A program made the translations under genes and the position numbers. 64,000 nt of DNA, taken from the NCBI GenBank assembly GCA_036337435.1, contig JAYZEG010000037.1:32001-96000 (forward strand). The letters are read 5' to 3'. Positions 1 to 64,000 of the stretch are shown piece after piece. The notes below the pieces were generated by a model. The model worked only from the letters and a program-made list of their open reading frames with translations, was not told the DNA's origin and did no database searches. Source of the DNA: Myxococcota bacterium. GTDB taxonomy: Bacteria > Myxococcota_A > Bradymonadia > UBA7976 > UBA1532. Every line of letters starts with the position of its first letter. Position 1 is the first letter of the stretch.

Positions 1-519
1 GAAGCCCTTGCGAAAATCGCAAAGGCACCAGACGTACCAAAAGACGTCCGAGAGGCGGCTCTCGGCGACCTGATTAGTAAGACGGATGCGTCATCTGGAC
101 TCAAGCTCCTTGGCAGCGTCATCAATAGTCCTCACGTGGAAGTAAGTCGGTCAGCGCTTGGTATGATTAGGCGGCATCGGTACACACCCGCAATTCGACT
201 TCTACTCGACATCGCTCGCGATTCAACAGCACCAAGCGACAAGATCTGCAACATAGTTGATATCGTCGGTGAGATTGGCGACTCATCAGCGCAACAAACG
301 TTGCTGACACTATTGCAGCATGACTTTGTCATGGTTCGCAGAAGAGCCGCGACAGCGTTGGGCCGAATCGGAACGCAATCTGCCATACCAGCACTTCAAC
401 AGTGCATGTCTTCAGCCAGCTCAAACAAGCGATTCAAAGACTTGTGTAAACGCGCCATCGACAAGATTCGAAAGCGACACAATGTCCACGGTGACAACCA
501 AACGGCTGAGGCCGTCTGA
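1..519 (+). CDS. HEAT-repeat protein, 5'-truncated by the window edge
   Basis: Frame is open from base 1 to TGA at 517-519; HEAT/PBS-lyase-like repeats (VRRRAATALGRIGTQSAIPALQQC). Confidence 0.75.
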   Translation, partial: EALAKIAKAPDVPKDVREAALGDLISKTDASSGLKLLGSVINSPHVEVSRSALGMIRRHRYTPAIRLLLDIARDSTAPSDKICNIVDIVGEIGDSSAQQTLLTLLQHDFVMVRRRAATALGRIGTQSAIPALQQCMSSASSNKRFKDLCKRAIDKIRKRHNVHGDNQTAEAV

Positions 520-539
520 CCCCCATCGCAAATTGCAAA

Positions 540-1745
540 TTAACTGGATTCGAGCGGGTTTGTCTCAGCGAGGGCTTCGAGGTCACCGAGGACAGAATCA
601 AGAATCGTCTGAAGCTGATTGGCACCCGCTTCCAATGCATGGTTCCATTCGTCAGTGCCTCGAGCTTCTGGGTTCTTAATGATCGGATAGTCTTTGAAGA
701 CGGCTTCCAATTCTTGCGCGAGCCGAAAAGCCCCTTCGAGTTGAGGTCGTTCATCATCCTCGTCAGCAATTTGTTCTAGAGCAGCGGATGCCAATTCCAA
801 GCGTCCGGCCTCAATATAAACTGTGGCAAGCAAATGGGCTGGAACTGCATGGTCGAGTTGATCGAGCGCATCAGCTGCCCGTTCCATGTCTCGATCCCAA
901 AGAGAACAGACGGAAATCCAAAACCGAGTCGACAAATCGGCGACCATGAACGCGCCTCCAACTGCCTCTTCCGCGGCTTCAAAGGAGAGAATCGCAGCTT
1001 GATAGCAGCCAAGGGCGGCGGCTGCTCGCCCAAGTTCATAGGCAATCATTGGATCGGCTCTTGGGCTCTCTAATAGAGCAAGGACCGCCTGCTCAGGCCG
1101 TTCGTCAAATTGGGCCTTGATGGCCATGCGGAGATGGTTATGAGGTATTTCTCCGCCTGCCGAAATAACGGATTTGTAGGCATCGTTTATCGCGGCATTG
1201 AATGTATCGTCATCTCCAGTGCAACTCTCAAACCAAGCAGGTTTAAACCAAACTTGATGGGGATCAAATTCCAAACTAGGCAAGTTGAAAGGTCGATCAC
1301 CGCCGAAAAACAGTCTGATGCTACCGCTGCCCGAATAGGCCGTCAGCGTAAAGTCGCCCGGGTCCGTCCCCAGTCGCGCACGCCGGTTGGCAAATGTCTC
1401 CAGCTCATCCCAGACGGCGTCGATGGCACCCGCTGCACCCAATTCGAGGATTTTCGCCTGGGTCTCATCGAAGAGGTCGGTCAATGTACCATCATGAAAT
1501 TGCTCGGCGAGTGCGATGTGACTATCGACCTGAGCTAAATCACCCGCTCTGGCGCGTTGGACCGCTTTATCGAGATTCAGCTTCACAAGTTCAGTTTTGG
1601 TCTGAGTCAGAAGTGCCCTCGCCCCGTCATCATCAATGTCCAAAAGCTGCAGTCTAGCTTCTGCATAGCGCCCATCGGAGAAAAGCTTTCGCGCTTTATT
1701 GATTTTGTCTTCTGTAGACGGAAATACCCAAGAAAAAAGACCCAT
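540..1745 (-). CDS. Hypothetical helical, TPR-like protein
   Basis: Long ORF rich in Ala/Leu/Glu helices (AYELGRAAAALGCYQAAILSFEAA); GGAGG RBS precedes ATG at 1745 (MGLFSWVF). Confidence 0.7.
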   Translation of the reverse strand: MGLFSWVFPSTEDKINKARKLFSDGRYAEARLQLLDIDDDGARALLTQTKTELVKLNLDKAVQRARAGDLAQVDSHIALAEQFHDGTLTDLFDETQAKILELGAAGAIDAVWDELETFANRRARLGTDPGDFTLTAYSGSGSIRLFFGGDRPFNLPSLEFDPHQVWFKPAWFESCTGDDDTFNAAINDAYKSVISAGGEIPHNHLRMAIKAQFDERPEQAVLALLESPRADPMIAYELGRAAAALGCYQAAILSFEAAEEAVGGAFMVADLSTRFWISVCSLWDRDMERAADALDQLDHAVPAHLLATVYIEAGRLELASAALEQIADEDDERPQLEGAFRLAQELEAVFKDYPIIKNPEARGTDEWNHALEAGANQLQTILDSVLGDLEALAETNPLESS

Positions 1746-1934
1746 CGTACCCTCCTGCCAATTCATCTATGGTGAGTTTGAATCAGCGCACTATACCCAA
1801 ACTTGTGGAGGAAGAAATAGAGCAATTTAAGCAAGAACGCGTTGACGACCATTCCCATGGGAGACCAGAATGGGCAGTATCTAGTGGGCGGGTTGACGCA
1901 GACCCATTAGAATTCAACATGAGAGAACAGAGAT

Positions 1935-3086
1935 ATGCCTCGATACCCCGACTTAAACCCGTTTGTTAACCAAGCAAACAGGTCTTCCTATTCGACTCTC
2001 GCAACACGCGCCTTTCAGTCTGGTGGGCAGGTCTATCCCTTACACATAGGTGATACATGGCTCGAGCCAGCTGTCGCCTGTAGAATGGAGTCACTGACAG
2101 TAGCTGCTCATCCGGGTATGCACACGTATTCGCCTGTACAGGGACGCATGGAATTGCGTCAGGCGATCGCCGAGAAAACACGGGTTACGGGCGATCAACC
2201 AGCCGAGATTGATGAAGTTCTAGTCACGGCAGGTGCTACGGCCGGCTTGTTCGCACTGGCAGCAGCCATGCTAAAGCCTGGGGACGAAGTATTGGTCATC
2301 GCCCCATATTGGCCATTGATTGGGAATGCCATCAAATGCGCCGGTGGCCACGTGGTCCCCATCCCATTTTTTGAGACTGCCACCGACGCGGACTCGGCTG
2401 TAGTTGCCCTCGAAAACCACATCACCTCGAGAACCGTTGCCATCTACTGGAACACGCCCCACAATCCGACTGGACGTTTGATTCCCAGCGACTGGCTGGC
2501 CTCGATGGCATCCTGGGCAACAAAGAATGACCTTTGGATCGTCAGCGATGAAGTGTACGAAGACTACGTTTTCAGCGGCAAACATAGCTATTCCCGCCCC
2601 TTTGCACCGGACCGAACCATAAGCGCATACTCTTTCAGCAAGGCCTATGGAATGGCAGGAAACCGGGTTGGCTATCTCATTGGACCAGCCGCGGTCATGA
2701 GCGGTGTACAACGCATCAGTCGAAACTCCTTTTATTCCGTAAATACGGCAGGACAAATTGCAGCGCAAATCGCCTTGGGCAGTCCAGGTCAGACCTGGGT
2801 TCGCGACGCACGTGACCGCTATCGAGAGCTCGGCGAATATGCAGCCTCAGCGCTTGGCGTCGAGGCACCGGCCGGCAGTACGTTCTTATTTATTGATGTC
2901 AAAAAGGCACTCGATGACAGGGGGCTTAATGGCTTTTTAGAGGACTGCGCCAATCGAGGCTTATTGGTTGCTCCCGGCCCGAGTTTCGGACCCTACGACC
3001 ACTATATTCGAGTTTGTTTCACGTGCGCGCCACCAGACGTGGTACGGCAAGGAATCCAAATTCTATCGGCGCGCATCGACCAATGA
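1935..3086 (+). CDS. PLP-dependent aminotransferase, class I/II
   Basis: Motifs NTPHNPTG, SDEVY, and PLP-lysine SFSKAYGMAGNRVG. Confidence 0.92.
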   Translation: MPRYPDLNPFVNQANRSSYSTLATRAFQSGGQVYPLHIGDTWLEPAVACRMESLTVAAHPGMHTYSPVQGRMELRQAIAEKTRVTGDQPAEIDEVLVTAGATAGLFALAAAMLKPGDEVLVIAPYWPLIGNAIKCAGGHVVPIPFFETATDADSAVVALENHITSRTVAIYWNTPHNPTGRLIPSDWLASMASWATKNDLWIVSDEVYEDYVFSGKHSYSRPFAPDRTISAYSFSKAYGMAGNRVGYLIGPAAVMSGVQRISRNSFYSVNTAGQIAAQIALGSPGQTWVRDARDRYRELGEYAASALGVEAPAGSTFLFIDVKKALDDRGLNGFLEDCANRGLLVAPGPSFGPYDHYIRVCFTCAPPDVVRQGIQILSARIDQ

Positions 3087-3178
3087 GATCGATGGTCTGA
3101 AGGCATAAACTCAAATCAGACCTCTGTTAGTGTTGATACAGCGGTAGTCCGGCTCATAGGGATAATCAGGAAGGCAAG

Positions 3179-3889
3179 ATGACGCACATTGTTCAAATCG
3201 ATGAGGTCTACAAAGACTACCCGCTCGGAAAAGTGACCGTTAATGCACTCCGTGGTGTCAGCCTCGATATCGGCGCGGGCGACTTTGTTACAATCGCTGG
3301 ACCATCTGGCAGTGGCAAGACAACGCTTCTCAATCAAATCGGCTGCGTCGACGTACCGACAGCTGGCCGGGTCTATATCGATGGAAAATGCACATCGGAA
3401 CTCTCGGAGAAAGAACTCACCTCATTGAGGCTAGAAAAACTGGGTTTCATTTTTCAAACCTTCAATTTGGTGGCCGTTCTCGACGTGATGCAAAATGTCG
3501 AATTCCCCCTTCTCTTGCAAGGTGGACTGTCTAAAGATGAGCGGCGAACTCGAGTCACTCATCTGCTCGACGCAGTCGGCCTCTCGGAACAGATCGGTCA
3601 ACGACCGAACGAACTCTCCGGTGGCCAGCGGCAACGGGTTGCAATCGCGAGAGCATTGGTGACTCGACCCTCGATCGTGCTCGCTGACGAACCCACAGCC
3701 AATCTTGATTCCGAGACCGGGGACCGAATTATCGACCTCATGAAGACAATGAACAAAGACTTTGGAACGACGTTTATTTTTTCAACCCATGACCATCGAG
3801 TCATGCGCCATGCGAGACGGATCATCAAAATGGTTGACGGCCAATTGGCATCTGATGAGCGCGTGCAACCGGAGTCAACTCCCGCATGA
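3179..3889 (+). CDS. ABC transporter ATP-binding protein, LolD/MacB family
   Basis: Walker A GPSGSGKT, signature LSGGQRQRVAIARAL, Walker B LADEPTANLD, FIFQTFNL motif. Confidence 0.95.
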   Translation: MTHIVQIDEVYKDYPLGKVTVNALRGVSLDIGAGDFVTIAGPSGSGKTTLLNQIGCVDVPTAGRVYIDGKCTSELSEKELTSLRLEKLGFIFQTFNLVAVLDVMQNVEFPLLLQGGLSKDERRTRVTHLLDAVGLSEQIGQRPNELSGGQRQRVAIARALVTRPSIVLADEPTANLDSETGDRIIDLMKTMNKDFGTTFIFSTHDHRVMRHARRIIKMVDGQLASDERVQPESTPA

Positions 3890-5976
3890 GATCCGCGACT
3901 CTAGGCCTGATTTTAAAGCTCGCCGCGCGCAGTTTGTGGGCGCACCGTATCAAGAGTGCCATCGTTGGATCACTGATGACTTTTGGAACCCTCTTGGTCG
4001 TGTTTGGAACGGCTATGTTAGACAGCGTCGAGACGGCAATGTCCAATTCCATTATTCATAGTCTAGCAGGCCATTTACAAGTATACGATGCCAACGCAAG
4101 GGACGAACTCGCCATCTATGGCGGCACGGCGATGAGTGGACTCGATTATGGAGAGATCCCAAGTTTTGCCGCGGTCAAAAAAGTCGCCGAACGAATCGAC
4201 AATGTGAAAGCCGTTGTTCCGATGGGCATCAACGTCGCCAATATGACCCGTGGCAGTGAATTGGACCTAGCCTTCTCGAAAATGAGAAGAGCTTATCGAG
4301 ACCAGAAGGCAGAAGAAGCCAAAGCCCTGATACCAAAAGTCAAGCGCCTATTGGCGTTGCTTGACGCCGATATCGATGCCCGCACTAAAGTGGCGGGAGG
4401 AGACCATCTACAGGAGCTCAAGGGGCAGCTCACCGCAGTCCGAAAAGCCCGCAGTGACGAATTCTGGGCGCAATTTCAGCGCACGCCACTCGAGAGTTTG
4501 GAATATTTAGATACCCAAGTGGCACCGGCTGGTGGAGATGGTCGTCTCATGTACCTCCGTTATGTGGGCACTGATCTATCGGCTTTCACGAAGCATTTCG
4601 ACCGGTTTCAGATCGTGCGAGGCGAGACTGTTCCAGAGGGGACGCGGGGTATTTTAATCAACCAGAAATTCGCAGACAGGCGACTCAAGATTCTCGCCGC
4701 AAGGCTCTTAGACAGTCTAGAAAAGTCCCGCCTGGAAGACGTCTTGATCGCTGGAAATGCCGAGCTAGAAAGCAAAGCGAGGCGCCTCAAAACCCAATCC
4801 GGCTCCATCAGCATCATGCTCAGTCCCAAATCTATCGCAGCGCTCAAACCAGCTCTCAACACGATCCTAGATCAGGACAACGAGACCTTCCCTGAGTTGT
4901 TGGCTGCTTTCTTGTCCATTGACGACAGCAATCTTAAAGAGCGGCATCGCCAGTTCTATGACATTCTTGCGCCCCACCTAGACCTCTACCCGTTCAAAAT
5001 TGGCGACATTGTTACAATCCGTGCATGGACGAAGAGTGGCTATAGCCGTGCTGCAAATGTGAAAGTCTTCGGAACCTTCAGTTTTAAAGGTCTTGAACGC
5101 TCGGATTTATCGGGCGCAGCTAATCTGATCGATATGATGACGTTTAGAGAACTATATGGGCAAATGTCGAGTGCACAGCGCGCAGAACTCGGTGCTATTA
5201 AAAGCGAAGCTAAAGCAAAAACGGTTTCACGAGCCCGTGCCGAAACTGACCTTTTTGGCGGTCCTGAATCGGACGGGTCGGCCAGCGATGATTTTGGCGG
5301 AGCCTTCTCCGAATTTGAGGGCCTGACTCTGAAACGGACGAAAAGACAGGCAGCACAGCAGACATACAGCCAAACCGATATCGATCAGGGTTTGACACTG
5401 AGTACAGCGATTCTGCTCAAAGATGAGTCGCTGGTCGACGTGACGAAAGCCAAGTTAGACGCGGCTTTTAAAAACGCTGGGTTAGAACTGAAGGTCGTTG
5501 ATTGGCAACAAGCGTCGGGCATCATAGGACAACTCTTCCAGCTGGTCCGGGCCGTCCTATACTTCGCTATTTTCATCATCTTTGCAGTCGCATTAGTGAT
5601 TATTAACAACTCAATGCTCATGGCCACTCTTGAGCGCGTCCGCGAAATCGGAACCATGCGCGCCATTGGTGCACAGCGCGGCTTAGTTCTATCGATGCTT
5701 GTGTCTGAGACGTTTATGCTCTGCCTTGTCGCCGGTGGCTGCGGTGCAATTCTCGGCATCAGTTTGATGAGCTGGTTCCGACACCACGGGATACCTGCGA
5801 TTAACGAGATGATGATGTTTATGTTCTCGGGACCTCGTTTGTTTCCCGATTATTCGGCACACCATATCGGTGCAGGTGTCAGCATCATTCTCTTGGTCTC
5901 GCTGCTCGCCACAATTTGGCCGGCTCGGGTCGCAACCCGGGTACCGCCTATCGAAGCCATGAGGAGCGCCGACTGA
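3886..5976 (+). CDS. ABC permease, FtsX/MacB/LolE family, with enlarged periplasmic domain
   Basis: N-terminal TM, ERVREIGTMRAIGA motif, C-terminal TMs ending PIEAMR; ATGA overlap with the ATPase gene. Confidence 0.9.
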   Translation: MRSATLGLILKLAARSLWAHRIKSAIVGSLMTFGTLLVVFGTAMLDSVETAMSNSIIHSLAGHLQVYDANARDELAIYGGTAMSGLDYGEIPSFAAVKKVAERIDNVKAVVPMGINVANMTRGSELDLAFSKMRRAYRDQKAEEAKALIPKVKRLLALLDADIDARTKVAGGDHLQELKGQLTAVRKARSDEFWAQFQRTPLESLEYLDTQVAPAGGDGRLMYLRYVGTDLSAFTKHFDRFQIVRGETVPEGTRGILINQKFADRRLKILAARLLDSLEKSRLEDVLIAGNAELESKARRLKTQSGSISIMLSPKSIAALKPALNTILDQDNETFPELLAAFLSIDDSNLKERHRQFYDILAPHLDLYPFKIGDIVTIRAWTKSGYSRAANVKVFGTFSFKGLERSDLSGAANLIDMMTFRELYGQMSSAQRAELGAIKSEAKAKTVSRARAETDLFGGPESDGSASDDFGGAFSEFEGLTLKRTKRQAAQQTYSQTDIDQGLTLSTAILLKDESLVDVTKAKLDAAFKNAGLELKVVDWQQASGIIGQLFQLVRAVLYFAIFIIFAVALVIINNSMLMATLERVREIGTMRAIGAQRGLVLSMLVSETFMLCLVAGGCGAILGISLMSWFRHHGIPAINEMMMFMFSGPRLFPDYSAHHIGAGVSIILLVSLLATIWPARVATRVPPIEAMRSAD

Positions 5977-7316
5977 TGTACACCCGCATTGCCATCAGGA
6001 ACCTGCGGCAGGGAGGAAAAAGAACATGGCTTCTTGGACTGGCCTTGAGTGCTGTGTCGGGTTTGTTGATTTTCCTGCTGTCCCTGTCGAATGGGGTCTA
6101 CAGCAGCATGGTCAGTGCGGCGACGACTCTGTCAGCAGGCCATGTCAATGTGTCCGGATTTTTCAAATCATCATCGGGTGCCAGTGGTGCCCCCATCGTC
6201 ACCAAGGTCGATGATGTCAGACAGGTTGTGTTGGACAATACACCGAATCTGCGAGCCGCCATCGAGCGCCATCGCGGCTGGGCCAAGGTCGTGAGTGACA
6301 CCGGCTCAATGTGGGCAGGTTTATACGGCATCGACATCGATAACGAGCCATTCTTGAAGGAAAAATTGATGGTGGCACCCGAAAACGAATATGTCGATGG
6401 GGGTCGAGCCATACCAGTCGGACAACTCGCAGACCTCAATCGACCGGATACCATCGCCTTATTTGCCATGCAGGCAAAACGTCTTGAGGTTAAAGTTGGC
6501 GACAGGTTAACAGTTCGAACCGAGACCCTTCGCGGCACGAGCAATACCGTCGATTTAACGGTCGTTGCGATCATGCAGGACTTGGGCATGATGAGCAGTT
6601 GGAATGTATTTATGCCCACCAAAAATATTTTAGACCTGTATGGGCTAGATCCGAATTCAACAGGTGCAATGATGCTCTATCTCGAAGATATCGACCAAGC
6701 CCATGCGACCATGGAGGGGTTGAGGACAGTTCTGACCGAAGCTGGATATTCAGTGATGGAGCATGACCCTCGCCCATTTTTCATGAAATTCGAGACGGTC
6801 ACTGGACAGGATTGGGCTGGGCAAAAGCTTGATCTGACCGTATGGAGTGATGAAGTCTCCTTTATGACCTGGGTGCTCAAAGCCATCGACGGTGTATCGT
6901 TTCTTCTCATCTGCGTGCTGGCAGGAATTATCGTTTTGGGCATCATTAACGCCCTCTGGATCGCCGTTCGTGAACGCACTCGCGAAATCGGAACATTGCG
7001 TGCCATCGGCATGCAACAAAAAGGCATTTTGTCGATGATCATGCTCGAGGCTGCGATTCTCGGGTTTCTCGCCACTGCGTTGGGCTGTACCGTCAGCGTT
7101 TTGCTCGTCAGTTTACTGGATGCATCAATGATCGAGATCCCCGTGGAGGCTGTTCAAGCCATTCTTATGAGTAAGCATTTTCGGTTTGTCGTCCAGTGGT
7201 CGGATGTATCGGTGACCCTGTTTGGCTTTACGCTGCTGTGCACCCTTGCGTCGATTTGGCCCGCCATCAGAGCGGCCCGAATGCGACCTATTTCTGCCAT
7301 ACAACTCACGGAGTAA
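5976..7316 (+). CDS. Second ABC permease, FtsX/MacB/LolE family
   Basis: TGATG coupling at 5974-5978; IAIRNL start, ERTREIGTLRAIGM, PAIRAARMRPISAI. Confidence 0.9.
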   Translation: MYTRIAIRNLRQGGKRTWLLGLALSAVSGLLIFLLSLSNGVYSSMVSAATTLSAGHVNVSGFFKSSSGASGAPIVTKVDDVRQVVLDNTPNLRAAIERHRGWAKVVSDTGSMWAGLYGIDIDNEPFLKEKLMVAPENEYVDGGRAIPVGQLADLNRPDTIALFAMQAKRLEVKVGDRLTVRTETLRGTSNTVDLTVVAIMQDLGMMSSWNVFMPTKNILDLYGLDPNSTGAMMLYLEDIDQAHATMEGLRTVLTEAGYSVMEHDPRPFFMKFETVTGQDWAGQKLDLTVWSDEVSFMTWVLKAIDGVSFLLICVLAGIIVLGIINALWIAVRERTREIGTLRAIGMQQKGILSMIMLEAAILGFLATALGCTVSVLLVSLLDASMIEIPVEAVQAILMSKHFRFVVQWSDVSVTLFGFTLLCTLASIWPAIRAARMRPISAIQLTE

Positions 7317-8101
7317 TGACCATGAATGTCAAAGTCTGTCTTGTCCTGCTTGGGTTTGTGATTGCAGTGCCACTGCCATCAATGTCCCAACTGGCGAAAC
7401 CAGAGATGGTGGCCGTTTTAAAAACCATCGATGACCGTCAGAGAAACGGGGGCGACTACAAAGCGTTGGCCTACATAGAGCAACGCGAGAAAAATAAAGA
7501 GATGATGGTCTATGAGTCAGTCATTTACCGTCGCGACCTCAAAGACAAGCTCATGATCTTGTTCCTCAGGCCTAAAGCGGAAGCCGGTAAAGGGTATCTA
7601 AGACTCGATAAAAACCTATTCATTTACGATCCAACGGTCGGGAAGTGGGAGCGAAGAACTGAACGGGAAAGAATTGGTGGTACCGATTCCCGCCGGTCAG
7701 ACTTTGACGAATCCAGGCTGGCCGAGGAGTATGATCCGGAATACGTTGCAGCAACGACCCTCGGTAAATTCAAAGTCCACCACCTCAAACTCAGTGCAAA
7801 ACAAGGCGTCGACGTTGCCTATCCGACAGTTGAGCTGTGGATAGACCAAGAATCAGGAAATGTATTGAAAGCACAAGATCGGGCGTTATCTGGCCGCCTG
7901 ATGCGCACCGTCTACTATCCCAAGTGGCGCAAAATATTTAGTCCGTCGAAAAAGGCTGATGTTTATTTCCCAAAGGAGATTCATATTTACGATGAAGTGG
8001 AAAAAGCCAATCAAACCTTGGTCGTGATGCGAAAAATCGACTTAAACGGATTGCCTGAGAATATCTTCACGAAGGCATGGCTTGAGGGGCAAAGTCGATG
8101 A
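7316..8101 (+). CDS. Outer membrane lipoprotein-sorting protein (LolA-like fold)
   Basis: TAATG coupling; signal peptide; FLRPKAEAGKGYL, GGTDSRRSDF, ELWID and LPENIFT motifs typical of the family. Confidence 0.8.
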   Translation: MTMNVKVCLVLLGFVIAVPLPSMSQLAKPEMVAVLKTIDDRQRNGGDYKALAYIEQREKNKEMMVYESVIYRRDLKDKLMILFLRPKAEAGKGYLRLDKNLFIYDPTVGKWERRTERERIGGTDSRRSDFDESRLAEEYDPEYVAATTLGKFKVHHLKLSAKQGVDVAYPTVELWIDQESGNVLKAQDRALSGRLMRTVYYPKWRKIFSPSKKADVYFPKEIHIYDEVEKANQTLVVMRKIDLNGLPENIFTKAWLEGQSR

Positions 8102-9531
8102 AGAACGCGGCTATTGTGCTCATATCTTGTTTTGTCTTCTCTGCGAATGCACAAAACCAAGAGCAGCAAAACCGCGAAGCAAACCTGTTCGGCGAGACAT
8201 CAGAGTCGGCACAAGAAAGGCCGAAACCAACTGAGCGAGACCGTTTAATTTTTGGCGACCGCAATGACGTACCAAACGCCGGTACATCGACTTCGGATAA
8301 TCGACTCGAGAACAGACTGGCTGAAAAACAAGATCCGCTTGCCATAGGTGGACGGCTTTATCTGCGAACAGGCACTCGCTATTTTGACGACTCAACTCTA
8401 GATGAGATGCCGCTCAATCATTCGGCTCAACTCTTTGTGTACGGGGATGCGCGACCCACTGATCGACTCCGTGCATTCATTCGGACACGTTTCGACCATG
8501 ACTTTATGGACCCACAAGCGCCGGTGGATCCAATGAACGTGGGCACGGTCGGTTCAAACGACCAAACCCAAGCGCAATTGGACCAACTCTGGCTCAAATT
8601 TGACGTAGACCGGAAAGCCTACATCACCATCGGTCAACAGCCAATACGGTGGGGGTCAGCGCGGATCTGGAATCCGACGGATTTTGTCAACGCGCAGCGC
8701 CTAGACCCCCTGGCCATCTTCGATATTCGACCTGGGATACCGATGTTTAAACTTCATGTACCCGTCGAATCGAGCGGGACAAACCTCTACGCCATCGCCC
8801 AAGTTGATGGCGCAGAGCGAATCTCAGATACCGGCGTTGTCATCCGCGCTGAGCAAACGCTGCCCCAATCGGAATTGAGTGCGACAATGTCGGTTCGTAA
8901 AGATCAGCCCCTCCGCATTGGCTTAGACTATTCCGTCGGCGTCGATGTGTTTGAATTGCGATTCGAGGGTGCTGCGATCCAGGGAGGGGATCTCCACCGC
9001 TGGACAGGTCGCTTCAACCCGGACCTAGATAATCTCATGCTCCCCGAAAGGGTTGAACTGGATTGGGCCTTTCAAAGCACCGTCGGATTGGAGTGGACCA
9101 TAGCGTACGGTGACCAAGAAAGTGCCTACTGGACGATTGAATACTTCCATAACGAGCTGGGCTATTCCGATTCTCAACTCTATCCTTGGCTGGCACTGAC
9201 CGGTGACCTAACGCCGCTTTATCTGGGCCGGCACTACCTTGCGACAAACATTGTTCTCCCAAGGCCCGGGTCCTTCAACGACCTCACTGTTCTCACATCT
9301 GGTATCTGGAATATGAGTGATAACACAGGCATTGTTCGCCTCGATTTTCAGGTCCAAGTCCTGACACGACTCAGCCTTTTCATGTATGCATCTACCTATG
9401 TGGGCAACCAGGGCGAATTTCGATTTAAGTTTGATTTGCCAGCAGACCCAACGGTACCGGGACTGGAAGAGGGCATCGAGATTAAATCAGCCATTGCCGA
9501 CATTGGTTTTTGGCTGTCGGTCGCTCTGTAA
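8098..9531 (+). CDS. Putative outer-membrane beta-barrel protein
   Basis: Signal peptide, amphipathic strands, [19 protein letters not shown] motif, terminal strand IGFWLSVAL; overlaps the upstream stop. Confidence 0.75.
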
Positions 9532-9545
9532 TTCCGGGGATTGGT

Positions 9546-11921
9546 ATGTTGGTTTTCCGAGCGCGTTGCTCGATCTGGTTGGTTTTTTTCATGCTTGGGT
9601 GTCAACAGCCAAAAGGCTTGGCACCCGTGGAAAAGCAAAGCAAAATCAGTGCGACGGACACAGGCCATCTCAACCCATCACTACCCGGTCTCACAGCAGA
9701 CCAGAAACTCGTCGACGAACTTCAAAAAAACGCGGTTGAGAAGCGGGGACATACGCCGAGAACGCACCATTTGGACAAGACAGGCAAACCCCGATTTACT
9801 AACCGGTTGATTCGCGAGAGCAGTCCATATTTGCTGCAGCATGCCCATAACCCTGTGAATTGGTTTCCGTGGGGTGCTGAGCCATTCAGACAAGCGCAGC
9901 GCCTCAATCGCCCTGTTCTTTTGAGTGTCGGGTACTCGACATGCCACTGGTGTCACGTGATGGAATCAGAATCATTCGAAGATCTGGAGATCGCTGAATT
10001 CATCAATCGCCATTTCATCGCCATCAAAGTGGACCGGGAAGAACGGCCCGATGTCGATGAGATTTATATGAAAGCCGTCTATGTGTTGCAGGGCCGCGGA
10101 GGATGGCCAATGACCGTCGTGATGACGCCAAAACGTCAGCCATTCTTTGCGGGCACCTATTTTCCAGCACGGGATGGAGATCGGGGGACCAGAAAGGGTT
10201 TTCTTTCCATTCTGAAGACAATTCAAATGGAATATGAAACCAAGCCTGCCGACATCGTCTCCAAAGCGTCTGATATTACAGCTCGTTTGCAGGAAATGGC
10301 ACGCCCTGAATTACCGGGTTCCCTTCCTACTGCAGCCGCGATCAAGCGTGCGGTCCAACAGTTTCAACGCCGGTTCGATGCCAACTTTGGTGGGTTTAGC
10401 CGAGCCCCTAAGTTTCCGCGTCCTGCCACCCTTGACCTGTTGATGCGCTATTCGCGTCGTACAGGTGATCAGCGTGTCCTGAGCATGGTCACGAAGACCC
10501 TTCAGGAAATGGCCAGGGGGGGGATCAATGATCAAATTGGTGGTGGATTCCATCGTTATTCGGTCGACCGCCGATGGCGAGTACCGCACTTCGAAAAGAT
10601 GCTCTACGACAATGCGCAGCTCGCAATCGCATACACAGATGCTTGGCAGATCACGGCTCGAACCGACTTCGCGTCGGTCGTCGAATCCACCCTGGACTAT
10701 ATACAACGCGAAATGACATCGAAGGCAGGTGGCTTCTACTCGGCAACAGATGCCGACAGTAAAACTCCGCTAGGTCATGCAGAAGAGGGCTGGTTTTTCA
10801 CGTGGACCCCGACCGAGATTGAACATCTTGTCGGGGCCGAGGGGCTTAAATTACTCAAGCCAACCTACGGCATTACGGCTCAAGGTGATCTGGATGGTCG
10901 CAATGTGCTGTATTTAGCGAATACGCCCGAAAAAGCTGCAGACAAGCTGGGCATCACCAAGGCCAATTATCTCGCTGAGATCACGAAATTAAAGCAGCGT
11001 CTCTACAGACACCGTCTAAAGCGCCCCCCGCCCATCCTAGATGATAAAATAATCACGTCCTGGAACGGATTAATGATCTCAGCGTTCGCGCGCGCTGGGC
11101 GCGTTTTTTCTAACTCGAGCTATATTAAATCCGCTGAGCGAGCCGCACGTTTTTTGCTGAAAAACCTAAAGACCGACGATGGCCGTTTACTGAGAACCTG
11201 GAGAATGGGAAAGGCGCATTTGAACGGGTACTTGGACGACTATGCGTTCGTGATCGCAGGTTTGATCGAACTCTACGAAACGACTGGCCATTTCCATTGG
11301 CTAGAACAGGCCATTACGCTGCAAAAGTCTTTGGATAATCATTTTGCTGACGTTGGAGGTGGATATTATCTGACCAGCCATGATCATGAGCAACTCTTGG
11401 TAAGACGAAAGCCCGCATACGATGGCGCCGAGCCCAGTGGCAATGCCATCAGTGCCATGAATTTACTGAGGCTCTACAACCTGACAACAGAGCAAATGTA
11501 TCTGGAACGAGCAGACCGCCTCTTCAGCGCGTTCACGAACCAAATGTCAACGCGCTCATCAGCTCATCCCGCTTTGCTTTCAGCTTTGGAAATGCGCCTG
11601 GATAAACCCTTCCAAATTGTTTTGGTCGGTCCCGACAAGCCGAGTCTCAAGCCTATGCTCAAGATACTTAAGACACTCTACTTACCAAATCGCGGTCTGG
11701 CTCAAGTAGTCGAAGACGTAGAGCGCCCGCCACTTGGCGTCTTGCCCATCATCGACAGCAAAATATCAATGGCCGGTCAAGCGACCGCCTATGTCTGTAT
11801 CGAAACGGTCTGTGAACGACCTACAAAAGATCCAAAAACACTGGCCCAACAACTCAAGAGACGTCAACCATTCGCGTCATTAAAACCGGCTGTAATTAAG
11901 TCGAGCCGATCAAGCCGATAA
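9546..11921 (+). CDS. Thioredoxin-domain / six-hairpin glycosidase-like protein (YyaL/SPATA20 family), predicted lipoprotein
   Basis: [53 protein letters not shown]; lipobox FMLGC. Start codon uncertain. Confidence 0.9.
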
Positions 11922-11927
11922 ATCAAA

Positions 11928-14129
11928 TCATCGAATTTCCGTAACCGCCGTCGCTTCAATTATCAGCCACCCATTCTGAATTCGAGGCGGCGAGGGAAAA
12001 GTCGGCTGAATGGTCATGGTGTCAATGTCAGAATTGAGGGATGAAAAGGCGTCTGCTTCGACCTCAATTCCATCTAGATCCACCGTCAATAGCCCCGCGA
12101 CCGCCTCATTCAATTCAGGTCCGATTTGAGCTTGTAGGAGCGCGGAAAAGAGTGATGGATCGAGTGCCGGAAAATCCCCCCCCTCACTTAATAACTCAAA
12201 CCTGACGTCGGGAACTTCGTCGACAATACCTTCGATCTGGCCTGCTCCAAATCCAAGTCCAACACCGGCTCGTAAGCTCATGACATAGTGGTCGGGACGC
12301 TCATTGAATGGGTTTTGAACGAACAAATCGATTTCCCCAAATTGCAGTTCCATCAAATTCGGCGAACCTGGCTGCGCTGGTACAATAACGGGAGGGATGC
12401 GTGCATCCAGTGTCAGGCCGCTAATTTGCGGAAAGCCATCTGGAACAATATCAGAAAGATCGACGGTGAATGCACTTTGATGCCATGCAGACGACAGTAT
12501 ACTGTTGAAAAGTGAGAGTCGAATCGCCACAGAAATGCCTCGACTTGGAGGCCAAACGGGTTCGGCGTTCAGCGGAAAGTCTGGAATGCCTGGATGAGGG
12601 TGCGGCGCCTGGACAACCATCGGCTGACGCACAATTCCGCCCAGAATAAGTTCCATTTTGTCACGCCGGGCAAAACTTGGCTCCTGGGCATTTAGGGATA
12701 AATTGAGCTGAATGCCTGGCAACGGCGGATCGGGGCTCAGGTCCAGGGAAACGTCCCGAAGCGGTTCGATGACATCGTCGAGTCCCAATTCGATAAAATT
12801 GGGAAGTTCGTCGGCAACCAGGTCTCGGACAAGTTCGTCTGCGGCGGAATTTAAAACCCGGCGCGCTATGCTGCCAACCGTGTCAACGACTGCCTGTGCG
12901 GTTGAGTCGTTGAATTCGCCGCTGAGACTCTCGACAGCAAGGCCGAAATCATCCACGACCAACCCAGGGGTACCCCGGTCATTGATCTGCATCTCTGCCG
13001 AAGCAAAGCCAGCGACTGTCAGGATGACACGCCCAGCAAGGGAAAATGACTCTCCGCCCACATCGATAAAACCCTCAGTTTCAAAAGCCAGATTCTCTAA
13101 GCGAATAAAGATTTCAAACCCATTGTCGGTCAGGAGAATCGTGACATCGGGTATCCCCTGATCAACGTTGGTTATCCGCATCGAGAAGTCATCGTCGTCG
13201 GCAATTTGCGGATTGTCTAGGAGCGTCATTAAGTTTGAACGACTCAGCAACGCTTCAGCCGTACCCGCCAAGTCTGGAACAATCTGTAATCCATCGGGTC
13301 CAGGAGGATCTGGTGCTTCTTGACGATCGATCACAGCCTGATGAAAGCGCATGATGGCCACTCTATCCAAATCGATTTCTGAATCGTCCGCTGGAATGAC
13401 CGTAGGTGCCCATAAGACTTCTCTCACACTGCGAGTCGCCGGCCGACGAACACCATCGTCTGCGATCACGTCGATTCGGTTTAATCCAAATTCAGCTCTG
13501 AGCTCAGTCTCAAATTCACCCATTTCGTTGACCATGACAGGTTGGTCATTGATAAACACACGAATGGTTGGATCTGTGTCGGTTCGGCCACGCACGCGAA
13601 TGGATGGCTCCCCTGTAAGAATCGATGCACGGCTCGGTTCTAAAATCTCCAGACTGGGCGGTGCGTCATCGACGTAGAAGGACGCGCGGCCGCAAATATC
13701 CGGCGTCGCGCAAGCCCGAACTGCCCCTGCGCCTTCGAGTAAAAAGGTGATGGTCTCGTCATCTTCAATGTCTGCTTGACCCATTGGCTGGATATCCAGG
13801 CGGACGGGTGCATTCGCGATCACACGACCAATGCGATCGTAGACCACGTATTCAATGGTTGGCCGCTCGTTTCGACTGTAAATCCCACGTCTCGGACTGA
13901 GCTCAACATCAACATAAGCTGGAACCGCCGTCGGTGCAGCACTCATGTCGATTTGCTGGGGTCCAAGATCAGATGCTCCGACACCAAAATCAGTCAACTG
14001 AGTGCCGGAATCGGCCCCAGTGCCGTTGGACATATCGACGACATTCGAACCCATGGACGAGGAATCATCACACCCGACCAACGGGAGAAAAAGACCAAAA
14101 GCAGCGAGAAAAACGAGTCGAGTCATCAT
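11928..14129 (-). CDS. Large lipoprotein: Ig-like domains plus probable BPI/LBP (TULIP)-like C-terminal region
   Basis: Lipobox LVGC, Asp-rich linker, Ig-like segment (FGLNRIDVIADDG), SLFNSILSSAW motif; ATG lies 2 nt after the upstream stop. Domain call is inference. Confidence 0.7.
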   Translation of the reverse strand: MMTRLVFLAAFGLFLPLVGCDDSSSMGSNVVDMSNGTGADSGTQLTDFGVGASDLGPQQIDMSAAPTAVPAYVDVELSPRRGIYSRNERPTIEYVVYDRIGRVIANAPVRLDIQPMGQADIEDDETITFLLEGAGAVRACATPDICGRASFYVDDAPPSLEILEPSRASILTGEPSIRVRGRTDTDPTIRVFINDQPVMVNEMGEFETELRAEFGLNRIDVIADDGVRRPATRSVREVLWAPTVIPADDSEIDLDRVAIMRFHQAVIDRQEAPDPPGPDGLQIVPDLAGTAEALLSRSNLMTLLDNPQIADDDDFSMRITNVDQGIPDVTILLTDNGFEIFIRLENLAFETEGFIDVGGESFSLAGRVILTVAGFASAEMQINDRGTPGLVVDDFGLAVESLSGEFNDSTAQAVVDTVGSIARRVLNSAADELVRDLVADELPNFIELGLDDVIEPLRDVSLDLSPDPPLPGIQLNLSLNAQEPSFARRDKMELILGGIVRQPMVVQAPHPHPGIPDFPLNAEPVWPPSRGISVAIRLSLFNSILSSAWHQSAFTVDLSDIVPDGFPQISGLTLDARIPPVIVPAQPGSPNLMELQFGEIDLFVQNPFNERPDHYVMSLRAGVGLGFGAGQIEGIVDEVPDVRFELLSEGGDFPALDPSLFSALLQAQIGPELNEAVAGLLTVDLDGIEVEADAFSSLNSDIDTMTIQPTFPSPPRIQNGWLIIEATAVTEIR

Positions 14130-14130
14130 T

Positions 14131-16902
14131 CTACTCTCCAAAATTTCCGTCGAAAATCCACGCGGCAGGAACACCAAATAGGCGTGGTTCCCTCAAGCCC
14201 AGTGGAACGCCCGGAGGTAGGTCAAACTCCTGTAGGTCGTCGGGGATTACAAAGTCGGGTAATGGCAAGGTGGGCAATCCATCATTCAGTGCTTGGTCAA
14301 TGGTTTGCTGTATCACGCGCGTCAACGTATCCTCGAGTACTTGGCGTGCTCGATCCGGGATCTCAGCCCCGGCAAGACTGAGGTGAAACGCATCGATACG
14401 TACGCGCTGGAAAGCGATGTCACGCTCTCCCTGGATCTCGACCCCGGCTTCAATAATTGCAGCCAAGCGCACTCGTATGGGATCAACAAAGAAATCGGGA
14501 TGTACAACCCCCGCTGATAATGGACCCACCATCACCTTCACCGTCGATTCACCATCGACACCAATCACCCAAGGGGGTTGAGGAAAGCGGAGAAATACCT
14601 CTGTACCGTCGGGTAAATCTTGACCCAATCCGGCAACAAGCCCCCCCGCCTCAGCCTCGAAGTAGCCGCCCCGCCAGAGTCGGTACATAATTTGATTGAG
14701 AAGGCCAAGCTTGATAAGCGCACCGACAGACCGCCCGTCCGGTACAGCCGCAACCTCTTCCCCTGGAATCAACGGGACACCGATACCTGGGGCAGCGATC
14801 ACATCTGGCCCCGATACACCCGTGTTCACTCCAATGGTCGCTGAACCAGGAACGAAATCGAGGCGTCCTAGACTCGCATTGATGGAAAGGCGGAGATCGG
14901 GCCCGCCAGTTAAACTTGGTATGTCGAAACCCTGAGCCAACTCACCAATATCGACATTACTCAATAAGTCCGTCAGAACCCGATCAATGTTATCTGTGAG
15001 AAAATCTCGAATGGCGTCCGTGATGGTGTCTCTAATTAAGCCTTCGAACGCTTCAAACACCAATTCGAGCAAAAAACCAAGAATCCCGCTAAAGTCGGCA
15101 TCTAGATCGCCAACTCTCACCTCATTTAGGTTTCGCAATGTAATGTCGGGCTGGCCATTTCCGCGAAGGCCAACATCAAAGGTCATGTCAAGAGTGATGT
15201 GTTCCGCTCGCATCCGAACGCGGTTACCGAGGGTTCCGTTGAGCTTGGCATTTACGTTTTGCTCTCGGAATGCAACCCGGATGCGCATGCCCCGATCGAC
15301 AAGATTTAGCTCAAACAAGTTCGGTCCATTATTATTATACGACCGATATTCAACGCCTAAACGAAACAGACAAATTCCGAGGACTCGGGCGCGACATTCC
15401 GAGGGTACAAGTGGATTTTGGGCGGCCGCAGACCGATCGACCGTATCCTCGAGGCCTTGACTATTGATGACGCGTCGGAGGACATCAGCCAGACTTCGAA
15501 TCGGTGCGCTCGGCGCGCCATCGTCGAGGCTGCCCTGGCCGAGACGAAGCTGGAGTGCATCCAGGTGAGGTAAGTCGGCCGCAGCGAAACGATCCGAAGC
15601 GTAGTATGCGCAGAACGTAGACGTTTCATTCTCACCGTCGCTGGCAATGATGTCATGGACGTTGAGACCCCATTGAACTGGCACCTCAGCACTCCACCGG
15701 CCATCGTCTTGCAGGTTCGCTGCCACGCCATCCACGGTAAGACTTTCGACGCCCGCGATATCGGCGACCGTACCCGAAAGGCGATGAACACCACCAGGCG
15801 GAATCGGAATGACATCGCCCATTTCCGGTGAAACGCAGTCGACTCCGGGCCCGCCATAATCAACTAGAATTCGAATCTCTTCAGAGAGCTCACGTTCTTC
15901 CCAAGTCTCCCCCAACACGCGCACACTCAAGGTATACTCGCCTTCCTGAACACATTGAAACCGACCATCACCAAAGGTAGGTAGGGGTGGATCACTCGAG
16001 AATTCTACGGGTGCTCCGCTCACAGTGTTCCCGAACTGATCCGACACCTGAGGGATCAACTCCAAGACCGATCCAACTCGGTAGATGGGTCTTTCAGGAA
16101 ATCGTGTCACGCGTAGGCCAGCGGGAAGACCCGCTTTGACTTGTAACGACAAAGCGGGCGTGAACTCAACACCAGGTAATTCACATGCGACGCCAAATGT
16201 GCCCGCACCATCAACTCGAAAAGTCATGCCTCGCCGCTCTAAATTTCGCGGCGGTGGTGAAAATTGAACCTCGAAATTTTCATCCTCGGTTCGATTACCA
16301 AATTCGTCAAAGGACTCGCATTCGATATCAACTGTCTCCCCGGCATCAATGCTGGGTGAACTCATGCGAGTGACCGTACGCACCGGCCTCGCCGGCGTGA
16401 CCGTCCAAATCGCGGGCGTTGGATCCCTCAGACCCAGACTGTTCGCTGCACATACAACCGAGTAATCGCGAGCGATCCGACCGATCGCGCCGGCCTCGGT
16501 TCGCTCAAACCCAGTGTCTGGATAAATTTCGGGTCTTGCTCGAATCTCAGCAATCGGTTCACCCACTTGGTCGAGCACTTGGCAGGTAATTCGATTCTCA
16601 ATACCCGCCGCCGTGCGGCGTTCACCAACTCGCGTCTCAACAGCAAATGGGATCACCTCGAATTGGGCAGAATCTGGAGCCGCATCATCAACGATTGCCA
16701 TATCTTCAGGCAAAGAGAGGTCTGTCGTTGTGCCCAGATCGGCTGAGTCGGGGCCGAGATCATCGCGAGGCCCTGCATCCGTCTGAACAACCCCTGGCGG
16801 ACCGACCGATGCAACGGGTGCCTGCTGCTGGTCCTGACACGCCGTAAAAAATGTAAGTATAGGAATCATGATACGGCAAATGGAATACTTGTTAATGGAC
16901 AT
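14131..16902 (-). CDS. Large lipoprotein paralogous to 11928-14129: Ig-like domains plus probable BPI/LBP-like region
   Basis: GGAGG RBS before ATG 16902; lipobox FTAC; WGLNVHDIIASDG; GLLNQIMYRLWRGG motif. Confidence 0.7.
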   Translation of the reverse strand: MSINKYSICRIMIPILTFFTACQDQQQAPVASVGPPGVVQTDAGPRDDLGPDSADLGTTTDLSLPEDMAIVDDAAPDSAQFEVIPFAVETRVGERRTAAGIENRITCQVLDQVGEPIAEIRARPEIYPDTGFERTEAGAIGRIARDYSVVCAANSLGLRDPTPAIWTVTPARPVRTVTRMSSPSIDAGETVDIECESFDEFGNRTEDENFEVQFSPPPRNLERRGMTFRVDGAGTFGVACELPGVEFTPALSLQVKAGLPAGLRVTRFPERPIYRVGSVLELIPQVSDQFGNTVSGAPVEFSSDPPLPTFGDGRFQCVQEGEYTLSVRVLGETWEERELSEEIRILVDYGGPGVDCVSPEMGDVIPIPPGGVHRLSGTVADIAGVESLTVDGVAANLQDDGRWSAEVPVQWGLNVHDIIASDGENETSTFCAYYASDRFAAADLPHLDALQLRLGQGSLDDGAPSAPIRSLADVLRRVINSQGLEDTVDRSAAAQNPLVPSECRARVLGICLFRLGVEYRSYNNNGPNLFELNLVDRGMRIRVAFREQNVNAKLNGTLGNRVRMRAEHITLDMTFDVGLRGNGQPDITLRNLNEVRVGDLDADFSGILGFLLELVFEAFEGLIRDTITDAIRDFLTDNIDRVLTDLLSNVDIGELAQGFDIPSLTGGPDLRLSINASLGRLDFVPGSATIGVNTGVSGPDVIAAPGIGVPLIPGEEVAAVPDGRSVGALIKLGLLNQIMYRLWRGGYFEAEAGGLVAGLGQDLPDGTEVFLRFPQPPWVIGVDGESTVKVMVGPLSAGVVHPDFFVDPIRVRLAAIIEAGVEIQGERDIAFQRVRIDAFHLSLAGAEIPDRARQVLEDTLTRVIQQTIDQALNDGLPTLPLPDFVIPDDLQEFDLPPGVPLGLREPRLFGVPAAWIFDGNFGE

Positions 16903-17020
16903 TGGAACCCTCCGTATCGGCGACTCTATGGTCACTCAGAATGGTGGAACAGAGCAAGCAATTACAAATCGATGATCTCAGTTCTTGATTATCTAGGTCC
17001 CAAAAGCAGACAATCAGACC

Positions 17021-18934
17021 ATGAATGGAACCGTGAACAAGACAATTCCGCTGAGGGCAGGCATCCAAGGTCATCTGATGGTTTGGTTGACCATTGTCCC
17101 ATTGATTGCCTGCGGCGGTGATGAGTTGCCAAGTGTGGCAGACTTTGGGCGGCCAGACTTTCGAGTGGAATTCGACAGCAGCGGAAATAATCAAAGCCAA
17201 TGCGTTCAACAAACCGAGGTTTGTAATGGGCGCGACGACGACTGCGACGGTGCCATTGATGAGGAGCGGGACGTCCGCATTCAAGTTTTCGCAGATCCCG
17301 ACCACTGCGGTGCGTGTAATCGACGATGTGACGGGCCAAATGCTCGATTTGCCTGCCAGGTTGGTCAATGTGTGGTGGCAGCATGTGATCCAGGTTTTAT
17401 CGACTATAATGGTGAACCCGAGGATGGCTGTGAAGCGGACTGCGTCATCACGGCGGGCGGCCAAGAACTCTGTGATGACATCGATAACGATTGCGATGGC
17501 ACCATCGACGAGGACTTTGATCTTGAAAACGATCCGCAGAATTGTGGCGCGTGTCAGAGGGTCTGTAATGCCATCGCCAATGGCCTGAGTGGATGCGTAT
17601 CCGGGGGGTGCGAAATCGAACGCTGTGACCAGAATTGGCATGACTTGAATTCTGACATCAGCGATGGCTGCGAATACAGTTGTACGGAGCGGATTGGCAC
17701 CACGGCCAGTGAATTCTGTAATGGTCTTGATGACGATTGCGACGGACAGGTCGACGAGACGATGGGCATGCAACAACCGCCCATCCAATGCGGCATCGAA
17801 GGTGCCTGTCGATTCGACTGTGTATCGGAACAAGGCTGTGCGGATGATGAGATCTGCAATGATGGTCGAATTTGCGTACCTGCGGTTCCCGTCGAGATGA
17901 CCTGCGCCGACGATGGCGATTGCCAAGAGATTCACCCGGGCCTTGCCTGTATCTCGACAACCCGCAGACTGGGAAACGATAGAGTCACCGAACAGCGCTG
18001 TGTCGAGCGCTCGCACGAGCCAATGTGCGATGGAGCCCAAGGCTTCAGATGTATTTACTCGCTCGATTACCAACGGGCCGACGAGAGCGGGCGTTGCGAC
18101 GGTATCGACAATGATTGCGATGGCCGAACCGACGAAGATTTCATCGACGAGCTGTTCCTGGCCGACCGACAAACGCAGAGACCCTGCTCGTCCGGTCAGG
18201 GGGTTTGTCGACGAAATGGTGTTGTGACCTGTGGCCCCAACGGGGAACGCACCATTTGCAATGCCCCCATCGTGCCTGCGCAAACAAATTTGGACACGGA
18301 GTGCGACGCCATAGACCAAGATTGCGATGGTCTCGTTGACGAAGACTTCGACGATGCTGTGGTCGCCATAGACAACATAGAGATATTCGCCTACGAGGCC
18401 AGCCGTCCGGGCGCTTCGGCCGAACTCCGAGGGCTTGATCCAAATCCAAACGACGGCATCGAGACGTTTATTGAGTCCCGAGCATGTTCTCGACCTGGTG
18501 TGCTGCCTTGGGACGATGCCACCTGGAGCGAAGCGGCGGAGGCGTGCGCCCAAGCTGATGCGCGCCTTTGTACCGGTGATGAATTCGCCCGCGCTTGCGG
18601 CGGTGTTCAGACCCAACTTTACCCGTACGGAAATAGTTTCCGCTCGCTTCTCTGCAATGGCCAAACCTATGACACCGATGACGAACAGCCCGGTGTCCAA
18701 TCTCAGGCACTCGCTTGTGGTGCCATGGAAAGGTGCCAACGCGACGGTGTTTTTGACCTCTCGGGCAACCTCAAAGAATGGGTTATCGACAGCATCGGTA
18801 ACCTTCGGGCAGTCCGAGGCGGCAGCTATGCAACGGTTCTCGGTGGTGGTTTGGCATGCGATCAAGATGGAGATTGGAAAGACCGAAACTTCCACCACAG
18901 AAGCATCGGCTTCCGCTGCTGCCGCGACCGCTAG
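17021..18934 (+). CDS. Cys-rich lipoprotein with putative metal-binding repeats and a C-terminal FGE/SUMF1-like domain
   Basis: Five CxxxDxDCDGxxDE repeats, two DPxxCGAC repeats, DLSGNLKEWV...RGGSY...IGFRCC; lipobox LIAC (start may be 17078). Confidence 0.85.
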   Translation: MNGTVNKTIPLRAGIQGHLMVWLTIVPLIACGGDELPSVADFGRPDFRVEFDSSGNNQSQCVQQTEVCNGRDDDCDGAIDEERDVRIQVFADPDHCGACNRRCDGPNARFACQVGQCVVAACDPGFIDYNGEPEDGCEADCVITAGGQELCDDIDNDCDGTIDEDFDLENDPQNCGACQRVCNAIANGLSGCVSGGCEIERCDQNWHDLNSDISDGCEYSCTERIGTTASEFCNGLDDDCDGQVDETMGMQQPPIQCGIEGACRFDCVSEQGCADDEICNDGRICVPAVPVEMTCADDGDCQEIHPGLACISTTRRLGNDRVTEQRCVERSHEPMCDGAQGFRCIYSLDYQRADESGRCDGIDNDCDGRTDEDFIDELFLADRQTQRPCSSGQGVCRRNGVVTCGPNGERTICNAPIVPAQTNLDTECDAIDQDCDGLVDEDFDDAVVAIDNIEIFAYEASRPGASAELRGLDPNPNDGIETFIESRACSRPGVLPWDDATWSEAAEACAQADARLCTGDEFARACGGVQTQLYPYGNSFRSLLCNGQTYDTDDEQPGVQSQALACGAMERCQRDGVFDLSGNLKEWVIDSIGNLRAVRGGSYATVLGGGLACDQDGDWKDRNFHHRSIGFRCCRDR

Positions 18935-18980
18935 CCGGCCATCGGCCTGACTGGATTCGAAAAACATAGCCCAGAAACAA

Positions 18981-18996
18981 GCGATATACGTGCCAA
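18981..18996 (-). promoter_or_regulatory. Putative sigma54 (-24/-12) promoter
   Basis: Minus strand reads TTGGCACGTATATCGC with exact GG-N10-GC spacing; intergenic. Confidence 0.45.
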
Positions 18997-19046
18997 TTTA
19001 GATTGAGCTCGCAAATCCACATCGACCAAGCAGAGTGAGTACTTTT

Positions 19047-19366
19047 TGGGGGGGCATGTCCACCCCATTGAAGGGGGACCGTAAACCGATTGTGCCGTAG
19101 AAAAGAGTCCCCCCGGCAAGTCAGATCGACTCGCCGAGGGGAAAAAGATGGCTCACAGGGCGTCGTTCGCAGCCCCCGCGACCCGCTCCAGTCGGCCGGG
19201 CAAACCTTCCGAAGCTGCACGAGACAGTTTGCCTCGCGCTGCAGGCCACAAAAGCGGGCAAGCTTCAGTGGCGATGGCCGATGCGACTCGGCCTGAAAAG
19301 CTAGATGGGCAATCTAGCCTCAACACAGATACACGTGAGTGCATCTACCAGGGAGTGGACCCCCAG
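19047..19366 (-). ncRNA. Unassigned structured RNA candidate
   Basis: At least five hairpins plus end-to-end pairing; all five stem mismatches are A.C on + and G.U on -; includes a terminator-like 14-bp stem. Confidence 0.55.
19099..19141 (-). terminator. Putative intrinsic terminator
   Basis: Minus strand CCCCTCGGCGAGTC-gatct-GACTTGCCGGGGGG followed by ACTCTTTTCT. Confidence 0.5.
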
Positions 19367-19463
19367 CCACACACCAGAGGTATCCTGATCAAAAACCGGA
19401 CGTGGTCTGACGGAATTTCGGTGCGCTTGTATTTTTTTACCAATTTTAAAATCGCCGGTCAAC

Positions 19464-19472
19464 TTATCCACA
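19464..19472 (+). promoter_or_regulatory. Single perfect DnaA-box sequence
   Basis: TTATCCACA next to an AT-rich tract (19428-19451). Confidence 0.3.
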
Positions 19473-19634
19473 CCAGTTATGCGTCTAATTATCGCGAGTA
19501 GGTGCTCTCACTTTGGACAGTGAATTAAACGTCGAAGGCGCCAGAAATTATTCGGATTTAATGAGTCGAGATACGACGACAGTTGAGAGAGTACGCGCAA
19601 TCACCTATTGTGGAGAGCCACGAGGAGAGACGTT

Positions 19635-21182
19635 ATGAAACCAACGGTGATTCTAAATCGATGCGCAGACTATGATACACAGCGGATTGAAGAACTGGTT
19701 TTCAAGGGTCTTGAGCGTCTCGACTTGTATCCTCGGGGGCGCACTCTAGTTAAGCCAAACTGTGTAACCAGCGGCCCATACTTTCCTCACGCACACACTC
19801 GAGTCGAATTTCTCGAAGGTGTACTACGCGCCATCGAGCGGCGTGCACCCGAGCCGTTGGATGAACTCGCTGTAGGCGAACGATGCGGCATTACAGTGCC
19901 GACTCGCTTCGCCTATAATGGGGCAAATTACTATCCACTTCGGAAACGAATTAAAGGACTCAAATTCTACCATTTTGAGGAGTGTCCGCAGGTCGAAATC
20001 CCCCTCTATCACGAGGGTCGATTGCGGGATTCATTTTTTACCCCTGAGCCCGTTGCACAGGCTGACTTCTTCGTAAATTGCCCGAAGTTTAAGGCTCACC
20101 CCTGGACGACGGTCACCTTTTCTATGAAGAACTATATTGGGATTCAAGACGACCGCCATCGTCTGTTGGACCATGATCATCGCCTCAATGAAAAAGTGTC
20201 CGACCTGCAGTATATCGTGCAACCGCAGTTTGTAGTGACCGATGGCATTATCGCCGGTGAGGGCCGTATGCTCACCCCAACCCCCTTCGATTTAGGTTTG
20301 GTCGCCATGGGAAACAATCAGGTCGCCTTCGATTCTGTATGTTGCCATATCATCGGTGTCGATCCCATGAGTGTTGAACACATTAGACTGGCCTATGAAA
20401 ATGGTTTCGGGCCCGTAGACCTCTCGGAGATCGACATTGTTGGCGACCTCAGCCTCGACGAAGCCAAAGAACGTGGTCAGGGATTCGAAGTCGGGCTGAT
20501 ACGGGTTGAAGACTACTTCAAGGGAACCAAAATAAGAGCCTACGGCGGCCGACCACCAAGTGATGGTGGCCATGATTATTGCTGGGGAGGCTGTCCTGGA
20601 GCCCTTGAAGAAGCCATTGAAATCATGCGCTTATATGATCAACAAACCGATGAAAAACTACCACCGATGCACGTGGTATTCGGAGAGTATGACAAACCCA
20701 TTCAACCAGGTCCGGGTGAGAAGATCATTTTTATAGGAGACTGCGCTAAATACTCTGGTCAACTGGGGGAGCAACTCGTTCAACTGGAGAGTGTGTACGT
20801 TGACCGGAGTCAAAAACAGCCCTTGGATGCGGAGGCTGACGATATTTTTATGAAAATGTGGTCGGTGCGACGAAAGATGGCCAAGCTCAAAAACCAAGAT
20901 TATATTCGCATCGCTGGATGTCCCGTCAGCGTTGCGGAGCAAACTTTAATTTTGATCCAATTGGGCGGTCTTAAAAGCCCCTACTTCGATCCGAAGCAAG
21001 TCGTGCCCTTCGTGAGTGCCTATTTATCCTCGCGTACTCGAACGGCGTTCTCTCGTCTCTTTGGGATCAAATACAATCAGCCAGGCCCAATGTTACGGGG
21101 TCGGGCACGCCCCAAACTCAACTTACCCCCACCCGGGGTGCCGACCCCTCTTGAATTAAAATCACTGCCGTCTAAAGGCTAG
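19635..21182 (+). CDS. DUF362-domain protein with a Cys-containing C-terminal domain
   Basis: LVKPN, VNCPKFKAH, TFSMKNYIG, DGIIAGEG; GAGGAG RBS before ATG 19635. Confidence 0.85.
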   Translation: MKPTVILNRCADYDTQRIEELVFKGLERLDLYPRGRTLVKPNCVTSGPYFPHAHTRVEFLEGVLRAIERRAPEPLDELAVGERCGITVPTRFAYNGANYYPLRKRIKGLKFYHFEECPQVEIPLYHEGRLRDSFFTPEPVAQADFFVNCPKFKAHPWTTVTFSMKNYIGIQDDRHRLLDHDHRLNEKVSDLQYIVQPQFVVTDGIIAGEGRMLTPTPFDLGLVAMGNNQVAFDSVCCHIIGVDPMSVEHIRLAYENGFGPVDLSEIDIVGDLSLDEAKERGQGFEVGLIRVEDYFKGTKIRAYGGRPPSDGGHDYCWGGCPGALEEAIEIMRLYDQQTDEKLPPMHVVFGEYDKPIQPGPGEKIIFIGDCAKYSGQLGEQLVQLESVYVDRSQKQPLDAEADDIFMKMWSVRRKMAKLKNQDYIRIAGCPVSVAEQTLILIQLGGLKSPYFDPKQVVPFVSAYLSSRTRTAFSRLFGIKYNQPGPMLRGRARPKLNLPPPGVPTPLELKSLPSKG

Positions 21183-21272
21183 TTCAATGACCATTGTGTT
21201 GAACGAGAACGTCGCTGTGGTTCAGTCTCCAGTCGACCGGCAGCACATCCCTCGCCATAAGGCTTTGCGGTC

Positions 21273-22358
21273 ATGGGTAGCCTAGTCGAAGCTTGGTCAC
21301 GGGTGATCGTTCATGCGGACATGGATGCATTTTTTGCCGCCGTCGAAGAACTTGATGATCCAACGTTAAAAACGTGTCCATTGGCCATTGGTGGCCGCAC
21401 GTCCCGAGGTGTTGTCGCAACGGCAAACTACCTGGCCCGACGCTATGGAGTGCGCAGTGCAATGCCTATGGCAACTGCAAAACGATTGTGTGCAAATCTG
21501 GTTGTAGTCCGGCCGAGAATGGACCGTTACCGAGAGGTCTCAAAATGCGTTATGAGGGTATTGCACTCATTTAGTCCACGATTGGAGCCACTCAGTCTGG
21601 ATGAAGCCTTTCTCGATATGACAAACCGCAGCGATGCTTTCAACAGTCCGGACGATTTGGGCCATAAAATAAAAACCCGGGTCTTTGAAGCGACGGGGGG
21701 ATTGACAGTTTCGGTCGGCATTTCCAATACGAAAGCGGTCGCCAAAATTGCGAGCGATTTCAAAAAACCCAACGGGTTGACGATTGTCTACCCCAACATG
21801 GTGGCAGATTTCTTGGCACCCCTGCCTGTATCAAAACTGTGGGGCGTGGGCCCAAAAGCACACGAAAGGATGACAGCCGCGGGCTTTACGACCATCGGAG
21901 ACGTGGCGAAGGCCAGCGACCAAGAACTGGGTCGTCTGGGCACCAATGGACCGGCTTACAGGCGTCTAGCCCAAGGCGTCGATTACCGGAGTGTTGGCTC
22001 GAAAGGACGACCTAAAAGCATTGGTTGGGAGCGAACACTAGAGATTGATCTCCCCCTCTCCGATGCGCTCATGGAGCACGTCAAAGCGTCTGTGATGGGC
22101 GTGTGCGAGCGAATCAAGAATCGGAATTTGAAGGCGGGTGGTGTTCGAGTCAAACTCAAAACATCCGATTTCAAAAACATCACTCGCCAGCAACATTTAC
22201 CGGAAGCGACCGACGACCCAGAAAAAATCTTAGTCGCCGCCACCACACTTCTCAACAGCATCAAACCAGGCAATACCTACCGACTCGTTGGTGTCGCCAC
22301 CTTCGCATTGGTCCACGAGGCAGAGGGCATGCAAATGACGCTATTCGACCATCAGTAG
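21273..22358 (+). CDS. dinB: DNA polymerase IV (Y family)
   Basis: HADMDAFFAAVE, RGVVATANYLARRYGVRSAMP, SLDEAFLD, AKIASDFKKPNG, LWGVGPK. Confidence 0.95.
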   Translation: MGSLVEAWSRVIVHADMDAFFAAVEELDDPTLKTCPLAIGGRTSRGVVATANYLARRYGVRSAMPMATAKRLCANLVVVRPRMDRYREVSKCVMRVLHSFSPRLEPLSLDEAFLDMTNRSDAFNSPDDLGHKIKTRVFEATGGLTVSVGISNTKAVAKIASDFKKPNGLTIVYPNMVADFLAPLPVSKLWGVGPKAHERMTAAGFTTIGDVAKASDQELGRLGTNGPAYRRLAQGVDYRSVGSKGRPKSIGWERTLEIDLPLSDALMEHVKASVMGVCERIKNRNLKAGGVRVKLKTSDFKNITRQQHLPEATDDPEKILVAATTLLNSIKPGNTYRLVGVATFALVHEAEGMQMTLFDHQ

Positions 22359-22490
22359 TGTGCCAGTACAATACCCGATGCGATCTCTCTCGTTGTTCAT
22401 TTCACTCAGAAAATGAAACCTAAGCCCTTCAGCGCGCCTCCAAAATACATGGGGTGCTGTTTGAATGCGCTCCTGGGCAAGGTGCGTCCA

Positions 22491-23798
22491 ATGGCAAAAC
22501 AACATTCAGTAAAAGCCGGTCTACGCAAGATGGTGGGAGGAGCCATACTCGTCGGAGTCAGTGTCGCGCTGGCCACGTTCGGCGGTGGCCTCTCAGACTG
22601 GACTGGTCTCGGGGGACCATCGGATGACATCGTCCAACGCTTTGTCGCCAAACAAGTCCCCCACGGTGCTCGAACGACGTATCAACTCGCCCAGGCCCCG
22701 ATGGCCACCTACCGGTCGGATGCGTACGAGGACGACCGGTATGGAGCGGATGTGCTTCTCTCGCCCTCGCTCTCGTATGCGGCCAACGACGTCGCATTCT
22801 TCTATCAGCAGACTCGGCGTCTTGCACCCAGCGAGGTTCTCTCGTCATTTTTAAATGCAGGGGGTGCTCCCTATTGGGGTGTTCACCAAACCGTCTTGGT
22901 GACAACGCTCGAAGGCGACCAACCCATCCGTGAACTCCTCGCGGAGGCGGTCGCTAATTTTGATGGCCAGCCACACATCGGCCTCGGAGAAACGAGGGTA
23001 ATGGATGACCCACGACTCCGAATAATCACCCTCCTTCTCGCCAAAAAGACATTCGATTTCCATAGGCTTAAAAAGTCGCTGAATGCCGGTCAGAAAACCC
23101 GTATCACTGGCAAATTAGAGGCCGGCTATACAGCACCACAAATTCTCGCGATGAACCCAGCAGGACAGATTCGGTCGATCCCTGTACGCACCCATGCAAA
23201 CCAATTCCAGTTTAATTTACAAACGAGCCCGGGGCGTTGGACAATTGAAGTCATTGCGACGGGACCTGTAGGGCCAATTCCGTTGGCACAGGTCGAGTTG
23301 TACGTCTCCGAACCACCACCAAACCGAATTGAGTACCGATGGCCTCAAAATGAGGACTCGATAAAAAGTCCATCCACGTATCTGACAACGTTGGTCAATC
23401 TATCTAGGAAGGAAGCCGGCCTAAAAGAACTCAAACGGGTGCGCATTCTAGATTGGGTTGCTTGGCAACATAGCGAAGACATGCGAATTCACGAGTATGT
23501 CGGCCACTTTTCCCCCAGAAGTGGGATGCTTACCCAACGCCTTGATCGAGTGGCATACGATCGAAATTCAGCCGGAGAGAATGTCGCGCTCAACTCCACC
23601 ATAGCAGACGCGCATCAGGGGCTTATGCATAGCCTGGGCCACCGACGAAATCTTTTGAATGGCGACTACACGGAACTTGGTATTGGTGTGAGGAAAGGAC
23701 GGATAGGCTGGTATATCACGCAGATTTTCAGCGGTGGTGGAGCCAGCGAGCGTCTGGAGCGAAACAAGCACGCAAACCTTACGCTTGGAACGAAATAA
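22491..23798 (+). CDS. CAP/SCP-domain protein with N-terminal membrane anchor
   Basis: AWQHSEDM, GENVA, LMHSLGHRRNLLNGDYTELGIGV. Confidence 0.85.
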   Translation: MAKQHSVKAGLRKMVGGAILVGVSVALATFGGGLSDWTGLGGPSDDIVQRFVAKQVPHGARTTYQLAQAPMATYRSDAYEDDRYGADVLLSPSLSYAANDVAFFYQQTRRLAPSEVLSSFLNAGGAPYWGVHQTVLVTTLEGDQPIRELLAEAVANFDGQPHIGLGETRVMDDPRLRIITLLLAKKTFDFHRLKKSLNAGQKTRITGKLEAGYTAPQILAMNPAGQIRSIPVRTHANQFQFNLQTSPGRWTIEVIATGPVGPIPLAQVELYVSEPPPNRIEYRWPQNEDSIKSPSTYLTTLVNLSRKEAGLKELKRVRILDWVAWQHSEDMRIHEYVGHFSPRSGMLTQRLDRVAYDRNSAGENVALNSTIADAHQGLMHSLGHRRNLLNGDYTELGIGVRKGRIGWYITQIFSGGGASERLERNKHANLTLGTK

Positions 23799-23802
23799 AC
23801 CC

Positions 23803-25146
23803 CTATGGACGAGACGAAAGCGTCAACGTATAGGATGCGCTGCCGCCCTGAAATCCGGAAATCCGAATGAGTGCCGGTCCTGAATGCTCGACCACCTCAC
23901 CGTCGTCTTGACTAAACCCCCCGACCACCTCTCCGCTTTGGTCACGCAGTGGCCCGTCGACGGAGGTATCCCAGACGGCGACATCCAAATCACCAACGTC
24001 ATGGGCAAAGTCCAGATTGAGTCGCCAAGACCCGGTCTCGTTGATCTGGAAAAAGTCAGCATAACCGTCACAAATGCCGCCTCTCATGGTACCAAAGCCT
24101 AAGGGTGCTGCTTGCATAGACGAATTGTTTGGTTCCGAGTCCTCGTCGGGGCCATCGCATCGGTTCTCGACCATGGGCGGTGCAGGTGCTGTCCAATCCT
24201 GGTCCGGGTTATTTGCAACCGCGACCAAATCTAGGTCTCGCGCCCCTGTGGAATCATCGGCAATGATGCGCATATCGGAGCGACGCACGATAACGACCGT
24301 TGGATAAGCTCGAACAACGCCTGAGGTCGCCATGTATCCACCACCTCCTGGTTGAGTATCGGCATCACCAACCCGAATCCCAACGTCTCCAATGTATCTG
24401 GACAGATGACGATTGGCGATTTCACTCGTACAAGGCGCGTGATTATCATCTTCGAGTTCGATGAAAATAATTCGACCACCTGCAGCTTCTATTTCTGCGG
24501 CCGATTCAGCGATCCGCTGCGCATACGACGTACATGCGCCGCACCAGGTTGTACCCACCACGAAGATCATGATGCTAACGGACTCATCGCAGTGTAACTC
24601 TCCGAATCTGAGTGGTTTTACCTCGCCACCTGGGTAATGGGCATTCTCCCAATACACGTAGGGAATCGGTGCGGGTAAGTCACACGGGCATTCGCCGCTG
24701 CCTTGAGTCCTTATCGACCTTAGATAGGGGGAAAAGTCCGCGGGATAAGTGCAGGTATTAAGCGCACCTTCAATCCCACCCAGGCTGGCAATGACCGACA
24801 CTTTGCCATCAGATTTAATCTCAGCAAATGCAGGCCTAGGATCATCATCAAAAGACGCGACATCAGGATTTGATGTCGTCCATTGAACATCATTTGTCAA
24901 ATCGCGTTCGGTTCCGTCATCAAAAATACCCGTGGCGACGAAGTTCTTTGGCGTACCTGGCAACAGTGGCTTGATTCCAGCCATTGATACTCGGATTTCG
25001 GTTAATCCATCCACGGGTTGCATTTCAGCACCCAAGTCAGTCAACACGCCCGTGTCCGTGCCCGGCGTCGGAGACCCGCTGCTTCCATCACCGCCACAAC
25101 CAACGGTGAAAAAAAAGAATGCAACCAACAAAATAAACGGGTTCAT
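23803..25146 (-). CDS. Lipoprotein with Ig-like (Big_2), thioredoxin-like and PPC-like domains
   Basis: GGAGG RBS; lipobox TVGC; DGTERDLTNDVQWTTSNPDVA; WCGAC; EPNN...GDLDVAVW...SYTLTL. Confidence 0.75.
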   Translation of the reverse strand: MNPFILLVAFFFFTVGCGGDGSSGSPTPGTDTGVLTDLGAEMQPVDGLTEIRVSMAGIKPLLPGTPKNFVATGIFDDGTERDLTNDVQWTTSNPDVASFDDDPRPAFAEIKSDGKVSVIASLGGIEGALNTCTYPADFSPYLRSIRTQGSGECPCDLPAPIPYVYWENAHYPGGEVKPLRFGELHCDESVSIMIFVVGTTWCGACTSYAQRIAESAAEIEAAGGRIIFIELEDDNHAPCTSEIANRHLSRYIGDVGIRVGDADTQPGGGGYMATSGVVRAYPTVVIVRRSDMRIIADDSTGARDLDLVAVANNPDQDWTAPAPPMVENRCDGPDEDSEPNNSSMQAAPLGFGTMRGGICDGYADFFQINETGSWRLNLDFAHDVGDLDVAVWDTSVDGPLRDQSGEVVGGFSQDDGEVVEHSGPALIRISGFQGGSASYTLTLSSRP

Positions 25147-25232
25147 CGGGTCAGCCTCCCTGAATAGTGCCATCCTAGTTTATTAGGCCGTTCGACATTG
25201 AACAAGCGGGGATTTCACTCTTGGATGATACC

Positions 25233-26234
25233 CTAATGGCGTCCAATAGATCGAATATCAGCCACCGTGTCAGCGAGAGTCTGAGTCCACTCTCTCGGTA
25301 TGAAACCCAGTTCGTCGCGTGCGCGCGACCAGTTGATATACCAAAAATGACAGCCCATTTCGAAAGTGACCCGGTCAAGGCCTCCAAATACGGGCATGGA
25401 TGACATGCGCTTGATGAATCCACCCGAGCGTTTGATCAGTGTATTTGGAATCGTGAATGCTGGCGCGCGCACAGCACTGACTTGCTCAAGGCCAACCAAG
25501 AAATCGCGAATGGTACAATTAGCAGCACCCATCAAGTAACCCACACCCGGCACCCCATGGGTCATCAGATTCGGTAGAGCCGCCGCAACATCTCGAACAT
25601 CAACCAGACTCATCCCGCCGGGCAGAGCGGCCTTGATCTCCCCAGACAAAAATCGAGCTACATCACCCGTGCTGCTCGCGTTATAGTCACCAGGACCCAG
25701 TAAGAGCGTTGGCCGTGCGATCCGAACAGGCAGACCCTTTTCGACAAAGTGCGCAATTTCACGTTCGGCAAGAGCCTTAGATTCATAGTACGGCCAACGA
25801 CCGATGAGAGACCACGGGACGGGGCTCGACTCGTGCGCCTCAAAATCCGAACTGGTGCCAACACCAACCGTTCCAGACGTCGACACGCAGACAACGTCAT
25901 TGATCTTTTGGGCGAGACACGCGGCGAGAATATTCCGTGTGCCTGTTACGTGCACATCGTAGAGAAGGCCGCTATCGGCAGGACTGCGAGCGACAGTTCC
26001 GGCAAGATGATAGACTTGATCGATTCCATCAAGAGCATCCATGCAGGTGCTCTGATCGGTTACGCTTCCCTGGTACTGTTCGACACCAAGGTCGGCCAAC
26101 CTGGGCTCCGCGCGGCGCGATAAAGTCCTGACATTGACGTCGAGACAGAGCAATTCTTGGACGACGTGATAGCCCAGAAACCCACTCGCCCCCGTGACCA
26201 GAACCGTCTTTTTCTTCTTGCGGCGTTTCGCCAT
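25233..26234 (-). CDS. elbE: NAD-dependent epimerase/dehydratase (ElbE-like)
   Basis: VTGASGFLG, YYESKALAE; immediately downstream of the elbD-like gene. Symbol assigned from synteny. Confidence 0.8.
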   Translation of the reverse strand: MAKRRKKKKTVLVTGASGFLGYHVVQELLCLDVNVRTLSRRAEPRLADLGVEQYQGSVTDQSTCMDALDGIDQVYHLAGTVARSPADSGLLYDVHVTGTRNILAACLAQKINDVVCVSTSGTVGVGTSSDFEAHESSPVPWSLIGRWPYYESKALAEREIAHFVEKGLPVRIARPTLLLGPGDYNASSTGDVARFLSGEIKAALPGGMSLVDVRDVAAALPNLMTHGVPGVGYLMGAANCTIRDFLVGLEQVSAVRAPAFTIPNTLIKRSGGFIKRMSSMPVFGGLDRVTFEMGCHFWYINWSRARDELGFIPREWTQTLADTVADIRSIGRH

Positions 26235-26237
26235 GGT

Positions 26238-29200
26238 TTAGAGTCCAAACGTAGATTTAAATTGCATCAATAAATTTGGGTCATTTGTTTTAACCCGACC
26301 ATCCGTAAACTCAGTGAAAGAGGGGACATACCCTTCACGCACAATTTTCGTAAATGTTTTCACATCGGTTTTCAAAACGCAGTCCGCATTTCCATCACTT
26401 GGTCGACCCGGCGTCGCTTCTACATGGTCTTCTTTTGCGCGAAGGGTCCACTTGCCATCGGACTTATCGCCCAAGCTAAAGTACCAAGTCGTCGGTTTTG
26501 AGAGGGCTTCTGGAACAAAGCGACGGGGCAGCTCCTCAAAAATCGCTTCGAGTTCGGATTGGCCACGCGCAGCCGTCTCGCCCGCCAGCCAAGGATACAC
26601 ATCTCCGTCTCGAAGAGCTCTGACCGCGAGGTGGAGAATCTCCGCAATTCGCGCGTACGTCTCGATCCGGTTCATCCCTTTCGTCTGCTCCTCGATAAAC
26701 GCATGATCAATCACCGGTCCAATCACTGCGGTCAACTTACGCTGAGTGGGTACTGCTGCCCCTTTCGGTAAGGCTCGATACGTCCCTCTTAAAAATAAGG
26801 GCAGTACAGACAACTGACTTTTCTGCTGTAGATAGCCTACCCCATGCTTAAATTCTTGAAGTTGGCCATCCGGTGAACGGGTGCCTTCGGGGAATACGAG
26901 GACGATCCGCCCGCGATTTAAAGCTGTTTCTGCATGACGTAGGCTCTTTTCCAAAGACCCACTTCGTTCAACTGGGATGAGGTTTGTAAATGGCTCAAAA
27001 AAGTCGCGTTTATACTGTTTGTCGAAGAAATAGTCACTGGCTGCAAGTGCAGATAGGTTCGGTGCATAATCGCCCAGTGCGTATTTGACCAACCCCATAT
27101 CGAGATGACTCGAATGGTTGCTAATCACCAAAACCTGGCTATTCCTTGGAATGTTTTCGGTTCCTTTTACCTGGACCTTAAACGCTTGGTCGTACAGTTT
27201 TTTCTGAGCCGAACCAAGAAGCTGTCGCCCGACGTCTGCCAATGCATCCGGCATTGGCCGTGGTTCTTGGGCATCGACGACGACGGTCGCTCTGCCAAAG
27301 TCTTTCGAGTCAACCAAGTGCGCTAATTCGCCAACGGTCGAACATGACATAAGACGCTCAGGATCGAGGCTGGTCTTCACCTTTTCCTCGATCAAAAGTC
27401 TCAATTCGACATACTGCAAGCTGCTGAGCCCCAAATCTTGGGTCAAGTGAGTCTCGGGCGTCACATCGACGGATTCGAGTCCTGCCAGAGCAGCAATGGC
27501 ACCGTAGAGCCAAGCTGGCTCGCGCCCGGCGGGGACAGACATGCCCTCACGCCTGGAACTTTTGCCGACGCTGACCAAACGAATGAGTTGTTCTCTCACA
27601 TCCGCCCGCTTAATTTTACGGGTCGCTGTCCTAGGCAGTTTCTCCGTCCAAAATCTCAGCGTGCGAATGCGCTGATGATCCGCGAGACCCATGCCCGTCT
27701 TTGTAAAGTGAGCTTTAATTTGAGCTTGATAATCAGCGGGTGGGTTCTCAACGGGCACGATTAAAGCACCGACCCTTTGGTCACCCTGTGGGTCAGGAAT
27801 GCCAACGATGCAAATTTCCTCGATCAAATCATGGTCACTGTAGACCGACTCAAGCTCATCAGGATAAACATTCTTACCACTGCTGGTCACGATCAATTCT
27901 TTACGTCGACCCACCAGCGTGAGCCGACCATCCTTGTCCAAACGCCCAAGATCGCCGGTGTGCAACCAACCCTCTTTAACCGTATTTCGTGTTGCCTCCG
28001 GGTCATTTAGGTATCCAGCCATGACGTTTGCGCCTCTGGCGACGACTTCCCCGACACCATCAGCATCTGGGTCGAGAACATGCAACTTAACGCCCGGCAA
28101 CCCTGTTCCTACACTGCCTGAGCCCTTTCGATCACCAGGACGGCGCACACTCAGGACGGGCGCGGCTTCGGTTAGCCCGTAGCCTTCTAGAAGCTCGAAA
28201 CCAAGACCTTCGAAAGCATTGAGAACAGGTTCGCTGAGTGCGGCCCCCCCACTGATCAAGTGTCGAATTTGGCCGCCCAGCATGCGATGAACTTCGCTAA
28301 ATGACATGGGTCCGAGATTGACCCCATATTGTTTCTTTAAAAATCGAGACAGCCGCAGCATAGCTGTAAAGGCGAGGTGAGCCGCCTCCCCTCGATCTCT
28401 CACTTCCGTCTCAATTCGACGATGCAAAACATCCCATAGTGCGGGCACGCCAATCAGTCCGGTGGGTCTAAAATCCGAGAGTGCTTCGCGTAAAAGCCCA
28501 CCCTCCAACTCATCGAGATACAAGACATGAGCACCTACACTCAGTGGCATAAGTAATCCGCAGCTGAACTCAAAGGTGTGAAATAACGGCAGGACGCTCA
28601 GAAAGCGGTCTTTATGGTCAACTCGAAACGTCCCATGAAGTGATGCGAGAAGCGCAGTAAAATTGCCGTGTGTCAGCATGACACCTTTTGGGTCGCCCGT
28701 CGTGCCGCTCGTAAAGAGCAAACTGGCAACGTCTTCACTTCGATCTCTGCACTCGATCTCAAGTACGGGCTCAGCATCAAACACGTCACCGACAGAGGCC
28801 ATTGGGCAACTCTGTTCGGGCAATCGGTCCTCATGATGAATTAATAGTTTAGACTGACACTTCGCTATAATTCGACCCAACTCCGCATCAGGCATCTCGA
28901 AATCGACCGGGACAGCGACCGCATCGGCTAAGAGAATCCCAAAGTAAATCATGGGCCAGGCCGGCTCGTTCTTACTCATCAAAACGATGGCGTCTCCCCG
29001 CCTGATCCCTTGGGTCTTCAGATAACCTGCGACTCGGCACGCAGCATCATACACTTCTCCAAAGGTATACGTTGATTCAACACCTTGTTCAGATGTGTAA
29101 AAACTAACCGCTTTGCGTTCTTTATGCGCGCGGCATGCTGTTCGGAACACCTCGACCAAATCACGCGCTTTTGCGACCTTGCGAACGGGCCTCATCCGGT

Positions 29201-30860
29201 CATCTAGTTCGCCGAACACCCATTTTTGAAGACCCTGCATGTGGACATCAATCCAGTAGTGGCGCCAATCGAGTTCGCACAAGCTAAACGAGAACTCACC
29301 TGCGTTGCCCTCCGGCAATCTGGTGCTCAAAGTTCGGATATTGCGTGTACTAAAGCAGGGATTATTCTCTTCGACGAACGGCGCGAAGAGATCAAGAATG
29401 GAATTACAGACGCCACTGGCTTTCTCCAATCCAGCCAGTGCGCCATCAAGTTGCTTGACCAAAGGTCGGGCGGGCCCCAGCCAGGCTTTAGGAATCATCT
29501 TGAGCGCAGCCCGAGTCGATTTTGTAATGCGATTTACCTGGGGTGCGCTGATCCGATTGTAGGTCTCTCGATCCACAGGGATGGAATCGAGGTTGCGCAT
29601 GAGATGACGTTTAAAGAGGTTCTTTTCATGCCGGTCATAATGACGCCTCCAGGCAAGATTGGTCATTTCAACAGCGCGTCGCATACGCAGGGGATTTGAA
29701 TCACCTGACGCCAGATGAAACACTTGCGAGGGGCCACCTGAAAGTAGGTCCGCGCCAGCCAGTATGGTGCCACGACACACATAATCGACGGGGACTAAAT
29801 CGAGAATATTATCCGGATTACACGGAATAAATCGATGTCCCTTATACATGATGTAAACAAAAGGTGCGCACGTATTGACACCCTCATTCCAACCTGAGAA
29901 CGGAAACTCAAGAGCACTCTCAACGATAGCTGGACGAACGATCGAGACGCGTACTCCCATTTCTGCCGCACGCTTTAGTGTGAGTTGTTCGCCAAGACTC
30001 TTTGTATACGTGTATGTATTGGTCCATCCCCATTGCTGGGCCCGCTCCATTCCCTCTCGGGTCAGTTCATCGTTTACCCAGCGGGTTTTGCGCGCTTCGA
30101 AGGCTGCCTGCAGTCGCTGCGGGTCTTCGTAGTCCAGTCCCTTGTCGGTCAAGCGTTTTTTGGCTTCGTCTAGGAAGCGACATTCGAGTGCTTGGGCATC
30201 GGCCCTGCGTCGGACCTCTTCGGCAAGAAACACTGCATCGGATAACTCACGTTCCGGATCAAACTCCCGGTCGTTAGGGGCATAACCGACAATGGGTCGA
30301 TCTTCGTCGATTGGCCCTGAGCGCTGTCCAACAACAAAACATGTGCTCATGTGAACGAGCGGGCAACCCGCATCTCTGGCAAATTCGACTTTGTGGGCAA
30401 CGCCCATGGAATTCACCATCAGAGCTTGGTCGAGAGGCGGATTAAAATTGACATTGCCTGCGCAATGCAAAATGAGATCGACGGGGTCGTTTTCTGTCAG
30501 TTCTCGATAGGCGCTCTCACTCAAGCCGAGGCGTTCGAGACTGATGTCGCCTTTCACCACATTGACAACATCGTCGCACCACGCCTTGAGCGCGCCTTTG
30601 CCAAGGGTCTTGGCGACTGCATCGAAGGGTTCAGATTTTGCGACGACTGCATCGAAACGCCGCCTGGCATTGTCATAATCGCGATTCGTTCGGACCAAGA
30701 CACTGACTCGACGCACCGAGGGCACGCGAGCTGCAAGCATCGCAAGTAAAACCTTGCCGACAAAGCCAGTCACCCCGGTAATAAAAATATGCTTACCAGA
30801 AAAACTGTCGAGGACATTGAGGGTTGCATTCATGCCTGGTGTGTCACTTTTACCCGCCAC
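26238..30860 (-). CDS. elbD: Multidomain ether-lipid synthase-like enzyme: fatty acyl reductase, acyl-CoA ligase, ACP, acyltransferase, SCP2-like domain
   Basis: TGVTGFVGKV and YTYTKSLGE (FAR); FTSGTTGDPKG, GYGLTE, HTGDLG (A); DLGLSSL (T); NHSSHLD, FPEGTRS (AT); GTG start with GGAGG RBS. Confidence 0.85.
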   Translation of the reverse strand: MAGKSDTPGMNATLNVLDSFSGKHIFITGVTGFVGKVLLAMLAARVPSVRRVSVLVRTNRDYDNARRRFDAVVAKSEPFDAVAKTLGKGALKAWCDDVVNVVKGDISLERLGLSESAYRELTENDPVDLILHCAGNVNFNPPLDQALMVNSMGVAHKVEFARDAGCPLVHMSTCFVVGQRSGPIDEDRPIVGYAPNDREFDPERELSDAVFLAEEVRRRADAQALECRFLDEAKKRLTDKGLDYEDPQRLQAAFEARKTRWVNDELTREGMERAQQWGWTNTYTYTKSLGEQLTLKRAAEMGVRVSIVRPAIVESALEFPFSGWNEGVNTCAPFVYIMYKGHRFIPCNPDNILDLVPVDYVCRGTILAGADLLSGGPSQVFHLASGDSNPLRMRRAVEMTNLAWRRHYDRHEKNLFKRHLMRNLDSIPVDRETYNRISAPQVNRITKSTRAALKMIPKAWLGPARPLVKQLDGALAGLEKASGVCNSILDLFAPFVEENNPCFSTRNIRTLSTRLPEGNAGEFSFSLCELDWRHYWIDVHMQGLQKWVFGELDDRMRPVRKVAKARDLVEVFRTACRAHKERKAVSFYTSEQGVESTYTFGEVYDAACRVAGYLKTQGIRRGDAIVLMSKNEPAWPMIYFGILLADAVAVPVDFEMPDAELGRIIAKCQSKLLIHHEDRLPEQSCPMASVGDVFDAEPVLEIECRDRSEDVASLLFTSGTTGDPKGVMLTHGNFTALLASLHGTFRVDHKDRFLSVLPLFHTFEFSCGLLMPLSVGAHVLYLDELEGGLLREALSDFRPTGLIGVPALWDVLHRRIETEVRDRGEAAHLAFTAMLRLSRFLKKQYGVNLGPMSFSEVHRMLGGQIRHLISGGAALSEPVLNAFEGLGFELLEGYGLTEAAPVLSVRRPGDRKGSGSVGTGLPGVKLHVLDPDADGVGEVVARGANVMAGYLNDPEATRNTVKEGWLHTGDLGRLDKDGRLTLVGRRKELIVTSSGKNVYPDELESVYSDHDLIEEICIVGIPDPQGDQRVGALIVPVENPPADYQAQIKAHFTKTGMGLADHQRIRTLRFWTEKLPRTATRKIKRADVREQLIRLVSVGKSSRREGMSVPAGREPAWLYGAIAALAGLESVDVTPETHLTQDLGLSSLQYVELRLLIEEKVKTSLDPERLMSCSTVGELAHLVDSKDFGRATVVVDAQEPRPMPDALADVGRQLLGSAQKKLYDQAFKVQVKGTENIPRNSQVLVISNHSSHLDMGLVKYALGDYAPNLSALAASDYFFDKQYKRDFFEPFTNLIPVERSGSLEKSLRHAETALNRGRIVLVFPEGTRSPDGQLQEFKHGVGYLQQKSQLSVLPLFLRGTYRALPKGAAVPTQRKLTAVIGPVIDHAFIEEQTKGMNRIETYARIAEILHLAVRALRDGDVYPWLAGETAARGQSELEAIFEELPRRFVPEALSKPTTWYFSLGDKSDGKWTLRAKEDHVEATPGRPSDGNADCVLKTDVKTFTKIVREGYVPSFTEFTDGRVKTNDPNLLMQFKSTFGL

Positions 30861-32471
30861 CTAGGCCTCCACATCTGCGATCATGATGGGCGGTGCGTGC
30901 GACATGGTCACCTCAGGGTGCGGTTTACCCAAAAACGAGCGCGCCATGTCCATGGCCGTATTAAAATCCGGTGCGGAGTCCCAACCAAGTTGCTTGGGCA
31001 CGCGGAGGTTTTCGGGCTCAACAACAATCACTTTGCCAACCCAAGCACGTCCAGCATCACCCCAGTACCACATGTAGAAGGGGTGGACGCCATGGTAGGC
31101 ATTTCCATGCCGGTACATGTGAATGTAGTCTGGGTTCTCGGCAAACTCTCGCTCGTACTGATGGATATCGTAGCTATTGGTGCCGATGGATAGAATTCGA
31201 TGATAAAACTCAACGTAAGATGGATGGTGAGTTCGATTGAATGATTCATGACATGGGTGGAACAGAATCATCACCCCATCTTTCTTGATTAAAGGTGAGC
31301 CACGATACATGTTGAAAAGATAGCCGAGTGCCATGACTTGGATGAGCAATGGATTCAAAATGCTATTGACGTTGTAAGGGGAAATAAAGGGAATTCCGCT
31401 CACTAAAACATCACATTGCCCTTTGACGGGGACTGCATATTGCTTGAAACAAGCGTCCAGAATCTTATCGTGGGTCGGCTCTGTTGCCCCTGCATGAATC
31501 GCCGTCAATTCATAGTGGGATGGGATTTTCTCAAAGAAACTGCGCCGCGCACTTTCTGGAAGACGTTCCAGCAGGGCGCAACTGCCTTGAAACTTGGCGC
31601 GATCGAACTCAGACCACGTGGTCTCAGGACGTCCAAGATAGGCGAGTTGCCCCCCGTACATGCGGTTATTTAAAGCCGTTTCGATATGAAAGACATTCAG
31701 TTCTTTGTCGACGATCTCACCCATTCGATTACAAATCTTTGCCAAACGAGACTTGTCGGGCCGTGGATCCATATAGCTGTGGCAGCGATGCATCGTGTGC
31801 GTATTGTGATGGGCACTCACCGAGATGTAATCGCACAAGCCCACCGTGACGCTCTTATGCCCGCCATCCATGGGTACAAGGTTGATATTGACGTAGACCA
31901 GCAGGTCACTCTCCGCCGCGCGCCGGTTCAAACGAACACGCTCTCCGTGGTCGGTCTCACCCAGTTCAACAATGTTATCCAAATCTTCAGCATCATGGTT
32001 GTATAGACGGTCCGGATAGTATTCGTTGTAAATCTTCGAACCGACGGTCTTACGGATTTCAGGACCCGTCATGTGCCGATGGAGGCAGACCGCGATGATA
32101 ATGTGAATATCATCAACCCCGTATTCAGCACACTGCTTGAGCAACTCCGTCAAAATCATTTCTCGGAGATCCGGGCTCTTCATAGGAGGTAAAGGTAACG
32201 AGATATCATCGATGGCGATGGTGAGTTTCATCCCCGGCTTGAGCTGTGCAAAAAATGGATCAGCCCCTTCGGGATGGTTGAGCGCGTACCGAATCGCCGC
32301 CTTTGGATTGCCGAGGGGCTCCAAGGGCGCATTGGGATAAATGACCCGGCTGCCGCGGGGCAGAACCACTTCCCTAAATCGAGTTCCATAATGCACCATT
32401 CTGGCACCCGATTTATCGTCAATGAACTCGATATTCGATTCCCGAGAAATCCTGGGTTTTGGTCGTGCCAT
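30861..32471 (-). CDS. elbC: LarA-like (DUF2088) domain protein (ElbC-like)
   Basis: AIRYALNHP, IAIDDISLP, AVCLHRHMT, NHDAED, GGHKS; abuts elbD. Symbol assigned from synteny. Confidence 0.75.
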   Translation of the reverse strand: MARPKPRISRESNIEFIDDKSGARMVHYGTRFREVVLPRGSRVIYPNAPLEPLGNPKAAIRYALNHPEGADPFFAQLKPGMKLTIAIDDISLPLPPMKSPDLREMILTELLKQCAEYGVDDIHIIIAVCLHRHMTGPEIRKTVGSKIYNEYYPDRLYNHDAEDLDNIVELGETDHGERVRLNRRAAESDLLVYVNINLVPMDGGHKSVTVGLCDYISVSAHHNTHTMHRCHSYMDPRPDKSRLAKICNRMGEIVDKELNVFHIETALNNRMYGGQLAYLGRPETTWSEFDRAKFQGSCALLERLPESARRSFFEKIPSHYELTAIHAGATEPTHDKILDACFKQYAVPVKGQCDVLVSGIPFISPYNVNSILNPLLIQVMALGYLFNMYRGSPLIKKDGVMILFHPCHESFNRTHHPSYVEFYHRILSIGTNSYDIHQYEREFAENPDYIHMYRHGNAYHGVHPFYMWYWGDAGRAWVGKVIVVEPENLRVPKQLGWDSAPDFNTAMDMARSFLGKPHPEVTMSHAPPIMIADVEA

Positions 32472-32497
32472 GCGTCCTCCTGACAGCCTCGATTTGC

Positions 32498-33160
32498 CTA
32501 TTTTGCCCAGATGATTGGCCAGTCATGGGCATTGGCCGTCGCCTTCAGATTCGAATCGGGGTTGACCGCGATCGGACGACCAACCGTACTCAGCATCGGG
32601 ATATCGCTTCCACTGTCTGCGTAAGCCCGACACGCATTGAGGTCCAGGTCATTTTCTAACGCATATCGACGAATGAAGGCAGCTTTTTCCGGTCCGGCAA
32701 GAACCGGGGGACACAATCGGCCCGTCGCCGTCTCATTTTCGATTTCTAGTTGATTGGCGAACCACGCGTCAACCTCGAGATAGCGGGCGAGGGGCCGAAC
32801 CATTTGTTCGATGGCGCCGGTGATTAAAACCTGCTGATAGCCCTCGCTGCGAGAGCGTTTGATGAGATCAAGCATCTCTCGAAAAAGCCGCTTCTGGATG
32901 ACCTTTTCAAATAATTCTTCGCCTAAGACCCACAATCGGTCCTCGTGTAGACCCGCATAATTTCTGTAGAAAATGTCGTTAAAAAATTTTCGACCCAAGC
33001 GATCGGCGACAGCATACATCGGCAGCGAGGCCAACAGCTTTGTTGTCCGGCCCAATTTTCCGGTCAGCGTGCTGTCATTTAATGCATAAAATGCATACGC
33101 ATGTATGACATTTGCACCGACGAGTGTTCCGTCGACGTCATAAAAAGCCGCAGCTCGCAT
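32498..33160 (-). CDS. elbB: HAD-superfamily IB hydrolase (ElbB-like)
   Basis: AAFYDVDGTL, AYADSGSDIPMLSTVGRPIAVNPD. Symbol assigned from synteny. Confidence 0.85.
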   Translation of the reverse strand: MRAAAFYDVDGTLVGANVIHAYAFYALNDSTLTGKLGRTTKLLASLPMYAVADRLGRKFFNDIFYRNYAGLHEDRLWVLGEELFEKVIQKRLFREMLDLIKRSRSEGYQQVLITGAIEQMVRPLARYLEVDAWFANQLEIENETATGRLCPPVLAGPEKAAFIRRYALENDLDLNACRAYADSGSDIPMLSTVGRPIAVNPDSNLKATANAHDWPIIWAK

Positions 33161-33315
33161 CTACACATCCTAAACAAAGAGTCCGTTGACGACCTATCAA
33201 CCAAAAAACAACCAAGCAGAGAGCGTGTATGACAAGCAAGGGCGACTGGTCAAGAGCGAAAGCAAGGAACAGGTAAATTCCTACATTCGCAAACGAGTGA
33301 CGAGTTGCTAGATGG

Positions 33316-33957
33316 TCAAGCTTGAGTGAGTGCAAAGACCCAGATCGCGAGCAAAAGGATGGTTGCAAAGGTTCCTTTGAGAAAAGGACCTTTTTCCACA
33401 GTCAGATCTTCATTTAACCCTCGGCGAATCACGTAAAAGACGCCCGAGATCCATCCCAGGAAACTGAGAACAATGAGAGCTGACCAGCCAAATCCTGGGA
33501 TCGGGTCTAGCGCTAATAGACGTAAGTGATGTGCCTCCAGTTCAGCCTCGGTCCGACCTGCACTGCTCGCATCGGCCAATCGGAACTGTTGCTTTGCCAT
33601 CAAGCCTGCGATGGCCTTGTTGGTCGATGACAACAAGTTGAGCCCAGGGTTGGTCATACCACGAGTTGATAAAATTGCTCCACGAAGTCGTCTATATGCC
33701 TTTAATGCGACGTCTAAATTCCCTTTGCGTTCAGCGTCGGCGGCGATCCGTTGCAATGCAGCTCGCGCCTCTTCCGGTGCTTTGGCCAGGGGTGAATACC
33801 AGCGGGCAGCATATTGGTAATGCTCGATGGCTTGTTCGATCTTACCTGCACGTTCCAGAGCGACAGCGCGTGTCAACTCGGCGCGGGACGACCACCAGGT
33901 CCGGCCCCAGAGACCAAGAATGATGAAACAGATGCCAAAAACAACCCAGCGAAGCAT
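33316..33957 (-). CDS. Hypothetical membrane protein with a TPR-like soluble region
   Basis: Three TM helices; AIEHYQYAARWY helical segment; directly follows pilI. Confidence 0.7.
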   Translation of the reverse strand: MLRWVVFGICFIILGLWGRTWWSSRAELTRAVALERAGKIEQAIEHYQYAARWYSPLAKAPEEARAALQRIAADAERKGNLDVALKAYRRLRGAILSTRGMTNPGLNLLSSTNKAIAGLMAKQQFRLADASSAGRTEAELEAHHLRLLALDPIPGFGWSALIVLSFLGWISGVFYVIRRGLNEDLTVEKGPFLKGTFATILLLAIWVFALTQA

Positions 33958-34743
33958 CTATACAAAGTCTCGTCGGGAAAACAGAACTGAGGCGATGCCG
34001 AGGCAAACTACGATGTAGGTGAATCCAACCAACGAAGCCTGGGCGATAAACTCCACAGTCATAGGACGATTATAGACCACTTGTGGCGTCACATTGTAGA
34101 TGGATAAATCTGGGACGACGCGCACGATCCCACGAATGACTGTACTGACCAGCGATGTCATTGCATCCGGTTTGTCGGCGTCGCCTAAACGTAAATTTTG
34201 GAGTGCGTCCACAAATCGTCCGACCACAAACACGCCGAGGGTCATCAGCCCCGAGAGAAAGGGTGTCGAGAAACTAGAAAAGATAAGAGCAACGGCAACC
34301 ACGATGGCGACTTCAATGAATATTAACCAAATCGCCTGCATGATTGCGACGCCAACGTTGCCGCCTACGGTGGCCAAAATTCCACAAAGCATCACCCCCA
34401 TAACTGAGACTAAAACAAACATGGTTTGCAACAGTCCCAAATACTTGCCCAAGAGAAACTGCGGCCTCGAGATGGGCTTGGCCATGAGGGTATAGATGGT
34501 TTTTCGCTCAAGTTCTTTGTAGACCAAGTTGACGCCCGTAAAAATGGCGATGAAAACGGCGGCTGTCGATGTCAGAAATAAGCCGACGTCCGTCATCAGA
34601 CGAACCTCTTCGTGCAGCGACGCTGAACTCATGGCGAGGGTGAATCCAAGGAGACCCAAGGTGAAGAAAATAAGACTTGCAAAGATCCTGTTTCGAATCG
34701 CCTCTCGAAATGTATTTTGAGCAACCGCCAGAATCTTTCTCAT
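33958..34743 (-). CDS. pilI: ABC-2 type permease of the pil locus
   Basis: AQNTFREAIRNR, KELERKTIYTLMAKPISR, FSRRDFV; matches myxobacterial pilGHI synteny. Confidence 0.85.
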   Translation of the reverse strand: MRKILAVAQNTFREAIRNRIFASLIFFTLGLLGFTLAMSSASLHEEVRLMTDVGLFLTSTAAVFIAIFTGVNLVYKELERKTIYTLMAKPISRPQFLLGKYLGLLQTMFVLVSVMGVMLCGILATVGGNVGVAIMQAIWLIFIEVAIVVAVALIFSSFSTPFLSGLMTLGVFVVGRFVDALQNLRLGDADKPDAMTSLVSTVIRGIVRVVPDLSIYNVTPQVVYNRPMTVEFIAQASLVGFTYIVVCLGIASVLFSRRDFV

Positions 34744-35729
34744 GAGTGAGCCTCACTGGCTGCTTGTTCGACAAACACCGACTCCAAGCTCCGAGCCACC
34801 GGGACAACCCTGACGACTGTCCCTTGAACAGCCATTCCTGCTGCGATGAGCGCGTTGGCGCGGCCCTGGTCGGCCGTGGCGAACGAATAGGTCTGACCCA
34901 CTTTCTGGACGCGCTTCGCAAATGGAGACAAGTGCTCGATGTCTGCCTCTTCGATATCTGCCAGAGTCACTTCAACTTCCGTTTGGCCCTCACTCAGTAA
35001 ACTGGATAGCTGTCCTTCTCGGCGAATTTGTCCATCGACAAGAATGGACACTCGACTGCATAGCATCTCAACATCTTGGAGAATATGGCTGCTAAAAAAT
35101 ATCGTTTTGCCTCGTTCACTCAACTCCAAGATGATATCGCGCACGTCTTTTCGGCCCATTGGGTCGAGTCCGGACATGGGCTCGTCGAGAATGACCAGGT
35201 CAGGGTCATTGATGAGTGCTTGTGCGAGACCCACTCGCTGAATCATGCCCTTGGAATATTTACGCAAGGGCCTGTCGACGGCATGGTTTAATCCAACACG
35301 ATCGATCAAAGCCTGGGCCCGCTGTTTTCTTTCTCTGGCGGTCATGGGAAATAAGCGGGCGTAATATTCGAGAAATTCTATGGGCTTTAAATGCTCATAG
35401 AAATAAGGATGCTCGGGTAGAAACCCAATCCGCTCTCGTGTCTGAATATGACCAATAGACTGCCCAAAAATGCGGGCACCGCCTGCAGACGGATGAATGA
35501 GCCCCATCAGCATTTTTATGGTTGTGGTCTTACCAGCACCGTTCGGGCCAAGGAATCCGAAAATTTCTCCTTGCTCGACATTAAGGGAAATGCCTCGAAC
35601 CGCGTCCACCCGATAAGCAATGCCCTTCATCTGAAGCGCATCAGCAACTTTGCGAAACGGGCGAAGCGCTCCGAGAAACCCGAGGTGAAAGGTCTTGGTT
35701 AAACCATCAATTTCAAGGGCTAAGCTCAC
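34740..35729 (-). CDS. pilH: ABC ATP-binding protein of the pil locus
   Basis: GPNGAGKTT, YSKGMIQRVGLAQAL, LDEPMSGLDPMGR. Confidence 0.88.
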   Translation of the reverse strand: MSLALEIDGLTKTFHLGFLGALRPFRKVADALQMKGIAYRVDAVRGISLNVEQGEIFGFLGPNGAGKTTTIKMLMGLIHPSAGGARIFGQSIGHIQTRERIGFLPEHPYFYEHLKPIEFLEYYARLFPMTARERKQRAQALIDRVGLNHAVDRPLRKYSKGMIQRVGLAQALINDPDLVILDEPMSGLDPMGRKDVRDIILELSERGKTIFFSSHILQDVEMLCSRVSILVDGQIRREGQLSSLLSEGQTEVEVTLADIEEADIEHLSPFAKRVQKVGQTYSFATADQGRANALIAAGMAVQGTVVRVVPVARSLESVFVEQAASEAHS

Positions 35730-35892
35730 CTAATACCACACTTAAACCAACCTAGTGGGGGCACTTTGACAAAACACGGCCGGGACTTCAACGGTTGAAA
35801 ACAGACACCCGTGATTTTGGCGAGCGATGCCAGAACAAATCAAGTCTGAATAATCCCTTGATTAGTTTATAGGTGATGCGCAGGATGCCCGT

Positions 35893-36855
35893 ATGAAATC
35901 CGAGGAAAATAAACAAAAGTCAATTGGACGAATCATCGCGTCTTTGCTTGTCAGACTGGTGGCTCTCGTCGCCATTGCTTTGTGGCTCAGTACCCATCTC
36001 GATTTCGATAGCGTGCCTAAAGACATACTCACCCATGGGTGGGCGATTACCGGCGTCGCCTGCTTCGGCGCTATCAATCTGGCGGTTGCCGCGCTCAGGT
36101 GGCGAACACTGATGCTCAGTTTTGGCGCGGTTAATCTACCTCGCTTTGCACTTTTGTTTCGACTCAATCTCATCGGTCACTTTTACAACATTTTTGTACC
36201 GGGGGCTGTCGGCGGTGATCTAGGTCGCGCATTCATCGCGCGACGCTGTTTTAAAGCGGCCAGTTCGAGTTATTTTGTGATCGTCTCGGAACGGATGATC
36301 GGTTTGGCTGCCCTCGGGGTATTTTTTGGAGTTGGGATCCTCACCGGACCCGAGTTGAGAGGAATTGAGCACGGCGGGATTTGGTCTGTTGCCTTGATCG
36401 GTTTGCTTGCGTTGGTTGTCGGAGGCGGCTTGTTGGGGCGCCGGATTGCGCGTTGGTGGAAAGATGCACCGCAATTAGAAAATCCGATGGCAGTGGGATT
36501 GGCGACGGCGCTCAGCCTGATTACTCACAGTGTCACGATTCTTGGTTTTTGGGTTCTCTCTCGGTCGATGGGGCTGGAGTTGGGATTGGTGGACTTAGCA
36601 CTCATTGTCCCTATCGCCCTTGTCGCATCGGTTGTGCCGTTGGCCATCGCAGGATTGGGTCCAAGAGAAGCAGCCCTGGTGGCGGTCGTGCCGCTACTGG
36701 ACTTAGGCACGGCTGAACAGGCGTTGGCGCTGTCCATCGGCTTTGCCATATCAAACTGGATACTCGGTGGCGTCGGTGGCCTGATTCACTTGATTATGGG
36801 GAAATCAGCTCATCATTTATCGGAACCTGACAGGTCTACCGAGGCGATTAGTTGA
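35893..36855 (+). CDS. Lysylphosphatidylglycerol synthase TM-region / flippase-like membrane protein (UPF0104)
   Basis: ALRWRTL, GHFYNIFVPGAVGGDLGR, AGLGPREAA; multiple TM segments. Confidence 0.85.
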   Translation: MKSEENKQKSIGRIIASLLVRLVALVAIALWLSTHLDFDSVPKDILTHGWAITGVACFGAINLAVAALRWRTLMLSFGAVNLPRFALLFRLNLIGHFYNIFVPGAVGGDLGRAFIARRCFKAASSSYFVIVSERMIGLAALGVFFGVGILTGPELRGIEHGGIWSVALIGLLALVVGGGLLGRRIARWWKDAPQLENPMAVGLATALSLITHSVTILGFWVLSRSMGLELGLVDLALIVPIALVASVVPLAIAGLGPREAALVAVVPLLDLGTAEQALALSIGFAISNWILGGVGGLIHLIMGKSAHHLSEPDRSTEAIS

Positions 36856-37810
36856 GTGCTTTCTGTTTCCGATACCAGGCAATGGTTCGTTTAAGAGCCT
36901 CATCCAGGTTAACCTTCGGTGTATAACCCAATAATTCCCGGGCCTTATCAATATTAGGGATTCGAAGCTCGACGTCTGCTCTATTCATTTCTTGAAAGGC
37001 AACATCACTCTTAGAGTCCGCAAGTTGGACGATGAGCTTCGCCAAATGATAAATGGTCAGCGTGCTCCGTGGATTGCCTATATTAAAGGCGTGTCCAACG
37101 GCTGCATCATTTTCTAAAGTCGCCAAAACACCATCGACGATGTCATCGATGTAACACCATGACCGAATCTGAGAGCCATCGCCGTGTATGGTTAATGTTT
37201 CATCACGGATAGCTCGATTGATAAAGTGATGAACAGCCCCTTCCCCGACTTGTCGCGGTCCAAAGATGTTAAACGGCCTGATGCTCACCGTAGGCAACCC
37301 AAACTGCTTGTAGTAGCTCAATGCCAAGTGCTCCGTTGCCAATTTTGAGACGGCGTAGGTCCAGCGCGCTTCACCGACAGCACCAAGACTTGTCGCGTCG
37401 CCCTCTGCAACCTTATAGGCATACTTGCCAAACACTTCACTGGTTGAGAAATCAACAAAACGGGTGCAGCGGCCACTTGCATAGGCTGATTGCAGGGCGT
37501 TTATGGTTCCCAAAAGAGAGACTCGCATGGTCAAGGTCGGGTTTTTCATGACCGTGTCGACACCAGCAATAGACGCCATATGAACGACGACATCGGCATC
37601 CCGGATGACCGGGTCCAACGACGCAGCATCGAGAACGTCGCCTTGAACGAGCTTGACATTGTCCCGGTCCAGGATAGACGTGCCCACGAGCGCATTTCGA
37701 TGCAAATTATCAAAGAGCGTAATTCGATTGTGTTCACAGAGCCGTTCTGTGAGAGCACTGCCTATAAAACCAGCCCCGCCCGTGATGACGATATGAGCAT
37801 CGCGAATCAT
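36848..37810 (-). CDS. NDP-sugar epimerase/dehydratase (SDR family)
   Basis: ITGGAGFIGS, STSEVFG, RWTYAVSK, RPFNIFGPRQ, GDGSQIRSWCYIDD. Confidence 0.9.
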   Translation of the reverse strand: MIRDAHIVITGGAGFIGSALTERLCEHNRITLFDNLHRNALVGTSILDRDNVKLVQGDVLDAASLDPVIRDADVVVHMASIAGVDTVMKNPTLTMRVSLLGTINALQSAYASGRCTRFVDFSTSEVFGKYAYKVAEGDATSLGAVGEARWTYAVSKLATEHLALSYYKQFGLPTVSIRPFNIFGPRQVGEGAVHHFINRAIRDETLTIHGDGSQIRSWCYIDDIVDGVLATLENDAAVGHAFNIGNPRSTLTIYHLAKLIVQLADSKSDVAFQEMNRADVELRIPNIDKARELLGYTPKVNLDEALKRTIAWYRKQKALN

Positions 37811-37812
37811 AT

Positions 37813-38745
37813 TTATTGTCCAGTCCCATCGTCTTCGATGGATGTCGATATTGCGATATCCGAGAGCAGCGAACGCCAACTACGGTCCTCCGTATACTGG
37901 TCGGTTGGTTCTCCTAGAATCGAGTAAAGGGATGCAGGTATGTACGGATAGTTCTCCTGCCATTTAGCCTGAAAACGCATTGCATCATCGGCAATACTTG
38001 CATCCCCGATATTTTTCTTTAAGGCCTCTATTCGCCCGAGTATCGACTGACGTTGTTCAACGTCTTGAGTCTGGGTATAGAGGTCGACGAGATATTGTAA
38101 AGCCAATTGGTGCTTGCCCAGCCGACTTGAGATGGACGCGACGAGACTGCGAACTCGGTCGGGTGCACCGGGTGTGTTCGCAGCCCGCTCAAAGTAGGCT
38201 AGTCCTAATTCCCGGTTTTTTCGAGACTCGTCTGAGTCCTTACTTTTCAACTCAACGTAATGATTGAGGCCGAGTCGATACGCTGCCTCATAGTCATCGG
38301 GATTTTGTTTGAGTGCCAACTCATAATACCGATTGGAGCGCCGTACGTTTTCATTGGTGAAACGTCGGCCGTAAAGAACGTTGGCTCCAGCCCAATGGTA
38401 TACCTTGGTGAAATCCGGGTCGAGAGCAACAATCTGATTTAGGAAATGCTCCAGCCAAGGGTACTTTCGGTCCCCTTTAAAGTGCCTGGCAAAATACTCC
38501 AGGGTACGAATCCAAACAAAATCAGCAGCAGCTTGATTATAACCCAGAGTCATTAACCTCATTTGGCGAATGTCGGGTACATAAATGACTTCACTTGACT
38601 CAGCAAAACTTGCATTGTCTTTCAATTGTCGGACAGCCAGCAGGCTCGATTGATTAACGACAATTGCGCTCAAGAAGACCACGAGTGCTAACCCTCTTGT
38701 CAGAAGACCACTCGATCTTGATTTGATTTGGAACTGAGGGGACAT
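37813..38745 (-). CDS. pilG: PilG-like TPR membrane protein
   Basis: LGYNQAAADFVWIRTLEYF, LDPDFTKVY; directly downstream of pilA as in Myxococcus. Confidence 0.65.
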   Translation of the reverse strand: MSPQFQIKSRSSGLLTRGLALVVFLSAIVVNQSSLLAVRQLKDNASFAESSEVIYVPDIRQMRLMTLGYNQAAADFVWIRTLEYFARHFKGDRKYPWLEHFLNQIVALDPDFTKVYHWAGANVLYGRRFTNENVRRSNRYYELALKQNPDDYEAAYRLGLNHYVELKSKDSDESRKNRELGLAYFERAANTPGAPDRVRSLVASISSRLGKHQLALQYLVDLYTQTQDVEQRQSILGRIEALKKNIGDASIADDAMRFQAKWQENYPYIPASLYSILGEPTDQYTEDRSWRSLLSDIAISTSIEDDGTGQ

Positions 38746-38866
38746 CAGGTGCGTTTACCTGCCATTCAAGATTATGTGTGTGCCGAAGCTAACCGGGGAT
38801 TACCTCCGACGCAAGGCCTGCAAGCCCAACAGGACACAGAAAGCACAATTCGAGGCGCTGGAGGGC

Positions 38867-38898
38867 AAAAAAAAAGGCGTGCCGTGGCACGCCTTTTT
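38867..38898 (-). terminator. Intrinsic terminator of pilA (bidirectional-type)
   Basis: AAAAAAAAAGGCGTGC-cgtg-GCACGCCTTTTT; 9-nt U tract on the minus strand. Confidence 0.9.
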
Positions 38899-38919
38899 CA
38901 CTGCTAAGCAGCCGTCGAA

Positions 38920-39474
38920 CTATTCAAGCTCGTTGTTCGTGAACAGACCAGCACCACCGCTGATGTTGTTCTGCGCATCAACTGTACCGATACGCTCGAA
39001 AGTTGACTGAGTCTGGTCGCAGTTCAAATCACCGTTTGCTCGTGCGGTGAAGTGAGCGCCAGCACCCTGCTCTTTGGAGTCGTAGGTGTACTTGAAGTAG
39101 AACGGATCCTCGACTGCGAAGTTGAGTGCCTGCCATGTTGGCGCATCCCAAGTGTTCACGTCTGGCTGGAACTTCTGGCTGTCACCGTCCTTGCAAACGC
39201 CACCAGTCCAAACACCGGGGTCTGGTGCTTCAGCTGTTGTCGGGAACTGGCGTGGAAGAATTCGACCAGTCCGATCCGCCTGCTCCTCGTTGTAGTACGA
39301 GACAGAGCTGTCAAACAGCTTACGGATGTTCATTGTAGCCTCAGATGTCTTCGAGCGCTGAATGTACTTCATGAACGCAGGAATGGCGACAGCGGCCAAA
39401 ATACCAATGATCGCAACAACAATCATCAGCTCAATCAAGGTGAAGCCTTTGGCTCCCTTCTTTAGATTTCGCAT
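38920..39474 (-). CDS. pilA: Type IVa major pilin
   Basis: [24 protein letters not shown]; strong terminator; codon choice typical of highly expressed genes (AAC, GGT, GCT, TTC). Confidence 0.93.
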
Positions 39475-39730
39475 TATGCGTACCTCTTTTTCCCGGGGAG
39501 GGAGGGAACATTTGTTACAGGAACCGATGGCCCTCCCCCGAGTCCCATCCTATCCCATGGGCCTTATGCCCATAAATACTTCTACTTCCTACCGGTGGCT
39601 CAAAATCACTGGATTCTAGAGCCGACTGACAACCTATGTTGTTAATCTATATCCGGCTAAGAAAATCTCCAAAATTTTTCTTTTCCTCTTCCGAACTTGA
39701 GTCAGTTTCTATCTGCTACCCACTCACAGT

Positions 39731-40258
39731 CTATTCATTCTCGTTATGGCGATAGATATCTGGTTTTTCCGATGTCACTTCGAATGTGGACAAAACCCCA
39801 TTACTGTCAAAGTCGCCATTGGCTTGTGCCCAAAACCAGGGGCGATTGGAGTTTCGGATTGCCGCTCCCCCATCTTGCCCTGGCCGCCCGGCAGCCATCC
39901 TATATTGAAACCACACAGACCCAGGTGATTCCACAGCTAAGTCATGCCAAGCATTATTGGCCGGAATCGGGTTTGCTGGGTCATTCCAGCGAATTTTCCC
40001 CGAATCGACCGACGGTACATCGCGGGGCCAAACAGCCTCGCTGTTTGAACCGCAGAACACTCCGTTTGCCTGGTAGTACGCCAACTGCGCTGCTCGAACC
40101 CCACCCAAGAATTGGACGGCTTCAGCATTGCGGGCAGCATACGTGTATTTCCGGTAGCCCGTTATCGCCAAGACCGAGAGAACACCAATGATCACAACCA
40201 CGATCATGAGTTCGACAAGAGTAAACCCATTGATACTTCGTGTCCGCACTAGAGACAT
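39731..40258 (-). CDS. Second type IV pilin (divergent paralogue)
   Basis: NG|FTLVELMIVVVIIGVLSVLAI; ANGDFD C-terminal motif shared with pilA; GGGGAG RBS. Confidence 0.88.
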   Translation of the reverse strand: MSLVRTRSINGFTLVELMIVVVIIGVLSVLAITGYRKYTYAARNAEAVQFLGGVRAAQLAYYQANGVFCGSNSEAVWPRDVPSVDSGKIRWNDPANPIPANNAWHDLAVESPGSVWFQYRMAAGRPGQDGGAAIRNSNRPWFWAQANGDFDSNGVLSTFEVTSEKPDIYRHNENE

Positions 40259-40288
40259 GCTCCCCCGTTCTTCACACTCACCCTTCAA

Positions 40289-40304
40289 GCAGAATTCGTG
40301 CCAA
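40289..40304 (-). promoter_or_regulatory. sigma54 promoter upstream of the pilin pair
   Basis: Minus strand TTGGCACGAATTCTGC (GG-N10-GC), about 30 nt before ATG 40258, just downstream of pilR. Confidence 0.8.
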
Positions 40305-40505
40305 AACTATAATCCTTCTTGCCACAGACAAAAAAGGTCGGTTACCCGGCCTCAATTGCCTCGCGTCAGCGAGCCCACAGTCGCTTAAATCACTGCCTGC
40401 CCGTCTAGACACGACTCCACAATATACATTGTCCTACATGTAGTCAATATACTTACTTGCAAATAATTTAAGTTTTCTTCGAGCAACCGACGAAGAGAGA
40501 CGATC

Positions 40506-40542
40506 TTTGTCACCGGTGACAAAATTTGTCACCGGTTGGCAA
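40506..40542. promoter_or_regulatory. Putative PilR enhancer: tandem palindromic sites
   Basis: Perfect 18-bp palindrome TTTGTCACCGGTGACAAA plus a second copy TTTGTCACCGGTTGGCAA 19 bp later. Confidence 0.6.
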
Positions 40543-40586
40543 CGACGCCTGTTCCGATAATTTGAGGTCTTCGGCTTCTGCGCGGG

Positions 40587-41960
40587 CTAGGTCATGTCCA
40601 ACTTATCAAGCCGATAGCGAAAGGAGCGAAATGTAATGCCGAGTAAGTTGGCGGCGTCTTTCTTGCGACCGCCGGTTCGCTGAAGTGCCTGTTCGATGAG
40701 ATCTCGTTCGATTTGATTGATCAGCGCATCAAGATTTAATCCGTCTAAGGGTAATTCCACATTGGCGTTACCCGTGCCCGCTCCAACCTGATGATGTCCA
40801 AAGCCAGACGGTAGATGGGCTAAGGAAATCTCGTTTTCTTCAGCCAACGCTGTCGCCCGCTCCATTAGATTTTCTAATTCACGAACGTTGCCGTTGAATG
40901 GATGGCGATGCAGCCGCTGCAATACCTCAGGTTGAATCGAATCGATCGATTTGCCAAATTCTTCTGAGTACTTCTTTAGAAAATGATGTGCGAGAAGAGA
41001 AATATCGGAAGGCCGGTCGCGAAGCGGCGGAAGTTCAATGCAAATCACGTTGAGTCGATAGTATAGGTCTTCCCGAAACCGTCCTTCACTCACCTCATCG
41101 GCGAGTTCGCGATTGGTTGCCGCAATCACTCTTACGTCAACAGGTACTTCCCGTAAGTCTCCGACTTGTTTGACCTTACGTTCCTGGAGGACTCTGAGTA
41201 GCTTTGCCTGCATTCCCATCGGCATGTCGCCCACTTCATCTAAGAGTAAGGTCCCCCCATTTGCCGCTTGAAACATACCCACTCGGTCAGTATGGGCACC
41301 AGTAAATGCGCCCTTCTTATGACCGAATAATTCACTTTCCAGCAAATTTTCCGGGATAGCGGCGCAATTGATGACCAAAAACGGTTTATTCCGGCGTTCA
41401 CTCTGGTCATGAATGGCACGGGCAACCAATTCTTTGCCCGTCCCACTGGCACCCAGAATAAGCACATTTGTTCGGGTTGAAGCCACCCGACGAATCATCG
41501 AGAAGACATCCTTCATCGCCCTGGAACGACCGATAAGACCACTGGTGTTACCACGCTGCTCCAGGCGGGCGCGCAATGCGCGATTTTCGACAACAAGGCG
41601 ACGCCGTTCCAGTGCCTTGTCGATAACCACCTGAATCTCGTCTAATTTAAAGGGCTTGCTGAAATAGTCGTATGCACCAATCTTAATGGCTTCGATGGCC
41701 GTATTCGTTGATGCGTAAGCCGTCATCACAATCACCGGCGTTTCTGGATACAACTCGCGGCAACGACGCAATACAACCATGCCGTGAGTTCCGGGCATCC
41801 TCAGATCTGTGATCACCAGATCAAACTCTTGCTCATGGAGTAATTGGACCCCCTCGGTCCCATCGGCTGCGACGGTCACGTCATGCCCATGCTGCAAAAA
41901 AAAGATCTCAAGAAATTCTCTCATGGAGAGTTCATCATCGACGACCAGAATACGACTCAC
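40587..41960 (-). CDS. pilR: sigma54-dependent response regulator
   Basis: Receiver (VVDDE, DLRMP), GASGTGKE, ESELFGHKKGAFTGA, HTH LLGITFRSFRYRL. Confidence 0.93.
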   Translation of the reverse strand: MSRILVVDDELSMREFLEIFFLQHGHDVTVAADGTEGVQLLHEQEFDLVITDLRMPGTHGMVVLRRCRELYPETPVIVMTAYASTNTAIEAIKIGAYDYFSKPFKLDEIQVVIDKALERRRLVVENRALRARLEQRGNTSGLIGRSRAMKDVFSMIRRVASTRTNVLILGASGTGKELVARAIHDQSERRNKPFLVINCAAIPENLLESELFGHKKGAFTGAHTDRVGMFQAANGGTLLLDEVGDMPMGMQAKLLRVLQERKVKQVGDLREVPVDVRVIAATNRELADEVSEGRFREDLYYRLNVICIELPPLRDRPSDISLLAHHFLKKYSEEFGKSIDSIQPEVLQRLHRHPFNGNVRELENLMERATALAEENEISLAHLPSGFGHHQVGAGTGNANVELPLDGLNLDALINQIERDLIEQALQRTGGRKKDAANLLGITFRSFRYRLDKLDMT

Positions 41961-43666
41961 GACTGTGACTCCTCGTAGCTGAGCTGCTTGGCGGCCAAAA
42001 CCTTCGGCAAGATAACGGAAAACCGAGTTCCTTCTCCAGGTTGGCTGAACACATGAATTCGACCGCTATGTTCTTCCACGATGCGATGAACCAAAGCCAG
42101 GCCCAAGCCAGTTCCGCGCTTTTTTGTTGAATAGAATGGATCAAAAATCCGGTCCAGTAAATCAACGGGGATTCCGACCCCTTGATCTTCGATGCGAACT
42201 TCGATTTCGCGCCGGCGTCGTTCAACCTCAAGTCGAATCAAACCACCCTCGGGCATGGCTTGAACGGCATTATTGAGAAGGTTCCAGAATACTTGTCTGA
42301 GTTGCCTCGGGTCAGCATCAATTTTGACATCGTCTTCCATCTCGAGTTCGAGTGTAATGTCGACATCTCTGACCGATTGTTCCTCGTGCCCCTGGAGGTA
42401 CTGAAATACCAGAACCAACTCATCAAGAATGGGTTTCAAATTCACCCGTTCAATGGCCGGGGGATTTGGCCGCGCGAATTGTAAGAACTCACTGACCAGC
42501 GTATTCAAACGGTCCGTTTCTCGCAGCACGATTTGCATCAACCGATGATTTGTTCCGGCTAAGTTGCCTGCTTTTGAAAGAATCTGAATACTTCCACTCA
42601 TGCTGGCCAAAGGATTCCGGATTTCGTGAGCGATGCCGGCGGCCATTTTACCAATGGCAGCGAAGCGCTCACTTCGCTGAACGCTCTCTTCCATCTCTCG
42701 CAAACGAGTCAAATCCTGGATGATCAAGATCCAACCTTGGTGCCGATTTTGTCCGTCTCTCAAAGGGGACAGATTATAGCTCAAGGCACAGTGGCGTCCG
42801 TCAACCCGGCGAAACTCTCCTTCCCATTGCTCTAACAACTCGGAATCACAGCGCTGTTCAAGGCCAGGGAACAATTCGTGGGCGCGGGCATAGAGAACGG
42901 ACTCAGGTTCATAACCTGTGATTCGGCCAGCGGCCGGATTGAAGAAGATGATCCTTTGGTCGAGTGTAAAACTGACCAATCCACTTTGGATACTCGTGAT
43001 AATGTGCCCGTTGAGTACTTTAAGTGCTTCGATGTCCCGGCTGGCATCGATCAACCGCTGCCCTGCCGCACGCGCTTGTTCAGACAAATAGCCCGCAAGC
43101 AATGCGACCAAGAATACCGCGGTAACATTTGTCAGACCACTGAGGAATACGGCCAGGAGTTTTTGATCTCCCACTGGGCCTGCAGGCACCCCCCATCCTA
43201 ACGATTCTCTCAACACCAGCAAAACAATAAGAATGGTCGCGATCAACATCGCGTACAACGAACCTCGCCGGCCCAAAATGATTGAACCTGCGAGCACAGA
43301 GAGAGAGAACAACACCAAAAATAACGAGTCGGTCCCACCGGTCAATGAGACAAGCATTGCGCTGATAATGAGATCTCCAGTGATTTGAACGTATGCAAAA
43401 CGCTCAAAATGCTCCTGAAGACTGCGCAATAAAATTGCGTAAACGATGGTCAATGCATAGGTGCCAACGATCAAACCGAGCAGACCCAGACGTTTGGACG
43501 TACTGAGAACGTCCTGGGCGGTTAATCGAAAAATAAGGGTCGAACCGAGTAGCAGTGTAATCAGAACCACCCGGAAGAACATAAGCCATTCAAGACGGGT
43601 GACGATCTCTGGAGTCGTGCGATTTACAAAGCCCACCTTGGCATCTAGGGTCGTTCCAATGGACAT
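41957..43666 (-). CDS. pilS: Sensor histidine kinase
   Basis: TM region, PAS, AHEIRNPL, NLLNNA, DQGVGI, GTGLGL; located between pilC and pilR. Confidence 0.92.
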   Translation of the reverse strand: MSIGTTLDAKVGFVNRTTPEIVTRLEWLMFFRVVLITLLLGSTLIFRLTAQDVLSTSKRLGLLGLIVGTYALTIVYAILLRSLQEHFERFAYVQITGDLIISAMLVSLTGGTDSLFLVLFSLSVLAGSIILGRRGSLYAMLIATILIVLLVLRESLGWGVPAGPVGDQKLLAVFLSGLTNVTAVFLVALLAGYLSEQARAAGQRLIDASRDIEALKVLNGHIITSIQSGLVSFTLDQRIIFFNPAAGRITGYEPESVLYARAHELFPGLEQRCDSELLEQWEGEFRRVDGRHCALSYNLSPLRDGQNRHQGWILIIQDLTRLREMEESVQRSERFAAIGKMAAGIAHEIRNPLASMSGSIQILSKAGNLAGTNHRLMQIVLRETDRLNTLVSEFLQFARPNPPAIERVNLKPILDELVLVFQYLQGHEEQSVRDVDITLELEMEDDVKIDADPRQLRQVFWNLLNNAVQAMPEGGLIRLEVERRRREIEVRIEDQGVGIPVDLLDRIFDPFYSTKKRGTGLGLALVHRIVEEHSGRIHVFSQPGEGTRFSVILPKVLAAKQLSYEESQS

Positions 43667-43736
43667 CGCTTACACGTTCTCTAGCGTCGTTACAGAATGG
43701 CGGTCGTCGGCGACGATCGACAGAGTCTCAATTCAC

Positions 43737-44942
43737 CTATTGTTTTACGTTTCCAGCAATCGAGAAGATTGGCAGATACATCGCGATCATAATGGTTCCG
43801 ACGATCCCCCCAATGAACACCATGGCAATGGGCTCTAACAGCTTGGTGAGACCTTCGACAGAGACTTCAACTTCATCTTCGTAGAAATCAGCGATCTTCT
43901 GCAACATGGTATCCATCGCACCCGTGCTCTCACCGACGGATATCATTTGCACCACCATCGACGGGAAAACGTTCGTTTGGAGCAACGGATCAGCCATATT
44001 GCTCCCTTCTGAGACCTTGTCGCGGGTAAAGTAAATGGCACCTTCGATTATTTTATTATTGGCCGCTTTCGCAACAATATCTAATGCATCCAGAATCGGC
44101 ACACCCGAGGCGATCATCGTACCCAGGGTGCGGGTAAACTTGGCCACAGCAACTTTGCGTAAGAGCGTTCCAATCACAGGTAGCTTCAATAAGGTGGCAT
44201 CAAATAGATACCGTCCCTTTTCCGTCTGAATTGCTTTGATAAAAATCGCGACAAACAAACCGAGACCAAGCAAAACCCAAATGAAGTTGGCTTGGAACCA
44301 TTCAGACGCCACAATGACCGCTACGGTCAGTTCAGGCATCTGGGCATCTCCCATGTCCTGAAACATCTTTGCAAAGGTTGGGATAACCCACTTGAGGAGC
44401 GCAAAAACCACAGCAAAAGCGATGACCACGATGACGGTTGGGTACATGAGCGCACCCTTGACCTGTCGGACAAGCTTCACATTCTTTTCTATGTATGTGG
44501 CGAGACGATTCAGAATGGTATCGAGAATACCACCGATCTCACCGGCCGCGACGAGGTTGACAAAAAGGCTGTCGAAGACCTTTGGGTGGCGTCTTAAGGA
44601 ATCGGCAAAAGTCGCCCCACCTTCGACGTTCGCCTTGACATCAAGGAGAACGGACCGGAAATACTTGCTTGGCTCTTGACTCGATAAAATCTCCAGGCAT
44701 TGTACCAAGGGCAAGCCTGCATCGATCATGGTTGCGAACTGCCGGACAAAAACAACCAGTTGAGCAGCAGAAACACCGCCTCCCAAAGAAAGCGAGATCG
44801 ACTTTCTCTTCTGCCGAACTTTTTCGACCATGATATTTTGCTGGCGAAGCCGGGCTTGTACGTCCCGTTCCGATTCGGCCTCGATCACGCCTTTCCGAAG
44901 TTCTCCGGAGCGTGTGCGGCCCTCCCAGACCCACTCGGTCAT
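43737..44942 (-). CDS. pilC: Type IV pilus platform protein
   Basis: RQFATMIDAGLPLVQCL, AGEIGGILD, VGESTGAMDTML, AMYLPIF. Confidence 0.95.
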   Translation of the reverse strand: MTEWVWEGRTRSGELRKGVIEAESERDVQARLRQQNIMVEKVRQKRKSISLSLGGGVSAAQLVVFVRQFATMIDAGLPLVQCLEILSSQEPSKYFRSVLLDVKANVEGGATFADSLRRHPKVFDSLFVNLVAAGEIGGILDTILNRLATYIEKNVKLVRQVKGALMYPTVIVVIAFAVVFALLKWVIPTFAKMFQDMGDAQMPELTVAVIVASEWFQANFIWVLLGLGLFVAIFIKAIQTEKGRYLFDATLLKLPVIGTLLRKVAVAKFTRTLGTMIASGVPILDALDIVAKAANNKIIEGAIYFTRDKVSEGSNMADPLLQTNVFPSMVVQMISVGESTGAMDTMLQKIADFYEDEVEVSVEGLTKLLEPIAMVFIGGIVGTIMIAMYLPIFSIAGNVKQ

Positions 44943-45085
44943 GTAACGTTCCCCTGTCTAATCAACCACTCTACTGCATTATAGCCCGAGATTCGTCGGT
45001 GCGAAAGCTCATGACATATTACTCTTATCGGCAGCAATCGCCCCCGCATTAATCACGACGACCGCCACTCGCCTACAGACGGTCT

Positions 45086-46165
45086 CTATGATCGGCTGCG
45101 AGCTAAATCTTGCAGCATGCTGTTCAGTTCTTCAATGTCATTCGAATGATTGAGGGCATCGACCTCGGAGAGATCACCTTTTTGGACTAAGTCAAAAAGG
45201 GCCTGATTCATCGTTTGCATACCAAACTTCGCCTGACCGACTTGCATTTGACTATAGATCTGGTGGGCTTTGTCCTCCCGGATCAGGTTGGCAATCGCGG
45301 GCGTGGTCAACATCACTTCAGCCGCGAGCACACGGCCAACCCCCGTTCGCTTCATCAGTAACTGCTGACTGACAACGGCTTCCAAAGTAAAACTCAATTG
45401 GGCACGGACTTGTGATTGTTGATGTGGTGGAAACAAATCGATGATTCGATTGATAGACTGAAGAGCCGAGTTTGTGTGCAAGGTGGCCAGGACCAAGTGA
45501 CCCGTCTCAGAGATGGTGAGTGCCGCTTGAACAGTCTCTAAATCACGCATTTCCCCGATGAGCACGACATCCGGGTCCTGGCGCAACACATAGCGCAGTG
45601 CGCCCTTGAAACCATCGGTGTCTTGTCCGATCTCGCGCTGATTAACGATGCAGTTTTTGTGACTGTGAATATGCTCGATGGGGTCTTCGATGGTGATGAT
45701 ATGGTGGTGGCGCTCTCGATTGATTTTGTCGAGCATCGCCGCGAGAGTCGTAGACTTGCCAGACCCGGTTGGACCGGTAACAAGAATCAACCCACGTGTG
45801 CGGGCAGTCAGACCACCGATCACATCGGGTAGGCCGAGTTGATCGAATTGTGGCAACGTGCTTGGAATCGCCCGAAATGCAGCGGCCATGGTCCCCCGCT
45901 GCATGAAGAAATTAGCTCGAAATCGGCAAAGATTTTTAACGCCAAAACTAAAATCGAGTTCTTGATATTCGAGGAAATGCTGCTTTTGCTTCTCGTTTAG
46001 AACCGACAGACAGAGATGTGCGGTTTGATCCGGTGTGAGTGGCGGGACTTTCAAACGCACCAAATGTCCGTCAATCCTCAGGTTGGGCGGTGATCCACAG
46101 GTAATATGGAGGTCAGACGCCCCCTCCCGAACCATCGATTGAAGAAGCTGGTGGAGGTCCAACAT
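45086..46165 (-). CDS. pilT: Type IV pilus retraction ATPase
   Basis: ASDLHI, GPTGSGKSTTLAA, LRQDPD, ETGHLVLATLHT, AIANLIRE, GMQTMNQ. Confidence 0.95.
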   Translation of the reverse strand: MLDLHQLLQSMVREGASDLHITCGSPPNLRIDGHLVRLKVPPLTPDQTAHLCLSVLNEKQKQHFLEYQELDFSFGVKNLCRFRANFFMQRGTMAAAFRAIPSTLPQFDQLGLPDVIGGLTARTRGLILVTGPTGSGKSTTLAAMLDKINRERHHHIITIEDPIEHIHSHKNCIVNQREIGQDTDGFKGALRYVLRQDPDVVLIGEMRDLETVQAALTISETGHLVLATLHTNSALQSINRIIDLFPPHQQSQVRAQLSFTLEAVVSQQLLMKRTGVGRVLAAEVMLTTPAIANLIREDKAHQIYSQMQVGQAKFGMQTMNQALFDLVQKGDLSEVDALNHSNDIEELNSMLQDLARSRS

Positions 46166-47859
46166 TAATCAGCAGCCGACGCTCTAACGACTTCACTGAT
46201 GGTCGTGACACCCTCTCTCAATTTGGATAAGGCTGATTGACGCAGTGTCTTCATACCCAGCGCAATCGCTTCACGCTTGAGCTCAACGGATGACACACCC
46301 TGCAAAACCAGGTCTTTCAACTCATCGCTCATCGGCATGATTTCGTAGAGAGCCACTCGGCCCTTAAACCCGGTCTCGTTACAAGCACGGCACCCCTTGC
46401 CTTCGAAGACTTCAGCCGACGCGGCTTGTTCGTTCGTCATGCCAAGATCGATCAACGCCTGTTTTTCAACCTTAATAGGCTCAGCGCACTCTTTGCAGAT
46501 TCGACGGGCCAAACGTTGAGCAACGATGGCATTGACAGAAGCGGTCACCAAAAATGGCTCCACGCCCATATTCAGCATCCGGTGAACCGTCGATGGCGCA
46601 TCGTTTGTATGAAGGGTCGACAAAACCAAGTGACCGGTTAGAGCCGCTTTGACAGCGATTTCGGCCGTTTCAAAATCTCGAATCTCACCAACCATGATGA
46701 TGTCCGGATCCTGTCTCAAAAAAGAACGCAACGCAGCTGCAAAGTTCAGCCCGATGGAATCGTTCATCTGGCACTGGTTAATCCCGCCTAGATTAAACTC
46801 AACAGGGTCCTCCGCGGTTGAAATATTGTCGCTCGTTTTGTTCAGATCGGACAGAGCTGAATACAGGGTTGTGGTCTTCCCCGACCCTGTAGGTCCCGTA
46901 ACCAAAACCATGCCGTACGGCTTATAAATAGCGTCCTTGAAGACATCTATCTGAGCTGGCTCAAAGCCAAGCTTAGTCATGTCCAACTCAAGATTAGATT
47001 TGTCGAGAAGCCGCATAACCACTTTTTCGCCGAACAACGTCGGCAAGACGCTCACGCGAAAGTCCATCTCACGACCGCCGCCCATCTTGATTTTAATACG
47101 CCCGTCTTGCGGCAGGCGACGCTCTGCAATATCAAGCTGCGACATGATTTTAATACGACTTGTGATGGCATTGCGCAGCTTCAGGGGCGGATTCATGATT
47201 TCATACAGCACACCGTCGACACGGTATCGGACTCGAAAAGACTTTTCATAAGGCTCGATATGGATATCGGAGGCATTCTTTTTGATGGCGTCGACGAGGA
47301 TTAAGTTAACCAGCCGCACCACCGGTGCTTCTTCACTGGATTTCTCTAGGTCGACGATATCTTCGTCTTTTTCTCCCTCAACAACGTCGACCTCGGCATC
47401 GATGATATCGTCAAGAATTTGCTCGTATTTGACGGATTGGTCGTAGTACCGGTCTATGGCTTCTCGAAGGGCTTCATCACTGGCAACAACGGTCTCGACG
47501 TTGTAACCTGTGTTAAACTTTACGTCATCAATGGCCGTCAAATTGGATGGGTCGCTCATGGCCACGATCAACACAGATCCAGCCCGATTAATGGGCAGAA
47601 TCTGGTGTTTTTGCGCGAGCTGCCTCGGTATCAGTTTGATCACATTTTCATCGATCTCAAACTCGTCTAGATTAATGGCCGGCACGCCGTAGTGCTGACT
47701 CATAAACTTCGTGAGATCCTTCTCGCCGACCATGCCAAGTTTGGTCAAGGTATAGGTCAGGTTCTCACCGCTTGCCCGCTGGGTGTCCTGCGCTTTTTTC
47801 AAGTCAGCTAAGCTGATCAGATTTTCTCTGACAAGGAGCTCACCGATTCGTTCCGACAT
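46165..47859 (-). CDS. pilB: Type IV pilus extension ATPase
   Basis: ASDIHIEP, LDIAERRLPQDG, GPTGSGKTTTLY, CKEC/CRAC zinc motif, KGRVALYE. Confidence 0.95.
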   Translation of the reverse strand: MSERIGELLVRENLISLADLKKAQDTQRASGENLTYTLTKLGMVGEKDLTKFMSQHYGVPAINLDEFEIDENVIKLIPRQLAQKHQILPINRAGSVLIVAMSDPSNLTAIDDVKFNTGYNVETVVASDEALREAIDRYYDQSVKYEQILDDIIDAEVDVVEGEKDEDIVDLEKSSEEAPVVRLVNLILVDAIKKNASDIHIEPYEKSFRVRYRVDGVLYEIMNPPLKLRNAITSRIKIMSQLDIAERRLPQDGRIKIKMGGGREMDFRVSVLPTLFGEKVVMRLLDKSNLELDMTKLGFEPAQIDVFKDAIYKPYGMVLVTGPTGSGKTTTLYSALSDLNKTSDNISTAEDPVEFNLGGINQCQMNDSIGLNFAAALRSFLRQDPDIIMVGEIRDFETAEIAVKAALTGHLVLSTLHTNDAPSTVHRMLNMGVEPFLVTASVNAIVAQRLARRICKECAEPIKVEKQALIDLGMTNEQAASAEVFEGKGCRACNETGFKGRVALYEIMPMSDELKDLVLQGVSSVELKREAIALGMKTLRQSALSKLREGVTTISEVVRASAAD

Positions 47860-47971
47860 GTCTGTGTCCTCTTAAACCACGTGCTCGATCGACTTCGTTT
47901 ACCAGAGCAATTAACCCTGGATATCCGATCTATCTAGCTGATTGTGTGTCGCGTATCGGTTTGTGTCAATG

Positions 47972-48787
47972 TCAGCGTATGCTAAGGGATGCCTTTTTTA
48001 CTGCATGCATCACAGGCTCTCGACTGGGACGGTGTCCCGTCCAATGATAAAACGACTCGATCCCTTGCTCGATGAGCGCATCTACACCATCGCAAACCGA
48101 ACGGCCTAACCCATCGATTCCGCTCAGAAAACGATCGGTGCTGCGTCCGTAGTTCAGGTCGATGAAAGCACCTTCGCCTCCCGCGTAGTTCCATTGCCAT
48201 GTGTCGAGCATGGTGTAGCACTGTCTGGGGAGACAATTGATGACCGTTTGGTATTCGGCAAGGCTATGTTTCAACTCATCATAATGGGCCGATCTGACCT
48301 GATCAGGTGCCCTATTTTGCAGTTCTATGAAGCGATTTAGAGACCGATGAGCCACTGTGACACCACAATGCCCATTTGCCAGTAGCCAAGCGAGACAACT
48401 CTCCGCCATGCGACCGCTTCCCAGAATGAGCACGCCGCCATGAGGTACATTTGCCAGCAGACCCTCGATGCCGAACCAGTCGGTGTTCAGGCCTCGAAGT
48501 GGGCCATGAGGGGCTCGGCTGATGGTGTTGACAGAATGGAGCTCAGCTGCGTGTTGGCCTCGTTCAGACACAAGCTTGAATGCCCAATGTTTGTAGGGCG
48601 CTGTGACGTTAAGGCCGTGCCAACGTCCGCGCTTTAAATGGTCTGCCACATCGGTCAATCGTTCATGATCAACGTCGATGAGTTCGTAGTCGACTTCAAG
48701 ACCGCATGAACGGGCGGCAGCCTGATGCAATGCAGGTGATAGGCTATTTTGAATGCCGAGGCCCAACAATCCGAGTCGGTAGCGCAT
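47972..48787 (-). CDS. aroE: Shikimate dehydrogenase family protein
   Basis: SLSPALH, GLNVTAPYK, SVNTI, NTDWFG, DLNY. Confidence 0.85.
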   Translation of the reverse strand: MRYRLGLLGLGIQNSLSPALHQAAARSCGLEVDYELIDVDHERLTDVADHLKRGRWHGLNVTAPYKHWAFKLVSERGQHAAELHSVNTISRAPHGPLRGLNTDWFGIEGLLANVPHGGVLILGSGRMAESCLAWLLANGHCGVTVAHRSLNRFIELQNRAPDQVRSAHYDELKHSLAEYQTVINCLPRQCYTMLDTWQWNYAGGEGAFIDLNYGRSTDRFLSGIDGLGRSVCDGVDALIEQGIESFYHWTGHRPSREPVMHAVKKASLSIR

Positions 48788-48793
48788 GGGTCA

Positions 48794-49756
48794 TTAAAGT
48801 CCAAAGGTGCGGGGTTTAGAGTCCTCCGCTAAAGCCAGTCGAGCGGCTTGACAGTCACGGGCTATCTGAACAACCAACTCGTCTTTGGATTCAAACTTCT
48901 GTTCAGCTCTGAGCCGTAACGAGAAATAGAAGCGAACGCGCTGTCCGTAACTATCCGGCAAGTCAGCATCGAGCGCATGGACCTCAAGACGCATGGGTCT
49001 TGACTCGCCGAAGGTTGGCGTATGACCTAAATTAGCGACAGCGGGATAACATTGCTGCCCGTTATCTAACCAGCCAGCGTATACGCCGACAGGCGGGAGT
49101 GTCTGTGTTTCTGGTAATACGTTAAGCGTGGGAAACCCGATGTCTCGTCCCCGCTGCTCACCCTGAACAACCAAACCCGTAGAGGCGTGGGGTCGACCCA
49201 AGCAGGAGCGTGCATCTGCCAGGCGACCGTCGAGGACTGCCGATCTGATTCGAGTGCTGGAAATCTCGGAATCGGGGGCATCAGTCACGGACTGGATGAC
49301 ATCGACAGTAAATCCAAGTTCCTCTCCGAGGGCCTTCAAGTGCTCCACCCGGCCAGCCCGTTTCGCACCAAATGCGAAGTTGTACCCCACAACCACAGCA
49401 CTCACATTTAAGGCACCAACGAGAACCGTCTCGACGAATTCACGAGGCGTCAGTCCCGCAAATTTGAGATCAAAAGTCTGCGCCAAAATGGTGCCTATGC
49501 CGTACCCATGTAGGAATTGACAGCGGTCGACCAACGAATAAAGCGGCATCACTGGCTTAGCACGACCGACGACATCGGCAGGATGGGGGTGAAATGTAAG
49601 GACAGCGGCCTCCGCGTCCATTGTCGCGGCGCGTCGTTGTGCTTGCTCGAGCAGCTGTTGATGTCCGTGGTGGACGCCATCAAAATTGCCGATGGCTGCC
49701 ACCGTCGGACCGATGTTGTGGATGTCTGCATAATGTCGAAAAACTCTCATAGACAC
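48794..49756 (-). CDS. ribF: Bifunctional riboflavin kinase / FAD synthetase
   Basis: IGNFDGVHHGHQ, ISSTRIR, GRDIGFPTLN, LRAEQKF. Confidence 0.95.
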   Translation of the reverse strand: MSMRVFRHYADIHNIGPTVAAIGNFDGVHHGHQQLLEQAQRRAATMDAEAAVLTFHPHPADVVGRAKPVMPLYSLVDRCQFLHGYGIGTILAQTFDLKFAGLTPREFVETVLVGALNVSAVVVGYNFAFGAKRAGRVEHLKALGEELGFTVDVIQSVTDAPDSEISSTRIRSAVLDGRLADARSCLGRPHASTGLVVQGEQRGRDIGFPTLNVLPETQTLPPVGVYAGWLDNGQQCYPAVANLGHTPTFGESRPMRLEVHALDADLPDSYGQRVRFYFSLRLRAEQKFESKDELVVQIARDCQAARLALAEDSKPRTFGL

Positions 49757-49876
49757 CTGATTAGGGTAGGCCGACCTGATCTGTCAACGACAACAACTTC
49801 AAGTTTTGCCTGCTGTCGCGCTGGTACATCGTGTCGTTTTGCGTTACACGCTGTACTAAACAGCAGGTGAATTTAG

Positions 49877-50467
49877 ATGCGCGTAAGATTCTTTCTACTG
49901 ACAATTTTCACGTGTCTGGTGCTGCCGATGGCGGCTCACAGCACGAGTATCGACCGAAAAACGGGTGTCGGCTACGCTCATGGAATTGGTGGCCCCATGG
50001 GTCTCAGTTTAAACTACGGATTGGGCAGTCTAGCGATTGAGGCCATCGTCGGCATGAGCCGATTTAGCTACTCTGACGAACTGATCGAACCAAGGATTGC
50101 GTTCGCGACCGGGTTGGGTGGACACTTCCACCTTTTGAGCTCAAGGCAAGGGGCCTTATCGATCGGTGCTCGCTTCAACCTCGCGACCGGCTCTGTCTCC
50201 AGTGGTGATAACAGCAGCACTTTGTCAGCCAGCACGAGAGAGGTGACGCAAGTCGGTTTCGACGTCCCACTGCGCGTTTATTGGTTTCCAACCCGTAATA
50301 TCTCGATTCATACAGAATTCGGTGTTGCGGTCTTCATGGGCGCAGACGACGCCACGCTGATCGACGCAAAAGATGGAACAACAGAGCTTATGCCAGGCGG
50401 CTTAGCTATCGTTGCATTCCGCCATTCGACACCCATCGGTCAATTGGGTCTGACCTATTGGTGGTAG
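49877..50467 (+). CDS. Small outer-membrane beta-barrel-like protein
   Basis: Signal peptide, alternating beta strands, aromatic C-terminus (LGLTYWW). Confidence 0.65.
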   Translation: MRVRFFLLTIFTCLVLPMAAHSTSIDRKTGVGYAHGIGGPMGLSLNYGLGSLAIEAIVGMSRFSYSDELIEPRIAFATGLGGHFHLLSSRQGALSIGARFNLATGSVSSGDNSSTLSASTREVTQVGFDVPLRVYWFPTRNISIHTEFGVAVFMGADDATLIDAKDGTTELMPGGLAIVAFRHSTPIGQLGLTYWW

Positions 50468-50587
50468 TCACAGAAAACGTCTATTCTTTCCTTTGACCAT
50501 ATTGTCTTACAGAAACATACATGTAATGATTGATTTTGATAGAGACTCCATTTACAATAATGGTGAATTTTTTTAGTATTACAAAAA

Positions 50588-50605
50588 TTGTCACCGAGTG
50601 ACGTT
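50588..50605. promoter_or_regulatory. Putative PilR-type enhancer site
   Basis: TTGTCACCGAGTGACGTT, similar to the 40506 palindrome; preceded by ACAAAAATTGTC. Confidence 0.5.
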
Positions 50606-50712
50606 TTGTGGCACTCTTGGTGGGAGGGGGCGTTCTGATTATCAGGACGCATAACGAATTTAGGTGTTTATTTTTATTAGCAAAAAGGCACTTTTTTCTA
50701 AAACGAGAACAA

Positions 50713-50728
50713 TTGGCACGAGATCTGA
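50713..50728 (+). promoter_or_regulatory. sigma54-like promoter of the third pilin
   Basis: TTGGCACGAGATCTGA: perfect -24 element, variant -12 (GA instead of GC), in an AT-rich intergenic region. Confidence 0.55.
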
Positions 50729-50812
50729 TAATAGGGTGGTTGTGCATTGAATTTTACGTCTAGAAGCAGACTGATACTTAAGGGCAAGGGCTCATTTGGA
50801 GGAGACCATCGT

Positions 50813-51358
50813 ATGAAAATCCGGGCATCTCGTGGATTTACATTGATCGAAATGATGATCGTAGTGGCGATTTTAGGCATGCTCGCCGCCATTGCGATTC
50901 CAGCATTTCAAAAATATGTGCGACGCTCAAAAACGACCGAGGCCGTTATGAACTTGCGCAAGATGTTCGACGGTAGCGTAGTCTACTACGAACGAGAACA
51001 TTCAGACAGGCAAGGTGGCGTCATCGTTCCACAGTTTCCTGGCGTTGGCATGAATTACGGACCGGCTCCGGGGAACAATCCCTGCTGCGGCCAGGATGGT
51101 GACAAATGCGCACCAGATCCAGAGGCGTGGAAACATCCTGTTTGGCAGGGACTAAACTTCGCTGTCGATGACCCTCACTACTACTGGTATGCGTTCTTAT
51201 CTGCTGGCGTTGGACAGAACTCGTCGTTCACAGCACGGGCAATGGGCAATCTGAACTGTAACACCTCTTACTCAACATTCGAGCGTGTCGGTGGCGTGAC
51301 TCCGACGGGCGAAGTCCTCGGCGGCGCTGGCATCTTCTCGGTTCGCCCACTCGAATAG
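50813..51358 (+). CDS. Third type IV pilin, full-length paralogue of pilA
   Basis: [35 protein letters not shown] and STFERVG shared with pilA; GGAGGAG RBS. Confidence 0.92.
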
Positions 51359-51375
51359 TCCAACCCAAACGCAAT

Positions 51376-51434
51376 GTTCCAGTGCGTCGACCGCGCTGGA
51401 ACGAGACCAAAAGGCTGCCACTGGTAGCCTGTTC
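51376..51434 (+). terminator. Double hairpin after the third pilin (terminator or mRNA stabiliser)
   Basis: GTTCCAGTGCG/CGCGCTGGAAC and AGGCTGCC/GGTAGCCT stems; weak U tract. Confidence 0.4.
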
Positions 51435-51460
51435 GGTATCCATCATTGATAAACTCGGTT

Positions 51461-52450
51461 ATGACTCGGATTTGTTTCCTCATAGGAAGCCTGATTGGCC
51501 TACTCGGCTGTGGCACAGACTCGAACCGTGAGGGCCAGCAGACCTGGCAGCTCGCATTTGATGAGTCAAGTCTAGGTGCCTACCTCTGCGCCTGGGGGAC
51601 CGACGATGATGTCTGGGTGGTTGGCGGACAACCCAATTCGGGTGTCGTTTGGCACCAGAAAAACGGGCAGTGGTCTCGCGCATCGGTCCCCGAAGGACCA
51701 CTTTTGAATTGGACCCATGGTGTCGATGGTCACCAATGGATTGTTGGCAGCGCTGGTCGAATTTTATACAAGGCACCGAGCTCTGATGAGTGGTTGGTGG
51801 AGGACTCAGGCGTGTCAGCACCCCTCTGGGGTGTATGGGCAGCACACCCAAATCACGTATTCGCCGTGGGCGGCAATCCCATCGACACGGGTGACCCGGA
51901 CCCGATCATGTTGGAGCGAGTCAATGGCCGATGGCAGCGGATCGAGCTGCCCGAGACCGATCGAATTTTCAGAGCGTTATTCAAGGTCTGGGGCACGGCT
52001 GACGACAACGTCTACGCAGTCGGTGCCAAAGGGACCATATTGCACTTCGATGGGCGTCAATGGCGTCAGCAAAATTCGGGTACGGCCAGAGACATCATCA
52101 GTTTGTGGGGTCATCGGCCGGATCAAATATTAGCAGTAGGGGGCCGCGGCAACGGGATTATTTTACGCTTCGACGGTGAACAATGGACGCCGAAGGTCTT
52201 AGAGCAGGAGCCCGGGCTCAATGGGGTGTGGGTAGCAGCCGATGGGAATGCCACCGTCGTCGGCGAACGCGGTCGAATCCTCACGGTTGCGCTGGCCGAC
52301 CTGACTTATGGACGCCAAGAAAGCGCCCAGACCAGCCTACTTCATGGCGTATGGGGACATCCGAGCGGTTACCGAATCGCCGTCGGCGGCACCCTTGATC
52401 GGAATCCCCCCTGGCAGGGGTTTGCCATCGAAGTTCAAGGCACCGAGTAA
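51461..52450 (+). CDS. Beta-propeller lipoprotein
   Basis: Lipobox LLGC; repeated LxxVWG...vxAVG...G.ILxFDGxxW units. Confidence 0.8.
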   Translation: MTRICFLIGSLIGLLGCGTDSNREGQQTWQLAFDESSLGAYLCAWGTDDDVWVVGGQPNSGVVWHQKNGQWSRASVPEGPLLNWTHGVDGHQWIVGSAGRILYKAPSSDEWLVEDSGVSAPLWGVWAAHPNHVFAVGGNPIDTGDPDPIMLERVNGRWQRIELPETDRIFRALFKVWGTADDNVYAVGAKGTILHFDGRQWRQQNSGTARDIISLWGHRPDQILAVGGRGNGIILRFDGEQWTPKVLEQEPGLNGVWVAADGNATVVGERGRILTVALADLTYGRQESAQTSLLHGVWGHPSGYRIAVGGTLDRNPPWQGFAIEVQGTE

Positions 52451-52602
52451 GGATCGTCGTTTAATTCGTCTAGTCCCATACACGGACATGGGCCGTCGCC
52501 AAAGGCGGTCAACCGGCTCGTTCTTGGATTAAACTTATCTAGACTTCAACGGCGTTTATCGTTTAGATTGCCCGTTGGCCTATTGGCGGGAAAGGTCATT
52601 TC

Positions 52603-54963
52603 TTGAGACGTCTCCAAACCAATTGCTATTGGCTGGTCGTATTGCTGACGGTCAGCTGTGGTGACCCATCGGGCGAAACGGAGATTCCGGCGGCGGTCGG
52701 GATCTACGCCCCGCAAGGCGCAATTTTACCGGATGCGACGGAGACCCAAAGAGCCACCTTTATGCGCGGTGAAGACATCGTTCGCAAACGATTTACCCCC
52801 GATGACGGGCTGGGTCCTATTTTTAATGTCACTTTTTGCGGTGCGTGCCATGAAAAGCCGGTTTTTGGGGGGGCGGCTGGTCATTATCGGGATTTCATCC
52901 TTCATGGGCAGACAACATCCGATGGCAGCTTCATCCCGTCGGGCGATCGCAGCGGCATCTTGAGTTCGTATCGATGGCCGATCGACACCAAGAGACCGGC
53001 ACCCGATGCGACAGCAAACACAGCGGCAATTCGTAATCCAATCCCGTTTTTTGGGATCGGTCTCCTCGCAGAAATTCCCGAGGAGAGCATTCTGCAGCAC
53101 GCAGACCCCGACGATGCCGACGGCGATGGGATCAGTGGTCGGCCCAATTATGACCGAGGCTTCGTCGGACGATTTGGCACCAAATCACAAACCGTGAGCG
53201 TAGAAGGATTCATTCGAGGACCGATCTTTAATCATATTGGAATTACCACGGACCCACTCAGTGCAGATGCAAAGGCAAAACTGCCAGTTCCATCGGTTCT
53301 CGATGAGGACGACAGCCGAGTGGCCACCGTCAACAGCCCACTCGAGATTCAAAGATTCCATCAGGCGGCTGCACCCTCCGAACCATTAACCGATGACGAT
53401 GATATCCCAGACCCTGAAATGGATGAAGACACACTCTTTGCCCTCGTGAGTTGGGCTATGCTTTTGGCTGTGCCCCCACCAGATGAACCCACTGAACTCA
53501 CAGAGGCGGGTCTCGAAGAGTTCGAGTCTATCGGCTGTGCGAGCTGCCATGTACCCGGTTTGGAAGGTCCACGGGGCATGATCTTTCCCTACTCAGACCT
53601 CTTGCTCCACGATATGGGTCCAGAGCTTGCCGATGGCATCTCAATGGGCATAGCCACCGGCTCAGAATTTCGAACGGCACCCCTTTGGGGCATTACATCC
53701 GTGGGGCCGTATTTGCACGATGGCCGAGCCGATACATTGGACGAAGCCATTTCTCTACACGGCGGAGAAGCTGAGCGCAGCAGAGACCGGTATCTCGCAT
53801 TAGAGCCATCAAAAAAACAATCGATCATCGCATTTCTTGAGAGCCTGGGTGGTGCATCACAAAAGACCGCCGGTCTGATTCCACCCAATACACCGATCGC
53901 CGCTGTGGGCGAGCTTGGTGGCCCGCTCTACCCCTTAGCTGATGCCGAAAAAGATCAATTTTTGGCCGGTCGACACCTCTTCGACCGAGACGTTTATTTG
54001 AGGGAAGGTCTGGGACCGTACTTTAGCGGTGATAGCTGTCGCGGTTGTCACTTTGAACCAGTTGTTGGCGGTGCAGGTCCCTTGGGCGTCAATGGAACTC
54101 GATTTGGTTCCTATGACGAGAATGGAGACTTCGTGACACCGGCTGGAGGCACCGTGCTCGCAAAACTGGCCACGACGGGGCATAGCCGACCCGAGGCAAC
54201 AGCCGCCATGTTCACCGAGTCTCGCCAAACGCCGACGGTTCTTGGAGCGGGCATCCTCGACCGCGTCTCACCCGAGGCCATCCTCGCCAATGCAGATCCA
54301 ATGGATACAGACGGTGATGGAATCAGTGGCCGCGGACATATTTTTGTCGATGGACGGCTAGGCCGATTCGGATGGAAAGCGCAAATCCCATCCCTCATCG
54401 AATTCGTTCGAGACGCCGTCAGTGTGGAACTTGGATTGACCGTGCCGAGCCTCGTCTTACTCGATGACGATGGGCGCGATATCACCCCGGAATATACATT
54501 TGGCACTGCCACCGATTCCGACGCTGTTCCTGACCCAGAAGTTGATGCCGTCACTTTAGACAATTTGGTCTTCTACATTGGACAATTGGCACCACATCAG
54601 CCAAAAAAAGACGTCCCCAGTGGCAGACGCCTTTTTGAATTCATAGGATGCGCCCAATGCCATATCCCAACTTTGGTGGGTATGGAGGGCTCTGTCCCCG
54701 CCTATACGGACCTGCTACTTAACGATGTTCTCGGCGATGCAAAACAAGCGGTTCCTGACGGCGAGGCGATGCCAGGTGAATATAGGACACCGCCGCTTTG
54801 GGGTCTGTCGGACACAGCACCTTACATGCATGACGGCTCAGCGACGACGATCCATCAAGCAATACTTGAGCATGCGGGCGAAGCTCAAGGAACCGTCGAT
54901 CGCTATCGAGCTCTCTCAGAAGCAGAGCGTGCACCGCTCTTGGAATTTTTAGACAGTCTGTAG
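52603..54963 (+). CDS. Di-haem oxidoreductase (DUF1111-like) lipoprotein, tandem duplicated
   Basis: Four CxxCH motifs (CGACH, CASCH, CRGCH, CAQCH); two copies each of DPxDxDGDGISGR, GRFGxK, RTxPLWG and YxHDG. Confidence 0.85.
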   Translation: MRRLQTNCYWLVVLLTVSCGDPSGETEIPAAVGIYAPQGAILPDATETQRATFMRGEDIVRKRFTPDDGLGPIFNVTFCGACHEKPVFGGAAGHYRDFILHGQTTSDGSFIPSGDRSGILSSYRWPIDTKRPAPDATANTAAIRNPIPFFGIGLLAEIPEESILQHADPDDADGDGISGRPNYDRGFVGRFGTKSQTVSVEGFIRGPIFNHIGITTDPLSADAKAKLPVPSVLDEDDSRVATVNSPLEIQRFHQAAAPSEPLTDDDDIPDPEMDEDTLFALVSWAMLLAVPPPDEPTELTEAGLEEFESIGCASCHVPGLEGPRGMIFPYSDLLLHDMGPELADGISMGIATGSEFRTAPLWGITSVGPYLHDGRADTLDEAISLHGGEAERSRDRYLALEPSKKQSIIAFLESLGGASQKTAGLIPPNTPIAAVGELGGPLYPLADAEKDQFLAGRHLFDRDVYLREGLGPYFSGDSCRGCHFEPVVGGAGPLGVNGTRFGSYDENGDFVTPAGGTVLAKLATTGHSRPEATAAMFTESRQTPTVLGAGILDRVSPEAILANADPMDTDGDGISGRGHIFVDGRLGRFGWKAQIPSLIEFVRDAVSVELGLTVPSLVLLDDDGRDITPEYTFGTATDSDAVPDPEVDAVTLDNLVFYIGQLAPHQPKKDVPSGRRLFEFIGCAQCHIPTLVGMEGSVPAYTDLLLNDVLGDAKQAVPDGEAMPGEYRTPPLWGLSDTAPYMHDGSATTIHQAILEHAGEAQGTVDRYRALSEAERAPLLEFLDSL

Positions 54964-55090
54964 CGATGCAACATCCGGCAATGGCAAGACCTGAGTTGTC
55001 CCAATGGCAGTGTGTGCCAGACCGTTTCGCTGAGGTTTTGAGGAGTCAGATGCTTTGGAAAACGAGGCACAGGGTCGTTGCGTGGCGTGC

Positions 55091-56122
55091 CTAATTGGCA
55101 ACACATGCATTGATTTCGGCACCACAATTTTGTTGCTGGCATTGCGGATCGTTTCCGATGCAATTTTCTTGGACGCAGTCGACAGCTGCTCTGTAAAGGT
55201 CGAAACTTGCGGGGCTACTCAATTGAACGCAGACATTAGCACAGGCCCTGTCGTCATCCTGACAGGCATTTAAGCAGACGAGTAGTTCATTGCATGTGCC
55301 TTGACCGATAGGCCGCACTTGTGGCCCAAGGCACCGTTCAGACTCAAGACGACAATTCTGATCGAGACACGCTTGGTCAAGCTGTCCAGCAGGCGTAATG
55401 CATTGATTTTCCCGCAGACAGCTGATCACAGCCTCAAAGCGTTGGTTTGCCTCCGGCGTGGCGTTGGCATAACATGCGTTCAAGCACGCTTGATCGCCCA
55501 TACAATCACCGAGGCACTGATTGAGTGCAATGCATTCAGCCACACCTTGCTCGTTCATTTCGGGCGGTTGCGCACCTTCGCAGAGCGCAGCGAAACCACC
55601 GTCATTATTGGCCAGGTCAAGTGTTGGGACGCAACTGTTAAATCCACACATGATGTCCGCGTACGGAGGCGTGTCGTTACACGTCCGCAAACATGATGTA
55701 ATCAAGGCTGGTCGATTGGCTTCATCAGTGACACATCCTCCAGCAAATGCACACTCTGCGACCCAACGACAGACCTCACCACAATTCTGACCGTTGTCGA
55801 CGCAATTGGGTGGTGCCGGTGCATCGACCATACCTGGCCCGGCTGCATCCGGAGGCCCAGAGTCAAAGGCCGTTGCCGCGTCGGTAAGGCCAGCATCGAC
55901 GTCCATCGCCCCATCCGTTTCTGGTGCCAAAGGCATCGAGTCGGCGATAGAACCGTCGCTTGCAAAGGCCATATCCGGAATGGAGAAGTCAGTGATGCGG
56001 GGCTGACTCGTCCCCATCATGTCTCGTTCCACACTCGGAATAATAACGTCCCCATTGTCATCCTCGGATTGGCAACCGAAGGCGGCTAAAACAGTGGCGA
56101 ACAGCAGAGTTTGGATGCGCAT
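55091..56122 (-). CDS. Cys-rich repeat lipoprotein
   Basis: Lipobox AFGC, Asp-rich linker, two 10-Cys repeats plus another Cys-rich module. Confidence 0.8.
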   Translation of the reverse strand: MRIQTLLFATVLAAFGCQSEDDNGDVIIPSVERDMMGTSQPRITDFSIPDMAFASDGSIADSMPLAPETDGAMDVDAGLTDAATAFDSGPPDAAGPGMVDAPAPPNCVDNGQNCGEVCRWVAECAFAGGCVTDEANRPALITSCLRTCNDTPPYADIMCGFNSCVPTLDLANNDGGFAALCEGAQPPEMNEQGVAECIALNQCLGDCMGDQACLNACYANATPEANQRFEAVISCLRENQCITPAGQLDQACLDQNCRLESERCLGPQVRPIGQGTCNELLVCLNACQDDDRACANVCVQLSSPASFDLYRAAVDCVQENCIGNDPQCQQQNCGAEINACVAN

Positions 56123-56263
56123 AACTACCATCTCAAAAGTCATCGATAACGAGCGGACGATACAGGCAGAGACGGGGTCTACGCAAGCAACCCAAGATCG
56201 ATGCAATCAAAACTGCGTTAATGCTATAGGGAACTCGGTCAACAACCAGCGGACGGAGCTCCC

Positions 56264-57034
56264 TTGACTGATCATTATATAACGACCATCGAGGGAGCCG
56301 GCAACCCCGTCATCGTCTTCGATCGCGGCCAATACCGCTGCCTGCGCATGGCGGACAATCGAGCACTCATCCAGGGCTACCAGCATCGGTATAGACGCCT
56401 CGATTTTCGATCCGAATATCTTCATGGACATCTTGCTGCGACATTGGCTGTGACAAACCCAAGAAAAGCACTCTGCCTCGGTCTAGGTGTTGGCGCAATT
56501 CCACACCTGTTGAGTCATCTGTATCCGGACATACAGATCACAGCCGTCGAGTTAAATGAGACGGTCTATACGGCAGCCTCGACCTATTTTGATCTGAATC
56601 GTCTACACAACCTGCACGTTAATATTTCCTGTGCATCGAGATTCGTTGGTGCACATTTCCAAGACGACTACGATCTGATCTTTGTGGATTGTTACGATGC
56701 TGTTGGTATTCCAAGTGCCTGCAGTAACCGAGCGTATGTAACGAACGTGATGAGGCGTCTAGCCAACCATGGACTGGTCGTGATCAATCTGTTGCCCGGT
56801 CGACGGTTTGTGGACAAAATGTTCAGTCTTTGGCTTGACCATTCGACCGATGCGGTCGTTATGCCTGGCGTCCGCAAATCAAATCGGACCCTCATTTGCT
56901 CAAAGCAACCCCTTCCCAACCGTTCATCCATATTGAATCGGCTCGAGTCGGAGTTTTTTCCTCCATTGCCCTTCGACATGGGGCAACCGTGGAAGCGCAT
57001 GTCGAAAGCGGACCGCTACTTGGGGCAATGGTAG
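56264..57034 (+). CDS. Spermidine-synthase-like SAM-dependent methyltransferase
   Basis: LCLGLGVGAI, ITAVEL, YDLIFVDCYD, GLVVINL. Confidence 0.8.
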   Translation: MTDHYITTIEGAGNPVIVFDRGQYRCLRMADNRALIQGYQHRYRRLDFRSEYLHGHLAATLAVTNPRKALCLGLGVGAIPHLLSHLYPDIQITAVELNETVYTAASTYFDLNRLHNLHVNISCASRFVGAHFQDDYDLIFVDCYDAVGIPSACSNRAYVTNVMRRLANHGLVVINLLPGRRFVDKMFSLWLDHSTDAVVMPGVRKSNRTLICSKQPLPNRSSILNRLESEFFPPLPFDMGQPWKRMSKADRYLGQW

Positions 57035-57037
57035 CGT

Positions 57038-58435
57038 TTAGGGATTGAAGCAAGTCTGAATTTCAAGCGCGCAATTTGATTGCTGACACTCCACATCGGC
57101 GGGCATGCACCCCGCGTTTTCCACGCACTCAATCGCTTCTTGAAGTTGTCGGAAACCAACTGGACTCGATGCTCGAATGCAGCTATCGACACAGGCTCGT
57201 TCATCCTGTTCGCAAGTCGCCAAGCAATCATTGAGCTGAGCGCATGTGGAATTTCCCATCGGCATCGCGGGTGGGCCCAAACATGCCTCTATTTGCATCT
57301 GACAGGCCGCTTGGCGACACTCAGCATCATCCGGCGGACAGTTCGATTCATTGATACAATCGACGGCAGCGACGAAGTCATCGTAGGCCATTGGCGATGA
57401 CCGCCCAATGCAATTGTTGACACAGAGTTGATCACCCTCTGCACAGTTGCCCAGGCATGCATTCAATTCATCGCATGTCATCATTCCCATGGGTGGGGGC
57501 GCAGCCGGACCAAAGCAAACTTCAAACTCCTCTGAACAGGCCATTCGCTGACAATCCCCGTCGCCATCGGCGCATCCTGATTCCGAAACGCAAGCGACGA
57601 CGGCCCTAAATTGATTATATCCAGTCTCACTCGCGCTCCGGTAGCAGCCATCAAAACAATCGGAGTCTCCTTCGGGGCATTCAGCCAAACATCGGTTCAA
57701 TTCGGCACAATCAACCTCACCAAGCGGCCGCACAACGGAGCCATAACAGGCAGCTAAGCTGCCCTCACAAACTCTCAAAACGCAGGCGAAGTCGCTGGCC
57801 TGACAATCAGCACTCTCGACACACATTTGAACCGTTAATAATTGGTCGTACCCCCGCTGGCTCGATGACGAAATACAGGTGTCGCGACAATCGAGGTCGC
57901 GTAATTCACAGTCTGACAAACAGTCGTCGAGTTGCTGGCAAGTCAAGTCGCCCATGGGCGGAGGCGGGTCGGGTGGGGGTGGTCCAATACATGCTTGCTG
58001 TTCGTCTGCACAATTCAGCGTCATACACATCTGGTCATAATTACCGCCAGGCCGTGCACAATCGTTCGCCGATGCGCAGACAAAGATTGCATCATACAGT
58101 GCAGAAGACGCCTCGGGTGCAGCCATCCGACAAGCAAGAGAGCAATCCGGGCTGCTACACTCAGAAAGGCACTGAGCTAAATCGCGGCACCCTGAGTCGC
58201 CCATTTCGAGAGCAGCATCGACCAAATCGGAGTCAACCAGGCCCGCGTCTTGATTGGTAGACGCAGGACTCACATCAGCCATTGGCGACTGAGTATCCAA
58301 GATGATTTGCGCACCCGCATCTCTTTCGATGGGCGGTGCTGTTTGAGTTTCGTCGATCTCAGCACCAGCACAGCCAACGATAGACCCGAGCACAAGCGCG
58401 CATGCGATGTGTCGAATTCCTCGGGTCTCAAACAT
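57038..58435 (-). CDS. Cys-rich repeat lipoprotein with five ~70-aa repeats
   Basis: GGAGGT RBS before ATG 58435; lipobox IVGC; repeats CxxLxxCLxxC-x6-CxxxC... Confidence 0.82.
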   Translation of the reverse strand: MFETRGIRHIACALVLGSIVGCAGAEIDETQTAPPIERDAGAQIILDTQSPMADVSPASTNQDAGLVDSDLVDAALEMGDSGCRDLAQCLSECSSPDCSLACRMAAPEASSALYDAIFVCASANDCARPGGNYDQMCMTLNCADEQQACIGPPPPDPPPPMGDLTCQQLDDCLSDCELRDLDCRDTCISSSSQRGYDQLLTVQMCVESADCQASDFACVLRVCEGSLAACYGSVVRPLGEVDCAELNRCLAECPEGDSDCFDGCYRSASETGYNQFRAVVACVSESGCADGDGDCQRMACSEEFEVCFGPAAPPPMGMMTCDELNACLGNCAEGDQLCVNNCIGRSSPMAYDDFVAAVDCINESNCPPDDAECRQAACQMQIEACLGPPAMPMGNSTCAQLNDCLATCEQDERACVDSCIRASSPVGFRQLQEAIECVENAGCMPADVECQQSNCALEIQTCFNP

Positions 58436-58742
58436 CGAACCTCCAAAGCATAGGATTGACGGCTGTGACGTCCCCGGTCCACAGACGTACCAGTGTACCA
58501 AACCCACGTGAAAAAGACCCACCGATACTCGGCACATTCGAGCCCTCACCCGGCATAGCGGCCTGCCCGTGGGCAAATCAAGCGTGACCGAGGACGCCAG
58601 GTATTATCAAAATAGATTAAATTTCTTAAAAAAATCTGTCAGACATCGAGATAACGTCGACCGTCGTACGACAAGCATAGAAAAATGGGTCAAGTCGGTG
58701 GTAATAGGTGCGGCGGGAAGATACGGGGCTAAGGGGATTCGA

Positions 58743-61700
58743 ATGAAACGCATTGGAATTGTGAATCGCGGCGAACCAGCGATTCGTTTTCTCAACGCAC
58801 TTGATGCGCTGAGGCGAGAAGAAGAAAATGCACCTGAGTCGGTCGCACTTTATACAGATGCGGATCTAAATTCAGTCTATGTCCGGTCCGCCGACCATGG
58901 GGTCCGAATTGGTGAGGGACGATCCGCTTATCTGGATGCCGATGCCGTGATATTCGGGCTTAAAGAGACAGAGTGTGACGCAGCTTGGCTCGGTTGGGGC
59001 TTCGCATCCGAAGACGGCGAATTTTGTGCTGCTCTGGAAGCGGCTGGAATTACCTTACTGGCCCCTCGCCCTCAGGTCATGAACGACCTTGGGGATAAGA
59101 TACAAGCGAAGCAACTGGCCGAGAAATACCAAGTACCCGTGGCACCTTGGGCGATTGTAACGGACCCAGAAAAAGCGACGGATGCCGCAGTTGAGATCGG
59201 TTTCCCCCTGCTGCTAAAGGCCGCGGGGGGTGGCGGCGGACGAGGGATCCGTCTGGTCAATGAAGCCAGTGAGCTGGTCGACCAATTTGTATCTGCACGA
59301 GATGAAGCTATGCGCTCATTTAAGAGTGCTGGTGTGTTCATGGAGAAGTTCGTTAGACGTGCACGGCATATCGAAGTTCAGGTTCTCGGTGATGGGGACG
59401 GGCAGGTTAAAATTCTCGGCGTTCGAGATTGCTCGTTGCAAAGACGCCGACAAAAGGTCATCGAGGAATGTCCCGCACCAGCCTTACCAGACGCCGTCTA
59501 TACCGCCTGTACAGAAGCCGCCGAACGCCTTTGTTCTGCTGTCCATTATCGGAGTGCTGGCACAGTCGAATTCTTGTACGACCTCGATGCCAATCAGCCA
59601 TACTTTCTTGAGGTCAATACACGCCTTCAAGTTGAGCATCCCGTCACGGAAGAAGTCTTCGGAGTCGACCTAGTTCGAGCGCAAATTGAGCTCGCTCGGG
59701 GTGGGTCTCTTGATGATATTCAGATGAATCAGCGAGGGTGGGCAGTCGAGGCACGAGTGTGTGCGGAGGACGCCTATAACAACTTTATGCCAGCACCTGG
59801 GCGTCTGGTTCGGTTCGTACTGCCATCTGGCCCCGGATTACGCGTCGATACCGGCTTTAACGAAGGAGACAGCATCTCTGCAGACTTTGATCCGCTGATC
59901 GCCAAGGTCATTGCATGGGGTCCAAATCGGAACGTTGCAATCGCTCGCCTATCGAGGGCACTCGAGCAGACACGCATCGTCGTCGAAGGTGGTACGAGTA
60001 ACCTCTCTTTTCTCAGGGCACTGCTGTCCCGCGAGGATTTCCGCAACGGCGATGTCGACATTGGACTGGTTGACCGATTACGCGTTGACCCGCCCGTCGG
60101 GGCAGGCGTCGCGATGATGGCCGCTGCAATCGATCGATTTTTAGCGAAAGGTGACCGCGCGCAAGGTGCCGAACGCCACCGAGTTGATGCAGGTGAAACC
60201 TTCCATGTTTATCGCCTTGGTGCAGAGGAATTCCGCTTGCATGGGTCGGGCGGTCGCCTGAATGTGTCTTACGTTGCCGATGGACCCTACCAAAGTTGGA
60301 TTACCGTTGAATCTAGACGATATCGAGTAGAGAGAGCACCAGGTGACATCAACTATTCGGTAGACGGTGTGCCACATCGTGTAGCCGAGTCGTCCGGAGG
60401 ACTGGTGGCAGCACCCTCTGCCGCACTGGTGCTGAAGGTGCCCGTCAATGTCGGAGACATGGTGACTGCTGGAGATGTCGTAATCATCCTGGAATCCATG
60501 AAAATGGAAGTCCGGGTCGATGCACCGATCACAGGCGTCATCAGCGAAATTCTCGTCCAGAGCGGTGGCCAGGTCAAGAGTGGGCAGGCGCTCATCATGA
60601 TCGAAGCTGACGACGATGACGAAAAGGATACCCAGGGACAGACCGCAACATTACCATGGGAATCCAACGACGAAAAAATTGCTCAGGCTGGACCCCGAGT
60701 AAAATCAGCCGTCGTCGGCTGGGATTTTCAATCGCAAGAGCTCAAGACGGACATTACGTCGATCACAGCAGACGTCGCCGAGGGGATTCTACAGTCCTTT
60801 GCTGATGTCGCGGAATTATTTGAACGAAGACCGACCCGACAAAAAGATGGCGGCAGCGGTGCAACTGACGCGGTCTCACCAGATGTTTGGATGGCCACCC
60901 TGGAAGAGCGTGGTCAAAGCGGCCTGTCGAGTGAACGAAAGGCAATTCTCGAAGCGAGTGTTGCCCGCTTTGGTGTCGAAAGTCTCGAACCATCAGACGC
61001 GCGGGACGATGCGATCATGCGGCTGAAACGAGCAGGTGAAGCTTTGCCGGAGACCATACCGGCTGCCGTTATGGCCTTAAAGCAGCTGGAAGAAGCCCCC
61101 ATTCAGTTACTCGATCGTTTGACAGACTTAGATCCGTCTCGTTTCGGCCCGGTCATCGAAGCGGCAGATCGTGCTCGATATGTCTTATTCGAGCGTCTCG
61201 CGCATATTCGACTCTTGGCCCGAGCAGAACACCGCGCGCGCGCACTCTTGAGTTGGCTACGCGAAGGTGAAGCCGATTGGAATGAGGTTTTGCAAGCACC
61301 CGAGTCCCTCGTTCCCGGATTTGCACCTGAAGCGGCTCAAGGGTGTGCCATCGCAGCGGAAGCTGTTGCGCGACGACTGGAATGGCAAGATGACGCGACT
61401 GAGGTGCTTCGATTTGAACTGGGAGACAGGCCGGCATTCCGGATCATCAACGGAGAGAAGGTTGTGGTCTGTGTGACAGCACTGCCATCCGAGACCAAAG
61501 CCTTGCTGGATGCAGCGCGAGGGGAACCGTCGATGGATCGACTCGATGTCGTATTGGCCCCGGAAGCCGATGAAGACCCACACCTTATCCTCGACGGCCT
61601 GGTCAAAGACATCGAACAGGGGCCCAATGGCTTACCGAGCTGGCATGAGCTGTGTTTGGTTGCCGTCTCTGGGAATCGAACAGCCGTACGGCGGTTTTAT

Positions 61701-63944
61701 GCTGACGGCAGCGAACGGACCGATAGGCGAGATGTCACACCAAGCACCGCTCGTCGACTAGATCTGGATCGGTTATCACGTTTCGACTTCCAGCGGATGC
61801 CCAGTGACGAAGATGTGGTCCTGTTCTTGGCCAAAGCCTGGGAGAATTCCAGAGACATTCGATTCCTTGCGTATGGGGAAGTGAGGTCGCTGGAAAGGGC
61901 TCCAGGATCCCCCCTACATTTACCCCACGTAGAAAGGGTTTTTCACGCTGCTGTACGATCCATAGAGGCCGCTCGAGATCTTCATGACCCAAGGCGCCGG
62001 AATCAGTGGAATCGAATTACGTTAAGCCTGGTGCCTATCGTACCATTGGCCTTGGATGTGATGCGCGACTACATAGAACGTCTCATTCCTGCCGCCCTCG
62101 CAATCGGGCTTGAGAAGGTGGTCGTTCGGGCGCGATTCAAAGATGATGCCCATGAAAATGGCATCACACCACTCATGGATTTGTCCATAAGCCGGAGACC
62201 GGGTGGTGAACATATTGACTTTAGAATCACACCTGCATCACACCGACCACTTATGCCACTGACCGAATATGAGAGCCGAATCGTCGCGGCTCGGAGACGG
62301 GGTCTGACCCATCCGTACGAGGTTGTGGAACTTCTTGAATCGAGTCCAGACTTTCCAAGTGGCAAATTCGAGGAATACGACCTAGACGAAGGTGGTCGCT
62401 TGCGGCGAGTCGCCGATCGGCCAAGGGGCGGCAATGAGAGTGGCGTCGTATTCGGTGTCATTCGGAGTCGCTCCCACGCTTTGAATACATCGCTCACGCG
62501 GGTATTGCTGCTTTCGGATCCCACACGTCGGATGGGTGCCTTGGCAGAGCCAGAATGCAGACGTATCGTATCCGCACTCGAACTCGCTGAGCGTTTGAAC
62601 GTGCCTGTTGAATGGGTGGCGGTCAGCGCGGGCGCGCGCATCGATTGGGATAGCGGGACAGAAAATCTCGATTGGACGGCGCAGGTGCTGGCAAAGATCA
62701 TCCACTTCACTCAAACCGGGGGCGAAATCAACATTCTCGTTCCGGGCATTTGCGTCGGTGCACAGGCGTATTGGAATGCAGAAGCCACCATGATGATGCA
62801 TAACCGAGGTCTGCTGATCATGACTGACCAGGGCACGATGGTTCTCACAGGCAAACGCGCGTTGGATTTTTCCGGCTGTGTCTCCGCAGAGGATGACCTC
62901 GCACTGGGTGGCTACACGGCGATTATGGGTCCCAATGGGCAAGCACAAGCGCATGCTGTCGATTTGGGTGGCGCCTACGACTTACTCTATCGCTACTACC
63001 AGCATACCTATGTTCCACCGGGCCAAAAGCGTCCGCCGAGGATTAAGACGATGGACCCTGACGAACGGGATTTCTCGCAAATTAAATATCCAAACGATTT
63101 GGGTCACGGCTTCGAATACATTGGAGAAATTTTTTCTAAAGACCATAACCCCGACCGAAAACGTCCATTCGCGATCCGGCCCGTCATGGCCGCATTAACC
63201 GATCAAGATACGTCTCCTGTCGAGCGCTGGTCTGCCATGCATGGCGCGGAAACCTGCGTGGTTTGGGAAGCCCGCATCGGTGGATACAGTGCCATGGTTC
63301 TTGGCATCGAAAACCAACCTTTTGAACGCCTTGGGCAACGGGTCGCCGGCGGCCCAGACACATTGGCCGGTGGCACCCTCTATCCACAAGCATCAAGAAA
63401 AATTGCCCGCGCAATCAACGCGGCAAGTGGCTTTAGACCCCTGGTGGTTCTCGCCAATTTATCCGGTTTCGACGGGTCGCCTGAGTCTTTGAGGCACTGG
63501 CAACTGGAATACGGGGCTGAGATCGGACGGGCTATCACAAATTTCGACGGACCCGTCGTATTTGTGATTCTGTCCCGATATCACGGCGGCGCTTATGTTG
63601 TGTTTTCAAAGGCATTAAATCCGAAGTTAAAATCGGTTGCGTTGGAAGGCAGCTATGCATCTGTCATTGGAGGTGCCCCTGCCGCGGCCGTTGTATTTGC
63701 AGGCGATGTACGAAAACGCGCCCTCGAATTGGGTGGTGATGATGATGCAAAAAACCAAGCCACCAGCGAGTTGGCTGCTCGTTTTGACTCGATTCATTCC
63801 GTTCAAAGGGCCAAAGAGGTCGGGTCAATCGACGACATCATTCAACCGTCTCAGCTCAGGCAATACATCATCAATGTTCTGTCAGATGATGCCAATGAGA
63901 TGGGTATCGCTCAGCCGGTGACGATTCCACCAAGTGTTGTATGA
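58743..63944 (+). CDS. Single-chain biotin-dependent acyl-CoA carboxylase (BC-BCCP-central-CT)
   Basis: NRGEPAIR, KAAGGGGGRG, RDCSLQRRRQK, EVNTRLQVEHPVTE, biotinylation site ESMKM, CT motifs SAGARI and LANLSGFDG. Confidence 0.92.
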   Translation: MKRIGIVNRGEPAIRFLNALDALRREEENAPESVALYTDADLNSVYVRSADHGVRIGEGRSAYLDADAVIFGLKETECDAAWLGWGFASEDGEFCAALEAAGITLLAPRPQVMNDLGDKIQAKQLAEKYQVPVAPWAIVTDPEKATDAAVEIGFPLLLKAAGGGGGRGIRLVNEASELVDQFVSARDEAMRSFKSAGVFMEKFVRRARHIEVQVLGDGDGQVKILGVRDCSLQRRRQKVIEECPAPALPDAVYTACTEAAERLCSAVHYRSAGTVEFLYDLDANQPYFLEVNTRLQVEHPVTEEVFGVDLVRAQIELARGGSLDDIQMNQRGWAVEARVCAEDAYNNFMPAPGRLVRFVLPSGPGLRVDTGFNEGDSISADFDPLIAKVIAWGPNRNVAIARLSRALEQTRIVVEGGTSNLSFLRALLSREDFRNGDVDIGLVDRLRVDPPVGAGVAMMAAAIDRFLAKGDRAQGAERHRVDAGETFHVYRLGAEEFRLHGSGGRLNVSYVADGPYQSWITVESRRYRVERAPGDINYSVDGVPHRVAESSGGLVAAPSAALVLKVPVNVGDMVTAGDVVIILESMKMEVRVDAPITGVISEILVQSGGQVKSGQALIMIEADDDDEKDTQGQTATLPWESNDEKIAQAGPRVKSAVVGWDFQSQELKTDITSITADVAEGILQSFADVAELFERRPTRQKDGGSGATDAVSPDVWMATLEERGQSGLSSERKAILEASVARFGVESLEPSDARDDAIMRLKRAGEALPETIPAAVMALKQLEEAPIQLLDRLTDLDPSRFGPVIEAADRARYVLFERLAHIRLLARAEHRARALLSWLREGEADWNEVLQAPESLVPGFAPEAAQGCAIAAEAVARRLEWQDDATEVLRFELGDRPAFRIINGEKVVVCVTALPSETKALLDAARGEPSMDRLDVVLAPEADEDPHLILDGLVKDIEQGPNGLPSWHELCLVAVSGNRTAVRRFYADGSERTDRRDVTPSTARRLDLDRLSRFDFQRMPSDEDVVLFLAKAWENSRDIRFLAYGEVRSLERAPGSPLHLPHVERVFHAAVRSIEAARDLHDPRRRNQWNRITLSLVPIVPLALDVMRDYIERLIPAALAIGLEKVVVRARFKDDAHENGITPLMDLSISRRPGGEHIDFRITPASHRPLMPLTEYESRIVAARRRGLTHPYEVVELLESSPDFPSGKFEEYDLDEGGRLRRVADRPRGGNESGVVFGVIRSRSHALNTSLTRVLLLSDPTRRMGALAEPECRRIVSALELAERLNVPVEWVAVSAGARIDWDSGTENLDWTAQVLAKIIHFTQTGGEINILVPGICVGAQAYWNAEATMMMHNRGLLIMTDQGTMVLTGKRALDFSGCVSAEDDLALGGYTAIMGPNGQAQAHAVDLGGAYDLLYRYYQHTYVPPGQKRPPRIKTMDPDERDFSQIKYPNDLGHGFEYIGEIFSKDHNPDRKRPFAIRPVMAALTDQDTSPVERWSAMHGAETCVVWEARIGGYSAMVLGIENQPFERLGQRVAGGPDTLAGGTLYPQASRKIARAINAASGFRPLVVLANLSGFDGSPESLRHWQLEYGAEIGRAITNFDGPVVFVILSRYHGGAYVVFSKALNPKLKSVALEGSYASVIGGAPAAAVVFAGDVRKRALELGGDDDAKNQATSELAARFDSIHSVQRAKEVGSIDDIIQPSQLRQYIINVLSDDANEMGIAQPVTIPPSVV

Positions 63945-64000
63945 GCGAGTCTTTTTACTCAGCCGGTTTTAGACTCATTGGCACTCAGCCTGAGACTGCA

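Follow-up and report, generated by a model that had tools for sequence, protein, structure and literature searches.

The window, as we call the whole stretch of DNA analysed here, comprises 64,000 nucleotides from an uncultured marine member of the Myxococcota and carries, between two plus-strand genes, a region dense in inverted repeats. An earlier note on this DNA had proposed that positions 19047 to 19366 specify an orphan structured RNA encoded on the minus strand. The question therefore was whether such an RNA exists, where it begins and ends, and what it might do. It is uncommon to find in bacteria a structured RNA of about 300 nt in which many helices covary and which belongs to no known family, and several earlier examples led to new biochemistry. 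The minus strand of this locus very probably encodes a genuine, new and independently transcribed ncRNA.

Known RNA families did not account for the locus. At gathering scores, no family of Rfam 15 matched anywhere in the window, and with E values up to 10 over positions 18900-19650 only a 15-bit chance match to blv_FSE was returned. ARAGORN detected neither a tRNA nor a tmRNA in the window. Thus, the comparison with Rfam confirmed the earlier statement that no known family is represented. Canonical copies of tmRNA, which had no match here, are present elsewhere in two genomes of the same genus, G001 (169 bits) and G002 (171 bits). Likewise, bacterial type A RNase P RNA had no match at the locus and is found in canonical form, with 271-293 bits, elsewhere in G001, G002 and G003. 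SRP RNA also had no match here; each of the four genomes of the genus encodes it at another site, the window's own genome on contig C62. 6S RNA is, like the RNA described here, an abundant, structured and standalone RNA, but it forms one rod, about 185 nt long and opened by a central bubble, whereas the fold at this locus is a string of hairpins; no 6S match was obtained here, and G003 and G001 encode 6S RNA at other sites (51.1 and 45.5 bits, respectively). A full-text literature search found no relevant publication on this RNA or on the RNA biology of these uncultured marine Myxococcota. The RNA is a new family of a familiar general kind, the standalone ncRNAs of bacteria in which a loop motif is repeated, and its novelty lies in the motif and the modular layout.

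As a side observation, only about 600 bases separate the RNase P RNA gene from the tmRNA gene in G001 (contig C22, 397811-399190) and in G002 (contig C44, 1448-2788). Searches of the window's own assembly (87% complete) recovered neither gene, and the stretch carrying them is probably unassembled there.

The minus strand of positions 19427-19098 was predicted to fold with -156.8 kcal/mol into 111 pairs, 22 of them G.U, as compared to -127.1 kcal/mol and 5 G.U pairs for the plus strand. After mirroring of the minus-strand pairs onto the plus strand, no more than 89 of the 111 survived. For positions 19040-19370, -162.3 kcal/mol was obtained for the minus strand (shuffle z = -5.7) and -137.7 kcal/mol for the plus strand (shuffle z = -3.5). 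The earlier assignment to the minus strand had been drawn from mismatches that are A.C on the plus strand and become G.U on the minus strand. Since the minus strand has the lower energy and more G.U pairs, and since only 89 of 111 mirrored pairs survive, this argument holds.

In 5' to 3' order, the RNA consists of a variable 5' domain (P0, Ha and Hb), the hairpin pairs H1-H2, H3-H4 and H5-H6, and a terminator (Table 1). H1 to H6 form three tandem two-hairpin units that span 19321-19150 of the minus strand. All five hairpins listed in the earlier note recur in this fold: 19109-19141 is part of the terminator, and 19217-19239, 19276-19293, 19300-19318 and 19327-19346 correspond to H4, H2, H1 and Hb, respectively. 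The earlier note had missed the best-conserved hairpins, H3, H5 and H6, as well as the three UGCCC loops, the promoter and the 5' domain reaching to about 19427.

Table 1. Features of the minus-strand RNA gene (positions in the window; A5, alignment of the genus; A11, alignment of H5-H6 across three genera; MFE, minimum free energy).
Feature	Positions	Strand	Basis
-35 box, TTGACC	19457..19462	-	Motif TTGNNN-N17-TAWAAA at equal distance upstream of the RNA in 6/6 genus loci
Extended -10 (TGG + TAAAAA), hexamer 19439-19434	19434..19442	-	TGn before the hexamer in 5/6 loci
Predicted primary transcript, about 330 nt	19098..19427	-	Start near 19427 inferred from the promoter; RNA-seq contig cover 19150-19419
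P0, long irregular hairpin of the 5' domain	19369..19426	-	MFE fold; within RNA-seq contigs; sequence poorly conserved beyond the closest relatives
Ha, hairpin	19347..19368	-	MFE fold; similar local hairpin predicted in 5/6 loci, a different one in G001
Hb, hairpin	19327..19346	-	MFE fold
H1, unit 1, UGCCC loop at 19311-19307	19297..19321	-	A5 helix 1: 6/8 pairs changed on both sides, 93.8% of cells paired
H2, companion hairpin of unit 1	19276..19293	-	A5 helices 2 and 3
H3, unit 2, UUGCCC loop at 19261-19256	19245..19272	-	A5 helix 4: 6/9 pairs changed on both sides
H4, companion hairpin of unit 2	19217..19239	-	A5 helices 5 and 6: 6/9 pairs changed on both sides
H5, unit 3, UGCCC loop at 19202-19198	19185..19215	-	A11 outer stem: 6/7 pairs changed on both sides, three genera
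H6, companion hairpin of unit 3	19150..19184	-	A11 helix 3: 6/10 pairs changed on both sides; two RNA-seq contigs stop at its last base
Intrinsic terminator, 16-pair stem 19142-19108 then CUCUUUUCUA	19098..19142	-	Terminator scan tool; A5 helix 9, 95.5% paired

The RNA is structured and non-coding, has a length of about 270-330 nt, and is transcribed from a standalone gene with its own promoter and Rho-independent terminator. The promoter is sigma-70-like, and its sequence TTGACC-N17-TAAAAA is conserved on the minus strand in the alignment with G002 (80% identity). The -10 hexamer ends in A and not in the usual T, which explains why the promoter was absent from the list of the consensus scan tool. 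In the same alignment, conservation runs about 60 nt past the right edge assigned in the earlier note. A hairpin with a U tract equivalent to the terminator was present at the 3' end of every homologue. The boundaries given earlier, 19366 to 19047, had to be replaced, as the transcript runs from about 19427 to 19150 or 19098.

Two further long-range pairings had been proposed. In the first, the ends of the region (19047-19066 and 19351-19365) form a closing stem. Interrupted complementarity is present (75%), but the left arm is situated downstream of the terminator, where RNA-seq cover is absent. Pairing of the 5' segment with the 70 nt following the terminator was no better than that of shuffled sequences in all six genus loci (33 to 114 of 200 shuffles were at least as good), and the right arm forms the local hairpin Ha instead. 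The second, a GAAGCT/AGCTTC helix (19211-19266), was discarded because it is incompatible with H3, which covaries within the genus, and with H5, which covaries across genera.

The RNA is expressed, as it is found in seawater metatranscriptomes without its flanking mRNAs. Part of the stretch was present in 17 seawater metatranscriptome runs from 8 studies. Comparison of four runs from four studies yielded one contig of 231-261 nt each, with 0 mismatches (19151-19411, 19150-19407, 19181-19419 and 19189-19419). In these four metatranscriptomes, contig cover was zero over 18600-19149 and 19420-19900, and neither flanking gene was covered. Metatranscriptome contigs are assemblies, from which the strand, ends and level of an RNA cannot be read, and DNA may be present in RNA libraries; the missing flanking genes argue against DNA carry-over, without proving it. 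The 5' limit of the contigs at 19419 fits a start near 19427. Their stop at the end of H6 (19150/19151) may be due to trimming off of the terminator or to a mere assembly effect. Three more contigs matched only the core (19173-19215), with 3 mismatches, and diverged on either side, which points to expressed relatives of the RNA. Thus, the features of an independent bacterial sRNA gene were found together: the promoter motif in six of six loci, a scanned terminator, and RNA-library contigs from four studies confined to 19150-19419, with the limits as to strand and exact ends just given.

Homologues were found within and beyond the genus. The genus set comprises six distinct sequences, namely that of the window, those of three further genomes (G002, G001 and G003) and those of two metagenome contigs (L032 and L029); the G002 sequence is identical to a further metagenome contig, L031. 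Outside the genus (g1), five full-length homologues directly upstream of a DUF362 gene were identified in two genomes of genus g16 and three of genus g8, and a weaker, divergent variant in one genome of genus g15 (L044). The matches in g8, g16 and g15 contain several hairpins with U-UGCCC-G loops, an H6-like hairpin and the terminator. They were found by synteny, i.e., by scanning the loci of the DUF362 orthologues of the family with filters off, and this synteny-guided scan is more sensitive than model searches of the family and class. In the searches of family and class with model R1, in which a few tens of prefilter candidates were scored per genome, no further match survived inspection. 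The extra R1 matches in G024, G048 and G072 were driven by the terminator or by a T-arm and were without UGCCC hairpins. When 113 genomes of the class were searched with model R3, built from the H5-H6 rows of g1, g8 and g16, all nine known carriers were recovered, together with G073, which was rejected as coding sequence. An exact-pattern scan of genome contigs gave 15 matches, three of which were true (G001, G002 and G003); four of the other 12 were peroxiredoxin coding sequences (GEVCPANW), and the rest each showed one hairpin-sized match with no further UGCCC hairpins. The same scan of metagenome contigs gave six matches, three of them true. L034 was rejected as coding sequence (it reads CPADWSW), L033 as a hairpin-only match of 11 bits, and L030 for want of a model match. 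The known range is narrow: in one family, 9 genomes out of 28 are carriers (in g1, g8 and g16), to which the g15 variant and unassembled relatives in seawater RNA are added.

Helices covaried in the alignment of the genus (A5, CM-fitted) and in that of H5-H6 across g1, g8 and g16 (A11). In A5, 89.4% of the cells were paired and 31 of 66 pairs showed double changes; 0 of 500 shuffles were as good, and slid controls reached 35-51%. The corresponding values for A11 were 93.9% and 12 of 21 pairs; again, none of 500 shuffles did as well, and slid controls were at 26-60%. As both alignments were fitted to the model structure and the sequences are kin, these counts overstate independence; the raw sequences already show wholly different stems beneath identical loops. 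Thus, conservation of the RNA, accompanied by compensatory changes, extends over at least three genera of one marine Myxococcota family.

A coding role was rejected. The homologues have no ORF in common, frame and length vary, and Pfam was blank for both local ORFs. The frame across H5 reads VCPA(D/N/V/I)WSG; it is the only shared frame, and the core varies in it at codon positions 1 and 2. As a nucleotide string, the H5 core (19185-19215) corresponds to the peroxiredoxin motif GEVCPANW, and because of this resemblance exact-pattern scans also return AhpC-type genes (L008, L015, L017 and L020).

The dense inverted repeats and the apparent terminal complementarity could be taken for a MITE-like non-autonomous mobile element or for a functionless chance cluster of palindromes. 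Such an origin is highly improbable. The element is single-copy in the 4.38-Mb assembly and sits at one fixed syntenic site in all carriers, its terminal pairing did not exceed that of shuffled sequences, its helices covary, and the region is seen in metatranscriptomes. Of the two origins offered earlier, a standalone ncRNA or a non-autonomous element, the former stands, with promoter, terminator, covariation, contigs and the lack of an Rfam match on its side, and the latter falls with the copy count and the single site.

The genomic setting bears on whether the RNA acts on its neighbours. The flanking plus-strand genes are a gene with MopE motifs and an FGE-sulfatase domain and a DUF362 gene, and their order is kept in all six genus loci. 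The RNA adjoins the DUF362 gene in 12 of 12 carrier loci from four genera. In the window, G002, L032 and G001 it is antisense to both neighbours and divergent from DUF362, and in G003 (L004) and L029 the entire unit of promoter, RNA and terminator is flipped onto the neighbours' strand, with the flanking genes keeping order and strand. The g8 and g16 loci (n = 5) are divergent from DUF362 and the g15 variant is co-directional. Overall, the RNA is opposite in strand to both neighbours in four of six genus loci and in five of six loci of other genera.

A cis-acting leader or attenuator of DUF362, or an antisense regulator of a neighbour, might be read into the loci G003, L029 and L044, where the RNA lies just upstream of DUF362 on the same strand, with the terminator between them. 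This is very unlikely, however, as the RNA is opposite and divergent in the remaining nine loci, overlaps no gene, has its own promoter in every genus locus, and is represented by RNA-seq contigs that end before both genes. Since the unit is inverted between species, a cis-leader or antisense role cannot hold. A riboswitch or other cis-regulatory leader was rejected on the same ground of antisense orientation in most loci, and the earlier view that the RNA is not a leader of the two plus-strand genes agrees with the inversion.

The MopE/FGE-sulfatase gene (17021-18934, plus strand) encodes four putative metal-binding motifs of the MopE type and a C-terminal FGE-sulfatase domain (Pfam); it adjoins the RNA in g1 and in two of three g8 loci. 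A 691-codon open frame on the minus strand (16892-18967) lies antisense across nearly all of this gene and, given the Pfam domains of the plus-strand frame, looks like a shadow ORF.

The constant association with DUF362 could also mean that the RNA is no regulator but the structural or catalytic part of a dedicated ribonucleoprotein, perhaps in partnership with the DUF362 protein. Many covarying helices, an invariant core and a size in the range of larger orphan ncRNAs would suit such a function. We consider it unlikely, since synteny within one family may simply be inherited and DUF362 orthologues also occur with no RNA nearby. No RNA was found in the upstream regions of the orthologues from five other genera (g6, g9, g14, g10 and g2), in that of G024, or upstream of DUF362 in another genome of g15, where the contig breaks off about 200 nt from the gene. 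Moreover, there is no known link between DUF362 and RNA; the DUF362 protein had a weak NCBIfam match, and no relative was found in the PDB.

A single loop sequence recurs along the RNA. H1, H3 and H5 share the loop U-UGCCC-R, with a closing pair that is usually U.G. UGCCC occurs in three loops in the window's RNA, G002, G003 and L029, and the first loop deviates in L032 (UGCCU) and G001 (GCGCC). The g16 and g8 RNAs have 3-4 UGCC-type loops each. In genus g8, the terminator (L055:1034-1100, L043:3090-3152 and L048:3418-3479) contains a nested small hairpin with a UUGCCCA loop, i.e., a fourth copy of the motif. Unit 3, H5-H6, is the conserved core. The sequence GGYUUGCCCGGCC, which covers the H5 inner stem and loop, is invariant in 11 of 11 H5 rows; accordingly, none of the four pairs of the inner stem (A11 helix 2) changed on both sides, and the loop is likewise unchanged. 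The invariance of the inner stem above an outer stem in which 6 of 7 pairs covary suggests that shape plus sequence is recognised. The units resemble each other enough for a model of H5-H6 only to pick up, at 19.3 bits (E 0.068), unit H1-H2 of L029. Further units scored 20-22 bits with a later model, detections that are partly circular because the training rows of that model held the L029 H1-H2 unit.

From this pattern, a decoy function is tentatively proposed, in which the RNA would be a multivalent platform that titrates an RNA-binding protein through its repeated loops. It would act in trans, and its three or four identical loops would bind the same partner in several copies; this partner would most likely be an RNA-binding protein with sequence specificity, titrated by the abundant RNA. 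The logic would be that of CsrB/RsmZ, with another loop motif. This reading is favoured by the regular spacing of the motif and by H5, in which closing stem and loop are equally invariant amid otherwise covarying pairs. It is also favoured by the length and apparent abundance of the RNA, both of which are in keeping with protein-titrating RNAs. In g1, g8 and g16 the loop is present on three hairpins per RNA (four in g8), and the stems beneath it change freely. CsrB, RsmY and RsmZ are likewise standalone abundant RNAs with an intrinsic terminator and a string of hairpins that repeats one short loop motif. Unlike them, the RNA described here carries UGCCC and not GGA in its loops, so that the GGA loops by which that group is recognised are lacking, and it has no Rfam match. 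Furthermore, it has only 3-4 copies of the motif, each alternating with a motif-free hairpin.

The same loops would also suit a base-pairing sRNA with redundant seeds, in which 3-4 exposed UGCCC loops pair with GGGCA sites of mRNAs and alter their translation or stability. In sX13 of Xanthomonas, RsaE/RoxS of Firmicutes and 6C of Actinobacteria, which are about 90-120 nt in length, C-rich loops pair with G-rich mRNA sites. In common with the present RNA, these sRNAs have a terminator and identical C-rich loops on two or three hairpins, and one C-rich motif in the loops of at least two hairpins, as is characteristic of C-rich-loop sRNAs, was indeed found. The C-rich single-stranded loops are kept across genera while the stems vary, the terminator with its U tail is typical of such sRNAs, and the gene is an independent transcription unit. 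Base-pairing sRNAs, too, may have repeated C-rich loops, which speaks against the decoy. Nevertheless, a base-pairing sRNA, the main rival of the decoy, appears somewhat less likely. The RNA is long for the class, with about 300 nt and nine to ten hairpins, its UGCCC loop has a conserved closing U.G pair, and no Rfam match was obtained. A seed of 5 nt is short, and loop pairing alone leaves the invariance of the H5 inner stem unexplained. GGGCA was present in 420 of 5971 crude translation-start windows, which ranked it 6th among 20 permutations of the same composition; this lack of enrichment carries little weight, as the windows relied on guessed gene starts and a small regulon would escape such a count.

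For the favoured decoy, the genome was scanned for hairpins with the same loop. UGCCC-loop hairpins were not enriched genome-wide (49 with stems of at least 6 pairs, 1.4-fold, 46th among pentamer loops), and therefore there is no sign of an mRNA regulon sharing the hairpin. A wider view, which we regard as speculative and rather unlikely in its full extent, would be that the RNA represents a multivalent regulatory RNA of a new class, found in marine Myxococcota that are probably predatory. Its U-UGCCC-G loops would capture an RNA-binding protein of undescribed specificity (or G-rich RNA) as a global switch like CsrB/RsmZ with another recognition code, possibly tied to the adjacent DUF362 gene.

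The RNA may also be set beside the IMES RNAs, orphan structured ncRNAs that were first seen in marine metagenomes and metatranscriptomes. As with RNAs of this type, it is known only from uncultured marine bacteria and is visible in seawater metatranscriptomes though the organism is rare. It differs from them in having no match to such families curated in Rfam 15 and in belonging to a Myxococcota family. As it is seen in ocean RNA libraries, is modular and has a repeated loop that can be mutated, it offers a tractable entry to post-transcriptional control in uncultured marine Myxococcota. It can enter RNA family libraries, which would allow these intergenic regions to be annotated.

Finally, some stems depart from Watson-Crick pairing in a recurrent manner. 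In H1 of G002, CUAG is changed to CGAG on both strands, by which Watson-Crick pairs are lost and tandem G.A/A.G mismatches arise instead. Similarly, in H5 of G003 and L029, GCGACAG stands opposite CUGGAGC, and tandem G.A/A.G mismatches replace Watson-Crick pairs. These replacements in H1 and H5 hint at non-canonical pairs.
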